The notes: generated by a model not told the origin, from the letters alone. Shown: positions 1 to 64,000, counted from the stretch's first letter. The stretch is DNA of 64,000 bases from Sulfurovum sp. (GCF_015493435.1 NZ_WGDD01000032.1:26-64025), one strand, 5' to 3'. Numbers and translations: made by a program.

Positions 1-177
1 GGCATTCTGTGCCCCTACAGTAATATTTCCTGTATGCGCAGTCAATGCTGTTGCAGGAGGAAAAACCAAAACACGGTCCCCGCTGTGCATTTTGGACAAT
101 TTTGCCTCGAGTGTTTTCAGATAGGCTTGTGTGCTTGCCCGGGTATGGTTCATTTTGAAATTGGCTGCATAAATCAT
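1..177 (-). CDS. tpiA: Triosephosphate isomerase, N-terminal part (runs off the window start)
   Basis: Manual translation [17 protein letters not shown]...VFPPATAL...VGAQNA carries the TIM motifs ANFKM and GAQN; its ATG overlaps the pgk TGA stop. Confidence 0.93.
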
Positions 178-1370
178 TTTTCCAATGCCTCTATCCCGGG
201 AAGTTTCACACCTTCAATGAGTTTCAGGCTTGCACCGCCGCCGGTACTGACAAATGTCATTTCATCCACATCACCTGCACGCTGTGCTACATCGGCAGTA
301 TCACCTCCTCCTACTATGGTCGTTGCATGTGTCTCCGCTATATGGTGTGACATCATGAGACTTCCTTTGGAGAACTTGTCCATTTCATACACCCCCATCG
401 GACCGTTCCAGATGATCGTCTGCGCATCATTGAGTACTTCCCTGAAAAGCCGTGAAGAAGCAGGACCGGTATCGAGCCCCATCCAGTCATGCGGGATCTC
501 CTGGGAAGGCAGATACTTGACTGCTGTATTTTCAGAAAATTCCGGAGCCACGACAAAATCGACCGGCAGGTAGAATTTTACCCCCAGGGAATGTGCTTTC
601 TCCATAATATCTCTTGCTTCATCGATCAAATCATCTTCAACAAGTGATTTACCGATTTCATAGCCCTGTGCTTTTAGAAAAGTAAAAGCCATACCTCCAC
701 CGATGATCACTTTGTCAACTTTGTTCAGCAGGTTATTCAGCGCCTGAAGTTTTCCGGAAACTTTTGATCCTCCGACCACTGCAATGAAAGGCCTGATAGG
801 ATCTTCAAGTACTTTACTGAAAAAGTTCACTTCCTTGCTCAAAAGGAAACCGGCTGCTTTGTGCTCTTTGTCAAACTGCATCGCAATAGCGTAAATGGAC
901 GCATGCTTTCTGTGGCAGGCACCGAAAGCATCATTAATGTACACATCAGCAAACGATGCAAGCTCTTTGGCAAAGGTTTCATCATTGGCTGTTTCCCCTG
1001 CTTCATAACGGAGGTTTTCAAGCATCAAAATATCTCCAGGCTGAAGTTTTGATGCTTTTTCTTTGGCGTCCGGACCGACAACATCATTTGCCATATAGAG
1101 TTCGTTTTTGATCTTCAAAAGCGTATGCAGTCTTTTGGCTATGGGGCGGAGAGAATATTTTTCCTCATACTTCCCCGGTTCCGGCCGCTCATAATGGGAA
1201 GCCAGAATGATCCTGCATTCTCTGTCAATACAGTAGCGGATCGTATGCAGCGCAGCACGGATACGTCTGTCATCCGTAATATTTCCAAATTCATCTTTTG
1301 GAACATTGAAGTCACAGCGTATAAATACTCTTTTCCCATCGATATCGATATCTTTGATCGTTCTTAGCAT
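174..1370 (-). CDS. pgk: Phosphoglycerate kinase
   Basis: Motifs [38 protein letters not shown]; start moved to MLRTIK, which follows a GGAGG RBS. Confidence 0.98.
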
Positions 1371-1384
1371 AAATCCTCCAAATG

Positions 1385-2380
1385 TTATTTTTTGCTGATA
1401 TGTACAGCCATATCTACAAGCCGGCAGGAGTATCCCCACTCATTGTCGTACCAGGAAAGTACTTTGACCATATTCCCGCCGATAACTTGAATAGTATCGA
1501 TAGCAACGACACTGCTGAGCTCTTCACCCACGAAATCCTGGGAGACCCGGTATTCTTCATCGACACCGAGGATACCTTTGTGTGTTCCTTCACTGGCGAT
1601 CTTAAAAGCGGCTTTCACTTCATCAAGTATCACTTCTTCTTTCAGTATTACGGTCAAATCCACCATGGAAACATCCGGGGTCGGTACCCTGATCGCCTGG
1701 CCGTTAAGTCTGCCTTCAAGCTGCGGAAGCACTTTGGAAATGGCTTTGGCCGCCCCGGTGGTCGTCGGTACGAGATTGCTCGCGCCGGAACGTCCTTTCC
1801 TTGGATCTTTTTTATGCTTTGCATCCAGAATCGGCTGAGAGGAGGTATAGGAATGGATCGTGGTCATCAAGCCTTTTTCAATGCCAAAAGCGTCATCCAG
1901 TACTTTGGCGACCGGTGCCAGGCCATTCGTAGTACAGCTTGCATTGGAAACAATGGCCTGCCCTTCATACGCCTCTGCATTGGCACCCAGTACGAATGTT
2001 GGCGTATCATCTTTTGCCGGTGCGGAAAAAAGTACCTTTTGAATACCGTTCTCAAGGTACGGCTGAACACTCTCTGCTGTCAAAAAAGCACCGGTGCATT
2101 CCAGTACGATCTCAGCGCCGCAGCCTGCAAAGTCGATCTTTTCAAGTGCGCGTTCCGCAAAGATCTTTGCCTTGTCTTTGCCTATACAAATATACCCATC
2201 CGCTACCTTGACATCCGTTCTTGTACCGTGTACGGAGTCATACTTTAAATTGTATTCAAGCATTGCTTCCGTCCCGCTCGCATTGACTGCCACAAGCTCG
2301 ATATCTTCTCTCTGGGCAATAATCCTTGCCACACATCTCCCGATTCTTCCCAAACCGTTTATCGCTACTTTTACCGCCAT
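1385..2380 (-). CDS. gap: Type I glyceraldehyde-3-phosphate dehydrogenase, probably NADP-preferring
   Basis: INGLGRIGR, catalytic [21 protein letters not shown]; start set at MAVKVA. Confidence 0.97.
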
Positions 2381-2557
2381 ACGCATCCCTTATGCTTTTT
2401 ATGCTAAAATGCGACCAGTCGCATCAGTAATCCCAAGAATACTTTCTGCGAACGCCTGCTGCCGGAATAAACCCGGTATTAGCGTTATTTTTTTGGGTTT
2501 TACCCAAAAAATGTCACATTAAATAGTATATTATTTTACAGTAAGTGAGGTTAGCAT

Positions 2558-3127
2558 TTGGTTAATCAGTCCAAGCCGGAAGTCGCAATATTCGGAGGGA
2601 GTTTCGACCCTCCCCACCGGGGACATCAGGAAATTGTTCTCAAGGCAGTTGAACATCTGGATATCGACCGGCTTATTATCGTTCCTGCCTATTTGAACCC
2701 TTTTAAAAGTACATCCCTGGCAAGTGCACAGAAACGTCTGAAATGGTGTCATCGGCTTTTTGATGACATTCCCAAAGTAACCGTTGATGACTATGAGATC
2801 AAACAAGGCAAAAGTATACGCACTTCACAAAGTGTACAATATTTTAACCGCACCTATAAGGTAAAGTATCTCATTATCGGATCTGACAATCTGTCAACAT
2901 TGACACAATGGCATGCGTTTGACTGGCTGAACAAAACGGTCACCTGGGTGATCGCCACCAGAGAGAACCATTTTCTTGATACGGACATGCTGAACTCATG
3001 GAAACTCTTGGAAATAGACTTTCCGGTCAGTTCCTCAGCCATCAGGGAGAAAAGAGATTTACACTATATTGACAGCAAAATAAAAAAATCGGTCCAAGAG
3101 ACTATAAATGACAACAAAAAAGGATAA
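2558..3127 (+). CDS. nadD: Nicotinate-nucleotide adenylyltransferase
   Basis: FGGSFDPPHRGH (HxGH), IIGSD, SSSAIR; TTG start. Confidence 0.93.
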   Translation: MVNQSKPEVAIFGGSFDPPHRGHQEIVLKAVEHLDIDRLIIVPAYLNPFKSTSLASAQKRLKWCHRLFDDIPKVTVDDYEIKQGKSIRTSQSVQYFNRTYKVKYLIIGSDNLSTLTQWHAFDWLNKTVTWVIATRENHFLDTDMLNSWKLLEIDFPVSSSAIREKRDLHYIDSKIKKSVQETINDNKKG

Positions 3128-3135
3128 AACAAAAC

Positions 3136-3477
3136 ATGACAACAAACGACAGAATAGAACATATCGTAAAGGTACTGGATGAAAAAAAAGCGGAAGAGAT
3201 CGAAGTATTCGACCTTGGAAATACAGATTATATTGCCAAACATGTGGTAATCGCCAATTCACTGAACGGCAAACATACCGTAGCACTTTTTGAACATCTC
3301 AAAAAAGATCTCAAACCGCTTGGCGAAACATTTCTGGCAACAGATATCAGTGATGACTGGGCTGTAGCGGATCTGGGCGATATACTGATCCATATTATGA
3401 TTCCCGAGTACAGACAGCGCTATTCACTGGAAACATTCTTAAGCGAACTCGTGGAAAATCAAAAAAAAGAACAGTAG
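3136..3477 (+). CDS. rsfS: Ribosome silencing factor
   Basis: LDEKKAEEI..., WAVADLGDILIHIM, R..YSLE pattern; standard position after nadD. Confidence 0.92.
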   Translation: MTTNDRIEHIVKVLDEKKAEEIEVFDLGNTDYIAKHVVIANSLNGKHTVALFEHLKKDLKPLGETFLATDISDDWAVADLGDILIHIMIPEYRQRYSLETFLSELVENQKKEQ

Positions 3478-3486
3478 GCAGGACGC

Positions 3487-3822
3487 TTAAAAAGCAAACA
3501 CATCCTCGTACCGTGATCCCTCAAGCAAAGAAAGTGCAATGAAGAGCGCAAGGGTGACTGCCGGTGAAAAAATCACCCACCAGTAATATTTGCCTCTGAA
3601 CAGATAATACAGCAGCCCACCCCACGCAAAGACCACCAATATGACATGCGCCAAAAAAAGAGGAATGATCTGCCGGGTAATATTGCCCATAATCCCAAAA
3701 GAAATGAGCAACACAAATGTACCCAGTGCTATCAAAAGTTTTTTCAGATCCCTGTTGCGGTAATAAAGAAAAAAGATGAGCCCAAATGTTGCAAGGATAC
3801 CCACTACTATCAGTGCCTTCAT
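3487..3822 (-). CDS. Hypothetical small multi-pass membrane protein
   Basis: About four hydrophobic segments in 111 aa; co-oriented just downstream of argS. Confidence 0.75.
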   Translation of the reverse strand: MKALIVVGILATFGLIFFLYYRNRDLKKLLIALGTFVLLISFGIMGNITRQIIPLFLAHVILVVFAWGGLLYYLFRGKYYWWVIFSPAVTLALFIALSLLEGSRYEDVFAF

Positions 3823-3835
3823 ATCAATATCTCCT

Positions 3836-5533
3836 TTAGAGTTTATCTACCACATCAATACCGAGTATATCCAAGCCCTGCTTAATGGTTTTTGCTGTCA
3901 TATCCGCCAAAACCAGACGAGAGAGTTTCACTTCTTCATCAACGCCCTCTTTCAAAATAGGATTCTGCTCATAAAAACGCATAAACAGTGTGACCAATTC
4001 GTACAGATAGGTTGTGATCTGGTTGGGTGCAGCATCCTCCGCTGCCCGGTCAAGTACTTCTTCAAAGCGAAGCAGCATCACACCCAAACGATGCTCAAGC
4101 ACATCCGTAATGACAACACTCCCTTTGATCTCTCCTCTGTAGCGCCTGAAAATACTCTGTATGCGCGCATAGGCATACTGCATATATAACGAGGTATTGC
4201 CTTCGAATGACAACATCTTGTCCCAGTTGAAAATATAGTTCGATTCACGGTTGATGGAAAGATCGGCATACTTCACGGCACCGATACCGATGATCTTCGC
4301 CAGTCTTTCCACTTCCTCTTCAGAGTAGTCATCTTTTTCTTTAATCGCCGCCTTGGCTTTAACGACAGCCTCATCCAAAAGATCAATAAGCTTTACGGTA
4401 CCACCGTCACGCGTTTTGAACGGCTTGCCGCCTTTGTCCATCATGGTCCCGAAAGCGACATGTTCAAGTTTGACATCTTCCGGCACAAAACCGGACATTT
4501 TGGCTACTTTGAAAATTTGTCTGAAATGTTCCCCCTGCCGTGCATCCACAACATAGGAGATACGTTTTGCACCCAGGATATTGGCTCGGTACCGGAGTGC
4601 TGCAAGGTCAGTCGTTGCATAGAGGTACCCGCCATCCCCTTTCTGCACGATCACAGGAATCTCTTCATCTTCAAAGAAGACACACTGGGCCCCTTCACTC
4701 TCTTTCAGTCTGCCTTCTTCTGCAAGATCAGCAACGACTTCCGGGAGATCTTCATTATAGAAACTTTCCGCTTTGACATCCTCACGTGTCAGCCTGACAC
4801 AGAGTTTGTCATATACTTCTTCACAATGCCCCAAAGAGATATCGATGAATTTCTGCCAGAGATTCAGACAGTGTTCATCTCCGCCTTGGATCTTGACGAC
4901 ATATTCTCTTGCTTTGTCGGCAAATGCTTCATCCTCGTCAAAACGTTTCTTGGCATCTTTGTAGAACTGTTCCAAGTCTTTCAGGCTGCCCGAACCGTCT
5001 TCTCCCCTCTCTTCGAGATAGGCGATCAGCATACCAAACTGTGTTCCCCAGTCGCCAATATGGTTCTGCCTGATCACTTCATCACCCAGAAATTCCAGAA
5101 GGTTCGACAGTGTATCGCCGATAATCGTGGAACGCAAATGTCCCACATGCATTTGTTTTGCCATGTTCGGACCCGAATAATCAACGACAACTTTAATCGG
5201 AGCACTCTTTTTTGAAACTCCCAGCCTCTTGTCTTCACGTGCCTCACGACATTTTTCAGCAATGACATTGTCATTCAGCCATAAATTGATAAACCCCGGT
5301 CCTGCGATCTCCGCTTTGCTTACAATGCCGGAAAGGTCAAGGTTTTCAAGGATCCCGGAGGCGATCTCTCTGGGGTTCTTCCGCAGTTCTTTGGAGAGTG
5401 CCATGGCACCATTGAACTGATAATCACCGAATTCCGGCTTAGTCGCTTCCGAAACATTGATAGGCTGTGCATCGATACCTGTTTTTTGAAAAGCTGTTTG
5501 TATAACTTTATTGACTTCTTCTTTTAACTTCAT
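3836..5533 (-). CDS. argS: Arginine--tRNA ligase
   Basis: DYSGPNMAKQMHVGHLRS (HIGH), GDWGTQFG, KTRDG, GAVKYADL, YMQYAYARI. Confidence 0.98.
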   Translation of the reverse strand: MKLKEEVNKVIQTAFQKTGIDAQPINVSEATKPEFGDYQFNGAMALSKELRKNPREIASGILENLDLSGIVSKAEIAGPGFINLWLNDNVIAEKCREAREDKRLGVSKKSAPIKVVVDYSGPNMAKQMHVGHLRSTIIGDTLSNLLEFLGDEVIRQNHIGDWGTQFGMLIAYLEERGEDGSGSLKDLEQFYKDAKKRFDEDEAFADKAREYVVKIQGGDEHCLNLWQKFIDISLGHCEEVYDKLCVRLTREDVKAESFYNEDLPEVVADLAEEGRLKESEGAQCVFFEDEEIPVIVQKGDGGYLYATTDLAALRYRANILGAKRISYVVDARQGEHFRQIFKVAKMSGFVPEDVKLEHVAFGTMMDKGGKPFKTRDGGTVKLIDLLDEAVVKAKAAIKEKDDYSEEEVERLAKIIGIGAVKYADLSINRESNYIFNWDKMLSFEGNTSLYMQYAYARIQSIFRRYRGEIKGSVVITDVLEHRLGVMLLRFEEVLDRAAEDAAPNQITTYLYELVTLFMRFYEQNPILKEGVDEEVKLSRLVLADMTAKTIKQGLDILGIDVVDKL

Positions 5534-5710
5534 AATAACCGTTTCCGTAAATAGTGTGGGATAGTATTACTGTACCAAGTATATACCTAAATGTTTGGTA
5601 CGGTAATAGATGAATGTGTGAGGAACACATTATGTAGAATATTCTGAACACTCAACGTGCCCGGCCAAAAGGACACATGCCTCTGGCTTATTGAACGTTC
5701 AGCACTTGAT

Positions 5711-5935
5711 TTAAGCGTTCTCGCTTTTTTTCTCTTCTGCTGCCGCTTCGACTTTCGGCTCTTCTTTCTTGGCAATCTCTTTTACCTCTTCTTCGTCATC
5801 TTCTTTGATGGCTTTCTTGAAGTCTTTGATACCTTTACCCATTCCTTTTGCAAGATCTGGAATTTTTTTCGCTCCGAAAAGAAGTACAACGATCGCCAAA
5901 ACGATCAATAACTCCGGCATACTTGGCATACCCAT
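5711..5935 (-). CDS. tatA: Twin-arginine translocase TatA
   Basis: N-terminal TM helix, then [23 protein letters not shown] and a charged tail. Confidence 0.95.
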
Positions 5936-6016
5936 AATTCATCCTTTGTCTGCACTTACTATATAGTGCAATGTTAAAATTTTAATAATTATACTTAAAA
6001 ATGTTTAAGACAAGCT

Positions 6017-6640
6017 CTATCCGTCCCAAACTCCAAGCCACTGTTGTATAAATTCGGCTTCTTCTTCTTTACTCTGTTTCAGTCTGGCTGCCCTGGCAAC
6101 ACTGGTAAATTTCTGTGCTGCCTCTTCTACCGTATCGTTAATGATTGTAAAATCATATTCTCCTACTGCTTTGATCTCCTCTTTTGCATTCTCAATACGC
6201 CGCAAAATAACTTCTTCTGTATCCGTACACCGTGCCCGGAGCCTCGACTCAAGATCTTTGAGTGTCGGAGGGGTAATGAACGCTGACGTAGTAATGTCAT
6301 CCATCTTTGCACGTACCAGACGATGTCCCTGAATATCAATATCAAAGATTACCAGTTTATCCTGATCGAGTGCTTCTCTTACAGGTTTGAGTGAAGTACC
6401 GTAGTAATTTCCGTGTACCTGGGCATACTCCAGAAAATTTCCAGCCTTGATATCTTCCTCAAAACATGCTTTGCTCACAAAGAAATAGTCCACTCCGTCT
6501 TCTTCACCCGCCCTTGGTGCTCTTGTCGTTGTCGAAATAGAAAAATAATATTCGCCTATTTTATCCGAAGCCGCATTGATCACTGTACTTTTTCCCGCTC
6601 CGCTTGGTCCGGACAATACCAGTATTGCACCATTATACAT
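6017..6640 (-). CDS. gmk: Guanylate kinase
   Basis: P-loop GPSGAGKST, TTRAPR..E..GVDYFFVS, FLEYA.VHGNYYGT. Confidence 0.97.
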   Translation of the reverse strand: MYNGAILVLSGPSGAGKSTVINAASDKIGEYYFSISTTTRAPRAGEEDGVDYFFVSKACFEEDIKAGNFLEYAQVHGNYYGTSLKPVREALDQDKLVIFDIDIQGHRLVRAKMDDITTSAFITPPTLKDLESRLRARCTDTEEVILRRIENAKEEIKAVGEYDFTIINDTVEEAAQKFTSVARAARLKQSKEEEAEFIQQWLGVWDG

Positions 6641-7506
6641 CAGTTCCCACCCTTTAGTTTCAATGTTATTTTTACGTTCTTCCCCTTAAGAAGTTTCCTG
6701 ATCTTTTTAGGCTTGAGCTTGAAAAGTGCTTTCATAAACTGTTTTTGAAGCACTTCAAACTCTTTGGGATTGAAAGGCCCTGTCTCTTCTCTTTTTCTCT
6801 TTTTCTTGGACTTGCTGTCTGAATGGAGTGCCTCTACAATCTCTTTTTCATCCACGATCTCCAATCCCTCTGAGATCAGCTGTGCGGTAATAGCATCTAC
6901 CTTGCGCTGTTCAAGCACCTCTTCTGCTACCTCTTCTTCAAAAGAAGGTATTTCTTCTTCATCCATATCAAGCAGATCTTTGATCTTTTCGATCTCTCTG
7001 CTGTCAAGTATGCGGGAACTTTCCTGACCCATCTCCAAAAGATCCTCTTTTGGTACTGATTGTGCTTCTGTCTGGGGCAAAATAGAGGCAGACAGTGTTT
7101 CAGCCGGCATCGAACTTTCTGTTTCTTCTTCAGATAACGTTTCCTCTTCCAGAGGAAAGATCACAGGCTCTTCTATTTCTTTTTCCGGTTCACGCACACT
7201 ATCGACACTTTCCATCAATGTCAAAATCTGAGAAGGCAGAAACGGCTTTTTAAGCGTAATATCAAAACCGGGTACCGATGCATCGTCATACGAAAGAAAT
7301 ACCGTTCTCCCTCTCTCCCGGCTGTCTATGAATTCTTTGACACTGCCCGTATAGGAAGCGTCGTCCACAAAAAGCAGGTCATACTTATTTTCGGGTCCAA
7401 TCTCGCCGACACTCTGCACTTCATCCAATACTACATGCGCATCTCGGGTACACAGCGCAAAGAGTCTGGAAACAACAGGATTTAAATTAACAAGCAGGAT
7501 TTTCAC
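6640..7506 (-). CDS. Hypothetical acidic protein with a receiver-like N-terminus
   Basis: 288-aa ORF with GTG start, KILLV N-terminus, Glu-rich middle and Lys-rich C-terminus; stop overlaps gmk start. Confidence 0.7.
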   Translation of the reverse strand: MKILLVNLNPVVSRLFALCTRDAHVVLDEVQSVGEIGPENKYDLLFVDDASYTGSVKEFIDSRERGRTVFLSYDDASVPGFDITLKKPFLPSQILTLMESVDSVREPEKEIEEPVIFPLEEETLSEEETESSMPAETLSASILPQTEAQSVPKEDLLEMGQESSRILDSREIEKIKDLLDMDEEEIPSFEEEVAEEVLEQRKVDAITAQLISEGLEIVDEKEIVEALHSDSKSKKKRKREETGPFNPKEFEVLQKQFMKALFKLKPKKIRKLLKGKNVKITLKLKGGN

Positions 7507-7689
7507 AGCAGAGACTCCACAGAATAGTTTGTTCTTATTGTAATATAAATTTGGTTAGGCATGGTTAATTTATCGTATGTAACGAAAAACCCGTTTCATA
7601 TGGCTTAAAATAAAAAACGGAAGAGTGTGAAAGAAATGATTGCCCTTGTACCCCGAACCAAGCCGGAACGGGATAAATATTAAAATATT

Positions 7690-9045
7690 TTATGGTTCAC
7701 TCACAACAACAGGTGCTTTCCCCGTAACCCCATCAAGTGTTGCAGATACTGTTGTACTACCAGCTGCTACGCCTGTAACTTTCGAGTTTCTCTGTAAAAG
7801 ATCCATAGATGCGATACTTTGATCTTGGGACTTCCAGAAAACAGTCGTTGTTACACGTTCTTTTGTTCCATCTTTGTGGACGAGCCATGCGTTGATGCAT
7901 TGTTCTTCATCAATTGTCAATTCAAGCGGATTGCTATCATCTATGATGTCAGTTTGACTGGAAGAGCAGCCTTCCTGAATTTCAATTGTACTTGCAGTGA
8001 CATTCACTGCAACTTCTGCATGCACACCTTGCCAGTCTACATTGATGGTTGCAGTACTTGGATTTCTTCCGTGAACATTTGAATCAATTTCATCGATCAC
8101 ATACGCAACATTTCGATCACTTGAAGAATAGGAAACATATCTATTGATATCCTCTTTACTGCCATCAGAATAATGCCCGTATGCTGTGATCCATTCCTTG
8201 TCACCCTGTGGCAGATCAAATGATTTGCCAGTCACATCTCCATACGTACTTTAGATCAGTTCGATACTTGTCAGTGCAGGATCTTGTGGTAATACTGTAA
8301 CAGAAAGTTCTGCTTTTAGACCCTGATAGGCTGCTGTGATAGTAGCAGTTCCTGTATCTCTACCGTACACATATGAAGATTTCAAATAGTTAATACTGGC
8401 AATTTGCTGATCACTTGACCACCATACTGTATCTGTATTGATATACTCTCTTGATCCATCTGAATAGATACCCCATGCAGTGATATACACGTCTGTGGTA
8501 ATTGGTACATCCAATGATGTGATAGGTGTAGGGGTATCAGGACTGTATCCCTTTTCGATTTGGATTTTCGTTAAGGTTGCCGCTGTTACCGTCATAGCAT
8601 GTGTTGCCATGATACTGCTATTATTTTTAGCTGCAGCTGTGATAACTACTTTTCCTTCTGCTACTCCTCTTACATCTCCACTTGCTGTTACTGTCGCAAC
8701 AGCACTATCGGAAGAAGTCCAGTTCACTTTGTCGTTTACAGTATATCGTTTTCCATCACTCAGTGTCAGGATCGCATCTAAATGCTCTGTAACACCTATA
8801 GGAACAATACTGTTACCTTCAATGGTCAATGAATCAAAAGATGGCGGTGCAGCCAGAACATCTAACTCTGCGATGCCGGTTTTTTCTATGTCACCATCAG
8901 TATAGGTAGCTGCGATTTCCACAGTACCAACACTTTGTCCTGTTGCTGTTCCTTTTTCGTTAATGACTGCAATACTTGTGTCAGTGACATTCCATGTTGC
9001 ACTGGAAGTCACATCTTTGCTTGAGCCGTCACTATAAACACTTGT
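7690..9045 (-). pseudogene. Bacterial Ig-like (Big_2) repeat surface protein, 5'-truncated and split by an in-frame TAA
   Basis: Repeated motifs YSDG..., V.W.SSD..VA, TITA. ORFs 8251-9012 and 7690-8235 share a frame and are separated only by TAA at 8251-8253. The frame opens mid-repeat after a TAG at 9046-9048, with no signal peptide or RBS. Confidence 0.85.
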
Positions 9046-9336
9046 CTATCCGTTTTCAGAAATTTTTGAAGAAAAAACCCGATTTTATCCAAAAACTTTC
9101 AAAAAACTAAAACCATTAGGGAAAAAACCTCACAGACTTACGACCCCAGTAAGAATTAATCCTTCCACCATATCCAGACCATCCCCTCCCATTAAGTATA
9201 TTAGGAACTTTTCAGCACATTTTTGTTTCTTCTGTAACGTTAGCACCTGTCACTCTGCACTGTCCATCTCCTGATAGTGTTAAACCCACCCACATTCCAT
9301 GTAGCCGTGCTACCGCATCAAATGTAATTGACAAAA

Positions 9337-9359
9337 CATGATGCTTTCGTAGCATCATG
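9337..9359 (-). terminator. Rho-independent terminator downstream of the 539-aa lipoprotein gene
   Basis: Perfect 9-bp stem CATGATGCT/AGCATCATG with a 5-nt loop, followed by TTTTG on the minus strand. Confidence 0.75.
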
Positions 9360-9416
9360 CAGCTAAAAGAAGTGTGCTTCCCTATCCCTCATAGTTGGTC
9401 AGGTAGAAAGTACACG

Positions 9417-11036
9417 CTAGTGAGCACTATCATCTTGTATACAGCGTACTGTAAGACCAAAGGCACGTCCCAGATGCTCATATATATGTATACTAGAAGA
9501 TTCAAACTGAATTGCCATTGACGCAGGTGAACTGCTCCCTCCAGGGTCACTATTTATATACGGTGTTGATGTCCAAAATGCCGAAAAGTCATTATACGTA
9601 TCTATTTGACCATCATCTGCGAGACGCATTCCAGCGCCTGGGATTTTCAAGAAACTATCAAAAGCTTCATCGGAGCTATGGATTGTATTTTGAACCTCGC
9701 TATAAAGTTCTGAAAAACTTGGCACCCTAAATCCTACAGGGCAAAGATTTGTTCCATCCGTCACTGACCAGTTCGCACTTCTCTGGGAGCCTTCGCTATC
9801 TATTGCTGCCCATTCATAAGAAGAGCTATCGGTATTTGTTATGTATTTGCCAAGTATTTCATTCTGTACAGGATTGAATTGTGTCGCCAGTGTATCATTG
9901 GTATCGCTAGTACTATTTTCATGCCCATCAGCATTTCTACCCCATTGGTAGTAGTCTCCAAAACAAGCTGTATCAGTTATACTGGTACAGACTCGTGCCG
10001 CCCCCAAATTTCTGTCGAACCATACCTTACATGTCTTTGGAGACACTACCAGACAGTATTCTGTACCATTATGTGTTACAGGAGTATCACATTCACAATT
10101 CAAAATTGTAATGTTGACATCTTGTGTTGCTTCATTTCCAGATGTATCTGTAGCACTGGCGGTAAATTCATAATTTGTTTTGCAACTTTCATAATCAGGT
10201 GCCACTTTGAACGTAACATCACCCGTAGTGCTGTCGACATTAAAGCTGTTAGCATCGTCACCGCCGTTTATACCGTAGGTTACAGTGCTTTCATCTGTAG
10301 CGACAAGCGTAAGGGCCGATGTTTTGTTTTCAAGCACTTGAACATTTGCATTTGAGGTAAATACCGGTGCCGTTGTATCAGGTGTTGGTGTTGGTGTCGG
10401 TCCAGGAGGTGTTGGTGTCGGGCTCGGCTCTGGTGTTGGCTCCAGTGATGGACTTGGAACTGGTACCAAATCACTTGCCCAGTCAGGAACCACACCACCT
10501 GCTGCTACAATATTTTCATTCAGTTTTTTCTGTGCATCATGTGCGGATGGAAGAGCGATCCCCAGAGCTTTTTCAATATCTTCTCTGAATGTCAGACTGT
10601 GAAAGTCAATATCCGCGGGCAGTCTGTCCAGCAGGGAAAGGTCAATGTTGATAAGACCATTATGCAGATCTCCATCCTTATCCAAAGCTTGGATCAATGC
10701 TACAAGGTTCAAAGATGCTTCAAGGTCACCTGGAAAGACTGAGTATGGCGTATAGAAAGCGCTTTGTGCGGGTAGTGTCCCCAGCAGAATATTCTCTCCC
10801 AAGCTGAAAACAACATCATCTCCTTCCTTACAGGTGTAATGACCATTGTTATCAGTCAGACCTTTTGCTCCAGACGAGCAGCTATAATTTAACCCCTGCA
10901 CAACATCATCAATGAATTGGCCTTCGACTGAAGCCGTCGGGGCAGTACTTCCGCTACTGCTTCCTCCTCCACATGCCGTGAGTATCAATGCGGCACTTGT
11001 AGCCAATATAAGGTTTATACTACGAACTTTAAACAT
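9417..11036 (-). CDS. Surface lipoprotein: N-terminal domain, Pro/Thr linker, cadherin-like domain and C-terminal FISUMP/Fib_succ_major-like domain
   Basis: Lipobox LTAC-GGG; PTPEPSPTPTPPGPTPTPTP linker; TTAPVFTS...APDYE...ATD cadherin motifs; WFDRNLGA, GDYYQWGR, CPVGFRVPS, GLTVRCI. Confidence 0.85.
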   Translation of the reverse strand: MFKVRSINLILATSAALILTACGGGSSSGSTAPTASVEGQFIDDVVQGLNYSCSSGAKGLTDNNGHYTCKEGDDVVFSLGENILLGTLPAQSAFYTPYSVFPGDLEASLNLVALIQALDKDGDLHNGLINIDLSLLDRLPADIDFHSLTFREDIEKALGIALPSAHDAQKKLNENIVAAGGVVPDWASDLVPVPSPSLEPTPEPSPTPTPPGPTPTPTPDTTAPVFTSNANVQVLENKTSALTLVATDESTVTYGINGGDDANSFNVDSTTGDVTFKVAPDYESCKTNYEFTASATDTSGNEATQDVNITILNCECDTPVTHNGTEYCLVVSPKTCKVWFDRNLGAARVCTSITDTACFGDYYQWGRNADGHENSTSDTNDTLATQFNPVQNEILGKYITNTDSSSYEWAAIDSEGSQRSANWSVTDGTNLCPVGFRVPSFSELYSEVQNTIHSSDEAFDSFLKIPGAGMRLADDGQIDTYNDFSAFWTSTPYINSDPGGSSSPASMAIQFESSSIHIYEHLGRAFGLTVRCIQDDSAH

Positions 11037-11394
11037 ATTTTTCCTCCATTTTATAAGTTGTAATAAAGAAAATTATTAAATTCCCTTTATTTAATTATAG
11101 CATCAATACGAATGAAAATATGATTTTCCTACTTTTTCAACCAATAATTTTCTCTCTATGTAGACAAATATCACATACTTCCAATCTCATAAGGTTTGGA
11201 TATTAACACCAAAATCCGAACCACCCCAGGCATTTTTTTCAGGTAAGCATCTTTTCTCACTATTGATACACCTTCGTCATCATTGGCACCTGCCACTCTT
11301 CGCTGTTTATCTGTTTATAACAACGAATCACGACATCATGTATTTGCTCCGCAACGAGCCTAAACTATGACATATCATACATAAGGAGGATACT

Positions 11395-11670
11395 ATGTTA
11401 AGTGTTCGAATTACAGACCTTTCCTCCTATAACAGTGGCTTTCTCTCTGGTTCATAGGTTCAACTTCCCCTGATCCGCTTCGAACTCTCACAGGCCATTT
11501 CAGAAGTGCCTACAGAAGGCAAGCATGTCTCAGGCGAAGCCAAACCATGAAGAGATCTTCATCACCGATTAGGAATGGGATGATCTGGATCTCTTAGATG
11601 TGGACAAATATGACGATCCCTACGAACTGTGCCAACAGAGGGAGACTCTGTGCAATAACGGTGTAAGTTA
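11395..11670 (+). pseudogene. ardA: Degraded antirestriction protein ArdA, N-terminal part
   Basis: AAGGAGG RBS, then MLSVRITDLSSYNSGFLSGS*VQLP... and, after a frameshift, NHEEIFITD*EWDDLDLLDVDKYDDPYEL. This fits the ArdA pattern L..YN.G.L.G.W..LP...EE..I.DYE with stops at the W and Y positions. Confidence 0.75.
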
Positions 11671-11809
11671 GACAGCCTGCACTGTGCACTGTGGACTATT
11701 GTTCCACCCGATATTTCCGCTCGGTAATTCACGCAAACTTATATTTGTTTTCTTGCAGTGCAGCTTCCTTGTCCACTAACATACAGTGTAGTAAAGCACA
11801 AAAAAATTC

Positions 11810-11833
11810 AAAAGTGGGATAAAAAGTAGGAGT
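11810..11833. repeat. Tandem 12-bp imperfect direct repeat, possible integrase arm-type site
   Basis: AAAAGTGGGATA / AAAAGTAGGAGT, about 70 bp beyond the tRNA-Arg 3' end. Confidence 0.4.
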
Positions 11834-11899
11834 TACCTATACCTTCAAGCAATAAAGAAAAATTATATATTGAAACAACGGCCAAACCGTCAATAGAAG

Positions 11900-11976
11900 T
11901 GGTACGCCCATCAGGATTCGAACCTGAGACCTTCGGTACCGCAAACCGATGCTCTATCCAGCTGAGCCATGAGCGC
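11900..11976 (-). tRNA. tRNA-Arg(GCG)
   Basis: Cloverleaf GCGCTCA...TCGGT-TTGCGGT-ACCGA...TTCGAAT...TGGGCGT-ACCA. Confidence 0.97.
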
Positions 11977-12028
11977 ACATTTAGAAGTTGCTGCGATATT
12001 TAGTGAGCGAATTGTAGCGAAAAATTCT

Positions 12029-12730
12029 TTATTTATCAAGTAACTGCATCGGACCGAAAAGATCAAGTGCTTTGGAATTGGTAATGAATGTATGATTATA
12101 GGGATGCTCCAGCTCAATTGTCTCGAAGTTTTCAAGCGGCAGATGCTTTTTCAGTTCTTTGGCATGGTTTCCAAAAAGAATCAGTTTCGGCGCCTGAGGC
12201 TCAAGCGAGTGCAGCAAACTCTGAACAAAAGGCCGCCATGCTTTTACATGTCTCGCCGAACTTTTCTTGTCTGTAAAAACAAGCGCTGTATTGAGGAGCA
12301 GAACACCGTTCCTCTCAAAGTTGCATCTAAGTTCCCCGATAGAAGAGATAAATGCCGTTTTGTCAAGAGCGGCAATGGCATCCTGTGACAGATCATCAGG
12401 GGACAGGTCACCTCGTGCAAGCAGCGCCATCTTTACAAAATTGCGCAAACTTGTAGCCCGGTTCACCTCTTTGCTGAGACCTTTTTCGGAGAAGATCGTT
12501 TTAACCCTGGCGTCGATAAAAGCATATCCGCTGGCACTTTCGGCTCTCGGATAGGGATCCTGTCCGAAAAGAATATAGTTCACTTTCTCTTTCGGAAGGG
12601 TTTTGAATGCATTCAGATAATTTTCTTTATTGGGGATATATGCAGTGTTTTCTTCAAGAAAAAAACGGTAATCCGCTTCAAGCTCTTCGTAGGCTTCTTT
12701 AAGAATGTAGTCCCAGTTGTCAGACGGCAT
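12029..12730 (-). CDS. ung: Uracil-DNA glycosylase family protein
   Basis: ILFGQDPYP, GVLLLNTAL, LEHPYN; start set at MPSDNW. Confidence 0.85.
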   Translation of the reverse strand: MPSDNWDYILKEAYEELEADYRFFLEENTAYIPNKENYLNAFKTLPKEKVNYILFGQDPYPRAESASGYAFIDARVKTIFSEKGLSKEVNRATSLRNFVKMALLARGDLSPDDLSQDAIAALDKTAFISSIGELRCNFERNGVLLLNTALVFTDKKSSARHVKAWRPFVQSLLHSLEPQAPKLILFGNHAKELKKHLPLENFETIELEHPYNHTFITNSKALDLFGPMQLLDK

Positions 12731-13040
12731 GGTCTTTTTTGATCCTGTCAAACTTGATGATTAGTTCGATCTTACTGATAGGAATACCGAGTTCATCCGA
12801 GATCTCTTCCCTGCTTTTTCCCTCTTCCAGCAATGTCATCACTTCATCATGTGCCGAAAGATTTTCAATGACATCCTTCACGGCAACACGTGAAGCCTGT
12901 AAATTCTGTATGGTGGTATCTTTCACTTCCAGTGTTTCCTGCAACACCTTTTTCTCTTTCTTCAATTTGCTGTTCACTGCAAAAAGATAAAAGACGACTA
13001 TAACCAGCAAAGCGATGATCCCTATTTCCAAATAAGCCAT
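12720..13040 (-). CDS. Hypothetical membrane-anchored coiled-coil protein with an HTH-like C-terminus
   Basis: N-terminal TM segment, coiled region, GKSREEISDELGIPISKIELI. Confidence 0.7.
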   Translation of the reverse strand: MAYLEIGIIALLVIVVFYLFAVNSKLKKEKKVLQETLEVKDTTIQNLQASRVAVKDVIENLSAHDEVMTLLEEGKSREEISDELGIPISKIELIIKFDRIKKDHAV

Positions 13041-13931
13041 TTATGCTACCTCCAAGATAATGAAAAACAGAAAAACAAAACCAAGATATCCGTTCACGGT
13101 GAAAAAAGCTCTGTCTATCTTTGTAAAGTCTTTGTTGACAAGATAGTGTTCATATGTCAACATAATCGCAGCAAAAACAACTGCCGCATCAGCCCAGATG
13201 CCAAGTCCTGCACGCATCACAAATGCTGCCCAGAAAAACACGGTAAGCACATGAAAACCCCGTGCAATCAGCATTGTTTTTTCAGGACCGAATTTTGAGG
13301 GGATAGAATGCAGATCGTTTGCTTTGTCAAATGCCATATCCTGCAGTGAATAAAGCAGATCAAATCCTGCTACCCAGAACATCACCCCGGCAGCAAGATA
13401 AAGCGACCAGACTGTGATTTCCCCCGAGACAGCTACCACTCCTGCAATCGGTGCCAAACCAAGGCTTACCCCAAGTATGAGGTGAGCCAGAGCAGAAAAA
13501 CGTTTAAAAAACGTATAGGCACCCAGCACTATCAGAATGGGTACAGCCAGTTCAAAAGCAAGGGTATTGATGAGATAGGCCACCCCTATGAAAAGCAGTG
13601 CGTTCACTGCAACAAAAAATAACATTTGTCCGGAGGAGACCCGTCCGTCCACCGAGGGCCTGTTCTTTGTTCTCGGGTTGAGTATATCGATATCTCTGTC
13701 AAGATAGCGGTTGACACCCATGGCAAAATTCCGTGCAGAAACCGCCGCAACAGTCCCCAGTACAAGCAGTCTCCACCCGAACCATCCGGAACCGCTGTCT
13801 AAATAGGAAGCGACCAGCATTGCGATGAAAATAAACGGCAATGAAAATACCGAGTGTTTGAACATTACCAGTTCGGAAAAATCATTCAGTTTTTTGAGAA
13901 ATCCATTCTCACCCAATTCTTTGCTTTTCAC
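13041..13931 (-). CDS. mqnP: UbiA-family polyprenyltransferase (MqnP, futalosine menaquinone pathway)
   Basis: FKHSVFSLPF, NRYLDRDID..NPRTKNRPS, AGFDLLYSLQD, HSIPSKFG, AFFTVNG. Confidence 0.88.
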   Translation of the reverse strand: MKSKELGENGFLKKLNDFSELVMFKHSVFSLPFIFIAMLVASYLDSGSGWFGWRLLVLGTVAAVSARNFAMGVNRYLDRDIDILNPRTKNRPSVDGRVSSGQMLFFVAVNALLFIGVAYLINTLAFELAVPILIVLGAYTFFKRFSALAHLILGVSLGLAPIAGVVAVSGEITVWSLYLAAGVMFWVAGFDLLYSLQDMAFDKANDLHSIPSKFGPEKTMLIARGFHVLTVFFWAAFVMRAGLGIWADAAVVFAAIMLTYEHYLVNKDFTKIDRAFFTVNGYLGFVFLFFIILEVA

Positions 13932-13947
13932 TTTTCTCTCTTTGTTT

Positions 13948-14505
13948 TTAGGGATGTGGTATCTTCAGCTTGCTGTTCAACGACCAGGCGATTCCTACAA
14001 CCATCAGGGTGATCACAAAAACACTTGGAATAATGTTATAGCTGAACAGCAGATAGAGTATCCAGAGCAGAATAGCACCCAGCGGGGTCGGTACACCTTC
14101 AAAATATTTCGCCACTTCGCCCGCATCCACCTTCAGGTTGAATTCCACCAGTCTGCGAAGTCCCAAAATAATATAGGCGATAAAAACCGCACCGACTGCC
14201 ATCTCTTCCCATCCGCTTGAAAAACTGCCTTTGAGTGCATAGAACAGCAGGAACGGCGGCATGACAACAAAAGAGATAAAATCGGCAAAACTGTCCAATT
14301 GTATACCGAATTCGGTCGAGAGTTCATATTTTCGCGCCAGCTTGCCATCGATAATATCGCAGGCTCCCGCGATCCATGCCAATACGATAGCCGTAAAAAA
14401 ATCTTCCTTGACAATAAAATAAATGGCAATGACCCCCAGTGAAACATTCAGATAGGTCACTATATTGGCAATATTGAAACGGTTATCTTTGTCAAATAGA
14501 TCCAT
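13948..14505 (-). CDS. CDP-alcohol phosphatidyltransferase (PssA-like)
   Basis: Signature CDIIDGKLARK...FGIQLDSFAD; FEGVPTP. Confidence 0.9.
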   Translation of the reverse strand: MDLFDKDNRFNIANIVTYLNVSLGVIAIYFIVKEDFFTAIVLAWIAGACDIIDGKLARKYELSTEFGIQLDSFADFISFVVMPPFLLFYALKGSFSSGWEEMAVGAVFIAYIILGLRRLVEFNLKVDAGEVAKYFEGVPTPLGAILLWILYLLFSYNIIPSVFVITLMVVGIAWSLNSKLKIPHP

Positions 14506-14620
14506 GCACTCTCCAAAATATTAGCCTGAGTCCAGCCCTGTCGTGTGGCCGCAGGTTAGTTATGTACAATTTTACCCTCTTCGTACTTAACACTTAGCCG
14601 CAACTTGTTATCATAATAAC

Positions 14621-15514
14621 ATGAATAGCCTCAGACAACTTGCTCTTATCGGTCCTACTGCATCGGGGAAAACAGCACTTTCCATCAAAACAGCAGAGGC
14701 TCTTGATGCCTACATTCTTTCCATAGATTCACTCTCCATTTATAAAGATATAAACATTGTTTCCGCAAAACCGACGCTAAAAGAACGCCAGGGAATAGAG
14801 CATTTTGGCATCGACTACATTTCTCCTGATGAAGATTTTAATGTAACCACCTTTATTCAGCTCTATCATGATACCTATAAAAAAGCCCTTGCCGACAGAA
14901 AAAACCTTGTCATTGTCGGAGGAACAAGTTTTTACCTCAAGATGCTGATGGAGGGTATCAGCGAACTTCCAAAGATATCGGAAGAAACAAGCATAAAATC
15001 AAAAGAGGCACTGAGAGATCTTTCCGGCACGTATACGTGGCTTTGCCGTATGGACACCGACTATATGCAAAAGATCGCTGCAAATGATCCCTACCGCATT
15101 GAAAAAGCACTGAATATCTACTTTGAAACAGGGTTAACCCCTACTGCATATTTCAGAGAATTCCCTCCCCGGCCCGCCATGAATCCAGGGCTCTCTCTCT
15201 ACCAGATAGAGGTCGACAGAAAAGTACTTAGAGAGCGTATTGCCCGACGTACCAAAATGATGCTGGAAGAGGGGCTTATCGATGAGATATGCATGCTGGA
15301 GCGGAAGTATACCCGGACACCCCGCTGCATGAAAGCCATCGGTATCAAAGAAACACTTGCCTACCTTGACGGTATTTATGATAAAACCATGCTTCAAGAG
15401 AAGATCACTACCAATACCGCCCGACTTGCAAAAAGGCAGACTACGTTCAATCATTCACAGTTTGACACTGTCATAAAGGGAAGTGTTTCGGAGTTGGAGA
15501 AACTGTTACTGTAG
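14621..15514 (+). CDS. miaA: tRNA dimethylallyltransferase
   Basis: IGPTASGKT, SIDSLSIYK, VGGTSFY, AIGIKE, LAKRQTTF. Confidence 0.96.
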   Translation: MNSLRQLALIGPTASGKTALSIKTAEALDAYILSIDSLSIYKDINIVSAKPTLKERQGIEHFGIDYISPDEDFNVTTFIQLYHDTYKKALADRKNLVIVGGTSFYLKMLMEGISELPKISEETSIKSKEALRDLSGTYTWLCRMDTDYMQKIAANDPYRIEKALNIYFETGLTPTAYFREFPPRPAMNPGLSLYQIEVDRKVLRERIARRTKMMLEEGLIDEICMLERKYTRTPRCMKAIGIKETLAYLDGIYDKTMLQEKITTNTARLAKRQTTFNHSQFDTVIKGSVSELEKLLL

Positions 15515-15603
15515 GGTGCGTAAGACGCACCGCTTCATCCGGTCCGTGTAAAAAATAACACTAACCGGAAGGATCAAAAAAGGTGCGTAGATACGCACCC
15601 TAC
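15511..15603. repeat. Inverted pair of GTAG-type REP palindromes
   Basis: GTAGGGTGCG-TAAGA-CGCACC (15511-15531) and inverted GGTGCG-TAGATA-CGCACCCTAC (15582-15603). Confidence 0.8.
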
Positions 15604-15612
15604 GATGGCGTT

Positions 15613-17103
15613 TTAATAACCTGAAGCCGAGATCATATAGTATATATAGGATACCAGCGGCTGTACATAGAAGATCGCTGCCACCGTAGCCAGTGTCGCA
15701 AACCCTACCACAGCCATCAAAGGCTTGGATGAATTATATTGTACTGTATCGACATCTTTTACCGGTTCTTTCAGGAACATGTAGACAACAAGCTTCAAAT
15801 AGTAGTATGCCGCGATCGCTGAGTTAAGTCCCATCACGACAGCCAGCCATACATACCCTGAATTCACCGCTGCCTGCATGACATAAATTTTACCCCAGAA
15901 TACCGAGAATGGAGGAACACCTGCAAGAGACAGCATAAAGATCGCCATGATCACTGCACCGACAGGCCGGATACTGATCATACCGGCAAATTTTTCATAC
16001 GGATGGTCATATCGTGCATCGAATCTTCTGACTTTATGTCTCGAAATCCAAAGCATCGTGAAGGCTCCCAGGTTGGTAAACATAAAGAGTGCATAGTAGA
16101 AGAAAATAGCTGTCGTACCTTCTGTTGTATCAAGTGCCAGTGCTGCAATAATAAAACCGGCATGGGAAATAGACGAATACGCAAGCATACGTTTGACATC
16201 TTCCTGAACCAGGGCCATGACATTTGCCAGTGTCATGGTAAGTACGGCAAGTACGATAATCACGATACGGACCCATTCAACACCAAGGTCGATATACATA
16301 CCGAAAATCCTGATGGAAACAACAAAGGCTGCTACCTTTGGAACTACTGACATATATCCTGCCAACGGTGCAGACGCACCTTCATACACATCCGGTGCCC
16401 ATGTATGGAACGGGAAGAGAGAAAGCTTAAAGGCAAAGGCCACCAGCAGAAGCACAGCAGATCCGAAGACTGCTATCATCAATCCTGTTTCATTCATACG
16501 TGCAGCCAATACATCCGCTACCCTGTAGAGTTCAATAGAACCTGTCAATCCGTAGATCACGGCTGACCCCATAGCAAAGAAGCCGGCTGCCAGCGCACCC
16601 ATAGTGAAATATTTCACTGCCGCCTCATAGGAATTGCTTCTGTTGTGCAGTGCAATAAGCGTATAGAGTGCAAGTGATGCTGTTTCCAGACCGACAAAGA
16701 TCAGAATCAGGTTGTCACTTGCCACCATAAACTGGAATCCCGCAACCATGAACAGGAACAGTGCAAAGAACTCCGGATAGGAGTACTCATGAAAACGCTT
16801 TGAAGTCAGCGCCAACGGTGTAAATATAATGGAAGCTACAATGATCAGAAGCTGCGAAACGATGGAAACCCCATCGATCAGCATAACATCAAAGAAACCC
16901 CGTTCATTCACATTGAGCCCCAGTGTGGCACCAAAATCAACCACCAGTACCAGAATGGTCAGCATCACATAGAGAGACTTGTGCAGTTTCCCATTGATCA
17001 GGTCAAGTATCAGGATAATCAAACCACCGGCAACTGCAATAAGCATTGGTGCGAGTGTAATGAGATTAAGACTTTCCAAACTTACATTAATAGGCTGTAA
17101 CAT
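15613..17103 (-). CDS. nuoN: NADH-quinone oxidoreductase subunit N
   Basis: EAAVKYF, FKLSLFPFHTWAPDVYEGA, KRMLAYSSISHAG. Confidence 0.96.
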   Translation of the reverse strand: MLQPINVSLESLNLITLAPMLIAVAGGLIILILDLINGKLHKSLYVMLTILVLVVDFGATLGLNVNERGFFDVMLIDGVSIVSQLLIIVASIIFTPLALTSKRFHEYSYPEFFALFLFMVAGFQFMVASDNLILIFVGLETASLALYTLIALHNRSNSYEAAVKYFTMGALAAGFFAMGSAVIYGLTGSIELYRVADVLAARMNETGLMIAVFGSAVLLLVAFAFKLSLFPFHTWAPDVYEGASAPLAGYMSVVPKVAAFVVSIRIFGMYIDLGVEWVRIVIIVLAVLTMTLANVMALVQEDVKRMLAYSSISHAGFIIAALALDTTEGTTAIFFYYALFMFTNLGAFTMLWISRHKVRRFDARYDHPYEKFAGMISIRPVGAVIMAIFMLSLAGVPPFSVFWGKIYVMQAAVNSGYVWLAVVMGLNSAIAAYYYLKLVVYMFLKEPVKDVDTVQYNSSKPLMAVVGFATLATVAAIFYVQPLVSYIYYMISASGY

Positions 17104-18638
17104 TACTTAACCTCCCCTCTGTTTAGTGTTGTTTTAGAAACTTTGATCATATCTTTTGCCTCTTGGGTGATCGCTTTGGCATCCATAAATGCCAACATTG
17201 CCTTCACAGAATTATCAATCGGCGCAAGTACCGGTTTGGGGTAAACCCCAAGCCAGACAACGATAAGAACCAAAGGTACCAGAGACCATGTCTCTTTACT
17301 GCTTAAATCTTTAAGTGTTTTATTGGCTTCATTGGTCACCGGCCCGAAGAAACTCTTTTTAAACAACGTGAGCATATAGATCGCCCCGATGATAATGGAT
17401 GTACCTGCAAGAGCAGTCAATACCGGTGATACATGATAGAATCCGAGCAGAACCAGGAATTCACCGACAAATCCGATCGTTAGCGGCAAGCCGACGGAAG
17501 CCATCAGCATAATACCGAAGATCACGGCATACTTTGGCATCACCGATGCCAATCCGCCGAATTCACTCATCAGCTTTGTATGTCTTCTGTCATAGATCAC
17601 GCCGACAAGCATAAATAATGCACCCGACACGATACCGTGTGAGAGCATCTGGAAAACAGAACCACTGATACCTTCGGCATTCATGGCAAAAATACCGAGC
17701 ATGATAATACCCATATGAGACACAGATGAATACGCAATAACCTGTTTCATATCTTTCTGTGCATAGGCGACCATTGCTGTATAGATGATCATTACAATGG
17801 AAAGCGCAGCGATCGGCATGATTGCCATGACAGAGGCATCAGGGAACATGGGAAGTGAGAATCTTACGAAACCGTATGTACCCATTTTCAACAGGACTGC
17901 TGCAAGAATGACGGAACCGATGGTAGGTGCCTGACCGTGTGCATACGGCAGCCAGGTATGGAACGGGAACATCGGAACCTTGATCGCAAAACCGACGAAG
18001 AAGGCAGCAAAGAGCCAAAGCTGATAATTGACCGGAAGCACCAGTGCATACCAGTCTGTAATAGCAAAACTCCATACCCCGGTAAGATTATGGTAAACAT
18101 AGGCTACGAACAGCATACCTACCAGCATGATCAGGGACCCCGTAAAGGTATACAGGAAGAACTTCACAGCCGCATAAACTCTGAGCGGTCCGCCCCATGC
18201 ACCGATAATATAAAGCATCGGCACAAGCGAAAGTTCCCAGAAAAGGTAGAAGATAATCGCATCAAGGGAAACAAAGACCCCTACCATTGTCATTTCAAGG
18301 AAAAGCAATGTGATGATCATATTTTTGATATTCTCTGTAATACTCATACTCATCATACCGATCAGCGTCATCAATGTCGCCATCAGAATAATGAAGAGAG
18401 AAATACCGTCTACACCAAGATAATAACTGATACCAAAATCAGGAATGATAGGAATCAGTTCGACAAACTGCATTCCTGCATTTGCCGTATCAAAACTGAA
18501 CCACAGCCAGACAGAGAGAAGAAACTCGATCGCTGCTACAGTAATACCGTAGGCACGTGCACTCTCTTTATCTACAACAAATCCCAACAATCCAGCGATT
18601 GCAGGAAAAAACACCAATATACTTAAAATATTTTCCAT
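17103..18638 (-). CDS. nuoM: NADH-quinone oxidoreductase subunit M
   Basis: LGVDGISL, FWELSLVPM, KVPMFPFHTWLP.AH, LLKMGTYG. Confidence 0.96.
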   Translation of the reverse strand: MENILSILVFFPAIAGLLGFVVDKESARAYGITVAAIEFLLSVWLWFSFDTANAGMQFVELIPIIPDFGISYYLGVDGISLFIILMATLMTLIGMMSMSITENIKNMIITLLFLEMTMVGVFVSLDAIIFYLFWELSLVPMLYIIGAWGGPLRVYAAVKFFLYTFTGSLIMLVGMLFVAYVYHNLTGVWSFAITDWYALVLPVNYQLWLFAAFFVGFAIKVPMFPFHTWLPYAHGQAPTIGSVILAAVLLKMGTYGFVRFSLPMFPDASVMAIMPIAALSIVMIIYTAMVAYAQKDMKQVIAYSSVSHMGIIMLGIFAMNAEGISGSVFQMLSHGIVSGALFMLVGVIYDRRHTKLMSEFGGLASVMPKYAVIFGIMLMASVGLPLTIGFVGEFLVLLGFYHVSPVLTALAGTSIIIGAIYMLTLFKKSFFGPVTNEANKTLKDLSSKETWSLVPLVLIVVWLGVYPKPVLAPIDNSVKAMLAFMDAKAITQEAKDMIKVSKTTLNRGEVK

Positions 18639-18649
18639 CTATCTTCTCC

Positions 18650-20548
18650 TTACACAAACATCGCTGAAATGACTGCGATAACCAATAGGAATACAGAACC
18701 CACAGCCATCCAATTCAGATAGTTGGACAGGTTACCTGTCTGCATCTTTCTTGAAGCATCCCCGCTCTTATAGAGGAATTTGGCAATGCCGTCAACGGTT
18801 GCATCTACAATTTTCATATCTACATCTTTCCACATCATTTCCGAGAGCATCGCATACGGCTTTGTAATGATTGCTTCATACAGATTTGGAATATAGTACT
18901 GATTTGCCAAAAGTTTGTATGTGAAACTGTTCTCCAGTTTCTTGTCTCTTTTGAGTCCCTTATAGTACTTTCTGTATGCCAGTACAATACCGCCTACCGC
19001 AAAGGCAAGGACAATCAGTCCCAGCATCATTGAAAGATGGTGTGTATGCTCACTCATATGGTAGTCTGGCAGCAGCTTGGTTACAAAGTGCTCAAACGTA
19101 CCCTGTGCAAAACCGGCTATCACTGCAAGTATTGCCAACGGTGACATTGCAATAAGAACATATTTATACATTTCATGCGGATGAATACCGAATGCTTTGT
19201 ATCTTTCGTCCCCTTCGAAAGTAAGGAAGACCTGTCTGAAGCTGTAGAATGCAGTCATACCTGCCGTCACGACAAGGATAACCCATAGAAACAATGTTCC
19301 TTCATTGAAGGCCGTTTCGATGATGGCATCTTTGGAGAAGAAACCTGCAAACGGAGGAATTCCTGCCAAAGCCAGGGAAGCGACTCCCATATAGATATAA
19401 GTCCACTTCATCGCTTTTTTCAATCCACCCATTTTGAAAATGTCAAGTTCATCATGCATTGCATGCATCACGTTACCTGCACCCAGGAAGAGCAGTGCTT
19501 TGAAGAAAGCGTGTGCCGCGAGGTGGAAAAGTGCGATCCAGTAAGCTCCCAGACCTGCCGCCGCAAACATATATCCCAGCTGAGAAAGTGTCGAGAAAGC
19601 GATAATACGCTTCAAGTCTCTGTTGACCAGTGCCATGGATGCCGCAAAGAAAGCGACAAAGGTACCCAGGGCCGCAATAAAATAGCTTACCTCCGGCGTC
19701 ATGGAAAAGAGCGGATTCGCTCTGATCACAAGGAATACACCGGCAGTTACCATGGTGGCCGCATGGATCAATGCAGAAACCGGCGTCGGGCCTTCCATTG
19801 CATCTGTCAGCCAGGTATGGAGCGGGAACTGTGCCGATTTACCCATTGCTCCGATAAAGAGTGCGATCGCTGCCGCATTCAGTACCGAGCCGCTCAAATC
19901 AGGAAGTGCCGCGAACACCACATCATACTGCAGACTGCCAACATTCCAGTAAAGGATGAAAAGTCCGATCAGCATTCCAAGGTCAGCGATACGGTTCATA
20001 ATAAATGCTTCATTCGCTGCCCAGGATGGAGAAATAGAGGGATTCTCTTCTCTGGATACATCTTCTTTGTGATACCAGAAACCGATCAGAAGCCATGAAC
20101 AGACCCCCACACCTTCCCATCCGATGAAAAGTCCGGCAAAGTTATCTGACATAACAAGGATCATCATCGAAAAAACGAAGGCTGACAGGTATGAGAAGAA
20201 TCGGTTGAAACTCTTATCATGGTCCATATATCCTATAGAATAAACATGAACCACTGTCGAAACAAGTGTGACAACGGTCATCATGGTCACGGAAACCTGA
20301 TCCACCACAAAACCGAACGGAATATGAAGATCACCTGCAGAGATCCAATCCATCATTGTAACATGTATGCCTGCCCCTGTGGTCCAGACATGAAATGCCA
20401 GCATAGCCGAAGCACAGAACGATGCAAAAAGCAGCAGAGACGCTACAATACCTACAAATGTTTGTTTTGGACTCATTCCGAACAAAGCTGCGAACAGCGA
20501 ACTCGCAAACGGAGCAAACAGTGCTATATATACTAAAGTTTCCATCAT
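18650..20548 (-). CDS. nuoL: NADH-quinone oxidoreductase subunit L
   Basis: GWEGVG, GKSAQFPLHTWL.DAMEGPTPVSALIHAATMVTAG, HAFFKALLFL. Confidence 0.97.
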   Translation of the reverse strand: MMETLVYIALFAPFASSLFAALFGMSPKQTFVGIVASLLLFASFCASAMLAFHVWTTGAGIHVTMMDWISAGDLHIPFGFVVDQVSVTMMTVVTLVSTVVHVYSIGYMDHDKSFNRFFSYLSAFVFSMMILVMSDNFAGLFIGWEGVGVCSWLLIGFWYHKEDVSREENPSISPSWAANEAFIMNRIADLGMLIGLFILYWNVGSLQYDVVFAALPDLSGSVLNAAAIALFIGAMGKSAQFPLHTWLTDAMEGPTPVSALIHAATMVTAGVFLVIRANPLFSMTPEVSYFIAALGTFVAFFAASMALVNRDLKRIIAFSTLSQLGYMFAAAGLGAYWIALFHLAAHAFFKALLFLGAGNVMHAMHDELDIFKMGGLKKAMKWTYIYMGVASLALAGIPPFAGFFSKDAIIETAFNEGTLFLWVILVVTAGMTAFYSFRQVFLTFEGDERYKAFGIHPHEMYKYVLIAMSPLAILAVIAGFAQGTFEHFVTKLLPDYHMSEHTHHLSMMLGLIVLAFAVGGIVLAYRKYYKGLKRDKKLENSFTYKLLANQYYIPNLYEAIITKPYAMLSEMMWKDVDMKIVDATVDGIAKFLYKSGDASRKMQTGNLSNYLNWMAVGSVFLLVIAVISAMFV

Positions 20549-20850
20549 TACCCCTTCATATTTGCAAGATCATCAAGATCGAGACTACCGTGTTTTTTAT
20601 ACAATACGATCAGTATACCCAGACCAACGGCCACTTCACTCGCAGCGATCGCGATAATAAAGAATGCAAACATTTGACCCGTAAGATCATTATAGTAGTG
20701 TGAAATCGCTGCAAATGCGATATTGACCGCATTGAGCATCACTTCCGTTGCGAAGAAAAGCATTAAAAGATTTCTTCTTCTCAATACACCCATCAACCCG
20801 ATAGAGAAGATCAGTGCTGAGATGACAAGATAGTGAGTTAAACCTATCAT
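20548..20850 (-). CDS. nuoK: NADH-quinone oxidoreductase subunit K
   Basis: EVMLNAVN, AASEVAVGL; position in operon. Confidence 0.96.
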   Translation of the reverse strand: MIGLTHYLVISALIFSIGLMGVLRRRNLLMLFFATEVMLNAVNIAFAAISHYYNDLTGQMFAFFIIAIAASEVAVGLGILIVLYKKHGSLDLDDLANMKG

Positions 20851-21410
20851 TTTACATCCTTTTTTATCAAGATTTCATCATCTACACAAGTGTCCTTGGT
20901 GAGACTCTGATCCATTTTCTTACCGGCAAGGATAATCCCTGAGATCATCGCTACCAATAACATAACCGCTGCAACTTCAAACGGGATAAGATACTTGGTA
21001 AAGAGTACGATACCGACATCCTGTGCATTCCCGACACCTTCATGCATCGGATAAAGCGCCTGGATCGATTCATTGTAGATCGGTGCAGCGAACATCAGTA
21101 CCAATGACAGGGCGCTCAAACCGCCCAATACAAAGATCAAGGCAGGATTGGTATTTTTTTCTTTGATCGATTTGGTTGAATCAAAGAACATCATTGCAAA
21201 CGAATAAAGTGCCATAATGGCACCGACATATACAATGAGCTGAACCACACCAAGGAAATCTGCCCCCAGAATAAAGAAAAAGCCTGAGATCAGCACCATC
21301 CCTGCAGCAAGCGATGTCATGGCATACAAGACATTCTTGCTAAAGACCGTGATGAGGAAAAGTCCTATTGTTAAAGCCGAAAATAGGTAAAAGGCTATTG
21401 TTTCATACAT
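20847..21410 (-). CDS. nuoJ: NADH-quinone oxidoreductase subunit J
   Basis: QLIVYVGAIMAL, YLIPFEVAAVMLLVA. Confidence 0.95.
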   Translation of the reverse strand: MYETIAFYLFSALTIGLFLITVFSKNVLYAMTSLAAGMVLISGFFFILGADFLGVVQLIVYVGAIMALYSFAMMFFDSTKSIKEKNTNPALIFVLGGLSALSLVLMFAAPIYNESIQALYPMHEGVGNAQDVGIVLFTKYLIPFEVAAVMLLVAMISGIILAGKKMDQSLTKDTCVDDEILIKKDVK

Positions 21411-21421
21411 ATCTGCTCCTC

Positions 21422-22045
21422 CTAATACGCTAATGGCGTTTTTTTGATATTTTCATCAGCATTCGGTGAGACAGCGCCAAATCCGTCATATTCCTGCTGA
21501 AGGTTGAGTTTGTCGATCGGTGTCAACATATCTTCAAAAAGTGAGAAACTCGCTCTCTGCTCGGAAGCTGTTTCATATCTCGGTCCATGTACGATCGCCA
21601 GTTCCGGACATACTTCCGCACAATACCCGCAGAAGATACAGCGTCCGAAGTTGATCGTATATTCACTGACTTCTTTTCTCTGGTTTTCATCGTATCTTGT
21701 ATCCATTGTGATACAGTTTGAAATACAGATCTTTTCACACAATCCGCATCCGATACATCTGTAATGACCGCTTTCAAGCAGTCTGAGCATATCATGGATC
21801 GCTCTGTATCTCGGAGAGATCGGCAGTTTTTCAAACGGATATTTTACTGTATGCATCTGTCCTTTGAACAGTGCATTGATCATTTCCCGCATTGTGACCC
21901 AAAGTCCTACAAGCAGTTCGCCCTTGAACGTCCTGTCTAAGACCTGCTTGAACTTACCCATGCCTGTTTCGGGACTCTGCCCAAGATCAAGCATCTTATA
22001 GTTCTGTGTACCTACATTTCTATTTTTAAATTGTTCTAAACCCAT
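21422..22045 (-). CDS. nuoI: NADH-quinone oxidoreductase subunit I
   Basis: CIGCGLCEKIC and CIFCGYCAEVCP; YPFEK. Confidence 0.96.
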   Translation of the reverse strand: MGLEQFKNRNVGTQNYKMLDLGQSPETGMGKFKQVLDRTFKGELLVGLWVTMREMINALFKGQMHTVKYPFEKLPISPRYRAIHDMLRLLESGHYRCIGCGLCEKICISNCITMDTRYDENQRKEVSEYTINFGRCIFCGYCAEVCPELAIVHGPRYETASEQRASFSLFEDMLTPIDKLNLQQEYDGFGAVSPNADENIKKTPLAY

Positions 22046-22054
22046 ACCTGCTCC

Positions 22055-23086
22055 TTACACCATCATCACAATACCTGTGATCACTATATTGATCACAGCT
22101 ATCGGCATCAATACTTTCCAGCACAGCCACATCAACTGATCCGGTCTCACATGCGGCCATGCTGCTCTGACCCATAGCATCAGGAAGAAAAAGAACCCTA
22201 CCTTCAGAATGATCGTCAGCCAACCTATACCCACTTCGCTGTAACCACCGAGGAAAACAACTGCCGCAATGATAGAAATAGTGATCATATTGGCATATTC
22301 ACCAATAAAGAACATACCCCATCTCATACCCGAATACTCTGTTGCATATCCGGAAACCACTTCCGCTTCATGCTCAAGGAGGTCGAACGGTGTCCTGTTC
22401 GTCTCGGCAAACCCTGCAATAAGGAAGAGTACGAACGCAACCGGCTGCTGCCAGATAAGCCAGTGGCTGATGCCGCCTGCCTGTGCGTTATTGAAGTCAA
22501 CGAAAGAAAGTGAACCTACCAGCATGATCGGAGCCAGGATGGAAAGACCTGTCACTACTTCATAACTCAAAAACTGGATTGCCGTTCTTGCCGCACCGAT
22601 AATACCCCATTTGTTCGCCTGTGCCATACCTGCAAGCAAAGGACCATAAAGTCCTGCCGCCATCATTCCCAGCACAAAGAGAATCCCGATATTCAGGTCT
22701 GCCGCAATAGAAGGTACAAAAACACCTCCAAGCAAAGGCACCCACTCAGGAATGGTAAAGTCCGGGAATACCGGTACTGCAGCCAGCGCAATAAAGGCTG
22801 TTGCTGCCGTAATGGAGGGTGCGATCTTGAAGATAAGGGAGTTTGCATTCTGGGGGACAATATCTTCTTTGGTAAAAAGTTTGATACCATCCGCCACAAG
22901 CTGAAGCAAACCGTAGGGACCTACGTGCATAGGTCCGAGTCTTCTCTGCATGAATGCCAGTACCTTTCTTTCAATAAAAGTACCGAAACCGGCGATCGCC
23001 GCGATCACTGCCAGAATAAGGATGGCTTTAATGATAACACCGGCCGCCGTCACTTCCGGTAAATTTTGTACGAGTGTTGTTTCCAT
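22055..23086 (-). CDS. nuoH: NADH-quinone oxidoreductase subunit H
   Basis: ERKVLAFMQRRLGP, ADGIKLFTKE, ETNRTPFDL.E.E.E.V.G, EYSG. Confidence 0.97.
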   Translation of the reverse strand: METTLVQNLPEVTAAGVIIKAILILAVIAAIAGFGTFIERKVLAFMQRRLGPMHVGPYGLLQLVADGIKLFTKEDIVPQNANSLIFKIAPSITAATAFIALAAVPVFPDFTIPEWVPLLGGVFVPSIAADLNIGILFVLGMMAAGLYGPLLAGMAQANKWGIIGAARTAIQFLSYEVVTGLSILAPIMLVGSLSFVDFNNAQAGGISHWLIWQQPVAFVLFLIAGFAETNRTPFDLLEHEAEVVSGYATEYSGMRWGMFFIGEYANMITISIIAAVVFLGGYSEVGIGWLTIILKVGFFFFLMLWVRAAWPHVRPDQLMWLCWKVLMPIAVINIVITGIVMMV

Positions 23087-23087
23087 A

Positions 23088-25550
23088 TTACACCTTTCTC
23101 ATTGTTACTGTTTGATATCTGGCCGGGCCAAATAGCTCATACACGTTCTGAGCACTCTTGAAATCGGACAGTTTTGTGATATCACCGGTCATCTTCTCAT
23201 CCGCGATCACATCGACGACGATACTTCCATTCCCGAATACCACTTCCACTTTCTCTCCAAGCGCCTCAGCTTTCTCGGCACTGGCATACAGACCGAACGG
23301 TTCAAATATCTCATGTGCCTTGTCCGAGAAGTCGGAAAACTGTCTGGCCGGGTTGCACCGGTACACGATCTCGCCTTCCAGTGCTGCATGCTCATCGAAC
23401 TTCTCTACAGAAGGTGTTTTAGCCTTTCTGTTGGATGTTTTCAACAAATAACCCCTGTTCTCCGTACCGTCGTTGCTGTAACCGTTCGGCAATGCATCGA
23501 ACTCTATGGCACGGAAGCCCTTTGAAGCAGGCAGCCTGACAGTCCAGTCAACGGTCAGGCTTTCCCCTTCCTCAATGAGTTCCGAGACAAGGTCATTCAG
23601 CTCATATCCGCCGTATTCGACAGCGGCATTGGTCGGTACCACTCTCTTGGAAATATTGGTGAAGGTCCCTTCCTGCTGGTTCATCGCCGGCATATCCAAG
23701 TCTCCGTCACCCAGTGCGGAGAGTCTGAAATCGCCGATCTCGTTATATCCGATCGTATAGCCTTCGGCTTCATCATCAAGATCACAGATCAGCGCTACAC
23801 CGAGCGCATTGGCTTTTGGCGGAGCCATTACGACATCGATCTCGGAAGTCTCTTCGATCAGGGCAATGAGTTTCGCCAGGTTCTCCGCTTTGTCATGATA
23901 ATAGAAATCTTCACCGATCATCATGGAGAAGGATTCTTTTTTCTTCATCATTTTCTCAAAGGTATCTGTAAAAGTAGAAGAATTGCCGCCAAGCAGGTCT
24001 ACCAGACCGTTCTTCTCGACCGTGATCTCTTTGTCTACCATTTCAGGGACTTTCTTGGTCACTTCTTTGCTCTCGCCTGTTTCCTCATCAACCACGGTTT
24101 CAGTCACATCCTTCATCACTTTCTCTTTGATCGTCTTCGTTTCGGTCGTTTTGAAACTTGCAAGATATTCTTTCACCTCTTCAGGCAGTTTCTCTTTGTC
24201 GGCAAAAAGATCGAGTACAAGGTAAAGGGCAGCCTCTTCCAGACCCGGTTTGTGGGTAAAACACTCCACATTTTTACCAAAGCTTGGAATGAGGGTATCG
24301 GCAATCGGATGAAAATAGAGTCCCGCCCCCTTGTTCAGCTTTTGAACATTGTTGAAGGCATACTTCATCCCCGGTGCATCATTTCTGAGTGCAGAGCCAA
24401 GGGCAATGACAAAGTCACTCTTTTTCATGATTGCATCGTTGTCCGTCGTCCAGAATCTATTGCCTGAAGCTTTTTGATAATAGCCGAGGAACTTCTGGAA
24501 AGCGCGTACTTCAGGATTATAAAGTTTCAATCCCCTCTTTTCCTTGAGCGTCTGGAGCATCAAGGCTTCTTCATTGGTGATCACAGAATTGAAACGTACG
24601 GTCTGCGCATTTTTGAATGCTTCCAGTGCTTTTGCGAATGCTGCTTCATCTTTTGTAACATCAGTATTTTCAAAATCATAGGCAAAACGTGCTGCACCGT
24701 CCAATGAAACATAGTTCCACTCATTGGTCACACGGAAGATCTTTTCATTTCTGTTCTCAATGGAAGCAGGTTTCACTTCGTAATAAATCTGGAAACCGTC
24801 CGAAGAATGTGCAGAAACTGCGGGAATCCTCTTGAGGTCCCACGCGTTTGATTTATACTGGAAATCTCTGCTGACCAGTGCACCTACCGGACAGACAGCC
24901 GCACATTCGCCACAGTCCGAACAGTTCGTATATTCTGTTCCGTTGCTTGGTGCGATGACAGATTTCTGCAGTTTGTTCCACATTGCATAGGCATCTTTCG
25001 GCATCGTTTCTTTAAAGCCTTTGTCAAGTGCCTCTCCGCCTCTTTTTACGGTAGTAAGTGCCGCATCTCCGATCATATCTTTACAGACGGTCGTACAACG
25101 TTCACATACGATACAGAGACCTGCATCGTAATGCAGTACGGAACTCCAGTTCTTGACCTCTCTTTTGGTATCCGGAATCATGTAGGACTGTGAATCCACA
25201 CCGAGTTCAAGCGTATAATTCTGAAGTTCGCACTCTCCGCTCTTGTCGCAGACGCCGCACTGAAGCGGGTGGTTCACGTCATAAACTTCCATGATCGCAC
25301 GACGCTCTTCAAGAATGTTGGGTGTATCGACCGTGATCTCCATACCCTCCTTGACTTTTGCGTTACATGCATATACCTGTTTTCCGTCGGCCTCTACCAG
25401 ACAAAGACGGCACGCCAGTGTTGGCGAACATCGTGTCAAATAACAGATCGCGGGAATAAAAATATCGTTGGCACGTGCGGCATTGAGGATATATTCACCC
25501 TCTTTGACCGCGACTTCCCTGCCATCGATTTTAATATTGACTGTACTCAT
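23088..25550 (-). CDS. nuoG: NADH-quinone oxidoreductase subunit G, Campylobacter type (extra 4Fe-4S motif, degenerate N7)
   Basis: CYL..CSPTLACRLC, HPLQCGVCDKSGEC.LQ, CIVCERC...C, CSDCGECAAVCP; start set at MSTVNI. Confidence 0.93.
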   Translation of the reverse strand: MSTVNIKIDGREVAVKEGEYILNAARANDIFIPAICYLTRCSPTLACRLCLVEADGKQVYACNAKVKEGMEITVDTPNILEERRAIMEVYDVNHPLQCGVCDKSGECELQNYTLELGVDSQSYMIPDTKREVKNWSSVLHYDAGLCIVCERCTTVCKDMIGDAALTTVKRGGEALDKGFKETMPKDAYAMWNKLQKSVIAPSNGTEYTNCSDCGECAAVCPVGALVSRDFQYKSNAWDLKRIPAVSAHSSDGFQIYYEVKPASIENRNEKIFRVTNEWNYVSLDGAARFAYDFENTDVTKDEAAFAKALEAFKNAQTVRFNSVITNEEALMLQTLKEKRGLKLYNPEVRAFQKFLGYYQKASGNRFWTTDNDAIMKKSDFVIALGSALRNDAPGMKYAFNNVQKLNKGAGLYFHPIADTLIPSFGKNVECFTHKPGLEEAALYLVLDLFADKEKLPEEVKEYLASFKTTETKTIKEKVMKDVTETVVDEETGESKEVTKKVPEMVDKEITVEKNGLVDLLGGNSSTFTDTFEKMMKKKESFSMMIGEDFYYHDKAENLAKLIALIEETSEIDVVMAPPKANALGVALICDLDDEAEGYTIGYNEIGDFRLSALGDGDLDMPAMNQQEGTFTNISKRVVPTNAAVEYGGYELNDLVSELIEEGESLTVDWTVRLPASKGFRAIEFDALPNGYSNDGTENRGYLLKTSNRKAKTPSVEKFDEHAALEGEIVYRCNPARQFSDFSDKAHEIFEPFGLYASAEKAEALGEKVEVVFGNGSIVVDVIADEKMTGDITKLSDFKSAQNVYELFGPARYQTVTMRKV

Positions 25551-25551
25551 A

Positions 25552-27810
25552 TTAATTTCCTGCCCTTTCAAAATCTAACCTCTTAAATCTATAAGAGGAT
25601 ACCAAAGCTCCACTTAATCCCATGTCAAATGTCGGATTAAGGGCGATGGTTCCTTTCATGGTTGTGTCGATCTTAAACAGTCGATCGAAATCCACACCAT
25701 CGATAGCGAACGTGATACGGTCACCATCTTTCAGTCTGGTTGCCGTAGCGAACTGCTGTGAACCCAGAAGTACGGCTTCGTCTTCCAACAGGGATGACTT
25801 GGCTGTAAAAGCCGAGAACTGTTCGACAGGATCGCAGCGGTATACTACAGCTCCGTCATAGCCTTCGAGCTCTTCCACTTCGTCAAAATTTCTGCTGACA
25901 GAAACCTTTCGGGCCTTCAGCAGATAGCCTCTGTGCTCAGTGCCTACACTGTCAAAATAATCCGGAAGCGCATCGAATTCAATCGCTTCAAAACCCTTCT
26001 CTTCCGGCAGTATTTTCGTATATTCAATGGTATATTCCGCATCCATTCCCAAAACATTGGCGACATCATTCAAAACATAGCCCCCATACGGAAGGGCTGC
26101 ATTCATAGGTACGACACGCTTGTCCACTGTAGTAAGCGTACCCTCCTGCTGATTCATTGCCGGCATGTCAAGATCACCGCCGCCCAATGCGGAAAGGGTA
26201 AAGTCGGCAGGCATATTGTAACCGACCGTAGCACCTTCTGCTTCATCATCAAGATCACAGACGAGTGAAATACCCATGGCATTACCCGCTGGAGGGACAC
26301 AGACCACATTGAAACCGGCATACTGTTCAAGCAGTGCTGCCAGTTTCGCGATCTGCTCTGCTCTGGGATGGGCATAAAGGTCAGAGCCGACTACCAAAGA
26401 GAATCCGCTCTTCTTCAACAGAGATTTTCTCAGCGCTTCAAGCTCCTCTTCCCCTACATTGGTCTCGGCTGACAGATAGCCGATATCGAGATCATCCAGG
26501 AAAGAACGTACCGCTTTGGGCAATTCTGTTTCTTTAAGCAGTGTATCGGCCAGCAAAGCGGCCACACCCTCTTCGCTTCCCACTTCATATTTAATGAACT
26601 GTGTCACGATATTCTGTATCTCTTTGTCTTCGATCGGATGCATATAGGCGACTCTGGCCTGATGCCACTTGCTTGCCATATTGACATGATATTTCACCGC
26701 TGGTGCATCGTCATTGATTCGCGAACCGAAAATGATCACCGCTTTTGACTCGGAAATACGTTTAAGGGTACCGCCATAGAGATGTTTTCCGGTAATATTG
26801 CCGTAGGCCTGCATAAATTTCTGGTAGGCTCGCGCTTCGGGGGAGACCAGTTTGAAACCGAGCTTCTCTTTGAGTTTCTGAAGGATCAGCGCTTCTTCAT
26901 TCGAAGTCTGGTTCGACAGAAGGACCGTATCTGCTTTGTTGAAAGCTTCAACCGCTTTTGCAAAAGCCTCTTTGTCTTTTGTCACACCTTCATTGGCATA
27001 GTCAAAACCGAATCTGCCTGCGCCGCAGAGAGTACTGAATTCAAACTCGTTGGTCACACGGTAGATCCTGTCCTGCTTCACTTCGTAATACATCTGGCAT
27101 CCGCCGCCGCAATGCGGACAGGCACTCGGAATCTTCGTCAACTCCCAGGCATTGGCCGTGTATTTGAACTTCGTACTGACCAGTGCCCCGACAGGGCAGA
27201 CCGCTGCTGCTTCACCCAGAGAAGCGTAGTTCTTCTCTTTTTTGGTATTGACAATGGTTGATCCGTATCCGCCGAACTTGATCTTGAGCGCTTCATCCCC
27301 CGTGATCTCGGTCGAAACACGTACACACTTCTCACACATGATACAGAGTGCAGGGTCGTAGGAAACATGTCCCCAGTTCTCTACCGGCCTGTTCTGGTCT
27401 CTTGCCGTGAAGTCCTGTGCCTCGAGGTTGAACTCCATGGTCTTGTTCTGAAGGTCGCATTCCCCACTTTTGTCACAGACACCGCATTCGAGCGGATGGT
27501 TGACATTATAGAGCTTCATAATGCTCTGGCGTTCCTCAAAAAGGGCATCGCTGTCAGTAGTAATGACTGCGCCGTCCGTCGCTTTTTCCTGGCAGGAGAG
27601 GATCATCCCTTCCACACCTTCGACCTCTACCACACACATACGGCATGAACCTATCGGCTGGACCTTGGTCAAATAGCACATGGTCGGGACATAAATATCA
27701 TGCTCTCTGGCGATCTCCAGTATGGTTTTGCCAAAAGTACTTTTGAACTCCTGACCGTTAATGGTAACGCTGATCTCTTTCCCGGTATTCATAGAATTAT
27801 GTGCACTCAT
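25552..27810 (-). CDS. Second NuoG-like Fe-S subunit (N7 motif intact)
   Basis: GSCRMC, HPLECGVCDKSGEC.LQ, CIMCEKC, VCPVGAL, CPHCGGGC...LCGAGRF. Confidence 0.9.
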   Translation of the reverse strand: MSAHNSMNTGKEISVTINGQEFKSTFGKTILEIAREHDIYVPTMCYLTKVQPIGSCRMCVVEVEGVEGMILSCQEKATDGAVITTDSDALFEERQSIMKLYNVNHPLECGVCDKSGECDLQNKTMEFNLEAQDFTARDQNRPVENWGHVSYDPALCIMCEKCVRVSTEITGDEALKIKFGGYGSTIVNTKKEKNYASLGEAAAVCPVGALVSTKFKYTANAWELTKIPSACPHCGGGCQMYYEVKQDRIYRVTNEFEFSTLCGAGRFGFDYANEGVTKDKEAFAKAVEAFNKADTVLLSNQTSNEEALILQKLKEKLGFKLVSPEARAYQKFMQAYGNITGKHLYGGTLKRISESKAVIIFGSRINDDAPAVKYHVNMASKWHQARVAYMHPIEDKEIQNIVTQFIKYEVGSEEGVAALLADTLLKETELPKAVRSFLDDLDIGYLSAETNVGEEELEALRKSLLKKSGFSLVVGSDLYAHPRAEQIAKLAALLEQYAGFNVVCVPPAGNAMGISLVCDLDDEAEGATVGYNMPADFTLSALGGGDLDMPAMNQQEGTLTTVDKRVVPMNAALPYGGYVLNDVANVLGMDAEYTIEYTKILPEEKGFEAIEFDALPDYFDSVGTEHRGYLLKARKVSVSRNFDEVEELEGYDGAVVYRCDPVEQFSAFTAKSSLLEDEAVLLGSQQFATATRLKDGDRITFAIDGVDFDRLFKIDTTMKGTIALNPTFDMGLSGALVSSYRFKRLDFERAGN

Positions 27811-27811
27811 A

Positions 27812-29821
27812 TTACACCGCCACCATTGAAATATAGTAACATCGCATACATCTTTCCGCTTCTGCGATCGCTTCTTCGCCTGTAAATCCGAGATTGACTT
27901 CTTTGTTGTTGCTCTTTCTTTCGTCTACACCGAGTTTTTCACTTTCGGCTCTCGGAAGTCCCGGCATCCAGCCTGTGATCTTTTCCTTCTTGTCATACAC
28001 CCTGAGTTTGGCAAGATGGTCTTCCATGATCTCGTCATCTGTCAGGGTACATTTTCCGTCATAGATATAGCGGCTGATGACCGAAGCGGCACGCCGTGCC
28101 TGTCCCACTGCATTGACGATGGTCATAGGGCCGTACTCACAGTCACCCGCGGCAAAAAGCCCCGGACGGGAAGTCATGAAATCTTTTCCGTTCGTCAAAA
28201 TACTGTTCCAGGATGTCATTTCAAGATTCCATTCTTCAGGCAGAAGCTGTGTATCCAGTGCCTGGGAAACCGCCGGGATCAGGTAGTCACACTCGATCTC
28301 GAAGTCACCGCCTTCAATCTTGACAAGCTGTGCACGCCCGCCGTTAGGGTCCGGTACAAGCTCGAAACGGTTCACTTTGAGTTTCGTGATATTTTCACCG
28401 TCATCAAATATTTCTTCAATCGCAGAATGGAAGATAAATTCCACCCCCTCTTCGACTGCTTCATGATATTCTTCATAAGTCGTGTTGCGAATGATCGTTT
28501 TCTCATCACGGCGGTAGAGCATGATCACCTTCTTCGCGCCTTCACGAATGGAGCATCGGACGACATCCATCGAGGTAAACCCGCCGCCGACACAAACAAC
28601 AACTTTGTCTTTAAGTTCATTGGAAGCGGGTGACCCGATGTTGTATTTATGCCAGAGATTGACTTTGTCCAGCATATCGATCGCACCCCAGTAGCCGCCC
28701 ATTTTAGTGTTTTCGTTCTCAGCACGCACTTTTTTCGAAAGTCTCGCGCCAAATCCGAGCAGTGTCGCATCATATTCGGCATCGAGCTCCTTGAGACGCT
28801 CTGCATTCACTCTGTAATTATTGGTGATACTTACCGTCGGCATACTGAGTACCAGCTCAATGTCCTTGTTGTACTTGTCCACAGGCATTCTGTACTCAGG
28901 TACACCTACCGCGACTTCACCGCCATTGACAGGAAGTTCTTCAAAGATATCAACCTGTATTCCTTCGAGTGCCAGATAATATGCCGCGGTCAATCCTGCG
29001 GGACCTGCACCGACGATTGCCACTTTTTTGCCATCGTTTCTCGGAGGCTTCGGCGTTCGAGGATGCAGCCATTCAAGATCATGGTCCGTTTCATAGTCCG
29101 CACCAAGACGCTTCAGCTCCATAATAGAGATAGGTTCATCGAGGTTTGCACGCCGGCAAGCATCTTCACACGGATGGGGGCAGACACGCCCGCAGGTATG
29201 TGCCAGAGGCATGGTCTGTCTTGTCGCTGCCAAAGAATCGGTAAAGACCATATCTCTTACCCCTTCTATATAGGCGGGAATATCCACGTGTGCAGGGCAC
29301 ATATCTGTACACGGTGCAGTGACCTTGGCGATATAGTCCGTATTGCCGCCGTAATGCCTCGACGGGATCTGCAGTTCGATACAGGTATCGAACTGCGCTT
29401 CGTAATGTTCCATCAGATCAAGGATCGGTTTGGGGACTGTTTTCCCGATCTCGCATTTTGATGTAGCCATCATCGTTTTGCTGATCTCTTTAAGATGGGC
29501 TATGTCATCATGCGAACCTTCTCCTCTGGCGATCTTGTCAAGCAAATCGTACAGAATCCTGCCGCCCCATCTACCCGGTGCGCAGCGGCCGCAGGCTTCG
29601 GAATATTCCTGATACTGTGCCGCATACTTCGAAGCCAGTTCCACCGCATCGATATCTTCGTCAAAGATGGCAACACCATCCCAGCCGATGAACGCTTTGG
29701 AGTTCTTCTCCCCGTGATAGGTTTCAGGCAGTTTGAATTCGGACTGGCTCGACTCGTCAGAGGATTTACCGCGGTTGTCGATAAACTCGCCTCTCCAAGT
29801 TGAGAATACAATTCCAGACAT
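27812..29821 (-). CDS. Fe-S flavoprotein: NuoF-C-terminal-like domain fused to a GltD/SudA/NfnB-like oxidoreductase
   Basis: EACGRCAPGRWG...KCEIG; CTDMCPAH, CGRVCPHPCEDACRR; GAGPAG; GGGFTSMD...YRR; EAERCMRC. Confidence 0.88.
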   Translation of the reverse strand: MSGIVFSTWRGEFIDNRGKSSDESSQSEFKLPETYHGEKNSKAFIGWDGVAIFDEDIDAVELASKYAAQYQEYSEACGRCAPGRWGGRILYDLLDKIARGEGSHDDIAHLKEISKTMMATSKCEIGKTVPKPILDLMEHYEAQFDTCIELQIPSRHYGGNTDYIAKVTAPCTDMCPAHVDIPAYIEGVRDMVFTDSLAATRQTMPLAHTCGRVCPHPCEDACRRANLDEPISIMELKRLGADYETDHDLEWLHPRTPKPPRNDGKKVAIVGAGPAGLTAAYYLALEGIQVDIFEELPVNGGEVAVGVPEYRMPVDKYNKDIELVLSMPTVSITNNYRVNAERLKELDAEYDATLLGFGARLSKKVRAENENTKMGGYWGAIDMLDKVNLWHKYNIGSPASNELKDKVVVCVGGGFTSMDVVRCSIREGAKKVIMLYRRDEKTIIRNTTYEEYHEAVEEGVEFIFHSAIEEIFDDGENITKLKVNRFELVPDPNGGRAQLVKIEGGDFEIECDYLIPAVSQALDTQLLPEEWNLEMTSWNSILTNGKDFMTSRPGLFAAGDCEYGPMTIVNAVGQARRAASVISRYIYDGKCTLTDDEIMEDHLAKLRVYDKKEKITGWMPGLPRAESEKLGVDERKSNNKEVNLGFTGEEAIAEAERCMRCYYISMVAV

Positions 29822-30459
29822 TATTTAGCCTTTGGTTTTCTGGCAGTGTTTCTTCTGGCTGCAGATTTTTTTACAGGCTTTTTTGCGGGTGCCGGTTTTT
29901 CTGCTTTTGCAGCTGCTTCTTTGGCTGCAGCTTCCTCTGTCGCCTTTTTTTCCGCTTCGGCTTCTTCTGCCGCTGCTTTTTCTGCTTCAGCTTTGGCTTT
30001 AGCCTCTTCTTCCGCTTTTTTGGCTGCATCTTCCGCCGCTTTCTTTTCTGCTTCCGCTTTGGCAGCCGCTTCTTTGGCTTCCGCTTCCGCTGCTGCTTTT
30101 TCTGCTTCTTCTTTGGCTTTTGCCTCTTCGGCTGCTTTCAGTGCAGCGGCTTCTTCCGCCCCTTTGGCCGCTTTTTCTGCGGCCGCTTTGGCAGCAGCGA
30201 TTTTTTCGGCACGTTCTTTTCTTACTTCTTCATCCACTTTTTTGACGACGACCGTCCAGTCCACTTCATTGAACTTCAGTGAATTCATCAGATCATGCCC
30301 TGTTTCTTTAATGACATCGGCAGACTTTTGAATGGAAGAGAAATCTCCTACTTCGAAAAGGAAGATGCCTGCTTCTCCGACTTTCAGCCCGTTATCGATA
30401 AGTTCGACCATTCTGTCATAGAAATCGTCATGTAAATGTCTTAAATCATATCTTTTCAT
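29821..30459 (-). CDS. NuoX-like (Campylobacterota 'NuoE family') subunit with a long Ala/Lys/Glu-rich tail
   Basis: N-terminal ~75 aa MKRYDLR...LFEVGDFS...LMNSLKFNEVDWTVVVKK; sits directly after nuoD; AEK repeats. Confidence 0.8.
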   Translation of the reverse strand: MKRYDLRHLHDDFYDRMVELIDNGLKVGEAGIFLFEVGDFSSIQKSADVIKETGHDLMNSLKFNEVDWTVVVKKVDEEVRKERAEKIAAAKAAAEKAAKGAEEAAALKAAEEAKAKEEAEKAAAEAEAKEAAAKAEAEKKAAEDAAKKAEEEAKAKAEAEKAAAEEAEAEKKATEEAAAKEAAAKAEKPAPAKKPVKKSAARRNTARKPKAK

Positions 30460-30467
30460 AGTCTCTC

Positions 30468-31697
30468 CTATCTGTCAACTTCACCGAATACGATATTGGT
30501 AGAACCAATGATCGTAACGACGTCAGCAATATATGTTCCTACAAGAATTTCCTGCAGCAGTCCTGTATGGAAAAAACTCGGTGCTCTACACTTCAGTCTG
30601 TAAGCATACGGTTCACCTTCCGACTTAATATAGAAACCAAGCTCGCCTTTTGGTGACTCTGTCGGTACATAGACTTCACCTTTAGGCGGTCTCATACCCT
30701 GTGTGACCAGAACAAAGTGCTGCATCAACGCATAGTTCTGTGTCATGATCTCCTCTTTCGGAGCTGAAATGTACTGCGGAGCATGTGCCATCAGCTGAGG
30801 ATCGGATTCTTTGTACATCGGTACAAGCTGTCTCAAAATTCTCGTAGATTGTTTCATCTCTTCCATATAGAGTCTGTAGCGTCCGTAGGAATCACATCTG
30901 TTACTTACAGGAATGTCAAAGTCAAGTTCACCGTAAAGCTCATACGGTTCCTCTTTTCTGATATCCCAGTTGACACCGGAACCTCTGAGCATTGGTCCGG
31001 TACAGCCCCAGGAAAGCGCATCTTCTGCCGAGATAACCCCGACATCTTCCAGACGCATTTTCCAAATACGGTTTTCCTGAAGCAGAGCATTATAGGTATG
31101 CTCCAGCTCATGATCTACTTTATCACAGAATGAGATCATGTTAATGATCCAGTCTTTCGGGAGGTCAAGAGGCACTCCGCCGATACGTACAGATGAGTGG
31201 GTCAGTCTGGCACCGCAGTACTCTTCCATCAGGTCCATCGCATATTCACGTTCACGGAAAGCATACAGAAATACGGACATAGCACCGACATCGAGGGCAT
31301 GGGTTGCAATAAAGAAAAGGTGTGAGATGACTCTGTTCAATTCAAGCAGCATCGTTCTGATCACCTGTGCACGTCTTGGTGCTTCAATACCAAGCAGTTT
31401 CTCTACAGCCAGGGCATAGGCATAGTTGTTTGAAGTAGACGCGATATAGTCAAGTCTGTCCGTCGTTGGCAAAAACTCATTATAAGTCATGTTCTCTGCC
31501 ATTTTTTCGATACCTCTGTGAAGGTAACCAATATCCGGATAGGCTTTAACGACCTGTTCACCATCCAGTTCAAGAACCAGTCTTAACTGACCGTGCGCAG
31601 AAGGGTGCTGCGGACCGAAGTTGATGACCATCGTATTGTCATCTCTCTCAAAATTGAGGTTTTCAAAAAACGGGGTTAGTTTATTGGGTTGTTGCAT
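30468..31697 (-). CDS. nuoD: NADH-quinone oxidoreductase subunit D
   Basis: [37 protein letters not shown]. Confidence 0.97.
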
Positions 31698-31705
31698 CTT
31701 CTTCC

Positions 31706-32491
31706 CTACCTTCTCTCATCTAATTGCTTGGATGAATTTTTATTGTAATCCACAAGGATCGTTTCACTGTATTCGATTGGCTGCTCTTTCTCTCCTTCGG
31801 AGATATCGGCACCGAACGGTACTTCGTATCCGACTCTGGAGAAACGCTTCGTATCGTATCTGTCAATACGCGCAGGGTCTCTGTTTTCCGGCCCGATCAC
31901 ATCTCTGTACTCTTTGCCGAAGATCTTGTCGACTTCATACCATGAAGCGAATTCATCGCCATGCAGCGGATAGGTTTTCAAAAGCGGGTGTCCTTCCCAG
32001 TCATCCGGCATAAGAATACGCTTGAGGAAAGGATGGTTGTTAACCTTGATACCGAACATATCGAACATTTCACGCTCAGCAAAGTTCGCCGATCTGAAGA
32101 GCGGTTCGATGCTTTCGATCGCTTCCTTTTCTTTGATGCGTGTCACTACTCTGACTCTTTTGGCTTCGGTAATGTTGAGCAGCTGCCAGAACAGTTCGAA
32201 CTCTCCGTCCTGTGCAAGATAGTCCACGGCGGACTGCTCGGAACACTGCGTATAGCCGCACTCTTCTTTAAGGGTTTTCATGACATCAAAATTATCTGTT
32301 GATTTTATGTGTATGACAAGCTGACCGACAGAGACATAGGACTCTTTGGCTTTTCTGCCCAATGCTTTGACGACATCGGCAAAATGGCTTCCTGCCTCTA
32401 CTTCTGTCTGCGGCACACGCGGCGCGACCCAGTATCTGTCCGTATAATAGGACTTTTTCTGTACATTGTCTTTGGGAGTATATTTTCTCAT
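31706..32491 (-). CDS. nuoC: NADH-quinone oxidoreductase subunit C
   Basis: [29 protein letters not shown]. Confidence 0.95.
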
Positions 32492-33009
32492 TACACCAAC
32501 CTCAAATTCTGTTTTGTATTGTTATTCATATTGGCAGACTCTCTTCTGATCTTCTTTTGAAGCATCATCAACGCATACTGAAGCGTCTCCGGTCTCGGTG
32601 CACAGCCCGGAAGGTAAATATCTACCGGTATGATCCTGTCAACCCCCTGCACTGTCGCATACGTATTGAACATACCGCCGGTATTGGCACAGGACCCCAT
32701 GGAGATAACCCACTTGGGCTCTGTCATCTGGTCATAAAGTCTTCTCGCGAACTCAGAGTGTTTTTTGGAAAGTGTTCCCGCAAGGATCATGACGTCCGCC
32801 TGTCTCGGGGAAGCCCTGAAGATCGTACCCATACGGTCGAAGTCGTAGCGTGATGCACCCGATGCCATCATTTCGATCGCACAACATGCGAGCCCGTATG
32901 TCAGTGGCCAGAGCGAGTTCGAACGCCCCCAGTTTACCAATTTGTCTACCGACGTCAATGCTATCGGCAAGCCTGCTGCTGAGGCATAATTTACTTGATG
33001 CTGTGCCAT
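32491..33009 (-). CDS. nuoB: NADH-quinone oxidoreductase subunit B
   Basis: [33 protein letters not shown]. Confidence 0.97.
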
Positions 33010-33380
33010 TCAAGTGCTCCTTTCTTCCATGCATATACAAAACCGATCGCGAGTAATACGATAAAGAGTATCATCTCCGCAAATCCGAACCAGCCAAGCA
33101 GTTTAAAGTCGATCGCCCACGGGAACATAAAGATGATCTCCACATCGAAGAGGATGAAAAGAAGTGCGATCAGATAGAACTGCGCCGAGATCGTGTTTGG
33201 CTGTTTAGTGACTTCCGGGCCACATTCGTAGATGGTAAGCTTGAGCTTTTCCGTATCAAGTTTGGCCAGTTTTCTACTGACAATACGTGCCAGTGCGAGT
33301 GTTGCAGGAAATGCAACGGCTGTCAAAGCAAATAAAACAAAGACACCGAAATACGGGTGTTCTGTAATTACATGAGTCAT
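32991..33380 (-). CDS. nuoA: NADH-quinone oxidoreductase subunit A
   Basis: [29 protein letters not shown]. Confidence 0.96.
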
Positions 33381-33563
33381 AGTTATCCCTTTTCGTTATT
33401 TGAGAGTTTTCTCAGAATATCACTTTTATACTATCCAAAAGAGTATTAAAGTAGTTGAGCACCTATTTTTGTTTCCGAATGAGAAAGTGTGACTGTAACT
33501 AAGTGAAACAGAAAAACAGCTACAATGTCGGTTGAATTATCATGTTTATAAGGATTTGCTGTA

Positions 33564-33965
33564 ATGAAAAAGACCAATATTCTCTACTGGATCGCAATGG
33601 CAGGCGTGCTTTTTTACATTGCCTATACTAAAGGCTGGATCCTTGCACCCTTTGAATCGATCAGTCCCAAACAGGCTGCTCTACTCATAGAGAAAGGTGA
33701 CAATGTTTCGCTTTTGGATGTCAGAACCATCCCGGAATACAAAAGCGGTCACATCAGAGGTGCCCAACTCATCCCGCTGGGCCAGCTTGAGAGCAACCTT
33801 GACAAGCTCAAAACCGACAAAAACAAAAAGATCATCGTCTACTGCCGCAGCGGAAGCCGCAGCGTTGCAGCTTCACGCATTTTGGAAAAGCACGGTTTTG
33901 TACCGCTCAATGTAAAACAGGGGATGATCGGCCTGCGGGGGACCGACCTGGAGATCGTGAAGTGA
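33564..33965 (+). CDS. Rhodanese-like domain protein with an N-terminal membrane anchor
   Basis: LLDVRT..EY..GHI.GA, YCRSGSRS. Confidence 0.9.
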   Translation: MKKTNILYWIAMAGVLFYIAYTKGWILAPFESISPKQAALLIEKGDNVSLLDVRTIPEYKSGHIRGAQLIPLGQLESNLDKLKTDKNKKIIVYCRSGSRSVAASRILEKHGFVPLNVKQGMIGLRGTDLEIVK

Positions 33966-34003
33966 TTTTAGGATTTGTGTCTGATTGAAATGCATGGGTT
34001 CGT

Positions 34004-34085
34004 GGTGCTGTCGGGGGACAGCACCCTACGCGAATTGCAATATGATCATGAATACCCACGTAGGGTGCCGTGTCCCCACGGCACC
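34004..34085. repeat. Pair of GTAG-type REP palindromes in opposite orientation
   Basis: GGTGCTGTCGGGGGACAGCACCCTAC (34004-34029) and GTAGGGTGCCGTGTCCCCACGGCACC (34060-34085). Confidence 0.8.
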
Positions 34086-34105
34086 ATTTCAGTTTTTTTC
34101 CGGGT

Positions 34106-35857
34106 TTATACCTTGAAGCCCATACTCTTTGCCCCGTCAAAACTGGAACCCATCTCTTTTTCTATTTCTTCAAGAAAATCCTGGTTACTGAAAACACTTT
34201 CCTCTCTTACAGCCACTTTATATGCCGTATTTTTGATGACAAGATTGATCTGTCCGCCTGTCAATTCATATTTTGAGAGTGCTTCTACATTGAAACCCTC
34301 ATCGTAGTCCGCTTTTTCGGGGAGCATGAACTGCCAGAGTCTCAGGCGCTGTTTTTTGCCCGGTTTCTTGAACTCTATTTTATAGTTGAAACGTCTTGAA
34401 AATGCTTTGTCAATGTTCCCCAGCAGATTCGTTGTCGCGATGAGGATGCCTTCGAATTTTTCTATCTGCTCGAGGAAGATATTTTGCATCTGGTTATGCA
34501 TTTTGTCTGCCGAAGAGCCTGCCCCTTCACTGCGCGAACTGAGGAACTGGTCGGCTTCGTTGAGAAGCAGAATGGGGTCGACCTTTGCTTTTCGGCTCAG
34601 TTCTTTGAAGTCATCGAAGATCCTTCTGACATTCTTTTCGCTCTCGCCCACGTACATGGAGAGGATCTTTGAACAGTCAAAAGAGAGAATAGGACGCTTG
34701 AGCGTTTTGGCAAGGCTCATCGCTGTCATCGTTTTTCCCGTACCCGCGGCACCGTAGAAAATGATACGCGCATCAATACCTTTGCGTTTGTCTTTGATGC
34801 CCCATTCTTTGAGTTTTTTGAACACTTCCTTGTCAACCTGTTTAACAACATTGTTCAGTGTTTCCCTTGTTTTGGGATGCAGTACGACATCATCAAGCGT
34901 TGTAACGGGCTTGAGGTACTCGAAAAGCTCCTGTTCCTGTACCAGAGCATCAAGCTTGAGTTTCGTCACCTTTTTCTTTTTCTTGGGATGGATGATCCGC
35001 TGCATCACCTCTTCCTGCAGGTAGAAAGAACGGCTTACCCCGCCGAACATGTTGAGAATTTCCTCATAGTCGATGATTCCCTCAGTAATGAGTTTTGCGC
35101 CATCTTCAAGCAGGGCACGGTTCTTGATCTTTTCATATTCGTCGAAGGAGATCAGTTCTATAAGCGTGTTCATATCGCGGAATTGCCCTTCTCCGCCGCT
35201 GTACTCTTCTTTCAGCAGCGCAAGAAAAATACGCTGTTCTTTTTCATCAAGCTGTTTTTCGCTGAAAAATTCCTCTACAACGATGGCTGTCTCCGTGATC
35301 TTTACTCGCTCTTCGATACGTTTTGTCAACAATGTCAACTTGTTCTTCAGCCGGCCTATGCTCAAAGAGTTGTCCGCAAAACCCTGCTTGAACGTAGCGA
35401 TCTTATGCAGCAGGGCAACCATGTCGAACTGATCCTGAAGATATTCAAGGTGGTCCGTATAGGGTTTCACTTCAGGCAGGGAGAGTTCTAAAGAGCCTTC
35501 TTCAAGCAAGCGAAGCAGCGAGATGCTCGGAGTGATCGAAGTATTTAAAAGTTCAAGCTGTGAAGTTTCGTGTGCCTTGACCTGTCCGAAACTCATTTGT
35601 ATGAACCAGCCCAGGTCGAGCAGGTTTTTGACCACATCCAGTTTTTTCAGATAGGCATATCCCGGCTGGGAAAATTTGTCCTGCAGCAGTTCAAGGACAG
35701 AGATTTCCTCAATACCTTTGACATACCTGCGGCAGACATACTGAATGAGTTCTGCTTCTTCTCTGGTACATTTCAAATGTTTGAAGATCGATGCTTTTGA
35801 CACATCTTTTGTTTCTATAAAATCAATGAGATATTTCAATCGTTTTCCTGTAATCAT
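34106..35857 (-). CDS. AAA+ family ATPase
   Basis: Walker A GAAGTGKT, SMYVGESEKN, Walker B variant LLLNEAD, ATTN, AFSRRF, LTGGQI. Confidence 0.9.
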   Translation of the reverse strand: MITGKRLKYLIDFIETKDVSKASIFKHLKCTREEAELIQYVCRRYVKGIEEISVLELLQDKFSQPGYAYLKKLDVVKNLLDLGWFIQMSFGQVKAHETSQLELLNTSITPSISLLRLLEEGSLELSLPEVKPYTDHLEYLQDQFDMVALLHKIATFKQGFADNSLSIGRLKNKLTLLTKRIEERVKITETAIVVEEFFSEKQLDEKEQRIFLALLKEEYSGGEGQFRDMNTLIELISFDEYEKIKNRALLEDGAKLITEGIIDYEEILNMFGGVSRSFYLQEEVMQRIIHPKKKKKVTKLKLDALVQEQELFEYLKPVTTLDDVVLHPKTRETLNNVVKQVDKEVFKKLKEWGIKDKRKGIDARIIFYGAAGTGKTMTAMSLAKTLKRPILSFDCSKILSMYVGESEKNVRRIFDDFKELSRKAKVDPILLLNEADQFLSSRSEGAGSSADKMHNQMQNIFLEQIEKFEGILIATTNLLGNIDKAFSRRFNYKIEFKKPGKKQRLRLWQFMLPEKADYDEGFNVEALSKYELTGGQINLVIKNTAYKVAVREESVFSNQDFLEEIEKEMGSSFDGAKSMGFKV

Positions 35858-35928
35858 GCATATTTTTTGTTTGAGTATAACAAATATTTGATATACTCTT
35901 ACTAATCACTTTTTTTCGGAGGATCATA

Positions 35929-36345
35929 ATGTATAAACTTTTCTTAGCGTTCATTGCCCTGACTGCCCTTCTTGCGGCAGAAGCCACCATGGTCAAAGAC
36001 AGCCGGCACGGTCTGATGTGGGAAGACACACCGCACGTCAGAGAGACCAAGGTCACACAGCCGCGGGCAAAAGAATACTGCAGCGAACTCAAACTGGGCG
36101 GATTTGACAACTGGAGACTGCCGACGATCCATGAACTGCTTACGATCGTTGACTATCATCGTGTTTCTCCAGCTCTTCCCAAAGCATTCTCTTACGTGGA
36201 AGATGAATCCTTTTACTGGACAAAAACACATGTTGCCGATGAGGATGATGCATTCTGGGGTGTGAATTTCAAACGCGGCGCAAGCAGCAAGGCATCTCAG
36301 TACTATGACCGCTATGTCCGTTGTGTCCGTGATTTGAAAAAATAA
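35929..36345 (+). CDS. Secreted DUF1566/Lcl-type domain protein
   Basis: Signal peptide, GLMWED, YCSELKLGGFDNWRLPTIHEL, FYWTKT, YVRCVR. Confidence 0.85.
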   Translation: MYKLFLAFIALTALLAAEATMVKDSRHGLMWEDTPHVRETKVTQPRAKEYCSELKLGGFDNWRLPTIHELLTIVDYHRVSPALPKAFSYVEDESFYWTKTHVADEDDAFWGVNFKRGASSKASQYYDRYVRCVRDLKK

Positions 36346-36382
36346 TATCTTCTGTCCGGCTCTCCGGTATGCAGGGAATACT

Positions 36383-36772
36383 TCAGTCTTCTTTGAAATA
36401 GAGGGAGAGCTTCTCTGTAAACGTATTGATGTCATAGGGTTTGAGAATAAAATCATTCGCGCCCATTTTTCGGAACTCTATTTCATCGAGTCCGTCAACC
36501 GTAATGATGAGCACCGGCAGGTTATCCATAGATTTATCGGCTCTGATCTCCTGAAGTATTTCCCTGCCGCTTTTCCCTGGCAGGTGCAGATCAAGCAGAA
36601 CCATATCGATCTGGGGCTCTCCCGACGACAGCATCTGCAAGGCTTCGTCTCCGTCATCTGTCGACACGACCGTGGCATTTATGATCCTGGAAAGGATCGT
36701 TTCAATGAGCTGGATATTGAAGGTGTCATCCTCAACGATCAGTATATTCTTGCTTATATTTTTAAATTCCAT
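36383..36772 (-). CDS. Stand-alone response regulator receiver protein
   Basis: ILIVEDD, VLLDLHLPGKSG, GANDFILKP. Confidence 0.9.
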   Translation of the reverse strand: MEFKNISKNILIVEDDTFNIQLIETILSRIINATVVSTDDGDEALQMLSSGEPQIDMVLLDLHLPGKSGREILQEIRADKSMDNLPVLIITVDGLDEIEFRKMGANDFILKPYDINTFTEKLSLYFKED

Positions 36773-37041
36773 TCTTTCCCTTTCTAATATATCTCCGGCT
36801 ATTATATATCATTTAAAATAAAATCATCATATTTCCTATGGAGGGATTTGACTCATAGTTATTTCTGATTAAAAATTTGATATACTGCCTCTACTCGGAT
36901 CATGCCATAGAATACCGGTCTTCAGCATATCGCAGGTATGCACCAAACAGGCACTTACAGCATGTTGGCCATTTAAGTGTATCATCCGGGATAAAATAAA
37001 GGGTACCTCTAATCATAGGTGCCCTAAAACGGAAGCGTGTA

Positions 37042-38874
37042 ATGCTACAACTTTTTCAACAGCTTTTTGGGAAAAAGCCCCATACCATACAGCTTCATAT
37101 CTCTTCAGCCAACGGTTTTCATCTTCGGCCCGTTGCGGAATTCGTCAACACGGCAAAAACATTCGCCTGTGACATCAGTGCCTTGCACCAGCACAAAAGC
37201 GTCAGTGCCAAAAGTGTCAATGCGCTGCTTTCCCTCGGGCTTGAAAAGGGGGACAGCTTTACACTGCTTGCCCGGGGCAAAGATGCCAAGGTGGCCACAG
37301 AAACACTTCAGGCACTCTTTGCACGTTTGATGCAGGAGGACAAAGAGGTCAGCACATTGGGCAAAGAGACCAAAGTCTATGACGGACAAATCATAGAGGG
37401 GGAGATTATTTCCAGAGGCGTGGTCATTGCACCTGTCTGCCGTTATGCGGAACGCGAATTTGCCACAGAAGCCAGGCTGGACTTTTCAGAAGCGCTTGCA
37501 AAAAGTTTGGATGAGCTGGAAATACTTTACCTTGCGCACAAAGAGGAGGAAAACGGCAGTATCTATCTTGCCCAGAAAGCACTTTTGCATGCTATAGCAG
37601 ACGATCTTGACTCATTTGAAACGTTTGAACTGACCATTGCAGAAGCGTCTGCCCATCTTACGGGAAGCAAAATGGCATCCAAGATCATAGACTATCAAGA
37701 TATTCTCCGGCGTGTCAAAAACCATATGGGGATCAAAACAGAAATGATCCTTCCTGAAACTTCCGCCATTCTTTTAGCCGAAGATCTTCTTCCCAGTCAG
37801 ATAACGCAACTTCGCAGCAGCCGTGTTGAGGGGGTGGTACTCAAGGAAACCACCCTGACATCACATACCGCCATTTTGCTGCGTGCTGCGGGTATTCCCT
37901 CGCTTATCGCCGACTACAGTACGGTGGAAGAGCACAGCAGGGTCATTCTTGATGCCAACAGCGGTATGATAGTGTCAAAACCGAGCGAAAAGGATCTTAC
38001 CGAAGCAGAAAAACGCAAAACAGAGGACAGAAAGCAAAGAAACATTGCTGCAAACAAACGTTTTGAAAAAGCACTGACCCGCACACAAAAACAGATTCAT
38101 ATCCTATCCAACGTCACCGATATCGATTCGGCAAAAGAAGCCAGGGCAGAAGGGGCGGAAGGGATTGGACTTTTGAGGACCGAATTTCTTTTTAAAAACA
38201 GAAAACCTTCCCTGGAAGAGCAAACAAAGGCGTACACAGAGATCTTTTCCTGTTTTGAAAATATTACCGTACGTACCCTGGATGTAGGCGGAGACAAAAA
38301 ACTGCCCTATCTCACGCTGCAGGAAGAGGACAACCCCTTCCTCGGCATACGGGGTATACGCCTGTTCAAAACACATCCACAGCTGATGGAAGAGCAGCTG
38401 CATGCTATCTTTCTGGCTGCCAATGGACGCCCGATCAAAGTGATGTTCCCCATGGTCAGCACCGTCGAAGAGTTCATGCACGCCAAAGCGTTTGCTTTCC
38501 GGACAGCGGAAAAATATGACCTTGACATTTCCGCTATGCTTTTCGGCATCATGGTAGAAGTACCTTCCGTACTCTTTTTGATCAAAAATTTCAACAGGGT
38601 CACGGACTTTTACTCCATCGGGACCAACGATCTCACACAATATTTGTTCGCCATAGAAAGAACCCACCCTTCGCTCAAAGTCGATGAACACTCTTCCGTA
38701 GTATTTGACGCCATCAAAACAGTCATTGACCAGGCAGACAAGCCGGTCAGCATCTGCGGAGAACTGGCTGCCGACCCTAAAGCTGTAGGGACACTGCTGA
38801 AGATCGGTATTGAGACACTGAGTGTATCACCCAAACGCATTGCAGCCACCAAAGAGGAGATCAGACATGTTTAG
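37042..38874 (+). CDS. PTS HPr-Enzyme I fusion (PEP-protein phosphotransferase)
   Basis: HPr motifs GFHLRP and AKSVNALLSLG; EI motifs TSHTAIL, GIGLLRTEF, RTLDVGGDK, NPFLGIRGIR, SIGTNDLTQY, ICGELA. Confidence 0.95.
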   Translation: MLQLFQQLFGKKPHTIQLHISSANGFHLRPVAEFVNTAKTFACDISALHQHKSVSAKSVNALLSLGLEKGDSFTLLARGKDAKVATETLQALFARLMQEDKEVSTLGKETKVYDGQIIEGEIISRGVVIAPVCRYAEREFATEARLDFSEALAKSLDELEILYLAHKEEENGSIYLAQKALLHAIADDLDSFETFELTIAEASAHLTGSKMASKIIDYQDILRRVKNHMGIKTEMILPETSAILLAEDLLPSQITQLRSSRVEGVVLKETTLTSHTAILLRAAGIPSLIADYSTVEEHSRVILDANSGMIVSKPSEKDLTEAEKRKTEDRKQRNIAANKRFEKALTRTQKQIHILSNVTDIDSAKEARAEGAEGIGLLRTEFLFKNRKPSLEEQTKAYTEIFSCFENITVRTLDVGGDKKLPYLTLQEEDNPFLGIRGIRLFKTHPQLMEEQLHAIFLAANGRPIKVMFPMVSTVEEFMHAKAFAFRTAEKYDLDISAMLFGIMVEVPSVLFLIKNFNRVTDFYSIGTNDLTQYLFAIERTHPSLKVDEHSSVVFDAIKTVIDQADKPVSICGELAADPKAVGTLLKIGIETLSVSPKRIAATKEEIRHV

Positions 38875-40255
38875 TCTTTTGCAAAAGATCGGCAAGGCAC
38901 TCATGACCCCTATTGCAGTATTGCCGGTTGCGGCACTGCTGCTGCGTCTGGGTTTTGGAGATATTTTCGACGGGCAGACCGCCCTCATTATGAAAAGTGC
39001 CGGAGAGACGGTGTTCGGCAACCTCGATCTGCTTTTTGGTATTGGTATTGCCTACGGACTGGCCAAGAACCACGATGGTGCCGCGGCACTTTCCGGTGCC
39101 ATCGGTGTGCTCATCGCCAAGGCCGTGTATGTCAGCATTGACAAAGATGTCAACATGGGAGTCTTTGTCGGGATCATCATCGGTGTCCTTGCCGGAACGC
39201 TCTACAACCGTTTTCACAATATCAGACTGCCGGAATTTCTCGGTTTTTTCGGAGGCAAACGTTTTGTTCCCATCATTACCTCTATTGCCGCTATATTTGT
39301 AGGTATACTTGCCGGATATTTCTGGCCTTATGTCCAAAACGGCATTGATGCTTTCTCCAATATGATCATCGGGCTTCATGAGTTCGGAACCTTCCTTTAC
39401 GGTGTACTCAACCGTCTGCTCATTCCACTGGGGCTGCATCATATTCTCAACTCGATCTTCTGGTTCCAGCTCGGAGAATATACCTATGTCAAGAACGGTG
39501 TGGAAATGGTAGCCAATGGAGATCTGCACCGTTTCTTTGCCGGAGACCCTACTGCCGGAATCTATATGTCGGGTTTTTATGTCGTGATGATGTTCGGACT
39601 GCCGGCCATGGCCCTGGCGATCTACCTCAACACGCCAAAAGCCTATCGGGTCAAAGCAGGTGCCATTCTTGCAGGGGTAGCTTTCACCTCCTTTTTGACC
39701 GGCATTACGGAACCGATGGAATTTCTTTTCCTCTTTGCTGCCCCGCAGCTTTTTATCCTGCATGCCGTTTTGACAGGCTTGGCACTTGCCACGGCACAAA
39801 TGCTCGATATTCATGCGGGATTCGGTTTTTCTGCAGGCTTTATCGACTATGTCATCAATTATAAACTGGCGACCAATCCCATTTTGATTTTACCGCTGGG
39901 TGCCGTGTTTGCAGTGATCTATTTCGTCTCAAGCTACTACCTGATCAAACTGCTTAAACTCAAAATCATGGAAACAGAACTCGCCGATGATACAAAAAAA
40001 GAGAACCCAAATACCTCTTCGGAAGCGGAAGCATTCATCGCAGCACTGGGAGGCAGAGAGAACATTCTGAACACCGATGCCTGTATCACCCGCCTGCGTA
40101 TGAATGTAAATGACAGCAGTTCCCTGGAAGACAAGGACTTTACAGCCTTGGGAGCCAAAGGGGTCATACGGCCGGACAAAGGCTCGATACAGATCATTCT
40201 GGGAACCAAAGCAGAAAAAGTGGCAGAAAAGATCAGAGATGTGCTGACCCGATAA
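38867..40255 (+). CDS. nagE: PTS N-acetylglucosamine-type EIICB
   Basis: LQKIGKALM.P.AVLP.A, GGKRFVP, LNRLLIPLGLHH, GDLHRFFAGDPTAG, TGITEP.EF; EIIB DACITRLR; start overlaps the EI stop. Confidence 0.9.
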   Translation: MFSLLQKIGKALMTPIAVLPVAALLLRLGFGDIFDGQTALIMKSAGETVFGNLDLLFGIGIAYGLAKNHDGAAALSGAIGVLIAKAVYVSIDKDVNMGVFVGIIIGVLAGTLYNRFHNIRLPEFLGFFGGKRFVPIITSIAAIFVGILAGYFWPYVQNGIDAFSNMIIGLHEFGTFLYGVLNRLLIPLGLHHILNSIFWFQLGEYTYVKNGVEMVANGDLHRFFAGDPTAGIYMSGFYVVMMFGLPAMALAIYLNTPKAYRVKAGAILAGVAFTSFLTGITEPMEFLFLFAAPQLFILHAVLTGLALATAQMLDIHAGFGFSAGFIDYVINYKLATNPILILPLGAVFAVIYFVSSYYLIKLLKLKIMETELADDTKKENPNTSSEAEAFIAALGGRENILNTDACITRLRMNVNDSSSLEDKDFTALGAKGVIRPDKGSIQIILGTKAEKVAEKIRDVLTR

Positions 40256-40315
40256 ACCCCGGGAAATCCTTGTTCTCCTGAAACCAATATGCTGCCTCTT
40301 CCAAAGTAGCGCCGA

Positions 40316-40348
40316 GGTAATACTGGGGTAATAGTCCTATCTTATAAT
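40316..40348 (+). promoter_or_regulatory. Promoter unit 1: direct-repeat operator plus -10 box
   Basis: GGTAAT-ACTGG-GGTAAT-AGTCCTATCT-TATAAT. Confidence 0.7.
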
Positions 40349-40434
40349 TTTGGGGTCGGACAGCAGATATCCGATACAATTATTTTATCCACAGTGATGC
40401 ATAGAACATTGCTGCGGTTTTCAAAGGACGAATC

Positions 40435-40638
40435 ATGAAAAAACTTCTTACATTTGCAAGCATACTTGCACTCACAAGCCTCTTTGCACATGCAAACGAT
40501 ATGGAAAAGGTAAAATCCACCATCACTATGGCGGCACAAGACACCACACAGGCAGCTCCAGGTGAAGAGCCACAGGTTCCGAAAACAAAACAGGACGACA
40601 AGAACAGCAGCGAAAAGGATCAGACAGAAAACAAATAA
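40435..40638 (+). CDS. Small secreted low-complexity protein (67 aa)
   Basis: AAAGGA RBS; signal peptide MKKLLTFASILALTSLFAHA with an AxA site; polar, probably disordered mature part. Confidence 0.75.
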   Translation: MKKLLTFASILALTSLFAHANDMEKVKSTITMAAQDTTQAAPGEEPQVPKTKQDDKNSSEKDQTENK

Positions 40639-40775
40639 CGTACCAAAAACATAACTCCTAAATTTTCCTTATACTCCTTCCCGGCAATATGCCGGGGCAT
40701 ATCATCCTTTTTCCATTTCATCATACCTTGTGATAGATATAGTAAACCAAAAACCGGCTGAAGTACGCTTCTGCA

Positions 40776-40808
40776 GGTAATAATAGAGTCACGGTATTGC
40801 ATTATACT
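40776..40808 (+). promoter_or_regulatory. Promoter unit 2 (second half-site degenerate)
   Basis: GGTAAT-AATAG-AGTCAC-GGTATTGCAT-TATACT, same spacing as units 1, 3 and 4. Confidence 0.55.
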
Positions 40809-40865
40809 TTAGGAGTTCGGATATTACCATATCCGAATCGGACAAACCACTCCAAAGGATAAACA

Positions 40866-40964
40866 ATGCAAGAACTTATTTTAGCCACCGTGCTTATTGC
40901 AATACTGACCCTCCCATTCAGTGTCTTCTTTACTACACTTATCTGGACCTTTCTATATCCGTAG
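40866..40964 (+). CDS. 32-aa single-pass membrane peptide (below the ORF-track cutoff)
   Basis: AAAGGA RBS; MQELILATVLIAILTLPFSVFFTTLIWTFLYP*; has its own promoter upstream. Confidence 0.6.
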   Translation: MQELILATVLIAILTLPFSVFFTTLIWTFLYP

Positions 40965-41000
40965 ACACAAAAAACCATTTATCTTAAATCATAGCAGACA

Positions 41001-41033
41001 GGTAATACTGAGGTAATACTCTTTCACTATAAT
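41001..41033 (+). promoter_or_regulatory. Promoter unit 3
   Basis: GGTAAT-ACTGA-GGTAAT-ACTCTTTCAC-TATAAT. Confidence 0.7.
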
Positions 41034-41035
41034 TT

Positions 41036-41146
41036 GACTGTATCAGATATTTGATACAGTCTTTTTCAAAGGAGTTCACAGAGAACATATAGCCCTCCAT
41101 TAGCCTTACTTCTTAAATTTTACTTACTCCGGCATTTTTGCCGGAG
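41036..41146 (+). ncRNA. Candidate sRNA, or an ORF-less relic of a small gene
   Basis: Follows promoter unit 3. 10-bp hairpin GACTGTATCA/TGATACAGTC, CU-rich middle, end hairpin CTCCGGCA/TGCCGGAG; no start codon after the AAAGGAG. Confidence 0.4.
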
Positions 41147-41242
41147 AGCAGATCGTATTCCACTTTTTTATACATCCCTGCACTTAAATCAAAATTTGCT
41201 ATAATCAATATAATTATTCACTATAATTCACAGGAGAGCCTA

Positions 41243-42046
41243 TTGAAACATTTTGTACTTATTGTTCTTTTGTTCCTTATGAATGGATGTTCAGTCAATG
41301 AACTGTTCCTATTTAATGAAATTAACCGGGTCACCCTTGTTAAATCCACTCCCGAGGTCAAACACTACAGAGCCTATTTTGCAAGAAGTGAGTTGAAACC
41401 GGTATGGAAAAAACAGAAATATCTTTTCCTCTATAATAGGCACAAGCATGATCTCGGCCTTGTACTGCGTCATCACAATACCTATACGCTGTACCATTTT
41501 TCCCACAGAAATCTTCCGGTGGTCAAACTGAAGATCACTTCCCGTCACAGAGAAAGACATATGCTGCATTCTTTTGCCAAGATAGGATACCGCACCGCAG
41601 ACTTGAAAGCACTCGGATACAGGACAAAAGTAGGGTTGCGCCGATACAAAGGGGTTAAAACACTCATGTTCGAAGTAAAAGATTATCACCGCCGGCCAAA
41701 AGAAAAAGAAGCAAATGAAAATCCAACACAGTCAACACAGGGACAGTCTGTTACTCTCATGGATACAGATTCGGAAAATACTCAGATAAAGCCTCTGTAC
41801 CCCTACTATCTGCACTACGCTTCGTCAGCTGAGCTGGACCGTTACCTCAAAGATCCCCAGACCGTCAAAACACTCAGCAGCGGCCAGCTGGCAAGCCTCA
41901 AAACACGTCTCTCCAAACTTCGGAAAGAAACACTTTTAACCGAAGGTTCCCTGGAAACACTGATAGAAGCGTACAAAAAGGACAAAGACCCTGAGATAAA
42001 AAAGCGTATCATGGTCTTGCTGAAACAGCAGCAGTCAAAGAACTAA
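41243..42046 (+). CDS. Hypothetical basic lipoprotein
   Basis: CAGGAG RBS, TTG start, lipobox LMNG-C; TGCTATAAT extended -10 at 41197-41205. Confidence 0.75.
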   Translation: MKHFVLIVLLFLMNGCSVNELFLFNEINRVTLVKSTPEVKHYRAYFARSELKPVWKKQKYLFLYNRHKHDLGLVLRHHNTYTLYHFSHRNLPVVKLKITSRHRERHMLHSFAKIGYRTADLKALGYRTKVGLRRYKGVKTLMFEVKDYHRRPKEKEANENPTQSTQGQSVTLMDTDSENTQIKPLYPYYLHYASSAELDRYLKDPQTVKTLSSGQLASLKTRLSKLRKETLLTEGSLETLIEAYKKDKDPEIKKRIMVLLKQQQSKN

Positions 42047-43089
42047 CCCATAATACGGGAAAGATCCAGGCGGATCTCCGTTCCCTGATGCACCTGGCTT
42101 TTAACTTCTATGCCGATATGCATTTCATCACAAAGTTTTTTCACGATATGCATCCCGATCCCTATGCCTCTCTCCTGTTCCTTGTAATAACGCCTGAATA
42201 CTTTTGAAGGTTCCTCAATACCTTTGCCTGTGTCTTTGATCGACAGTATCGTACCGCTGAACACAATAAAAACTTCTCCTGATGTTTTGTTGTACTTGCC
42301 TGCATTACTCAGGAGATTATCAAGTATCCGTATGAACGCATCTCTGTTTGTTACGATCTTAACTGCCGGAACATCGATGTGATAGGCAACATCCGAATAC
42401 AGTACCTGAAAATAAGAAACCCTTTCCCGGGTCAGCGTCTGAAGTTCGACATATTCTACCTGGGTACGTGCTTCCTGCAAAAAGACTTGTAAATTATTTT
42501 GGAGAGAAAGAATGGTTTCAATATTGTTTTCCACCCTTTGAATCTTCGGATTGGGACCGATCTCTTTTTTAAAAAGCTGAAAATTGATCTTCATCGAGGT
42601 AAGCGGTGTGTTGAAATCATGCAGAATATCTTTTACAAATTCTTCATTCAGACGCAGTGCCCTGTGCAGAGGCAACAGGGCATAAATGGAAAATAAAAAC
42701 GAAATAAGTGCTGCAACCAGGGAATAAAGCAGAAATCTCTTCTCCAGAAGTACTTTTATCTCCTGAATATGTGCTTCGTATTTGGTTCTGGGATAGACCA
42801 CTTTCATGAGAGATTTCTTGACATTCGGCAGTGCAAAATAACTGATGAAATCGTTATCCTTGTACAGAATATTTTCTTCTGTATCTTTTCCCTTGTCGAC
42901 AAAATCCGTTTTCAAGCCTTCACACTGCACCGTATAGGCACATAGTTTCATTTCTATTTCAATCTTTTTTTCAAGCTCGATCTTTTTAACTCTGAATTCA
43001 TACCAGAAATTAATAGCCAGCAGTATTTCGAGCAGTATCAGAAAAATAAAAAAACTTTTGACAAAAGACTCTACCTCATACGTTTTCAA
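42043..43089 (-). CDS. Sensor histidine kinase
   Basis: Two TM helices, H-box ILHDFNTPL, N-box NLLSNAGKY, DTGKGI, G.GIGMHIV. Confidence 0.95.
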   Translation of the reverse strand: MKTYEVESFVKSFFIFLILLEILLAINFWYEFRVKKIELEKKIEIEMKLCAYTVQCEGLKTDFVDKGKDTEENILYKDNDFISYFALPNVKKSLMKVVYPRTKYEAHIQEIKVLLEKRFLLYSLVAALISFLFSIYALLPLHRALRLNEEFVKDILHDFNTPLTSMKINFQLFKKEIGPNPKIQRVENNIETILSLQNNLQVFLQEARTQVEYVELQTLTRERVSYFQVLYSDVAYHIDVPAVKIVTNRDAFIRILDNLLSNAGKYNKTSGEVFIVFSGTILSIKDTGKGIEEPSKVFRRYYKEQERGIGIGMHIVKKLCDEMHIGIEVKSQVHQGTEIRLDLSRIMG

Positions 43090-43711
43090 TCATATACCCC
43101 TGCCCCCTGATATTTCTGATCTCGATACCCAGTTTGTTTTTCAGTTTTGCCAGATTGACCCTTAATGCATTGGCACTCGGCTGTTCAAGCATATCCATGA
43201 GGGTATAGCTGCTGACAATTTTATTTTGTTCCGTGATCAGACTGTGAAAAAGATTATGCTGTACTTCTCCGAGAATAACTGTTTTCCCCTCTTTCTCTAT
43301 GACTCGTGAAACCGGATCATAGCGAATATCGCCAAGAACGATCCATTGGCCCGTTCGTTCATATTTGTTCTTGATACGGATGATCAGTTCTTCGGGATCG
43401 AAAGGTTTTTTAATATAATCTTCCGCACCGATCTCAAACCCTCTGGAAATTGAATTGATATCCGTCAATGCTGTAATATAGATCGCAGGGGTATCATCTC
43501 CCGCTTCTCTGAGTGCGGAAAGGACATCAAAGCCGTCCGTGTCAGGCACATTGATATCTAAAATATAAAGATCATACACCGTAGGAAATGTCAAATCGAA
43601 CACTTCGGTACCGCGATGAGCCTTATCGACATCGTATCCTTCATATTCCAGCAGCTCTTTCAGGCTGTCACACAGTATTTTGTCATCTTCAAGCAATAAT
43701 ATTTTCATCAT
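43076..43711 (-). CDS. OmpR/PhoB-family response regulator
   Basis: LLLEDD, ILDINVP, GAEDYIKKPF, C-terminal winged helix LRVNLAKLK...IRGQGY. Confidence 0.95.
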   Translation of the reverse strand: MMKILLLEDDKILCDSLKELLEYEGYDVDKAHRGTEVFDLTFPTVYDLYILDINVPDTDGFDVLSALREAGDDTPAIYITALTDINSISRGFEIGAEDYIKKPFDPEELIIRIKNKYERTGQWIVLGDIRYDPVSRVIEKEGKTVILGEVQHNLFHSLITEQNKIVSSYTLMDMLEQPSANALRVNLAKLKNKLGIEIRNIRGQGYMIENV

Positions 43712-43718
43712 AGTTCAT

Positions 43719-43751
43719 ACTATATAAGAAATGGCTTACCCAAACATTACC
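43719..43751 (-). promoter_or_regulatory. Promoter unit 4, upstream of the response regulator (likely autoregulatory, leaderless mRNA)
   Basis: Minus strand GGTAAT-GTTTG-GGTAAG-CCATTTCTTA-TATAGT; ATG 7 nt after the -10, with no SD. Confidence 0.65.
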
Positions 43752-43859
43752 TGAAGTTCTGAACCTATTTTTTTTTCTTTGGACTCTTCAAAACAATAAA
43801 AAAAATAACAAGTACAACAGCATAGGCTACGTAATGATAGATATTATCCCCCCGTGGCA

Positions 43860-44330
43860 TTATTTTACCTCCATGATCAGATCGGCACATTTTACGATCT
43901 TTATTGTTTTTTCTATTTCCCTGACGTCACTTTCATCGGAGACAATGACGGGAGTGACTATATCTTTGGCATGTTCGGTAATATAGGGCAGGTCAACCCT
44001 GATCACAGGATCGCCCGCCTTGATCTCGTCACCTTCGTTCGCAAGCCGTTCAAAGCCCTCTCCGTTCAGAGAAACCGTATCAAGACCGATATGGACCATC
44101 ACTTCCAGATCTTTGTCGCTTTTGATACTGTACGCGTGGTTGGTCGTAAATATCTTGGTTATTGTTCCGTCTATGGGAGCACAGAAAGTATTGGAAACCG
44201 GAATGACCGCAACACCGTCACCCACCATTTTAGCGGAAAAGACCTCATCGTCCACTTTTTCTATTTCTATGACCTGACCGTCTACCGGAGAAAGAATCTC
44301 TCTATTTTTTCGTTTTAAAAATCCAAACAC
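43860..44330 (-). CDS. PTS EIIA, glucose/GlcNAc family
   Basis: FSAKMVGDGVAV.P, FTTNHAY, VHIGLDTVSL.GEGF. Confidence 0.93.
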   Translation of the reverse strand: MFGFLKRKNREILSPVDGQVIEIEKVDDEVFSAKMVGDGVAVIPVSNTFCAPIDGTITKIFTTNHAYSIKSDKDLEVMVHIGLDTVSLNGEGFERLANEGDEIKAGDPVIRVDLPYITEHAKDIVTPVIVSDESDVREIEKTIKIVKCADLIMEVK

Positions 44331-44333
44331 TGT

Positions 44334-45461
44334 TTATCCTTTATTGTATTTCACTTCACCCTCGACAATAGTTGTTATGATACTGAAATCTTTATCAAAA
44401 ATGACTATGTCCGCAGCATAACCGTTTTCCAGCTTCCCTAGGTCCAATCCCAGTTTTTTCGCAGGTATGCAGGTGACAGCATTGACTGCCTCAATACGTG
44501 TCATATCGGAAACGTTCGTCATATTCCGAAGGGCCTCATTCAGTTTCAGAACAGAACCGGCCAATGTACCGTCCTGTAAAACAGCTTTGCCGTTTTCAAC
44601 ACTCACCGGCCTTCCTCCCAGATCGTAAGAACCGTTTTGCATACATCCTGCGCGCATAGCATCGGTAATGAGCATCAGTTTGTCACCTTTTATCCGGTGG
44701 GTCAGTTTCAGGACAGACGGATGTACATGCACCCTATCCGCAATAATGTCACAGGTAATATCTGAATCGAACACGGCACCGGTGATCCCCGGTTCTCTGT
44801 GAAAGCAGGGGTTCATTGCGTTAAAAAGATGTGTCGCATGGGTAATGCCCCATGCAAAACTTTCTTTACTCTGCTCAAAACTTGCATTGCTGTGCCCGAT
44901 ACTTAAAATAATATGGGGGAATTTCCCGGAAAGCATCCGGATAAATTTTTCCGCTCCTGCTATTTCCGGAGCCATCGTGATCATCCTGATCTGGTCGAGA
45001 TACGGCGCGATGAGTTCAACGCTGGGTTCACGAATATACTGTTTATCCTGTGCACCGTGTTTTTCCGGGTTCAAAAAAGGCCCTTCAAGGTGAACACCTA
45101 TGACCCTGGCACCCTTTACAAGGGAGGCGTGCTGTTTTACATTTTGTAAAGCATTCTCAATAGCAGATGTTGACATCGTCATGGTAGTAGCAAGGAAAGA
45201 AGTAGTACCCGTCTGAACCAGGGTTTCAGATATGGTCTGAAGAGCCTCCGGTGTAGCATCCATCACATCAGCACCGCCTGAACCATGTATATGCAGGTCT
45301 ATGAAACCCGCAGAGACATACTGCCCTTTGGCATCGATCACTTCGATGCCGCTTAGATTCCGCATATCACACACCGCAACGATCGTTTTATCAAAAAGAA
45401 GGATCTTCTCTTCCGTGATTTGATCGTTGACAATCAGTTTACCATTTACAATCGCTTTGAT
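44334..45461 (-). CDS. nagA: N-acetylglucosamine-6-phosphate deacetylase; apparent ATC start
   Basis: GFIDLHIHG, HLEGPFL, GHSNA, THLFNAM, LITDAM, LAGSVL; the frame extends upstream to SD-preceded ATC AAA GCG ATT GTA AAT GGT (xKAIVNG). Confidence 0.9.
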   Translation of the reverse strand: MKAIVNGKLIVNDQITEEKILLFDKTIVAVCDMRNLSGIEVIDAKGQYVSAGFIDLHIHGSGGADVMDATPEALQTISETLVQTGTTSFLATTMTMSTSAIENALQNVKQHASLVKGARVIGVHLEGPFLNPEKHGAQDKQYIREPSVELIAPYLDQIRMITMAPEIAGAEKFIRMLSGKFPHIILSIGHSNASFEQSKESFAWGITHATHLFNAMNPCFHREPGITGAVFDSDITCDIIADRVHVHPSVLKLTHRIKGDKLMLITDAMRAGCMQNGSYDLGGRPVSVENGKAVLQDGTLAGSVLKLNEALRNMTNVSDMTRIEAVNAVTCIPAKKLGLDLGKLENGYAADIVIFDKDFSIITTIVEGEVKYNKG

Positions 45462-45500
45462 GTTTCTTCCTTTTTCACCGGGCGGATATAGGGCGCCGTC

Positions 45501-47039
45501 CTATGCATTCAAATGCTCTTTTAGCACGCGTTTGAGCACTTTGCCTGTAGCATTTTTGGGCAGTTCATCAATAATATGTATCTGTTTTGGAATCTTGAAA
45601 TTTGCAAGATGCTCCCTCATGTGTGCCTTCAGGCCCGACTCGCTGTAACTGTCTTTTTCTGCTTCAAGCTCAATATAGGCAACAGGTATTTCGCCGCTTT
45701 TCTCGTCTTTCATACCAATCACCGCAGAAGCGGAAACTCCGTCAAAAGCATCGATAATCTCTTCAATTTCACGCGGATAAATATTGATCCCTTTGGAAAT
45801 AATAAGATCTTTTTTCCTATCTACGATAAAAAGAAAACCTTCTTCATCCATGTATCCCATATCTCCTGTCAAAAGCCAGTCATTTACAATGGTTTCCCTG
45901 GTTGCTTCGGGACGCTTGAAATACCCCTGCATAACATGGTCGCCTTTGACAATAATATCTCCGATCTGCCCGTGAGGAAGCTCGTTCATTTCTTCATCAA
46001 CGATTTTGATCTCATACCCGTAGGCTGCCGTACCTACTGAACCTGCTTTCTGTTTTTTCAGTGTGTTCACGCAGACAACAGGACTTGCCTCACTCAGACC
46101 ATAGCCTTCAAGCAGTTTGGCCCTTTTGAACTTTTTTGCCATAGCATCAAGGGTTTTAGGCTGTAAGGCAGATGCCCCGGAAATAAAGGCACGTATATTG
46201 TTGAACCATAAAAAATACCACGGAAGCTTTGCTTTTGCCAGCGCATTGTACACATTGGGTATACCAAAGAAAAGTGTAACCCGTTTTGTCAGTACCTGTT
46301 TAAAAATATTGGAGAAAGGCTGCAGTGATTTTATGATCACCATACTTCCCCCGACATACAGAGGCATGATCACCCCGACCGTAAAGGTAAAAGAGTGGAA
46401 CATGGGCAGAAATACAATAACACGGTCTTTAGGTTTTACTTTGATCAGTTTTCTTGCAAACTCAATATTGGAAAGCAGGTTTTTATTGCTGAGCATCGCC
46501 CCTTTTGGTTTTCCGGTCGTGCCGGAAGTATAGATCAATACTGCCGTATCGTCAAGACCTCTCACAACATGGGCCGTCTCGGCAGATGTTGCCAAAGCTT
46601 CTGAAAAACTGACATTTTTTTCATCCAGCGGGGGTGAAGCACCTTCCCAGACAAGCAGTTGGCATTGAACCTGTGCATTCGACCTGTTCACAACTTCTGC
46701 ATGGACGGTTGAAGCAATCAGTACCGTACTCTCGCTGTCCTTGAGAATATAACTGAGTTCTTCCTCTTTGAGGAAGGTATTGACAGGGACAGTGATCGCA
46801 CCTATTTTGGATACAGCAAATACAGTATAGATGAATTCCGGAGAATTGCGCAGGAAGAGTGCGACCTTGTCGCCTTCCCTGATGCCTTTTTGAGACAAAA
46901 AGGCGGCGAACCTGTCAATCTTTTCAAGCAGGACACCATACGTGATCTTTTCATCATCAACAAAAAGGGCGACCTTGCGTCTGTGTCTTTGTGCCTGAGC
47001 GAACAGAAACTCATAAAAATTACTGTAGGGGTACTCCAT
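45501..47039 (-). CDS. fadD: Long-chain fatty acid--CoA ligase (AMP-binding family)
   Basis: YTSGTTGKPKGA, EGYGLSEASP, TGDMGY, DRKKD, NATGKVLK; start set at MEYPYS. Confidence 0.85.
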   Translation of the reverse strand: MEYPYSNFYEFLFAQAQRHRRKVALFVDDEKITYGVLLEKIDRFAAFLSQKGIREGDKVALFLRNSPEFIYTVFAVSKIGAITVPVNTFLKEEELSYILKDSESTVLIASTVHAEVVNRSNAQVQCQLLVWEGASPPLDEKNVSFSEALATSAETAHVVRGLDDTAVLIYTSGTTGKPKGAMLSNKNLLSNIEFARKLIKVKPKDRVIVFLPMFHSFTFTVGVIMPLYVGGSMVIIKSLQPFSNIFKQVLTKRVTLFFGIPNVYNALAKAKLPWYFLWFNNIRAFISGASALQPKTLDAMAKKFKRAKLLEGYGLSEASPVVCVNTLKKQKAGSVGTAAYGYEIKIVDEEMNELPHGQIGDIIVKGDHVMQGYFKRPEATRETIVNDWLLTGDMGYMDEEGFLFIVDRKKDLIISKGINIYPREIEEIIDAFDGVSASAVIGMKDEKSGEIPVAYIELEAEKDSYSESGLKAHMREHLANFKIPKQIHIIDELPKNATGKVLKRVLKEHLNA

Positions 47040-47040
47040 T

Positions 47041-48225
47041 TTAGAACTCGTATGCCACACTCAATGTTGTCAAGACGGCACCTCCTCCGTTAAATGATCC
47101 GCCGTTGTTCAGAACAGGGTTCGCATTGACACCCTTTGGCATACTGACAGGATCTTTGGAGTCAACCAAAAGTGCCGCACCCCAGGAAAGGTTCTGGGTT
47201 TGCTGGTATCTGAATCCCATGGAAAAGATCTTTGCATCACTGTCAGGCAGTTCAAAACCTAAATTTTCAACAGGCACAGGTGTTTCGTCGATCGCAAATC
47301 CCATCATCATGGTGATTTTATCCATCACCATCGTAGCACCGATCCTGAAGGTATTGGTATCCTGCCAGTTTTTAGGTGTCACAGGAAGAGGGGTACCTAC
47401 AAATTCCAGATTTTTATAGGTTGACCAGTATGTCCTTTCATAAACCGCTTCAAGTGTAAATGTATTGGCCCATGTTTTGCTCGCTGCGATATTTAGCGCA
47501 GCTGGCAAAGGCACCGTTACACTGGCATCCATAGCATGCCCGTTGATCGTCGCAGTTCCCTCTTCTTTCAAGTCCACATTCGAACGGTAGGTTGCTGCAA
47601 GCGTAATATCTGCAGTCGGTTTGTAGCTGAGTGCCAGATTATATCTGAACTCGACCGTATCTCCATCCATATTGACAGTCAGAGGCATCCCGATACTTGT
47701 AGCATCGCTTTTCACAACGCCGGTACTGTATACAAGTCCTACACCTGCACCGATACTGAGATTATCCATTACTTTGTAGGAAACAGAAGGGTTCAATTCC
47801 AGTATCTTGAGTGTAAACTCCTGTGCAAAAGCTTTCTGATACGGTGTATTCCATTTCTTGGTCAATCCTCCCGGTGCGGTTAGACTCACACCCCATCTGA
47901 AATCGCCTATCGCATTGGATACATAATGCAAATTGGGAATGACAATATTCTCTGTTTCCGTATTTCCGCTGTAAGGCGCCATCAGCACATAGTCAGTTTG
48001 CGGCAGATGCGCCAGGGTCAGTCCGCCTTCTATGTACTGTCTGTCTTCCATAAAAACCATATTGGCCGGGTTGAAATAAGCTGTATCCGCACCGCTTGTA
48101 TGTGCCACATACGCTGCACCCAGCGCCATAGAATTAAGAGACTGTTCAGGTATCTTGTACCCGCCTGCCATAAGTATGCTTCCCGCCACGGCACTCAGTG
48201 CCAGCCCTTTTACGATCGTTTTCAT
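47041..48225 (-). CDS. FadL/OmpP1/TodX-family outer-membrane transporter
   Basis: Signal peptide, hatch motif GYKIPEQS...LGAAY...AYFNPANM, PDSD, C-terminal YEF; start set at MKTIVK. Confidence 0.88.
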   Translation of the reverse strand: MKTIVKGLALSAVAGSILMAGGYKIPEQSLNSMALGAAYVAHTSGADTAYFNPANMVFMEDRQYIEGGLTLAHLPQTDYVLMAPYSGNTETENIVIPNLHYVSNAIGDFRWGVSLTAPGGLTKKWNTPYQKAFAQEFTLKILELNPSVSYKVMDNLSIGAGVGLVYSTGVVKSDATSIGMPLTVNMDGDTVEFRYNLALSYKPTADITLAATYRSNVDLKEEGTATINGHAMDASVTVPLPAALNIAASKTWANTFTLEAVYERTYWSTYKNLEFVGTPLPVTPKNWQDTNTFRIGATMVMDKITMMMGFAIDETPVPVENLGFELPDSDAKIFSMGFRYQQTQNLSWGAALLVDSKDPVSMPKGVNANPVLNNGGSFNGGGAVLTTLSVAYEF

Positions 48226-48251
48226 TTTCTTCTCCTTGTTTTTTATGTCCA

Positions 48252-48309
48252 TCACATGTTGAACTTGATTCAATATCCGCCAAGGATCCTCAATCAAGTT
48301 CAAGGTGAC
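48252..48309. repeat. Intergenic palindromic element
   Basis: TTGAACTTGATT...AATCAAGTTCAA 12-bp arms with inner ATCC/GGAT and outer TCAC/GTGA. Confidence 0.7.
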
Positions 48310-48321
48310 GCACGCTTATGT

Positions 48322-49212
48322 CTATTTTTCCACCAACGCGTAGAGTGCCTTGATCTCCTCAGGCCAGAGCGATTCATCGATGGTTTCCAGAATGAGCGGT
48401 ATGTCGTCCATGCGCGGGTCGTTCATGATGAATTTGAAAGCATCCCAGCCGATCTCTCCCTGTCCCAGTGAGGCATGCCTGTCCACCCTGGAACCCAGTT
48501 TCGGTTTGGAATCGTTGATGTGCATACCCATCAGATATTTGAACCCGACGATGCACTCGAAAGCATCCATCGTTTCATCATACGCTTCTCTGGTACGCAG
48601 GTCGTAGCCGGCGGTGAAAGTATGGCAGGTGTCAAGGCAGACGCCGACCCTGCTTTTGTCCTCTACTTTCTCTATGAGGTGTGCCAGGTGTTCGAAACGG
48701 TAGCCGAGGTTGGAGCCCTGCCCTGCCGTGTTTTCAATGACCAGTTTGACATCGGAACCTTTGGTCGCTTCAATGGCAAGGTTCATCGACTCGGCGATCA
48801 CATCGAGACAGTTCAGTTCTGCCTCCATCAGCTTCTCTTCATACTCCGGGTCTTTTTTGGGGATCTTCACCAAATGGGAACCGGGGTGGAAGTTCAGCTT
48901 GTCCACTCCAAGCTGCCCACAGCGTTCAAGCTCATCAATAAAAGCATTCCTCGATTTTTCCAGTTTTTCTGCTTCCGGATGCCCGAGATTGATCAGGTAG
49001 GAGTCATGGGGGAGTACATGCCTGGGAAGGATACCTGCTGTTTCAAGGTTTTTTTTGAAGGCTTCTATGGTTTTTGCTTCCAGCGGTTTGGCCACCCACT
49101 GCCTCTGGTTCTTTGTAAATACAGCAAATGCTTTTGCCCCTATGGCCATAGCGTTAAGCGGTGCATTATCCACTCCGCCGCTTGCACTGACATGCGCTCC
49201 TACGAACTTCAT
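48322..49212 (-). CDS. nfo: Endonuclease IV
   Basis: [53 protein letters not shown]. Confidence 0.97.
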
Positions 49213-49694
49213 TGTTTGATCACCTTGATGAGAATTTCATTTATTGTATCACGGAAGAGAATTTCATTATTTAAAACCCTGTATTCAATGTTGTATTTGC
49301 CGGGATTTTTGATCGTTTGTGTAAAGCCGTTACTTTTTTTCGTCATATTCACACCGTTGAAGACCGGTTTTCCCCGGAAAATATTTTCCACAATATCCTT
49401 CGGGTAATCACGGTTCAGTACCTGTGCATTAAATGTATTCTTGGACATACACTTCAGGCGGCTCATACAGATAGAATCTTTGGATATCTTCAATGTCATC
49501 AGTGCCTGACCGCTACTGTATATCTCTGCCTTGACCGCATCACTGTTTTCATAAAGGAAGCCCATATCGGCATATTTGACCGTAGGGGTTTTGAGCACGA
49601 TGTAGGCACTGTTCTGCTGGCTGTAGCTTGGTTCGCTGCATCCCCACAGGGACCATAACACTAAAAAAATGATAATATATTTCAGATATCGCAT
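49209..49694 (-). CDS. Hypothetical lipoprotein
   Basis: Lipobox-like LWG-C after a hydrophobic N-terminus; overlaps the nfo start. Confidence 0.75.
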
Positions 49695-49782
49695 TTGAAT
49701 TCCTGTTTTTTAGGTAAATTATACCCAACTTAAGAGTTATTTAAGCGGTCAATCTATATAATTTCGTCCACAAGTTGTGAAT

Positions 49783-49857
49783 GGCCCCTTCGTCTAGCGG
49801 TTAGGATCCATGGTTTTCATCCATGTTACAGGAGTTCGAGTCTCCTAGGGGTCACCA
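49783..49857 (+). tRNA. tRNA-Glu(TTC), copy 1
   Basis: GGCCCCTT...CATGG-TTTTCAT-CCATG...GTTCGAGT...GGGGTCACCA. Confidence 0.96.
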
Positions 49858-49885
49858 TTTGTATCTTGTACACTATTATTTTGTT

Positions 49886-49960
49886 GGCCCCTTCGTCTAG
49901 CGGTTAGGATCCATGGTTTTCATCCATGTTACAGGAGTTCGAGTCTCCTAGGGGTCACCA
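49886..49960 (+). tRNA. tRNA-Glu(TTC), copy 2
   Basis: Identical 75-nt sequence to copy 1, after a 28-bp spacer. Confidence 0.96.
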
Positions 49961-50038
49961 ACATAACTTCCCAAAACTTTAATCAACATTCAATGATATC
50001 CATACACGCTTATTAATCGCAGGCGCATACTGTCGATC

Positions 50039-51328
50039 TCATCGGCCTATGGCATGATCGAGCTGTGCCAGTGCGATAAAATAATCGTAATAGGCATTGA
50101 CCAGATCGGAGAGGGAACGAATGTACCCCTGCTGGGCATCCTGCAGTTCGATGTAGTCCGAAAGGTCGTTCTCGTAGCGTTTTTGTGCCTGAATGAATTT
50201 TTGATGACTGGCATGGGCGATCCCCTCGGAAAGCTTGACATTGTTCCCGTTCCTGCGCAGAGAGATATGTGCCTCCAGTACCTGGCGCTTGATGGCTAGT
50301 TTGACACTTTGCACCTGCGAAGAAGCCTTGAGCACATTGATCTTCGCCTCTTCGACGCTGGCATCAGTCTGAAAACCGGAAAAAAGATTCCAGTTCATCG
50401 TGACCGTGACCTGCCCCTGTTCTTCAGGGCTGAGTGCCAGCACAGTGTCATCCACGTGTTGTCTGCTGTATTGGCCGTTCAGCGTAATGGTCGGAGCGTA
50501 GTCGCCTTTTTCCGCTTTCACATTGGCTTTGGCCCCGGAGACGATATGTCTGGAACTCTGCAGTACATACCGGTGATCATAGGCGAAGGACTGCAAACGG
50601 TAAAGAGAGGTTTTTACCCGGGGCAGTGTCTTGCTCACTTTAGGCAGGGAGAGTTTTCTACTGTAGAGAATGTAGTTACCGTTGTAGGGGACGTAGCCCA
50701 GCGTCTCTTCCAGTCTGGCCCGCTGTTCTTCAAGTTCATACCGGGCATTCTCCAGGTCCAGGCGTGCCTGTTCCAGGCGTACTTTGGCATCGGAAACATC
50801 GATGATCGTTTTAATACCAGAGGCAAGATATCTCTGGGCACGATGAAGCTGTTCCTCCTGCAGTTTCACGTTCTTCCGCTCCACCTCTATGATGCTTTTG
50901 GTTTTCAGAATATCATAATAGCGCTGCTTGACTTCCAGGATCTTGTCGGAAATAACCTGCTGCATCTGTGCCTGCAGTGCCAAAGTCTCGGCATGGGCAC
51001 CCGAGATCCTGCCGGATGTTTTCCCAAAATCGTACAGAAGCTGGGAAACCCCCAGCGAACCGGCCAGCATGTCAGAATAGTTCGTGGTATGGTTCTTAAG
51101 CTCTGCCCGCTGTTTTCCGCCATTCAGCGCCGCATCCAGCCTCGGAAGATAAAAGCCTTCCGTATATTTGGCACGCTGCTGAGCCCCTTCGAAATCGAAA
51201 CGGCTGATATCGATATCCGGACTGTGCTCCAGGGCTATCTTGATCAGTGCATCCACGGTAAGAGTATGGGGTGTCGCCTGTATGGCCGTAAACAACAAGA
51301 GCATGATAAACAGAGACCTAAGATACAT
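50039..51328 (-). CDS. TolC-family outer-membrane efflux protein
   Basis: Signal peptide, ALEHSPDI, SQLLYDFGK, WNLFSGF, alpha-barrel repeats. Confidence 0.92.
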   Translation of the reverse strand: MYLRSLFIMLLLFTAIQATPHTLTVDALIKIALEHSPDIDISRFDFEGAQQRAKYTEGFYLPRLDAALNGGKQRAELKNHTTNYSDMLAGSLGVSQLLYDFGKTSGRISGAHAETLALQAQMQQVISDKILEVKQRYYDILKTKSIIEVERKNVKLQEEQLHRAQRYLASGIKTIIDVSDAKVRLEQARLDLENARYELEEQRARLEETLGYVPYNGNYILYSRKLSLPKVSKTLPRVKTSLYRLQSFAYDHRYVLQSSRHIVSGAKANVKAEKGDYAPTITLNGQYSRQHVDDTVLALSPEEQGQVTVTMNWNLFSGFQTDASVEEAKINVLKASSQVQSVKLAIKRQVLEAHISLRRNGNNVKLSEGIAHASHQKFIQAQKRYENDLSDYIELQDAQQGYIRSLSDLVNAYYDYFIALAQLDHAIGR

Positions 51329-54300
51329 TGTCTTCCTTTACGAACTTTTCTTTGAGCCGTTCCAGGACGACGAAGAGGACCGGTGTCAGCAAAAATGTCA
51401 ACAGTGTTGACAGGAACATCCCGCCAAAGACCGCCGTACCCAGAGACTGTCTCGACGCCGCACCCGCTCCCGAAGCGAACACAAGCGGCAAAATACCCAG
51501 CAGAAAAGCGAATACGGTCATCAGGATGGCCCTGAATCTTAGTACGGAAGCCTGTATGGCACTCTCCACCAGTCCCATGCCTGAATTGTGCAGTTCTTTG
51601 GCGAACTCTACCACCAGGATCGCATTTTTGGAGGACATCCCGATAAGCAGGACCAGCCCTATTTGTGTATAGGTGTCGTTGAGCAGGCCGGCGAGCATGT
51701 TGGCGCCCAGCGCACCGAACATGACCACCGGGATAGGCAGCATGATGATCAGCGGTGTCATCCAGCTCTCGTACTGTGCTGAAAGAAAGAGAAAGACCAT
51801 CAGCAGGGAGAGTATAAAGATATACACTGCCGCATTACCCGCCTCTTTCTCCTGCAGTGTGATCCCGGAGTATGCATGTCCGATCGAAGCGGGAAGCTGT
51901 GTCGCGGCCAATTCTTCAATGGCAGCGATCGCATCGGCAGAGCTGAATCCGCCCTTGATGTTATGCACACCGTTAACCGCGATACTCTGATAACCGTTGA
52001 AATGGGTGATGGAGTTCGGACCGCTGATATTTCTTATTTTTACAATCGTACTTAGCGGGATCATCTCATTCTTGCTGTTCTTGACAAAGAAGGCCGAAAT
52101 ATCGTTTCTGTTGGTCCTGTAACTCTCATCTGCCTGAATGAAGACCCTGTAAGTCTTGCCGAACTTGTTGAAATCATTGACATACAGGGAACCAAGATAG
52201 GTACGCAGTACCGAAAAGACATCCTGCAATTTCAAGCCCAGAGAGAAGACCTTGTCACGGTCTATGTCGACATAGAGCTGAGGATAGTCGGCATTGAACA
52301 TCGTATAGGCCATAGCAATACGTTTATCGGCATTCAGTTTTTTTATGAAATCACGTGCATAGTGTCCAAACTCTTTCAGCGGCATGGCAGTGAGGTTCTG
52401 CAGCTTGAATTCAAATCCTCCCACAGCAGAGAGGCCTGGTACGGATGGCGGACTGAAGAGTCTTACTGTGGCCGACGGAATCTTTGATCTGGCCTCTTGT
52501 GTCATTTTTGACATCAAGTACTTCACGGAGGTTTCTTTGGATTTTCTCTTTTTCCAGTCATCCAGAATGATAAAGAGTGTACTTGTCGAGGAGTCGAGCG
52601 CTCCGGTGATCATGTTGAAACCGTTCACGGAAATGACATCCGATACCCCTTTGGTCTTTTTAAAGATCTCCACGGCTTTTTTTGTACTCTCTTCTGTTTT
52701 TTGCAGAATACTCCCCGGGTCCAGGGCAATGGAAGCGATCAGTGTTCCCTGATCTTCATTGGGAAGGAATCCTATAGGCAAAAGCTTGAACACACCATAG
52801 GTCGCCCCCAGTAAAAGCATATAAACTACCATGACGGCGACCCAGTGTTTCAAGAGTATTTTCAGAAAAGCGGCATAACGCTTCTTTACCGTTTCCAAAC
52901 CACGGTCAAAGGCTGTGAAGAACCTGTTCTTCTCTCCCTTCCTTCTGCGAAGGATACCTGCTGCGAGTGCCGGGGAGAGTGTCAATGCCATCAAAGCGGA
53001 GATCAGGACGGCAAAAGAGATGGTCAGGGCAAACTGTTTGTACAGGGCGCCCGAGATACCCGGGATGAATGTTACAGGCACAAAAACAGCCAGAAGTACG
53101 AGTGTCGTGGAGATGATCGGCGCAAAGATCTCCTTCATCGCCTGTTTCGTTGCCTCCTTGACAGAGATATCGGGATCCTTTTCCAAATTGGCTTCTACGT
53201 TCTCAACGACCAGGATGGCATCATCCACTACGATACCGATCGCCAGGATGAGTCCGAAGAGTGTCAGGGTGTTGATGGAAAAACCCATCAGCAGCAGTAC
53301 GGCAAAGGTACCTATGAGCGAAACAGGAATAGCCAGTGCCGGGATGATGGTCGCACGGAAAGACTGCAAAAAGAGGTAGACTACCAACAGCACAAGAAGC
53401 AGTGCTTCAAAGAGCGTTTTTATCACCTCATCGATGGAAACTTCCACAAACTTAGTTGTATCGTATGTAGGCTTGACGATGATATCTTTGGGGAAACGCT
53501 TCTTGAGTTCTTCAAGTTTCTTCTGTACCTTTTGGGCAACATCCAGTGCATTGGCATCGGGGAGCTGATAGATACCAAGAAGCGCTGCAGGTTTGTTGTT
53601 GAGATCGGCAGACCACATGTAGGACTCCGCCCCCAACTCAACACGGGCGATATCTTTTATGCGGACCCTGCTGCCATCTTCGTTCTCCTTGATGACGATA
53701 TTCTCGAACTCTTTGCTTGAGTCCAGTCTGGTCTTGGATACAAGTGTATATTGGAATTTGTTCTGGGAGGTAAGCGAAGTTTCACCTATCTTTCCCAGGG
53801 CGATCTGCAGGTTCTGGTCCTGTAGTGCCTGCGTCACATCATTAACAGTCAGGCCCAGAGCGGAAAGTTTGTCCGGGTCGACCCAGATACGCATGGAGTA
53901 CTTCCGCTCCCCCATGTTCTGCACATCACCGACACCATCGATCCTTTTCAGCTCTTCGAGGATATTCAGGCTGGCGAAGTTGGAGAGAAAAAGTGCATCA
54001 TGCTTCGGATTGCTCGACTGCACCGTCACGATCTGCACCATGGAGGTCGAGAGTTTCTTGGTAGAAACACCTGTCTGTTTGACCGTATCGGGCAGAACAG
54101 GCGTAGCCAGGGCGACCCTGTTCTGTACATCTACTGCCGCGATATCGAGATCATAGCCCAATTCAAAATAGACCTTGATGGTCGAAGAGCCATCCGAAGA
54201 GGAGATGGAATCCATATAGATCATCCCTTCGACACCGTTAAGCCGTTCTTCAATAGGTGAAGTCACGGACTTCTCGACCACTTCCGCCGACCCGCCGGTG

Positions 54301-54449
54301 TAGTTCGCCGAGACCTGTATCGTCGGGGGTACGATCTCGGGAAACTGTGCAATAGGCAGAAGCTTCATCGCAATAAGCCCCACGATCACGATAAAGATCG
54401 AAATCACCTTTGCAACCACCGGCCGCTCGATAAAAAAGAGTGGGAACAT
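51318..54449 (-). CDS. RND efflux permease (HAE1/AcrB type)
   Basis: FFIERPV, AIGIVVDDAILVVENV, LIGMSSKNAILVVEF, RFRAILMT. Confidence 0.96.
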   Translation of the reverse strand: MFPLFFIERPVVAKVISIFIVIVGLIAMKLLPIAQFPEIVPPTIQVSANYTGGSAEVVEKSVTSPIEERLNGVEGMIYMDSISSSDGSSTIKVYFELGYDLDIAAVDVQNRVALATPVLPDTVKQTGVSTKKLSTSMVQIVTVQSSNPKHDALFLSNFASLNILEELKRIDGVGDVQNMGERKYSMRIWVDPDKLSALGLTVNDVTQALQDQNLQIALGKIGETSLTSQNKFQYTLVSKTRLDSSKEFENIVIKENEDGSRVRIKDIARVELGAESYMWSADLNNKPAALLGIYQLPDANALDVAQKVQKKLEELKKRFPKDIIVKPTYDTTKFVEVSIDEVIKTLFEALLLVLLVVYLFLQSFRATIIPALAIPVSLIGTFAVLLLMGFSINTLTLFGLILAIGIVVDDAILVVENVEANLEKDPDISVKEATKQAMKEIFAPIISTTLVLLAVFVPVTFIPGISGALYKQFALTISFAVLISALMALTLSPALAAGILRRRKGEKNRFFTAFDRGLETVKKRYAAFLKILLKHWVAVMVVYMLLLGATYGVFKLLPIGFLPNEDQGTLIASIALDPGSILQKTEESTKKAVEIFKKTKGVSDVISVNGFNMITGALDSSTSTLFIILDDWKKRKSKETSVKYLMSKMTQEARSKIPSATVRLFSPPSVPGLSAVGGFEFKLQNLTAMPLKEFGHYARDFIKKLNADKRIAMAYTMFNADYPQLYVDIDRDKVFSLGLKLQDVFSVLRTYLGSLYVNDFNKFGKTYRVFIQADESYRTNRNDISAFFVKNSKNEMIPLSTIVKIRNISGPNSITHFNGYQSIAVNGVHNIKGGFSSADAIAAIEELAATQLPASIGHAYSGITLQEKEAGNAAVYIFILSLLMVFLFLSAQYESWMTPLIIMLPIPVVMFGALGANMLAGLLNDTYTQIGLVLLIGMSSKNAILVVEFAKELHNSGMGLVESAIQASVLRFRAILMTVFAFLLGILPLVFASGAGAASRQSLGTAVFGGMFLSTLLTFLLTPVLFVVLERLKEKFVKEDNVS

Positions 54450-54452
54450 TGA

Positions 54453-55580
54453 CTATTCCGACACCGTCACGGTATTGTTCACTTCGATCGGCGTTACCTT
54501 GACCCCCGGAGTGATCGCACGGATCGTTTCAGCCAGTACTCTTTTACCGATGAATTCTTTCGGGAGTATCACCATATCATTAGTGCTGAATACCGGATGG
54601 ATCTGCATGACTTCGATCGTATTGTTGGCATCTACGACATAGACATACTGCCCCTGCTGGTTTTGGTAGACCTGATCGGGATCGACGGCCACTACCGGCA
54701 TTTTGTCAGATATCAACACATCGATGATCACGAAACTGCCGGGGAAAATGACCCTGTCCGGATTATATACTTTTGCCCTGACCGGTACGGTCCCCGTGGA
54801 AGCGTTGGAGACACTGTCGATAAACTCGATCTTCCCTTCCAGTACGATCTTTGTTTTCTTACCGCTCCGCAAATAGACTTTCACACTGGGATTGGTCTGG
54901 GATTTGTATTTCTGGATCACAGCGATCTCTTCTGCAGAGGGATTGAAGTTGACATACAGATACTCGGCATTGACGATTTTGGCCAACTCCGTTCCGGGTT
55001 TAACGATATTGCCTGCCAGTACCATCTCTTTCCCTATCTGTCCATCGATACTTGCTTTGACGTCACAATAGGAGAGATCGAGTTCTGCCGCTTCAAGCGC
55101 AGCTTCATCTGCACGGATCGTCGCTTCAAGCTGCTTTTGCGTGGCCACAAGTTCATCAAGCTTCTCCCTGGGTGCCAACTGCTCCTTCACCAGGGGGCGG
55201 TAACGTTTTACGTTGGCATTCGCCAGTTTCAGGCTGGCCCTGTCCTTCTCCAAAATCGCTTTCTCCTGATCTACGGCTGCCTGATATTTTCTTTTGTCTA
55301 TCACAAAGAGAACCTGATCCTTCTTGACCATATCTCCTGGATTGAAAAGACGCTCTTTAAGCTCCCCTTCCACACGCGAGAGGACCATAACTTCGTCAAC
55401 TGCCTGTGTTTTTCCGGTAAAGGTTCCCCAGATAGGATACACCTCTTTTTTCAGCGTATGGACTTTTACCGCTAATGGTTTTTCTTCTATATCGCTCTGT
55501 TTTGTTTTATCTGTACTGCCGCAGCCATAGAGGAACAGCAGAGAAATAATTGACAATAGTATGGTTCTCTTTTGCAACAT
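54453..55580 (-). CDS. RND periplasmic adaptor (membrane fusion) lipoprotein
   Basis: Lipobox LYG-C, SRVEGEL, G..VKKDQVLF.ID, VKASIDG.IG, TGTV.VRA. Confidence 0.93.
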   Translation of the reverse strand: MLQKRTILLSIISLLFLYGCGSTDKTKQSDIEEKPLAVKVHTLKKEVYPIWGTFTGKTQAVDEVMVLSRVEGELKERLFNPGDMVKKDQVLFVIDKRKYQAAVDQEKAILEKDRASLKLANANVKRYRPLVKEQLAPREKLDELVATQKQLEATIRADEAALEAAELDLSYCDVKASIDGQIGKEMVLAGNIVKPGTELAKIVNAEYLYVNFNPSAEEIAVIQKYKSQTNPSVKVYLRSGKKTKIVLEGKIEFIDSVSNASTGTVPVRAKVYNPDRVIFPGSFVIIDVLISDKMPVVAVDPDQVYQNQQGQYVYVVDANNTIEVMQIHPVFSTNDMVILPKEFIGKRVLAETIRAITPGVKVTPIEVNNTVTVSE

Positions 55581-55664
55581 GGACGTACTGTACCTTCTGT
55601 TTATTTGTAATGATTTTACTTAAAAAGTACTACATGGATGCTGAACGTTGCCTACAGTCGAAGA

Positions 55665-56081
55665 TCACTTCTCCGGCTTATCCGTGATCGTAATGCTGTT
55701 CTTTGTCTTGATAGAACTTTTTCGCTCATCAAAAGCCTTGAGCTCTTTGTCATTCTTCTCTTTGAGCTTTTTGCGCATACGTGCAAATTCTCTCTCTTTA
55801 AATGCAGCGATCTGCTGTTCCAGACTGTCAATGTAGGCATTCAGCTCATCGATCAGGTCCTTGTACTTGTCACAACTCTCGTAAGTGTTGTTGATGACCC
55901 TATTGTCGACAAAAGCCGTATCCACATAAGGTCTGACAATGGGCCTGTCTACAGGACGTACAGGTTCTATGGGGTGCACGGGACGAGGTGGGATGATGGG
56001 TCTTTTGTGCATGGTGACATCTGCATAGGAAGAAATGTTCATTCCGCCCAGCAGAAGAAACAAGAATAGAAACGCTTTCAT
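55665..56081 (-). CDS. Hypothetical secreted protein with a Pro-rich region and coiled coil
   Basis: Signal peptide, RPIIPPRPVHPIEPVRPVDRP, heptad region. Confidence 0.7.
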   Translation of the reverse strand: MKAFLFLFLLLGGMNISSYADVTMHKRPIIPPRPVHPIEPVRPVDRPIVRPYVDTAFVDNRVINNTYESCDKYKDLIDELNAYIDSLEQQIAAFKEREFARMRKKLKEKNDKELKAFDERKSSIKTKNSITITDKPEK

Positions 56082-56345
56082 GAATAATACCTTCTTTTTG
56101 TATCTTGACGGAATTATTATAGCAAATTGTGAAAAGAGTTGTCGTGTTGTTTTGGAAAACAGTACAAGTGCTACTCATCTTACTTATCTTCCTTGGATGA
56201 AACACGAAAATGATTTGTTAAAAGATTCATTGGGGCTTTATAGGCTTAATGACATATCTGGCATAATATCTTATACAAATCTTAAAAGGTGTGTAATGCA
56301 GCAGAATTACCTGACTAACATTATCCAAAAGCGTAAAGGTGTTCG

Positions 56346-57326
56346 ATGAGTAACTATATACCGCCATACGCCATTACATCAAAGATATTGTTGTTGACCA
56401 ATGAGATCACCGAGATGATCACCGAAGTCAGCTCCATCAAAAAAGACAGGACGACACCAATACTACGTAAAAAGAACCGTATCCGCTCCATAACCGGTTC
56501 TTTGCAGATAGAGGGTAATACCCTCAGTGAAGAGGAGGTAACAGCACTCATAGAGGGCAAAAGAGTTCTGGGAAGTGTACGGGAGATAGAGGAAGTCAAA
56601 GGTGCCATCAAATCATATGAGTTGATAGAAGAGTATGATGCTAAAAAGCTTGATGACTTGCTTTTGGCACATAAACGGATGATGGGTGGCATTTTGGAAA
56701 ATGCAGGACACTTTAGAAGTGGCAATGTCGGAGTATATGGCAAAGAGGGTGTCTCTCATGTTGCACCACCGCCATACCGTGTACCTGAGCTTATAGGCGA
56801 ACTGTTTGACTGGCTTGGCAAAACTAAAGAACACCCCTTGGTTGCTAGTTCAGTGTTTCATTATGAGTTTGAATTTATCCACCCTTTCAGTGATGGTAAT
56901 GGGCGTATAGGAAGACTCTGGCAGAGTGTGATACTGGGGAGTTTTCGGGATATTTTTTATTATGTACCTATAGAGAGTGTGGTCAAAGAGCATCAAAAGG
57001 CATATTATGAAGCCCTTGAAGCGGCAGGTAGTGTCGGTGAGAGTACACCTTTTGTAGAGTTTATGCTTGAAAGCATTCATCAATCTGTAAAAGAATTTCT
57101 CGAAGAATACCAAAAAAGTGACCATAAAAGTACCCTGAAAAGTGACCAGAAAATATATGAACTGATGAAAGAAGACCGTACGATCACGATCAAAGAACTT
57201 GCGCTAAGACTCAACATGAGTGAGTCGGGAATCAAAAAAATGATCAACAAACTCAAAAAAGAAGGAAAAATAGAACGGATCGGTAGTGCCAAAGGCGGAA
57301 AGTGGGAGGTGTTAGATGAAGTTTAA
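56346..57326 (+). CDS. Fic-family AMPylase (class II, internal inhibitory helix) with a C-terminal HTH
   Basis: HPFSDGNGRIGR; N-terminal SLQIEGN; ITIKELA.RL.MSESGIKK.I..LK..G. Confidence 0.93.
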   Translation: MSNYIPPYAITSKILLLTNEITEMITEVSSIKKDRTTPILRKKNRIRSITGSLQIEGNTLSEEEVTALIEGKRVLGSVREIEEVKGAIKSYELIEEYDAKKLDDLLLAHKRMMGGILENAGHFRSGNVGVYGKEGVSHVAPPPYRVPELIGELFDWLGKTKEHPLVASSVFHYEFEFIHPFSDGNGRIGRLWQSVILGSFRDIFYYVPIESVVKEHQKAYYEALEAAGSVGESTPFVEFMLESIHQSVKEFLEEYQKSDHKSTLKSDQKIYELMKEDRTITIKELALRLNMSESGIKKMINKLKKEGKIERIGSAKGGKWEVLDEV

Positions 57327-57402
57327 TGGTGGAGACTATCGGGATCGAACCGACGACCTCTTCGCTGCCAGCGAAGCGCTCTCCCAGCTGAGCTAAGCCC
57401 CC
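57327..57402 (-). tRNA. tRNA-Ala(GGC)
   Basis: GGGGGCTTAGCTCAGCTGGGAGAGC-G-CTTCG-CTGGCAG-CGAAG...GGTTCGATCCC...CTCCACCA. Confidence 0.97.
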
Positions 57403-57465
57403 AAAGATTAGGTGAAAAGGATTTTAGCATAAGATGGATAAAACATTACCCATCTTAGTGCATTT

Positions 57466-57747
57466 TTATGAACGTTCTGTGATCTCGAGCAGGTGATAAC
57501 CGAACTGTGTCTTGACGGGACCGTGTACAACACCGACCTCATCATTAAAAACCACCTTGTCGAATTCGGGTACCATCTGTCCCTGTGAAAATGTGCCCAG
57601 CTCCCCGCCTCTTGCGCCTGACGGGCAGGTCGAGTATTTTTTTGCCGCTGCCTCGAACGTGGTTTCGCCCGAGTTGATCTTCTCTTTGAGCTCTTTGCAG
57701 AGCGCTTCGTCGTTCACCAGAATATGTCTTGCACTTGCTGTTGCCAT
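57466..57747 (-). CDS. ppiC: Parvulin-type peptidyl-prolyl isomerase
   Basis: ARHILV, FEAAAKKYSTCPSG..GGELG, MVPEFD, TQFGYHL. Confidence 0.93.
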   Translation of the reverse strand: MATASARHILVNDEALCKELKEKINSGETTFEAAAKKYSTCPSGARGGELGTFSQGQMVPEFDKVVFNDEVGVVHGPVKTQFGYHLLEITERS

Positions 57748-57817
57748 GTTTTTTCCTTTGGAGTATTCAAGTAGGTGAAATACTACGACAATAAGCCTTT
57801 AAAACCGGCATATTCAT

Positions 57818-59470
57818 CTAAGCACTTTCAAAAGCGACCAATTCTCCGCGTTTGAGCCGCGGAATAATATCGGTTTTGATCTTTCGTATCAGGAAGCTCT
57901 TTTTCTCGAAGGGAATGGTCCGGTCGGCAACGATATGTTTAAGTTCCATGTCGTAATGTTTGATCAAAAAGTTCCGAAGCACCCCCTGAAGTTCTGCTTC
58001 ATCCATTACCTGGAAGGTCTCGTCCACTGCCAGTCCCATGAGATGCGGATGTTCTTTTTCTCCGTTGATCAGCGCAGAGAACATGGCGGCATAGCCGCCA
58101 AACATATTGACATCGATGACATCCAGTACCGAGTCGATGAGTTCGGGTTTTTCCAAGAGGGTCTTGAGAATACTCAGCTGTGCCACATCATCTTTTTTCT
58201 GGGAAAAACTCTCTTTAGCCCTGCTTGCCTGTGTCTGCTGCCCGAAAAGCACAGGGGCAACACCCAGCAGTGTCGCAGCCATGGGGATATAGGCATCCTT
58301 GATGATAGGGCTCAGGCCGTCAAGGAACTGTTTGGCAGCCCCGAAGGCCGCCTCTTTGGCACGCGGATCGTTCAGCTCATAGGCATAGATCGTCTTTTCA
58401 AGTACGAAAGGAATGAGCGGTTTGGCCTCACGCAGCAGTTTGGCGACCGATTCACTCTCTCCTTTGGCAATGAGGTCCGCAGGATCCTGGCCGTCCGGAA
58501 AAAGTACTACGCCGCCGTCAAAGCCGGAGACACTCAGCATCTGTGCTGCTTTCAAAGCCGCAGCAACCCCCGCCTTGTCCCCGTCATATGCCAGGATCAC
58601 TTTGGGATCACCCTTTCTGAGCAGAGGCAGGTGTTCGGCCGTCAATGCCGTACCCAGTGTAGCTACCGCTTCGGTAAAGCCTGCCTGATGGAACATTACA
58701 ACATCCAGGTACCCTTCGCAGACGATCAGTTTCTTGTTTTTGTAGATACTCTCTTTTGCCAGATCGTACCCGTAAAGCAGACGTGACTTGTTGAAAAGTT
58801 TGGTCTGAGGAGAATTGATATATTTTGCCGGATGGTTGGTAATGGTACGTCCCCCGAAACCGACAGCCGCCCCGCTCGTAGAGTAGATGGGAAACGTAAT
58901 ACGCTCCACCAGACGGGCATAATACCTTCCGCCCTCACCCTGGGCTATGACACCGGCCTCTACCGCTTTTGGCAGAGGCAGCAGTGCAGAATTGAGGAAA
59001 TTGATCACAGAATTCCCGTCGGGCACATATCCGATCCCGAAACGCTCTATGGAACTCTGGGCGACCCCTCTGTCGAGTAGATACTGTTTTGCCGTGGGGT
59101 TGTTCTCCAGGTTCTTGACATACCAGGTCTGTATGGTCTCGAGTACCCGCTTGGCATCGGAATAGTCCGAACTTCCCTTGGTATAGTTGAGCGAAAAGTT
59201 GTACATGGAAGCCAGTTTTTCGATCGCCTCAGGGTAGGAGAGCTTTTCCAGTTCCATCACGAATTTGATGCTGTCCCCGCCTACACCGCAGCCGAAACAG
59301 TGGTAGATCTGCTTGCTGGGACTCACCACGAATGAGGGGGTCTTCTCGCCGTGGAAAGGACAGTTCGCCTTGTAGTTCGCACCGGCTTTTTTCAGCTCGA
59401 TGAAGTTTCCTATCACATCTACAATATCGATACTGTTCTTGAGGGATTCAATGGAGGCATTATCTATCAT
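57818..59470 (-). CDS. dnaG: DNA primase
   Basis: Zinc finger CPFHGEKTPSF...YHCFGC, KYINSP, EGYLDV, YDGD.AG, DP; start set at MIDNAS. Confidence 0.97.
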   Translation of the reverse strand: MIDNASIESLKNSIDIVDVIGNFIELKKAGANYKANCPFHGEKTPSFVVSPSKQIYHCFGCGVGGDSIKFVMELEKLSYPEAIEKLASMYNFSLNYTKGSSDYSDAKRVLETIQTWYVKNLENNPTAKQYLLDRGVAQSSIERFGIGYVPDGNSVINFLNSALLPLPKAVEAGVIAQGEGGRYYARLVERITFPIYSTSGAAVGFGGRTITNHPAKYINSPQTKLFNKSRLLYGYDLAKESIYKNKKLIVCEGYLDVVMFHQAGFTEAVATLGTALTAEHLPLLRKGDPKVILAYDGDKAGVAAALKAAQMLSVSGFDGGVVLFPDGQDPADLIAKGESESVAKLLREAKPLIPFVLEKTIYAYELNDPRAKEAAFGAAKQFLDGLSPIIKDAYIPMAATLLGVAPVLFGQQTQASRAKESFSQKKDDVAQLSILKTLLEKPELIDSVLDVIDVNMFGGYAAMFSALINGEKEHPHLMGLAVDETFQVMDEAELQGVLRNFLIKHYDMELKHIVADRTIPFEKKSFLIRKIKTDIIPRLKRGELVAFESA

Positions 59471-59549
59471 AGCGGTATTATATCTAATTTGATATAATCT
59501 ACCATATTTTATTTGATCACCCCTGCAAACAAACATATAAAGGCAATTC

Positions 59550-60596
59550 TTGGAAAATATTCTACCTGCATACAATGACCCGCTGTTCAGTATTCTGCTG
59601 ATCATTGTCATTGCACTGATCATCTCTGTCGTCACCTATGCCTGGGGACTTTACAGGCAGCAGAAAGAAGAAGGGAATCTTCTGAAGTTCCTTGAGAAAT
59701 TCGACAGTGCAGAGTGTTCCCTAGATACAGATGATATGCCGTTTGAAACCCATATGTTCAAACCGCTCACCCTGCTTGCCAAAGCATTCGAAAATTCCGG
59801 AGAGTACCACAAGGCGATCAACATTTATCTTTACATCATTAAGAATATCGCTGATGAGCCTGCCAAAATGGAATTGATGGAGCGCCTGGGAAACACTTAT
59901 CTGCATGCCGGATTCCTTGAACGTGCCCGTTCGATCTATACAGAAATCCTCAGAAAGCGCCCACGGAACATAAAAGTGCTTTATGAACTCGGGGTCGTCT
60001 ATGAAATGATGCATCATTACGAAAAAGCCCGGGAGATCATCGAGCCGCTCAATACCCTCAATGAAGACACCCATACGCTGAGTAAGTTCCTTGAACTTTC
60101 CGCACTGATCTCCGACAAGATGCTCCGTGCGGATGAAAAAGCCGAAGCATTGAAAACGATCCTTGAGGAAGAGCCGAAACTCTACCGGCAGATCGTTGAT
60201 ACTCTGCTGAAACTTGATACAACTGCAGCATGGCAAGTCATCGATCCACAGCGCATCAAAGAGGTGATCGACATCCTCTGGTTCTTACCGAATTCACAAC
60301 TCGATTTAGATATAATCACATCTAATGAAACACTCAGTACGCTTTATTATGCCAAAGGATATCTGCAAAAACAGCCGGTAGCCAAAAGCGGATTTTTTGC
60401 ACTCGATATGCTGGCAACAGCCAGAGAAAGCGGATTTGAGAAGGGAGACCTTCTCTTCTCCTATCTGTGTACAAAATGCAAACAGAGCTTCCCGGTCTCG
60501 TTCAGAAGATGTCCGAACTGCATGGCGATAAACTCAGTAGAAGTGGAGGAACAAATTGCAAAAGCAAACCCGCAAACAGATTACTCTCTATTCTGA
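59550..60596 (+). CDS. Membrane-anchored TPR protein with a C-terminal Cys4 zinc ribbon (LapB-like)
   Basis: TM anchor, TPR-like helices, YLCTKC...RRCPNC; TTG start. Confidence 0.8.
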   Translation: MENILPAYNDPLFSILLIIVIALIISVVTYAWGLYRQQKEEGNLLKFLEKFDSAECSLDTDDMPFETHMFKPLTLLAKAFENSGEYHKAINIYLYIIKNIADEPAKMELMERLGNTYLHAGFLERARSIYTEILRKRPRNIKVLYELGVVYEMMHHYEKAREIIEPLNTLNEDTHTLSKFLELSALISDKMLRADEKAEALKTILEEEPKLYRQIVDTLLKLDTTAAWQVIDPQRIKEVIDILWFLPNSQLDLDIITSNETLSTLYYAKGYLQKQPVAKSGFFALDMLATARESGFEKGDLLFSYLCTKCKQSFPVSFRRCPNCMAINSVEVEEQIAKANPQTDYSLF

Positions 60597-60999
60597 CGGA
60601 TCGAGCCTCGGCAATCCGGGTCCGGGCGGCTACGGCGGCATACTGGAATTTCGGGGAAACCGCAAAGAATATTTTGGGGGAGAGAAAGAGACCACGAACA
60701 ACCGGATGGAACTTCGGGGAGTCATTGAAGGATTGAAACTGCTCAAGGAGCCTTGTGAGGTAAAAGTGGTCTCCGACAGTTCCTATGTCGTCAAAGCGAT
60801 CAATGAATGGCTGGAAAACTGGGTTAAAAAAGACTTTAAAAAAGTAAAAAATGTCGATCTCTGGAAAGCCTACCTTGAAGCGGCTGCACCGCACCAAGTA
60901 CATGGCATCTGGGTACGAGGACATAACGGACACCCGGAAAATGAACGCTGTGACGAATTGGCAAGGAATGAAGCTGAACGCATAAAGGCTTCCCTTTAA
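60556..60999 (+). CDS. rnhA: Ribonuclease HI
   Basis: YSDGSSLGNPGPGG, TTNNRMEL, SDSSYV, WVRGHNGHPENERCD. Confidence 0.97.
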   Translation: MQKQTRKQITLYSDGSSLGNPGPGGYGGILEFRGNRKEYFGGEKETTNNRMELRGVIEGLKLLKEPCEVKVVSDSSYVVKAINEWLENWVKKDFKKVKNVDLWKAYLEAAAPHQVHGIWVRGHNGHPENERCDELARNEAERIKASL

Positions 61000-61001
61000 A
61001 A

Positions 61002-61063
61002 GGTACCCACGAGGGGTACCCCTACAGCTATATTGTCGTAGGGGCAATCCTTTATGGTTGCCC
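61002..61063. repeat. Pair of GTAG-type REP palindromes
   Basis: GGTACCCACGAGGGGTACCCCTAC (61002-61025) and GTAGGGGCAATCCTTTATGGTTGCCC (61038-61063). Confidence 0.78.
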
Positions 61064-61096
61064 TTCATAAAATAACAGAATAAAGGAACAAAAACA

Positions 61097-61768
61097 ATGA
61101 ACGATTACAGTCAGCTTGAACAAAGACTGAACTATACATTCAGGAACAAGCAATTGATTATTGAGGCTTTAACGCACAAGAGTTACAAAAAGCCTTACAA
61201 TAATGAGCGGCTTGAATTTCTCGGAGATGCAGTACTTGACCTTGTCGTCGGAGAGTACCTCTTCAAGAAATTTCCAAAATCAGACGAAGGTATCCTCTCC
61301 AAGATAAGGGCTTCGCTTGTCAATGAGAGCGGCTTTACCCTGCTCGCACGCGAAATAAATCTCGGTGCCTACATTTACCTTTCACTGGCAGAGGAGAACA
61401 ATAACGGACGAGACAAACCGTCTCTGCTTTCCAATGCTTTTGAAGCGGTCATCGGAGCTGTTTATCTTGAAGCCGGTCTCCAGACAGTCAAAGAGATATC
61501 GATCAAACTGCTCGAGGAGTGCCATCCCAAAATCGATCTGCAGACACTTTCCAAAGATTACAAAACGGCACTTCAGGAGCTGACACAGGCGACACATGGC
61601 GTCACGCCAAACTATGAGATGCTCGGTTCTTCGGGTCCTGACCATAAAAAAGAGTTCGAGATCGCTGTCATACTTGACAACAAGACCATCGCTTCGGCCA
61701 AAGGGAAAAGCAAAAAAGACGCACAGCAGAAAGCGGCAAAGATCGCCTTAGCGAAGCTGAAAGGATAA
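61097..61768 (+). CDS. rnc: Ribonuclease III
   Basis: [12 protein letters not shown], ds[11 protein letters not shown]...GPDHKK.F...G.SKK.AQQ.AA. Confidence 0.98.
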
Positions 61769-61771
61769 ACA

Positions 61772-62845
61772 GTGAACACTTTTGGAAAGAAACTGACACT
61801 CACCACTTTCGGTGAATCCCACGGAAAAGCGATCGGATGCATACTTGACGGTATTCCTGCCGGCCTTACCATAGATGAAGCTTTCATCCAGTCCGAACTC
61901 GACAGACGCAAACCAGGCAAAAGCAAACTGGAGACCGGACGCAAAGAGGATGACAGGGTTGAGATCCTCTCCGGCGTATTTGAAGGCCTGAGTACGGGTA
62001 CGCCCATCGCAATGATCATCTTCAACACCAATCAGAAGTCGAAGGATTACGACAATGTCAAGGACCTCTTCCGTCCGGGACATGCCGATTTCACCTACTT
62101 TCACAAGTACGGACTGAGAGACTACAGGGGCGGCGGACGAAGTTCTGCCAGAGAGACCGCTGCACGCGTGGCGGGCGGGGCCATCGCCAAACTGATGCTC
62201 AAAGAGCTGGGCATGGAGATACAGAGCGGACTGTGCGAAGTGGATGGCATCAAAGGGAACAAGCAGGATTTTGACTATGCGAAAACATCCAAACTCTATG
62301 CGCTTGACCCTGCTGTGGAAGCGGCACAGGAGCAGGCGATACTGACCGCCAAAGAGAAGCACGATTCCGTAGGCGGGGTGGTACTGACCACTGCGACCGG
62401 GGTTCCTGTGGGACTGGGCGAACCGCTCTACTACAAACTCGATGCCATCCTTGCCGAAGCGATGATGGGCATCAATGCCGCCAAAGCGGTAGAAATCGGT
62501 GACGGTATCGCCAGTACCCACCTCAAAGGTTCGCAGAACAATGACGAGATCACACTCAACGGATTTAAAAGCAACCATTCCGGAGGCATACTCGGAGGCA
62601 TCAGCAACGGGGATACGCTCATTGTCAAGACCCACTTCAAACCGACCCCTTCCATTTTTCAGGAACAGCAAACCATTACCACGAACAAGGAAGAAGTAAC
62701 CTGCAACCTCAAGGGACGCCATGACCCCTGTGTCGCCATACGGGGTTCAGTGGTATGCGAAGCTATGATGGCACTCACTCTTGCCGATATGGCTCTGCTC
62801 AATATGGGTAAAAAAATGGATCACCTCAAACGTATCTATGATTAA
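61772..62845 (+). CDS. aroC: Chorismate synthase
   Basis: TFGESHG, RPGHAD, GGGRSSARET, GGILGGIS, KPTPSI, GRHDPCV. Confidence 0.98.
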   Translation: MNTFGKKLTLTTFGESHGKAIGCILDGIPAGLTIDEAFIQSELDRRKPGKSKLETGRKEDDRVEILSGVFEGLSTGTPIAMIIFNTNQKSKDYDNVKDLFRPGHADFTYFHKYGLRDYRGGGRSSARETAARVAGGAIAKLMLKELGMEIQSGLCEVDGIKGNKQDFDYAKTSKLYALDPAVEAAQEQAILTAKEKHDSVGGVVLTTATGVPVGLGEPLYYKLDAILAEAMMGINAAKAVEIGDGIASTHLKGSQNNDEITLNGFKSNHSGGILGGISNGDTLIVKTHFKPTPSIFQEQQTITTNKEEVTCNLKGRHDPCVAIRGSVVCEAMMALTLADMALLNMGKKMDHLKRIYD

Positions 62846-62855
62846 AGGAAATGCT

Positions 62856-64000
62856 ATGAAAAAACTCGCTTTCGGTCTCATCGGACTTGTCCTGATCGCA
62901 GTGATCTATTATTTTATGAACGGGTCGGCACAGATCACACAGGAAGCAAAACAGGAACTCAACCATGCCTTAAGCACACTTCAGCAAAGCGGGTTTTCCG
63001 TCAACGCACGAAAAAGTACCCAAAAGACAGATCATTTCATCATCCGTTTTGACGAACCCGAAAAGATCACACGGTACCTAAACAAACAAGGTGTAGAAAT
63101 GACCCTGGAGGAAGCCAAGGCACTCAAGGGCCTTCAGGTCGGAGTAGAGACACAATATCTGCCTGATCGCTCCACTGCACTTTCACTCAACCTCTATCCC
63201 GTTGCCCTGCCGGACCAGATGATGAAAGACCTCAGCCATGAAGACAAACAGCTGGCAGATCACATTAGGGGAATGCTTGACAAAAGAGCACTGCTGCTCC
63301 ATATAGACTTCAACAAAATGCTCTCGGGTTTCAAAGGCTATGTCAAAGATATCAATGAGACGATCGAAGAAGACGGGGAAAAAGTAAAAGTTGCGGCAAA
63401 AGGTATGACCTTTGAAGGGAATTTCAAAGCAGGCAGGATCCATGAATTTTCCCAGAAGGCCGCACTGGTCTCTCTTGATGCAGACAAAGAGCTTCAGCTC
63501 AAGATCTCCGGGATCGAGGGCCGATACACTGCGACGGGTACCAGCCCCTATGACATCTCTTCACACTATCATGCCAAAACCGTTGCCATCACTTCGGGGC
63601 AGACACTTTCAGTGCTTGCTCAAAATGTAGATAATACCACACAGAACAGTGTACATAACGGCCTGCTCAAAAGTGTCATACGCAGCAAAGCAGAAAGTAT
63701 CGAGATCAGTGAAGCACAAAAGAAACACACGATCCACACTATGCTGTTTGACTTTACTGCCAATAATCTCGATATTGCTGCGATTGAAGCATTGCAGAAA
63801 ACTGATCCCAAAGATAAAACACGCATCAGTCAGCTGACACAGCAGATGCTCTCAAAAGGTATTACCTTCACACTGAATACCCTCTCTGCCAAAAAGATCA
63901 CTGAAAACGGCAGCACGATAGACGGGTTTGACATCAACGGAACTGTCAGTATCGCCAAATCCTTCAATATCAATGCCGCTTCCCAAAATCCTCTCCTTGT
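62856..64000 (+). CDS. Membrane-anchored exported protein, DUF945/YdgA-like (runs off the window end)
   Basis: AAGGA RBS, then MKKLAFGLIGLVLIAVIYYF...; the frame appears open to the end of the window; family call is by resemblance only. Confidence 0.65.
   Translation, partial: MKKLAFGLIGLVLIAVIYYFMNGSAQITQEAKQELNHALSTLQQSGFSVNARKSTQKTDHFIIRFDEPEKITRYLNKQGVEMTLEEAKALKGLQVGVETQYLPDRSTALSLNLYPVALPDQMMKDLSHEDKQLADHIRGMLDKRALLLHIDFNKMLSGFKGYVKDINETIEEDGEKVKVAAKGMTFEGNFKAGRIHEFSQKAALVSLDADKELQLKISGIEGRYTATGTSPYDISSHYHAKTVAITSGQTLSVLAQNVDNTTQNSVHNGLLKSVIRSKAESIEISEAQKKHTIHTMLFDFTANNLDIAAIEALQKTDPKDKTRISQLTQQMLSKGITFTLNTLSAKKITENGSTIDGFDINGTVSIAKSFNINAASQNPLL

What the first reader, a model, noticed from the sequence alone, without database searches (positions are those of the whole stretch)
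40316..43751. Four identically spaced operator-promoters define a compact regulon for the neighbouring OmpR-family two-component system
Seen in sequence: GGTAAT-N5-GGTAAT-N10-TATAAT at 40316-40348 and 41001-41033. GGTAAT-N5-AGTCAC-N10-TATACT at 40776-40808. GGTAAT-N5-GGTAAG-N10-TATAGT on the minus strand at 43751-43719, directly upstream of the response regulator. Established: OmpR/PhoB regulators bind direct repeats with an 11-bp period that replace the -35 region, and they often autoregulate. Inference: this regulator activates itself and three tiny units (67-aa secreted peptide, 32-aa membrane peptide, ORF-less RNA). That would be a signalling module whose local outputs are all micro-products that automatic annotation largely misses. 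I know of no described Campylobacterota regulator with this box.
Basis: partly seen in the sequence, partly recalled or inferred. Interest (0 to 1): 0.85.

Follow-up and report, generated by a model that had tools for sequence, protein, structure and literature searches.

The report
Conserved regulator boxes at four promoters
Four promoters flanking a Sulfurovum two-component system carry the same tandem GGTAAT box exactly 10 bp upstream of their -10 element, and dozens of related genomes keep this layout, so it is very probably the site through which the neighbouring OmpR-type regulator controls itself and a few small exported products: a well-supported but ordinary kind of regulon.

Summary
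The four claimed sites are the four best matches to box-N10-(-10) in the whole 64-kb window (3 hits at <=3 mismatches against 0.04 expected). S1 and S3 are perfect, S4 is good, and S2 has only one good half-site.

Comparative genomics supports the main interpretation.
- 19 of 27 Sulfurovum orthologues of the regulator carry the box 37-39 nt before their start codon. The -10 lies 5-7 nt from the ATG and there is no Shine-Dalgarno sequence, so the mRNA is probably leaderless.
- Sulfurimonas orthologues (45-52% identity) keep the same geometry.
- The 67-aa secreted protein keeps box, -10 and a 5' hairpin in nine other loci.
- Across 510 kb of related loci, 55 of 78 loose boxes have a TANNNT exactly 10 nt downstream.

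The "regulon of micro-products only" claim is only partly right.
- Relatives place the same box before larger exported proteins: a 461-aa peptidoglycan-binding protein, ~140-aa periplasmic proteins and multihaem cytochromes.
- The 32-aa ORF was found only in this species.
- S3 sits where relatives encode a 66-80-aa secreted protein that is missing here.

No binding or transcript data exist. This is a new member of a known kind (PhoB-style class II activation with autoregulation), of moderate interest.

The parts
40316..40332 (+). S1 box: GGTAAT-ACTGG-GGTAAT, a tandem direct repeat with an 11-bp period
   Evidence: PWM score 26.1 bits. No SNP in four strain variants. Equivalent boxes precede p67 homologues in L086, L010, L022, L025, L024, L018, L207 and L208.
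40343..40348 (+). S1 -10 hexamer TATAAT, 10 nt after the box; no -35 and no TG extension
40355..40375 (+). S1 5'-proximal hairpin GTCGGA...TCCGAT; weak in this genome
   Evidence: -6.4 kcal/mol, z -0.8. The homologous position in relatives has TTCGGAT..ATCCGAA. L018 shows two compensatory pairs.
40435..40638 (+). p67: 67-aa protein with an N-terminal signal peptide (..LFAHA|ND) and a charged low-complexity mature part
   Evidence: The profile search found 22 clusters, all unnamed or hypothetical except one weak hit named 'Skp family chaperone' by JGI. No Pfam or NCBIfam match. Of 4 strain SNPs, 3 are at third codon positions and 2 are synonymous.
40679..40697 (+). Hairpin CCCGGCA..TGCCGGG after p67; terminator-like, but the T-run is 11 nt away
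   Evidence: -13.6 kcal/mol, z -2.85.
40776..40792 (+). S2 box: GGTAAT-AATAG-AGTCAC; good distal half-site, poor proximal half-site
   Evidence: 4 mismatches. PWM score 10.9 bits, below the shuffle-maximum mean. Matches the relaxed pattern. No SNP in strain variants.
40803..40808 (+). S2 -10 hexamer TATACT
40815..40838 (+). S2 5'-proximal hairpin GTTCGGATAT-TACC-ATATCCGAAT
   Evidence: -12.3 kcal/mol, z -2.4. The stem sequence is the same as in the p67 leaders of other species, and the CACTCCAAAGGAT block is shared with L086. Strain SNP C40834T keeps the pair as G.U.
40866..40964 (+). p32: 32-aa hydrophobic ORF with the SD AAAGGA
   Evidence: Found only in the same species (L001) among all fetched loci. 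Strain SNPs: 3 synonymous, plus A12S and I26V, with no frameshift.
41001..41017 (+). S3 box: GGTAAT-ACTGA-GGTAAT
   Evidence: PWM score 27.3 bits. Strain variants carry T41017C (GGTAAC, a tolerated form) and a change in the spacer between half-sites.
41028..41033 (+). S3 -10 hexamer TATAAT
41036..41066 (+). 11-bp hairpin plus T5. An intrinsic-terminator-like element placed to end the S2/p32 unit; it overlaps the expected S3 start
   Evidence: terminator scan. -14.6 kcal/mol, z -4.65. Strain SNP T41051C converts a G.U pair to G-C.
41127..41146 (+). Second hairpin CTCCGGCA-TTTT-TGCCGGAG, the probable 3' end of the ORF-less S3 unit
   Evidence: The compensatory double change C41133T plus G41140A occurs on one contig of run X10. 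The flanks are alignable with the p67 3' region.
41197..41205 (+). Extended -10 TGCTATAAT, the lipoprotein gene's own promoter, which has no box
   Evidence: T(G)nTATAMT is conserved 35-45 nt upstream of the lipoprotein start in most loci.
41243..42046 (+). 267-aa lipoprotein (TTG start, ..LMNGC|S lipobox), convergent with the kinase gene and downstream of S1-S3
   Evidence: Conserved next to the kinase in about 25 loci. No Pfam or PDB relatives.
42043..43089 (-). Sensor histidine kinase, 348 aa, overlapping the regulator gene by 14 nt. By eye: two hydrophobic segments and a periplasmic part of about 90 aa
   Evidence: HisKA plus HATPase_c. Below every NCBIfam equivalog cut-off.
43076..43711 (-). 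OmpR/PhoB-family response regulator, 211 aa
   Evidence: Response_reg 91 bits; Trans_reg_C 24.3 bits, just under the 26.2 cut-off. Full-length matches to the PmrA and CopR models and to PDB 1kgs. The recognition helix NALRVNLAKLKNKLG is conserved in box-bearing orthologues.
43719..43724 (-). S4 -10 hexamer TATAGT, 7 nt before the regulator's ATG. There is no SD and an in-frame TGA lies 2 codons upstream
43735..43751 (-). S4 box: GGTAAT-GTTTG-GGTAAG, the autoregulatory site
   Evidence: PWM score 17.3 bits. An orthologous box is present in 19 of 27 Sulfurovum loci by the strict pattern, and 3-4 more are near matches.
43765..43890 (-). Context only: small membrane ORF (probably the 31-aa form starting at 43860) between EIIA and S4; not under a box

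Best explanation
The four sites are sigma-70-type promoters that lack a -35 element. In its place each has a tandem direct repeat (G)GTAAY-N6-(G)GTAAY, with an 11-bp period, ending exactly 10 bp upstream of the -10 hexamer.

This is the geometry of a PhoB-style class II activator site. The most likely binder is a head-to-tail dimer of the phosphorylated OmpR/PhoB-type regulator encoded next door (43076-43711).

The inferred circuit is as follows. The kinase senses an unknown envelope or periplasmic cue. The phosphorylated regulator then switches on four units:
(i) its own regulator-kinase operon, from S4, as a leaderless mRNA;
(ii) p67, a small secreted protein, from S1; its mRNA begins with a stem-loop;
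(iii) less certainly, the S2 unit (32-aa hydrophobic ORF);
(iv) the S3 unit, which has no ORF here and ends at a hairpin that is maintained by compensatory change.

Shown: the sequence pattern, its statistics, its conservation and its fixed geometry across genera.
Inferred: who binds, the sign of regulation, the transcription starts, the leaderless start and the role of the hairpins.
For: - Statistics in the window.
- Fixed spacing: in 510 kb of related loci, 55 of 78 loose boxes have a TANNNT exactly 10 nt downstream, and the next most frequent spacing has 12.
- Autoregulatory site: 19 of 27 Sulfurovum orthologues match the strict pattern 37-39 nt before the ATG, with the -10 lying 5-7 nt from the ATG.
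- Twelve Sulfurimonas-type orthologues (45-52% identity) have TTAACACTTCGCTAAYAC-N10-TATAAT-N6-ATG.
- Target sites cluster beside the two-component genes in most loci.
- The p67 unit keeps box, -10, hairpin and SD in L086, L010, L022, L025, L024, L018, L207 and L208.
- The regulator is full-length OmpR/PhoB-like, and its recognition helix is conserved wherever the box is conserved.
- No -35 hexamer or TG extension is present at the four sites, whereas the neighbouring lipoprotein promoter has TGnTATAAT.
- In strain variants only one SNP falls in the 54 nt of S1-S3 half-sites and -10 hexamers, and it keeps the consensus.
Against: - There is no experimental evidence of any kind. No RNA-seq run holds the locus, and no binding data exist.
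- The assignment to the neighbouring regulator rests on adjacency and co-conservation. These genomes encode other OmpR-type regulators.
- Four Sulfurovum orthologues (L014, L015, L017, L019) and the whole 64-70%-identity group lack a recognisable box upstream of the regulator. In L207, p67 keeps its box although the two-component genes are not adjacent.
- S2 is not significant by sequence alone.
- The S3 start would fall inside a terminator-like hairpin, so its output is unclear.
- A box overlapping the -35 position could equally mediate repression.
Confidence: 0.7

Rival explanations
1. The boxes are real regulatory sites, but a different transcription factor binds them (another OmpR-family regulator or an unrelated protein). 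Their proximity to this two-component system would then be only a consequence of conserved gene order inside the PTS cluster.
For: The box-bearing p67 unit persists in L207, where the two-component genes are not adjacent. Some orthologues lack the autoregulatory box. Nothing tests binding.
Against: The box sits directly upstream of the regulator gene itself in two families (Sulfurovum and Sulfurimonas types), even though the neighbouring genes are completely different. In the 64-70% and Sulfurimonas groups the strongest boxes lie immediately after the kinase gene. The recognition helix and the box change together between the two groups.
Confidence: 0.1
2. The neighbouring regulator binds the boxes but represses. 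It would occlude the polymerase at near-consensus -10 promoters, which are constitutive in Campylobacterota because these organisms rarely use a -35 element.
For: S1 and S3 have perfect TATAAT hexamers. The box covers roughly -39 to -23, where a bound protein could also block polymerase. The statement that Campylobacterota promoters generally lack a -35 comes from established knowledge and was not tested here.
Against: A box exactly 10 bp upstream of the -10, as tandem direct repeats, is the classic activating pho-box arrangement (established knowledge). The four promoters lack the TG extension that the apparently constitutive lipoprotein promoter next door has. The rigid N10 spacing in 55 of 78 sites fits a protein-polymerase contact better than simple occlusion.
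Confidence: 0.12
3. S2 and S3 are decayed or duplicated copies of small-protein units and are not working regulon members. On this view p32 is not a real gene, the S3 RNA has no function, and only S1 and S4 matter.
For: - p32 has no homologue in any other locus.
- S2 has a poor proximal half-site.
- The S2 leader resembles the p67 leaders of other species.
- At the S3 position relatives encode p66b, which is absent here, although an orphan SD AAAGGAG remains.
- The S3 3' region aligns with the p67 3' region.
- nhmmer finds no relative of the S3 unit.
Against: - The S3 box and -10 are perfect.
- The S3 3' hairpin shows a compensatory C-G to T-A change between strains, and its 64-nt interior has no SNP on the X10 contig, where about 3 would be expected.
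- The p32 SNPs are 3 synonymous plus 2 conservative, with no frameshift.
- ORF-less or directly lipoprotein-proximal box promoters also occur in L088, L024 and L210.
Confidence: 0.35
4. The similarity of the four sites is only shared ancestry, i.e. recent duplication of a promoter cassette, with no common regulator.
For: S1 and S3 are identical over 18 of 19 nt, and their 3' regions are alignable.
Against: Outside the half-sites and the -10 the four sites differ. The same pattern is kept at orthologous positions over deep divergence, while the spacers and flanks change freely.
Confidence: 0.03

Closest known systems
PhoB and the pho box of Escherichia coli (class II activation by an OmpR/PhoB regulator)
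   Same: Two direct-repeat half-sites with an 11-bp period replace the -35 element and end 10 bp upstream of the -10. The regulator-kinase operon is itself a target. The regulator combines a receiver domain with a winged helix.
   Different: The half-site is GTAAY, not CTGTCAT. There are no phosphate-related genes nearby. The regulator scores 86-99 bits against the two PhoB models, whose cut-offs are 270-296. The regulator mRNA appears to be leaderless.
SulRS of Sulfurimonas hydrogeniphila (PMC12936845)
   Same: An OmpR-family two-component system of deep-sea vent Campylobacterota. Its footprinted site contains two direct repeats upstream of the -10 (-51 to -17), and it also binds its own promoter.
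   Different: SulR recognises TTACA repeats within TTTAYATTTAKKAGWTACAMTTA and controls sox genes, and sulRS lies next to soxABXY1Z1. The present system and its Sulfurimonas orthologues have no sox neighbours, a different box, and exported proteins of unknown function as targets.
CpxAR-CpxP, ZraSR-ZraP and PhoQP-MgrB: two-component systems whose nearby or principal target is a small periplasmic or membrane protein that feeds back on the kinase
   Same: The most conserved local targets are small exported proteins encoded beside the system. These are p67 and p66b in Sulfurovum and a ~140-aa helical periplasmic protein directly after the kinase gene in relatives. All recognisable targets carry signal peptides.
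   Different: No sequence relationship was detected: there are no Pfam hits, including none to LTXXQ/CpxP-type families. Feedback on the kinase is pure inference. This comparison rests on established knowledge, not on a test made here.
Campylobacter jejuni DccRS and CprRS regulons (recalled from memory; no open paper describing them was found)
   Same: OmpR-type systems of Campylobacterota with direct-repeat boxes. They autoregulate, and their targets are mostly small periplasmic or membrane proteins of unknown function. As I recall it, the CprR half-site ([G/C]TAAA[C/T]) shares the GTAA core.
   Different: Orthology was not tested. No C. jejuni or Helicobacter genome appeared among the 80 best loci, whose identity went down to 44%. 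As I recall it, the DccR box (TTCAC repeats) is different.

Membership tests
OmpR/PhoB-family two-component system | The regulator has a receiver domain with the acidic pocket and phospho-acceptor Asp | tested here: met
   Response_reg scores 91.4 bits over the full domain. The motifs LLLEDD, LYILDINVPD, ITALTD and KKPF are visible in the alignment.
OmpR/PhoB-family two-component system | [quoted passage not shown] | tested here: met
   Pfam Trans_reg_C alone is marginal: 24.3 bits against a 26.2 cut-off. However, the PmrA, CopR and PhoB NCBIfam models and PDB 1kgs align end to end, residues 2-208, at E 1e-28 to 1e-31. Several orthologues carry a precomputed PF00486 hit.
OmpR/PhoB-family two-component system | Cognate HisKA/HATPase_c kinase in the same operon | tested here: met
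   HisKA 27 bits and HATPase_c 56 bits. The genes overlap by 14 nt. The regulator-kinase pair is conserved in nearly all of the 80 loci.
Named equivalogs (PmrA, CusR/CopR, PhoB, OmpR, CpxR, QseB and others) | Score above NCBIfam's curated equivalog cut-off | tested here: not met
   The best score is 107.6 bits, for PmrA, against a cut-off of 330. All 25 listed models fall far below their cut-offs.
Pho-box-type class II activator site | Two or more direct-repeat half-sites about one helical turn (11 bp) apart | tested here: met
   GGTAAT-N5-GGTAAT at S1, S3 and S4. The consensus from 44 distinct sites in other genomes is AAGGTAATACTTAGGTAATAT.
Pho-box-type class II activator site | The box replaces the -35 and sits at a fixed distance (10 bp) from the -10 | tested here: met
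   The spacing is N10 at all four window sites and in 55 of 78 boxes in related loci. No -35 was detected.
Pho-box-type class II activator site | The phosphorylated regulator binds the box and activates transcription | not testable with these tools
   This needs EMSA or footprinting and expression data. No RNA runs were found.
SulRS (Sulfurimonas sox regulator) | Adjacent to soxABXY1Z1; TTACA direct repeats in the target promoters | tested here: not met
   There are no sox genes near the window locus or near the Sulfurimonas orthologue L050. The box is GTAAY with an 11-bp period, against TTTAYATTTAKKAGWTACAMTTA for SulR.
Leaderless mRNA (regulator gene) | Transcription starts at or within a few nt of the start codon, with no SD | tested here: inconclusive
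   The -10 ends 5-7 nt before the ATG in the 24 GTDB Sulfurovum loci and 6 nt before it in Sulfurimonas loci. There is no purine-rich SD, and an in-frame stop lies 2 codons upstream in the window. The start site itself has not been mapped.
Regulator-controlled small RNA (S3 unit) | A discrete non-coding transcript with its own promoter and terminator, conserved or structured | tested here: inconclusive
   For: a perfect promoter, no ORF, and a 3' hairpin with a compensatory change between strains. Against: no Rfam hit and no homologue in other loci. There are no transcript data.

The most novel reading that the evidence does not exclude
The small exported products are not end effectors. They would be part of the signalling loop itself.
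- p67 (and p66b or p32) would act in the periplasm or membrane on the kinase's ~90-aa sensor domain. They could act as feedback modulators, like CpxP or MgrB, or as a self-produced cue.
- The S3 unit would be a regulator-dependent small RNA.
- Read-through from S1-S3 across the lipoprotein gene would run antisense into the convergent, overlapping kinase-regulator operon.

Together these would make a self-contained micro-protein/RNA feedback module, conserved in vent Sulfurovum and embedded in a PTS gene cluster.
Probability: 0.2. Interest if true: 0.6.

Novelty: new member of a known kind. Interest (0 to 1): 0.4.

Why it matters
It gives a concrete, testable cis-element and first regulon sketch for a two-component system that is conserved across Sulfurovum and Sulfurimonas. 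These bacteria dominate hydrothermal-vent communities, and almost nothing is known about their gene regulation.

The box can now be used to annotate targets in hundreds of MAGs. It flags several families of small exported proteins that annotation pipelines miss or leave unnamed (p67, p66b, the ~140-aa periplasmic protein). It also predicts a conserved leaderless regulator mRNA.

It does not reveal a new regulatory principle.

Tried and rejected
- Rfam scan of 38000-46000 at E<=1: no match.
- RNA-seq: no RNA run lists the locus, so transcription starts could not be checked.
- Single-sequence search with p67 found only itself. A profile of seven homologues was needed to find the family.
- The lipoprotein profile found nothing credible in PDB or Pfam.
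- nhmmer with the S1 leader and the S2 and S3 units against all fetched loci: nothing significant. The idea that S3 is a conserved sRNA family is therefore unsupported. BLAST between units finds only the box and a 13-nt leader block, so paralogy of the units is a hint and not a result.
- Literature searches for the C. jejuni CprR and DccR boxes returned no usable open paper. Those comparisons rest on memory.
- I tested whether the system is SulRS and rejected that.
About half the hits are chance or unrelated matches (human gut, hot spring and high-GC contigs, and satellite repeats), so only vent-type contigs were used.
- The loose box alone is barely enriched (78 observed against 57 +/- 8 in shuffles). 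Only the composite with the -10 is informative.
- A possible weak box at the lipoprotein promoter (GTTAGC-N5-ATTAAC-N10-TATACT in L004, L023, L084 and L086) is not present in the window, and I dropped it.

Full report
**1. The observation**

The region was read directly.
- S1 40316-40348(+): GGTAATACTGGGGTAAT-N10-TATAAT
- S2 40776-40808(+): GGTAATAATAGAGTCAC-N10-TATACT
- S3 41001-41033(+): GGTAATACTGAGGTAAT-N10-TATAAT
- S4 43751-43719(-): GGTAATGTTTGGGTAAG-N10-TATAGT

A mismatch scan of both strands of the 64-kb window for the composite pattern ranks these four first, with 0, 0, 2 and 4 mismatches. One other site, 26286(-), ties with S2 at 4 mismatches. With up to three mismatches there are three matches against 0.04 expected from dinucleotide shuffles.

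The sigma-70 scan reports none of the four, so none has a recognisable -35.

A weight matrix built only from sites in other genomes scores S3 27.3, S1 26.1, S4 17.3 and S2 10.9 bits. The best score in shuffled windows averages 13.3. Only its exact spacing, its position, and the fact that it is one mismatch from the tolerated GTAAC form rescue it (a pattern written after the fact).

**2. The genes**

The window matches a Sulfurovum MAG from a hydrothermal vent.
- 43076-43711(-) encodes a 211-aa OmpR/PhoB-type regulator. It has a strong receiver domain and a marginal Trans_reg_C hit, but it aligns end to end with the PmrA, CopR and PhoB models and with PDB 1kgs. It lies far below every equivalog cut-off.
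- 42043-43089(-) encodes a HisKA/HATPase_c kinase that overlaps the regulator gene by 14 nt.
- A 267-aa lipoprotein gene (41243-42046) converges on the kinase gene with a 4-nt overlap.
- The whole block sits inside a PTS/nagA cluster (EI-HPr, EIICB, EIIA, amidohydrolase). This arrangement is kept in about 25 Sulfurovum species.

**3. Conservation upstream of the regulator**

I fetched 80 loci encoding relatives of the regulator from GTDB species representatives, and more from metagenomes.

- Among 27 loci with a regulator at least 72% identical, 19 match the strict pattern [GT]TAAY-N6-[GT]TAA[TCG]-N10-TANNNT. The box starts 37-39 nt before the ATG.
- Three or four more are near matches, and four have lost the box.
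- In the 24 GTDB Sulfurovum loci the -10 ends 5-7 nt before the ATG. No Shine-Dalgarno sequence is present. In the window an in-frame TGA lies two codons upstream.
- I conclude that the regulator mRNA is most probably leaderless. This is an inference, because the start site has not been mapped.
- Twelve Sulfurimonas-type orthologues (45-52% identity) show the same geometry with slightly different half-sites: TTAACACTTCGCTAAYAC-N10-TATAAT-N6-ATG.
- The recognition helix is NALRVNLAKLKNKLG in the Sulfurovum group and TALRVAITKLKQTTG in the Sulfurimonas group, so it changes together with the box.

**4. Conservation at target sites**

Across 510 kb of Sulfurovum-type loci, 78 loose boxes occur, against 57 +/- 8 in shuffles. 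However, 55 of the 78 have a TANNNT exactly 10 nt downstream, and the next most frequent spacing has 12. The composite is the functional unit.

*The p67 unit.* It is conserved as a whole in L086, L010, L022, L025, L024, L018, L207 and L208. In each, the box starts at or just after the EIICB stop codon and is followed by:
- a -10 hexamer;
- 7 nt, then a stem-loop TTCGGAT..ATCCGAA;
- the SD AAAGGA;
- ATGAAAAAA.

L018 has two compensatory pairs in that stem. A profile search finds 22 p67 clusters, nearly all unnamed or hypothetical.

*The second box in relatives.* It drives p66b, a 66-80-aa secreted protein with a QFTVTHIMLD motif (L010, L020, L022, L025, L086, L208, L125).

*Other genes behind a box:*
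- a 461-aa protein with a peptidoglycan-binding domain (L007, L013, L014, L021, L084, L085, L206);
- a secreted protein of 134-149 aa;
- a ~140-aa periplasmic protein placed directly after the kinase gene, histidine-rich in the 64-70% group and glutamine-rich in Sulfurimonas;
- a DUF2202 protein;
- an outer-membrane-like TSP_3 protein;
- lipoproteins and multihaem cytochromes.

Almost every recognisable target has a signal peptide, although two families behind a box in the metagenome scan (about 93 and 141-147 aa; L118, L144, L145, L181, L195, L199) show no obvious one. The regulon is directed at the envelope. Its membership varies by lineage, and it is not restricted to tiny products.

**5. 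The individual window units**

*S1/p67* is the solid one.

*S2* has a strong 5' hairpin (-12.3 kcal/mol, z -2.4). The stem, and the following CACTCCAAAGGAT block, match the p67 leaders of other species, which suggests a duplicated leader. The 32-aa ORF was found only in this species. Its five strain SNPs are three synonymous plus A12S and I26V, with no frameshift. That is weakly compatible with a real gene.

*S3* is perfect as a promoter, but its expected start lies inside an 11-bp hairpin followed by T5 (-14.6 kcal/mol, z -4.65). That hairpin is best placed to terminate the S2 unit.

Downstream of S3 there is an orphan SD (AAAGGAG) with no start codon, no ORF, and a second hairpin at 41127-41146. 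On the X10 strain contig this second hairpin carries the compensatory pair C41133T/G41140A, and T41051C strengthens the first hairpin.

The S3 unit occupies the p66b position of relatives, and its 3' part aligns with the p67 3' region. It has no relatives elsewhere and no Rfam hit. Box promoters with no ORF behind them also occur in L088, L024 and L210.

I cannot decide whether S3 is a remnant, a small RNA or an inducible upstream promoter for the lipoprotein gene. That gene has its own conserved extended -10, TGCTATAAT at 41197-41205.

*Strain variants.* Only one SNP falls in the 54 nt of S1-S3 half-sites and -10 hexamers. It changes GGTAAT to the tolerated GGTAAC.

**6. Mechanism**

The best-supported reading is PhoB-style class II activation. 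A head-to-tail dimer of the phosphorylated neighbouring regulator binds the two GTAAY half-sites centred near -36 and -25. It substitutes for the missing -35 and recruits polymerase to the -10.

- The regulator-kinase operon is autoregulated from S4.
- p67 is the conserved local output.
- The 5'-terminal stem-loops probably stabilise the short mRNAs. This is an inference from what is generally known about 5' stem-loops. A DNA operator for a second protein is not excluded, although the L018 covariation favours RNA.

The signal is unknown.

The alternatives are scored in the rivals section: a different binder, repression instead of activation, S2 and S3 being relics, or mere duplication.

**7. 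Comparison with what is known**

The architecture equals the pho box (half-site period, N10 to the -10, autoregulation), but the protein is not PhoB or any other named equivalog.

The only characterised two-component system of vent Campylobacterota that I found, SulRS, is a different system. It uses TTACA repeats and has a sox context, and the Sulfurimonas orthologues of the present regulator have no sox neighbours.

Small exported proteins adjacent to the system recall CpxP, ZraP and MgrB, but no sequence relation was found.

The C. jejuni DccRS and CprRS regulons look similar in style. That comparison rests on memory only.

**8. Verdict**

This is a real, conserved regulator box with fixed promoter geometry, very probably belonging to the neighbouring OmpR-type system. 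It is a new member of a known kind.

- The reading 'micro-product-only compact regulon' is an over-reading of one genome's local arrangement.
- Interest is moderate. The box is useful for annotating vent Campylobacterota and for choosing experiments, but it is not surprising in principle.
- The most novel reading still open is a feedback module of micro-proteins and a small RNA acting on the kinase. I give it a probability of about 0.2.

Noticed in passing
window 43765-43890 (-), short form from 43860: A small one-helix membrane ORF (..VAYAVVLVIFFIVLKSPKKKK). Its ATG overlaps the EIIA stop codon (TAATG), and a GGAGG lies 8 nt upstream. It is conserved between EIIA and the regulator gene in about 25 Sulfurovum loci, is not under a box, and is called as a gene in only some records.
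   Followed up: partly
window 42043-42046: The kinase and lipoprotein genes converge and their stop codons overlap by 4 nt, which leaves no room for terminators. Read-through from S1-S3 or from the lipoprotein promoter would therefore be antisense to the kinase-regulator operon. The tight convergence is also seen in L001, L086 and L208.
   Followed up: no
window 41243-42046 (+): The lipoprotein belongs to a family of 257-369-aa proteins that always sits next to this kinase in Sulfurovum. It has conserved RAYF, RRYKGVKT and GSLE.LI.AYK motifs and no Pfam, NCBIfam or PDB relatives. It may be an accessory protein of the sensor.
   Followed up: partly
window 37042-40255 and 43860-45374: A complete sugar PTS (EI-HPr fusion, EIICB, EIIA) plus a NagA-like amidohydrolase. 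The two-component system is embedded in it across the genus Sulfurovum. No box was found in front of any PTS gene.
   Followed up: partly
window 43711-43724 (-) and orthologous loci: The regulator gene appears to be expressed as a leaderless mRNA: the -10 lies 5-7 nt from the ATG and there is no SD. This is conserved from Sulfurovum to Sulfurimonas orthologues.
   Followed up: yes
window 41127-41146 and 41036-41061: Between close strains in vent metagenomes, the first hairpin shows a compensatory C-G to T-A change (41133/41140), and the second gains a G.U to G-C change (41051).
   Followed up: yes
L030-L037, L163, L050 (gene directly after the kinase): A ~140-aa periplasmic protein family with the motif PxER..L(M/V)NE(I/F)K...(M/L)xA(E/Q)(Q/E)R...LRAxM and a His-, Gln- or Gly-rich tail. 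It is box-driven and has no Pfam family. It looks like the ancestral local target of this two-component family.
   Followed up: partly
L088 765-985: Another vent contig with a perfect box and -10, followed by about 180 nt without an ORF and a strong terminator. It lies downstream of a cytochrome-c protein with an LTPEQ motif. It may be a regulator-controlled small RNA.
   Followed up: partly
L093, L120, L123, L133, L134, L154, L159, L166, L191, L197, L203 (metagenome scan): An unrelated group of contigs (GC 0.46-0.51) sharing a conserved block of about 80 nt that begins ATAGGTAATACTAGAGTAATACT..ATATAGTTCTTGGGAGGAGAATCCCC. Its origin and function were not examined.
   Followed up: no
L087, L136, L150 (also L100, L102, L157): High-GC contigs with GGGTAATACTGNGGTAACGG-N..-GTATATT about 85 nt upstream of a ~390-aa secreted, porin-like protein. 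This may be an analogous direct-repeat box in an unrelated phylum.
   Followed up: no
window, about 36380-36770 (L001 16940-17329): A stand-alone 129-aa receiver-domain protein is encoded a few kb away, next to an Lcl_C-domain gene and an AAA ATPase gene. Its relation to this system is unknown.
   Followed up: no

What the first reader, a model, noticed from the sequence alone, without database searches (positions are those of the whole stretch)
40995..41150. ORF-less paralog of transcription unit 1: candidate regulator-controlled sRNA
Seen: unit 3 mirrors unit 1 in its promoter (AGGTAATACTG[A/G]GGTAATA), RBS context (TTTTCAAAGGA at 41063-41072 vs 40418-40428) and 3' end (TAAATTTTACTTACTCCGGCA-tttt-TGCCGG vs TAAATTTTCCTTATACTCCTTCCCGGCA-ata-TGCCGG). 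No start codon follows its RBS, and only about 110 nt lie between promoter and end hairpin. It holds a perfect 10-bp stem and anti-SD-like CCCTCC, CCTT and ACTCC tracts. Established: Hfq-less Campylobacter and Helicobacter sRNAs often use CU-rich single strands to pair with G-rich targets. Inference: either a trans-acting sRNA that arose by duplication and ORF loss, or a decaying small gene.
Basis: partly seen in the sequence, partly recalled or inferred. Interest (0 to 1): 0.62.

Follow-up and report, generated by a model that had tools for sequence, protein, structure and literature searches.

The report
ORF-less copy of a regulated small gene
This 150-base stretch is a duplicate of a neighbouring small secreted-protein gene that has lost its coding part but kept its regulator-controlled promoter and both RNA hairpins, so it probably still makes a short non-coding RNA; whether that RNA regulates anything is not shown.

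Summary
Unit 3 (41000-41146) has two perfect GGTAATA repeats 11 bp apart, then TATAAT 9 nt on, a hairpin, the 11-mer TTTTCAAAGGA, no start codon, a C/U-rich tract and a CCGG hairpin, each matching unit 1.

Comparison with 13 related vent Campylobacterota (Sulfurovum-like) loci shows unit 1 belongs to a conserved family: box promoter, 5'-terminal stem-loop, SD, 66-75 aa secreted protein, C/U-rich 3'UTR, covarying hairpin. Unit 3 is that cassette with about 195 nt removed, from 6 nt before the ATG to 4 codons before the stop. The same box precedes the adjacent OmpR-type regulator gene, so that regulator probably controls it. In relatives, a box promoter at this position drives the downstream lipoprotein gene.

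The second haplotype has no change in 74 central nt and one compensatory pair in the 3' hairpin. That suggests constraint, but template switching could also explain it.

There are no RNA data, no orthologue outside the species, no U-tract at the 3' hairpin and no convincing target.

Best reading: a transcribed gene relic acting mainly in cis (0.5). A trans-acting sRNA remains possible (about 0.25).

The parts
41000..41018 (+). Unit 3 regulator box: A-GGTAATA-CTGA-GGTAATA. Two 7-bp direct repeats with an 11-bp period, in the place of a -35 element.
   Evidence: (D1). The family consensus is (A/G)GTAAnn-N4-(A/G)GTAAnn. The T>C at 41017 in haplotype X5/X6 falls on a position that varies in the family.
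41028..41033 (+). -10 hexamer TATAAT, 9 nt after the second repeat.
   Evidence: The same 9-nt spacing is seen in all family promoters.
41036..41061 (+). 26-nt palindrome. The RNA part (G41040-C41057) is a 7-bp 5'-terminal stem-loop. G41040 is the 7th nt after the -10 and is the predicted TSS.
   Evidence: (I4). All 15 family units have a stem-loop that starts at or within 2 nt of this conserved G, with different stem sequences.
41063..41074 (+). Orphan Shine-Dalgarno context TTTTCAAAGGAG, identical over 11 nt to unit 1. No start codon follows it.
   Evidence: D10.
41078..41092 (+). Remnant of the last ~4 codons and the stop (TAG 41090-41092) of the lost ORF. It aligns with unit 1 at 40624-40638.
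41093..41126 (+). C/U-rich, G-poor former 3'UTR (CCCTCC, CCTTACTTCTT). It includes the family motif TAAATTTTACTT at 41114-41125.
   Evidence: (D7). There are no substitutions against L001 across 41052-41125.
41127..41146 (+). 3' hairpin CTCCGGCA-TTTT-TGCCGGAG (8 bp). No U-tract is adjacent; the nearest T6 run is at 41164-41169.
   Evidence: family covariation. The pair 41133/41140 is C-G in the window and T-A in L001 and X11.
40315..40698 (+). Unit 1, the intact paralogue: box, -10, 5' stem-loop, SD, 67-aa secreted-protein ORF (40435-40638), C/U-rich 3'UTR and hairpin (40680-40698).
40775..40964 (+). Unit 2: a box with a degenerate second repeat, a 9-bp stem-loop, an SD and a 32-aa hydrophobic ORF (40866-40964). 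It has no hairpin of its own after the ORF, so its transcript would run into unit 3.
   Evidence: The ORF resembles a truncated form of the 66-73 aa second small protein of L022, L036 and L055.
41197..41205 (+). Proximal extended -10 promoter of the lipoprotein gene (TGCTATAAT), preceded by TTAAATC.
   Evidence: It is homologous to TAGATTAAT-N8-TGCTATACT, which lies upstream of every lipoprotein orthologue, including loci that have no small units.
41243..42046 (+). Lipoprotein gene (TTG start, lipobox LMNGCS), family unknown.
43719..43751 (-). The same box (GGTAATG-TTTG-GGTAAGC, then 9 nt, then TATAGT), 7 nt upstream of the response-regulator start codon.
   Evidence: It is conserved in L001 and in L009/L010.
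42043..43711 (-). Histidine kinase (42043-43089) and OmpR/PhoB-family response regulator (43076-43711).

Best explanation
Unit 3 is a relic of a duplicated small secreted-protein gene of the unit-1 family. One deletion of about 195 nt removed everything from 6 nt before the start codon to 4 codons before the stop. The deletion left the full non-coding cassette:
- an OmpR/PhoB-style direct-repeat box that replaces the -35 element;
- a perfect -10;
- a 5'-terminal stem-loop;
- an orphan SD;
- a C/U-rich former 3'UTR;
- a GC-rich 3' hairpin.

Inferred steps:
1. When the adjacent two-component system is active, its response regulator binds the box and starts transcription at about G41040.
2. Part of the transcripts end at, or are trimmed back to, the 3' hairpin. 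That would give a non-coding RNA of about 107-130 nt.
3. The hairpin has no adjacent U-tract, so part of the transcripts run on through the proximal promoter into the lipoprotein gene.

On this reading the retained role is mainly in cis. Unit 3 stands where relatives have the regulator-dependent promoter P2 of the lipoprotein gene. Its hairpin also gives a 3' end to the hairpin-less unit 2 transcript.

Shown: the homology, the deletion map, the conserved cassette, the box at the regulator gene, and the position equivalent to P2.
Inferred: regulator binding, the TSS, partial termination and read-through.
For: - Homology and deletion map: unit 3 aligns best to the window's own unit 1 (score 115 against 85 or less for any relative). 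The blocks are 40314-40428 with 41000-41073 and 40624 onward with 41078 onward. TAG 41090-41092 aligns with the TAA of unit 1.
- Family cassette: it is conserved in 13 loci whose lipoprotein is only 33-44% identical.
- 5' stem-loop: it starts at the conserved G, 7 nt after the -10, in all 15 units, with different stem sequences.
- 3' hairpin: 8 of 14 pairs change on both sides, and 0-1 of 500 shuffles reach the observed values.
- Link to the regulator: the same box with the same spacing lies 7 nt from the response-regulator start and is conserved in L001 and L009. The regulator is OmpR/PhoB family.
- Position: in L009, L013, L017, L021 and L041 a box promoter lies 118-160 nt upstream of the lipoprotein start with no hairpin in between.
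- Persistence: unit 3 is present and ORF-less in all three haplotypes.
- Rate: 4 of 110 sites differ in the RNA, against 9.8% at 4-fold sites (P = 0.014). None of 74 sites differs in 41052-41125 (P = 0.0005 at 9.8%, P = 0.02 at the 5% intergenic rate).
- Compensatory change: the C-G to T-A change in the 3' hairpin has a chance of about 0.006 of arising from four random substitutions.
- Termination: no U-tract follows the hairpin, and the terminator scan did not list it.
Against: - No transcript evidence of any kind.
- Regulator binding is inferred from geometry and from the site at the regulator's own gene.
- The lipoprotein gene has its own conserved proximal promoter, so it does not need unit 3.
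- A maintained hairpin between promoter and gene argues somewhat against a pure read-through role.
- The low substitution count is no different from the average for coding DNA (3.6% against 3.8%).
- Both the compensatory pair and the 41051 T>C change, which makes the palindrome perfect, can arise without selection by template switching in quasi-palindromes.
- The spacer shows much turnover: unit 2 is truncated, unit 1 has a 37-nt insert in its leader, L019 holds a decayed second unit, and P2 of L032 is degenerate. An inert relic therefore cannot be excluded.
Confidence: 0.5

Rival explanations
1. Stand-alone trans-acting sRNA. Unit 3 would be a discrete RNA of about 107 nt, induced by the regulator. 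Its single-stranded C/U-rich stretch (CCCUCC, CCUUACUUCUU) would pair with G-rich ribosome-binding sites (AAGGA, GGAG) of mRNAs and repress translation without Hfq. It would have been born from an mRNA and so inherited membership of the parental regulon.
For: - It has its own intact promoter, no ORF, and a 3' hairpin kept paired by a compensatory change.
- There are no substitutions in the 74-nt central region.
- The family's 3'UTRs are consistently C/U-rich. In L017, L021, L022 and L055 the hairpin loop itself is C/U-rich (CCCUCC, CUCCCUU).
- C/U-rich sRNAs that target G-rich RBSs are established in Hfq-less Campylobacter and Helicobacter (PMC8687705).
- An sRNA arising from an mRNA fragment and staying in the parental regulon is documented for OxyS (PMC8825220).
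- A 3'UTR sRNA from a two-component-system-controlled small periplasmic-protein mRNA is documented for CpxQ (PMC4817254).
- In a long transcript, GCCCUCC (41092-41098) is predicted to pair with the lipoprotein SD GGAGAGC (41233-41239).
Against: - No expression data.
- Found in one species only, so covariation rests on one event.
- In the predicted fold the C/U tracts lie in an interior loop and partly pair with the RNA's own SD, not in a hairpin loop.
- The best duplex with 58 translation-initiation regions of the window (-24.1 kcal/mol) is no better than for shuffled sequence (mean best -26.9; 88% of shuffles do as well).
- C-rich, G-poor 3'UTRs may simply be Rho loading sites.
- The hairpin lacks the U-tail of a typical sRNA terminator.
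Confidence: 0.25
2. Inert pseudogene remnant. The promoter is no longer used, or its transcript has no selected effect. The sequence persists only because the deletion is recent relative to the rate at which bacteria purge DNA.
For: - The spacer between the EIIBC and lipoprotein genes gains and loses small units freely. Many relatives have none (70-145 nt spacers).
- Others hold truncated or decayed units (L019, L032, the window's unit 2).
- Unit 3 is known only within about 4% divergence.
- Its overall substitution rate is not significantly below the intergenic average of 5% (P = 0.35).
Against: - The box and -10 are the best matches to the family consensus of any unit, in all three haplotypes.
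- Zero of 74 central sites changed (P = 0.02 even at the intergenic rate).
- All four changes in the RNA are neutral to structure or improve it.
Confidence: 0.17
3. Dead-end or attenuator promoter. Transcription stops at the first hairpin and its U-tract (41036-41066). Unit 3 would then yield only a ~25-nt RNA, or would act as a decoy site that titrates the regulator.
For: The terminator scan lists this hairpin with TTTTT directly after it (11 pairs).
Against: - If the TSS is the family-conserved G (41040), only 7 A/U-rich pairs (-6.3 kcal/mol) are in the RNA, and the U-run starts 4 nt after the stem.
- Homologous 5' stem-loops in 14 other units sit in front of translated ORFs, so they do not terminate.
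Confidence: 0.08

Closest known systems
OxyS, an sRNA that evolved from a fragment of a peroxidase mRNA and stayed in the OxyR regulon (PMC8825220)
   Same: A non-coding unit derived from a protein-coding gene. It keeps the parental regulator's binding site and promoter, so it is automatically part of the parental regulon.
   Different: OxyS is expressed, has known targets and is conserved across Enterobacteriaceae. Here expression and targets are unknown. The unit is confined to one species, and the intact paralogue still sits 680 bp upstream.
CpxQ, an sRNA from the 3'UTR of cpxP, which encodes a small periplasmic protein induced by the Cpx two-component system (PMC4817254)
   Same: A small exported protein gene, controlled by a two-component system, whose 3'UTR and terminal hairpin are conserved. 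Unit 3 is essentially that promoter joined to that 3'UTR.
   Different: CpxQ is cut out by RNase E and works with Hfq, and Campylobacterota are reported to lack Hfq (PMC8687705). No processing or function is shown here. The C/U-rich 3'UTR may be only a Rho loading site or a 3'-end stabiliser.
RepG (H. pylori) and CJnc190 (C. jejuni), C/U-rich sRNAs that target G-rich ribosome-binding sites (PMC8687705)
   Same: Same phylum, Hfq-independent setting, and C/U-rich sequence complementary to AAGGA/GGAG-type SDs.
   Different: In RepG and CJnc190 the C/U-rich element is a hairpin loop. In unit 3 it lies between two hairpins and is partly paired with the unit's own SD in the predicted fold. There is no sequence homology and no Rfam match.
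Pho-box type class II promoters of OmpR/PhoB-family regulators (own knowledge)
   Same: Two 7-bp direct repeats with an 11-bp period, lying 9-10 nt upstream of the -10 and replacing the -35. A copy lies in front of the regulator's own operon.
   Different: The repeat sequence (GGTAATA) is different. The regulator falls below every NCBIfam equivalog cut-off, and binding has not been tested.

Membership tests
OmpR/PhoB-type direct-repeat (pho-box-like) promoter | Two ~7-bp direct repeats with an 11-bp centre-to-centre period | tested here: met
   GGTAATA-N4-GGTAATA at 41001-41018. It is the same in unit 1 and in 20+ promoters of relatives.
OmpR/PhoB-type direct-repeat (pho-box-like) promoter | Repeats replace the -35 at a fixed distance from a good -10 | tested here: met
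   9 nt to TATAAT or TATACT in every case. The sigma-70 scan finds no -35/-10 pair here.
OmpR/PhoB-type direct-repeat (pho-box-like) promoter | A cognate winged-helix response regulator that binds the repeats | not testable with these tools
   The adjacent regulator has Response_reg and Trans_reg_C domains, and the same box precedes its gene. Binding itself is inferred.
Trans-acting base-pairing sRNA (RepG/CJnc190-like) | Own promoter and no ORF | tested here: met
   Predicted promoter. No start codon on the + strand. The minus-strand 38-aa ORF takes 4 amino-acid changes from 5 nt changes in L001, so it is spurious.
Trans-acting base-pairing sRNA (RepG/CJnc190-like) | Discrete transcript with a defined 3' end | not testable with these tools
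   No RNA runs hold the stretch. A hairpin is present but has no U-tail.
Trans-acting base-pairing sRNA (RepG/CJnc190-like) | Accessible C/U-rich seed in a hairpin loop | tested here: not met
   In the MFE and centroid folds the tracts lie in an interior loop, and ACUUCUU pairs with the unit's own AAGGAGU.
Trans-acting base-pairing sRNA (RepG/CJnc190-like) | Target complementarity above background | tested here: inconclusive
   Only the 58 initiation regions of the window could be tested, and they were no better than shuffles.
Canonical intrinsic terminator (3' hairpin 41127-41146) | GC-rich stem-loop | tested here: met
   8 bp, 6 of them G-C, with a 4-nt loop. Family covariation supports it.
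Canonical intrinsic terminator (3' hairpin 41127-41146) | U-tract within 0-2 nt of the stem | tested here: not met
   The stem is followed by AGCAGATCGTATTCCAC, and the T6 run starts 18 nt later. The scan does not list it.
mRNA-derived non-coding unit (OxyS-type origin) | Flank homology to a protein-coding gene, with the coding part missing | tested here: met
   (5' block, 3' block, ~195-nt gap).
mRNA-derived non-coding unit (OxyS-type origin) | Expressed and regulatory | not testable with these tools
   No RNA data are available.
Any Rfam family | Covariance-model match | tested here: not met
   Nothing in 38000-44000 comes near a gathering score, even at E up to 10.

The most novel reading that the evidence does not exclude
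Sulfurovum-like bacteria may carry a family of small exported-protein mRNAs, controlled by a two-component system, whose conserved C/U-rich 3'UTR and hairpin form a regulatory RNA module analogous to CpxP/CpxQ in an Hfq-less phylum. Unit 3 would then be a caught-in-the-act conversion of such an mRNA into a stand-alone sRNA by clean excision of the ORF. It would remain in the parental regulon and might target the SD of the neighbouring lipoprotein mRNA or other G-rich RBSs.
Probability: 0.22. Interest if true: 0.65.

Novelty: new member of a known kind. Interest (0 to 1): 0.4.

Why it matters
If unit 3 is transcribed and functional, it would be a very young example of how bacteria make new non-coding RNAs from duplicated genes while inheriting the parental regulator. 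It would be the first from deep-sea Campylobacterota, where no sRNA biology is known to me.

Even as a relic it is useful:
- It helps define a compact regulon of an uncharacterised two-component system: four promoters in the window and more than 20 in relatives.
- It defines a conserved small secreted-protein cassette with RNA structures at both ends.

If it is only debris, the finding is ordinary genome turnover.

Tried and rejected
- Rfam at a permissive threshold over 38000-44000 gave nothing relevant.
- Hidden ORFs. No ATG, GTG or TTG follows the SD. The only alternative, ATA-TAG, would be a start-stop with 12-nt spacing, which is not credible. The minus-strand 38-aa ORF (40984-41100) is rejected because all its amino-acid-affecting differences in L001 are non-synonymous and it overlaps the promoter.
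- Palindrome as a repressor operator. The 26-nt palindrome overlaps the TSS, and in L001 it becomes perfect. However, the 14 homologous units carry hairpins of different sequence at the same place, which fits an RNA 5' stem-loop better than a shared protein site. This is not fully excluded for unit 3, whose stem extends 4 bp upstream of the likely TSS.
- First hairpin as a terminator: judged unlikely (see the rival explanations).
- Target search with RNAduplex against 58 initiation regions in the window was uninformative.
- RNA-seq or metatranscriptome runs: none listed for 861-nt or 221-nt queries.
- Genome-contig scan with the lipoprotein found no relative. The promoter pattern found only unrelated uses in Sulfurovum sp. 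CS9, a MAG and a chance hit in Colwellia.
The rest of the genome could therefore not be searched for further boxes, further copies of unit 3 or targets.
- A decayed P2 directly after the 3' hairpin (GGAGAGC-AGAT-CGTATTC, 8 nt, TATACA at 41170-41175): the resemblance is too weak to claim.

Full report
**Tools.** The window's whole genome could not be searched.

**What is in the sequence**

The finding lies in a spacer of about 1 kb (40256-41242).
- Upstream is a PTS EIIBC gene (38822-40255, +).
- Downstream is a lipoprotein gene (TTG 41243-42046, +).
- The lipoprotein gene converges on a histidine-kinase and OmpR-family response-regulator operon (42043-43711, -).

The spacer holds three tandem units.

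Unit 3 consists of the following parts:

| Part | Coordinates |
|---|---|
| Box A-GGTAATA-CTGA-GGTAATA | 41000-41018 |
| 9-nt spacer, then TATAAT | 41028-41033 |
| 26-nt palindrome | 41036-41061 |
| TTTTCAAAGGA | 41063-41073 |
| No start codon | after the SD |
| C/U-rich tract | 41093-41126 |
| CTCCGGCA-TTTT-TGCCGGAG | 41127-41146 |

The box occurs only twice in 64 kb at up to 2 mismatches, against 0.24 expected. The promoter blocks of units 1 and 3 are 81% identical, the SD context is 11 of 11 identical, and the 3' motif is 88% identical.

**Origin**

The window comes from a hydrothermal-vent Campylobacterota organism. DNA runs that hold it are vent metagenomes, and the lipoprotein's named relative is from a Sulfurovum sp. 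MAG.

I retrieved 13 informative syntenic loci through lipoprotein homologues.

Many relatives have only 70-145 nt between the EIIBC and lipoprotein genes.

Others carry a conserved cassette (L009, L013, L017, L019, L021, L022, L031, L032, L036, L041, L055):
- a box promoter (absent or degenerate in L031);
- a 5'-terminal stem-loop;
- an AAAGGA SD;
- a 66-75 aa protein with a signal peptide;
- a C/U-rich 3'UTR, often TAAATTTCCTTTC;
- a CCGG-core hairpin.

The stem-loop starts at a conserved G, 7 nt after the -10, in all 15 units, with different stem sequences. In the 3' hairpin, 8 of 14 pairs change on both sides, and 0-1 of 500 shuffles reach the observed values.

Unit 3 aligns best to the window's own unit 1 (score 115 against 85 or less for relatives).
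- 40314-40428 matches 41000-41073.
- 40624 onward matches 41078 onward.
- TAG 41090-41092 lies on unit 1's TAA.

Unit 3 is therefore this cassette minus about 195 nt, from 6 nt before the ATG to codon 63 of 67. It also lacks a 37-nt insert found in unit 1's leader.

**Regulator**

The same box with the same 9-nt spacing to a -10 (TATAGT) lies 7 nt upstream of the response-regulator start codon (43751-43719, -). It is conserved in L001 and in L009/L010. This matches the geometry of Pho-box-type class II promoters (own knowledge) and an autoregulated two-component system.

Binding itself is inferred.

**Position**

In L009, L013, L017, L021 and L041 a second box promoter (P2) lies 118-160 nt upstream of the lipoprotein start with no hairpin in between. 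In L022, L036 and L055, P2 drives a second small protein (66-73 aa).

All lipoprotein genes also have a conserved proximal promoter, TAGATTAAT-N8-TGCTATACT. In the window it is TTAAATC...TGCTATAAT, with the extended -10 at 41197-41205.

Unit 3 is thus the box promoter nearest the lipoprotein gene, in the place of P2. Unlike P2, it has a hairpin in between.

**Is it under selection?**

Three haplotypes of the species are available: the window and X1, X5 and X6, and L001, L014 and X11. All carry unit 3 without an ORF.

Window against L001:

| Measure | Value |
|---|---|
| 4-fold site divergence | 9.8% (80/818) |
| Third codon positions | 8.0% |
| Non-coding spacer | about 5% |
| Coding DNA overall | 3.8% |
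| Unit 3 RNA | 4/110 (P = 0.014 against 9.8%; P = 0.35 against 5%) |
| 41052-41125 | 0/74 (P = 0.0005 against 9.8%; P = 0.02 against 5%) |

The four changes in the unit 3 RNA are:
- 41051 T>C, in the loop, which makes the palindrome perfect;
- 41126 A>G, just before the hairpin;
- the pair 41133 C>T and 41140 G>A, which turns a C-G pair into T-A.

A compensatory double hit has a chance of about 0.006 if four substitutions fall at random. This suggests the hairpin mattered after the ORF was lost.

Two caveats apply. It is a single event. Template switching in quasi-palindromes can also produce both the paired change and the perfected palindrome without selection.

**Does it end as a short RNA?**

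The 3' hairpin is strong but has no adjacent U-tract. The scan does not list it, and the nearest T6 run is 18 nt away. The homologous hairpins of relatives are similar. The lipoprotein and kinase genes overlap by 4 nt with no terminator between them. Hairpins in this organism may therefore mark or stabilise 3' ends rather than terminate efficiently.

Unit 2 has no hairpin of its own, so unit 3's hairpin may also serve that transcript.

The first hairpin with its U-run looks like a terminator in DNA. From the family TSS, only 7 weak pairs are in the RNA, and the same element precedes translated ORFs in 14 other units.

**sRNA function**

Points against or untested:
- No Rfam match and no RNA runs.
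- The C/U tracts sit in an interior loop, and ACUUCUU pairs with the unit's own AAGGAGU.
- Duplexes with the 58 initiation regions of the window are no better than for shuffled sequence.

Points in favour:
- The family's 3'UTRs are consistently C/U-rich.
- In L017, L021, L022 and L055 the hairpin loop itself reads CCCUCC or CUCCCUU.
- In a read-through transcript, GCCCUCC (41092-41098) is predicted to pair with the lipoprotein SD (41233-41239).

Literature precedents exist:
- C/U-rich sRNAs in Hfq-less Campylobacter and Helicobacter (PMC8687705);
- OxyS, born from a peroxidase mRNA within the OxyR regulon (PMC8825220);
- CpxQ, from the cpxP 3'UTR (PMC4817254).

C-rich, G-poor 3'UTRs could equally be Rho loading sites (own knowledge).

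**Verdict**

| Reading | Confidence |
|---|---|
| Regulator-controlled, probably transcribed relic acting mainly in cis (supplies regulator-dependent transcription toward the lipoprotein gene and a 3' end for unit 2) | 0.5 |
| Stand-alone trans-acting sRNA | 0.25 |
| Inert pseudogene | 0.17 |
| Dead-end promoter or attenuator | 0.08 |

It is a new member of a known kind, a gene-derived non-coding unit. Interest is moderate.

Noticed in passing
L006 3990-4390 (-) (Sulfurovum sp. CS9, NZ_CP180410.1) and L008 150-670 (-): The same GGTAATA-N4-GGTAATA box promoters stand between tandem c-di-GMP-I-GGC riboswitch aptamers (RF03167, 60-62 bits, two per locus), upstream of a lipoprotein gene. One box promoter drives an aptamer with no ORF before the next box promoter.
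   Followed up: partly
window 41243; L002, L003, L009, L013, L017, L019, L021, L022, L031, L032, L036, L041, L055: Every orthologue of the lipoprotein gene starts with TTG (GTG in L021 and L031), never ATG. Each has a conserved proximal promoter TAGATTAAT-N8-TGCTATACT. The protein family has no Pfam or NCBIfam match.
   Followed up: partly
window 42043-42046: The lipoprotein gene and the histidine-kinase gene converge and overlap by 4 nt with no terminator between them. In L009 the overlap is 23 nt. Regulator-activated transcription of the spacer units and the lipoprotein gene would therefore run antisense into the regulator's own operon.
   Followed up: no
window 43711-43751 (-): The response-regulator mRNA looks leaderless. 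The -10 (TATAGT) ends 7 nt before the ATG, and there is no SD.
   Followed up: no
window 40866-40964; L022, L036, L055: The 32-aa ORF of unit 2 looks like a truncated remnant of a second small secreted protein (66-73 aa, motif FTVTxIxLD) that follows promoter P2 in L022, L036 and L055. In L001 it shows 2 amino-acid changes and 3 silent changes.
   Followed up: partly
window 40380-40417 and 40876-40892: Unit 1's leader contains a 37-nt insert that is absent from unit 3 and from relatives. Its start (TTATTTTATCCACAGTG) is 88% identical to the beginning of unit 2's ORF. The spacer is therefore a recombination patchwork (D6).
   Followed up: no
L021, L022, L031, L036, L055 (start of the spacer): The stop codon TAA of the EIIBC gene lies inside the first repeat of the unit 1 box (…GG TAA T…). 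The regulator site therefore overlaps the end of the upstream gene.
   Followed up: no
L019 466-700 of the spacer: This is a second, independent decayed unit: a box promoter, a stem-loop that sequesters the SD, an 18-codon ORF remnant, a C/U-rich stretch and a hairpin, 300 nt upstream of the lipoprotein gene. It parallels unit 3.
   Followed up: partly
window 40998-41033 in runs X1 and X11: Short contigs at 5-7 times higher depth (127 and 90 against 18 and 14) match only the 36-nt promoter block of unit 3, with 6 differences. Another, more abundant organism in the same vents appears to use the same box promoter.
   Followed up: no
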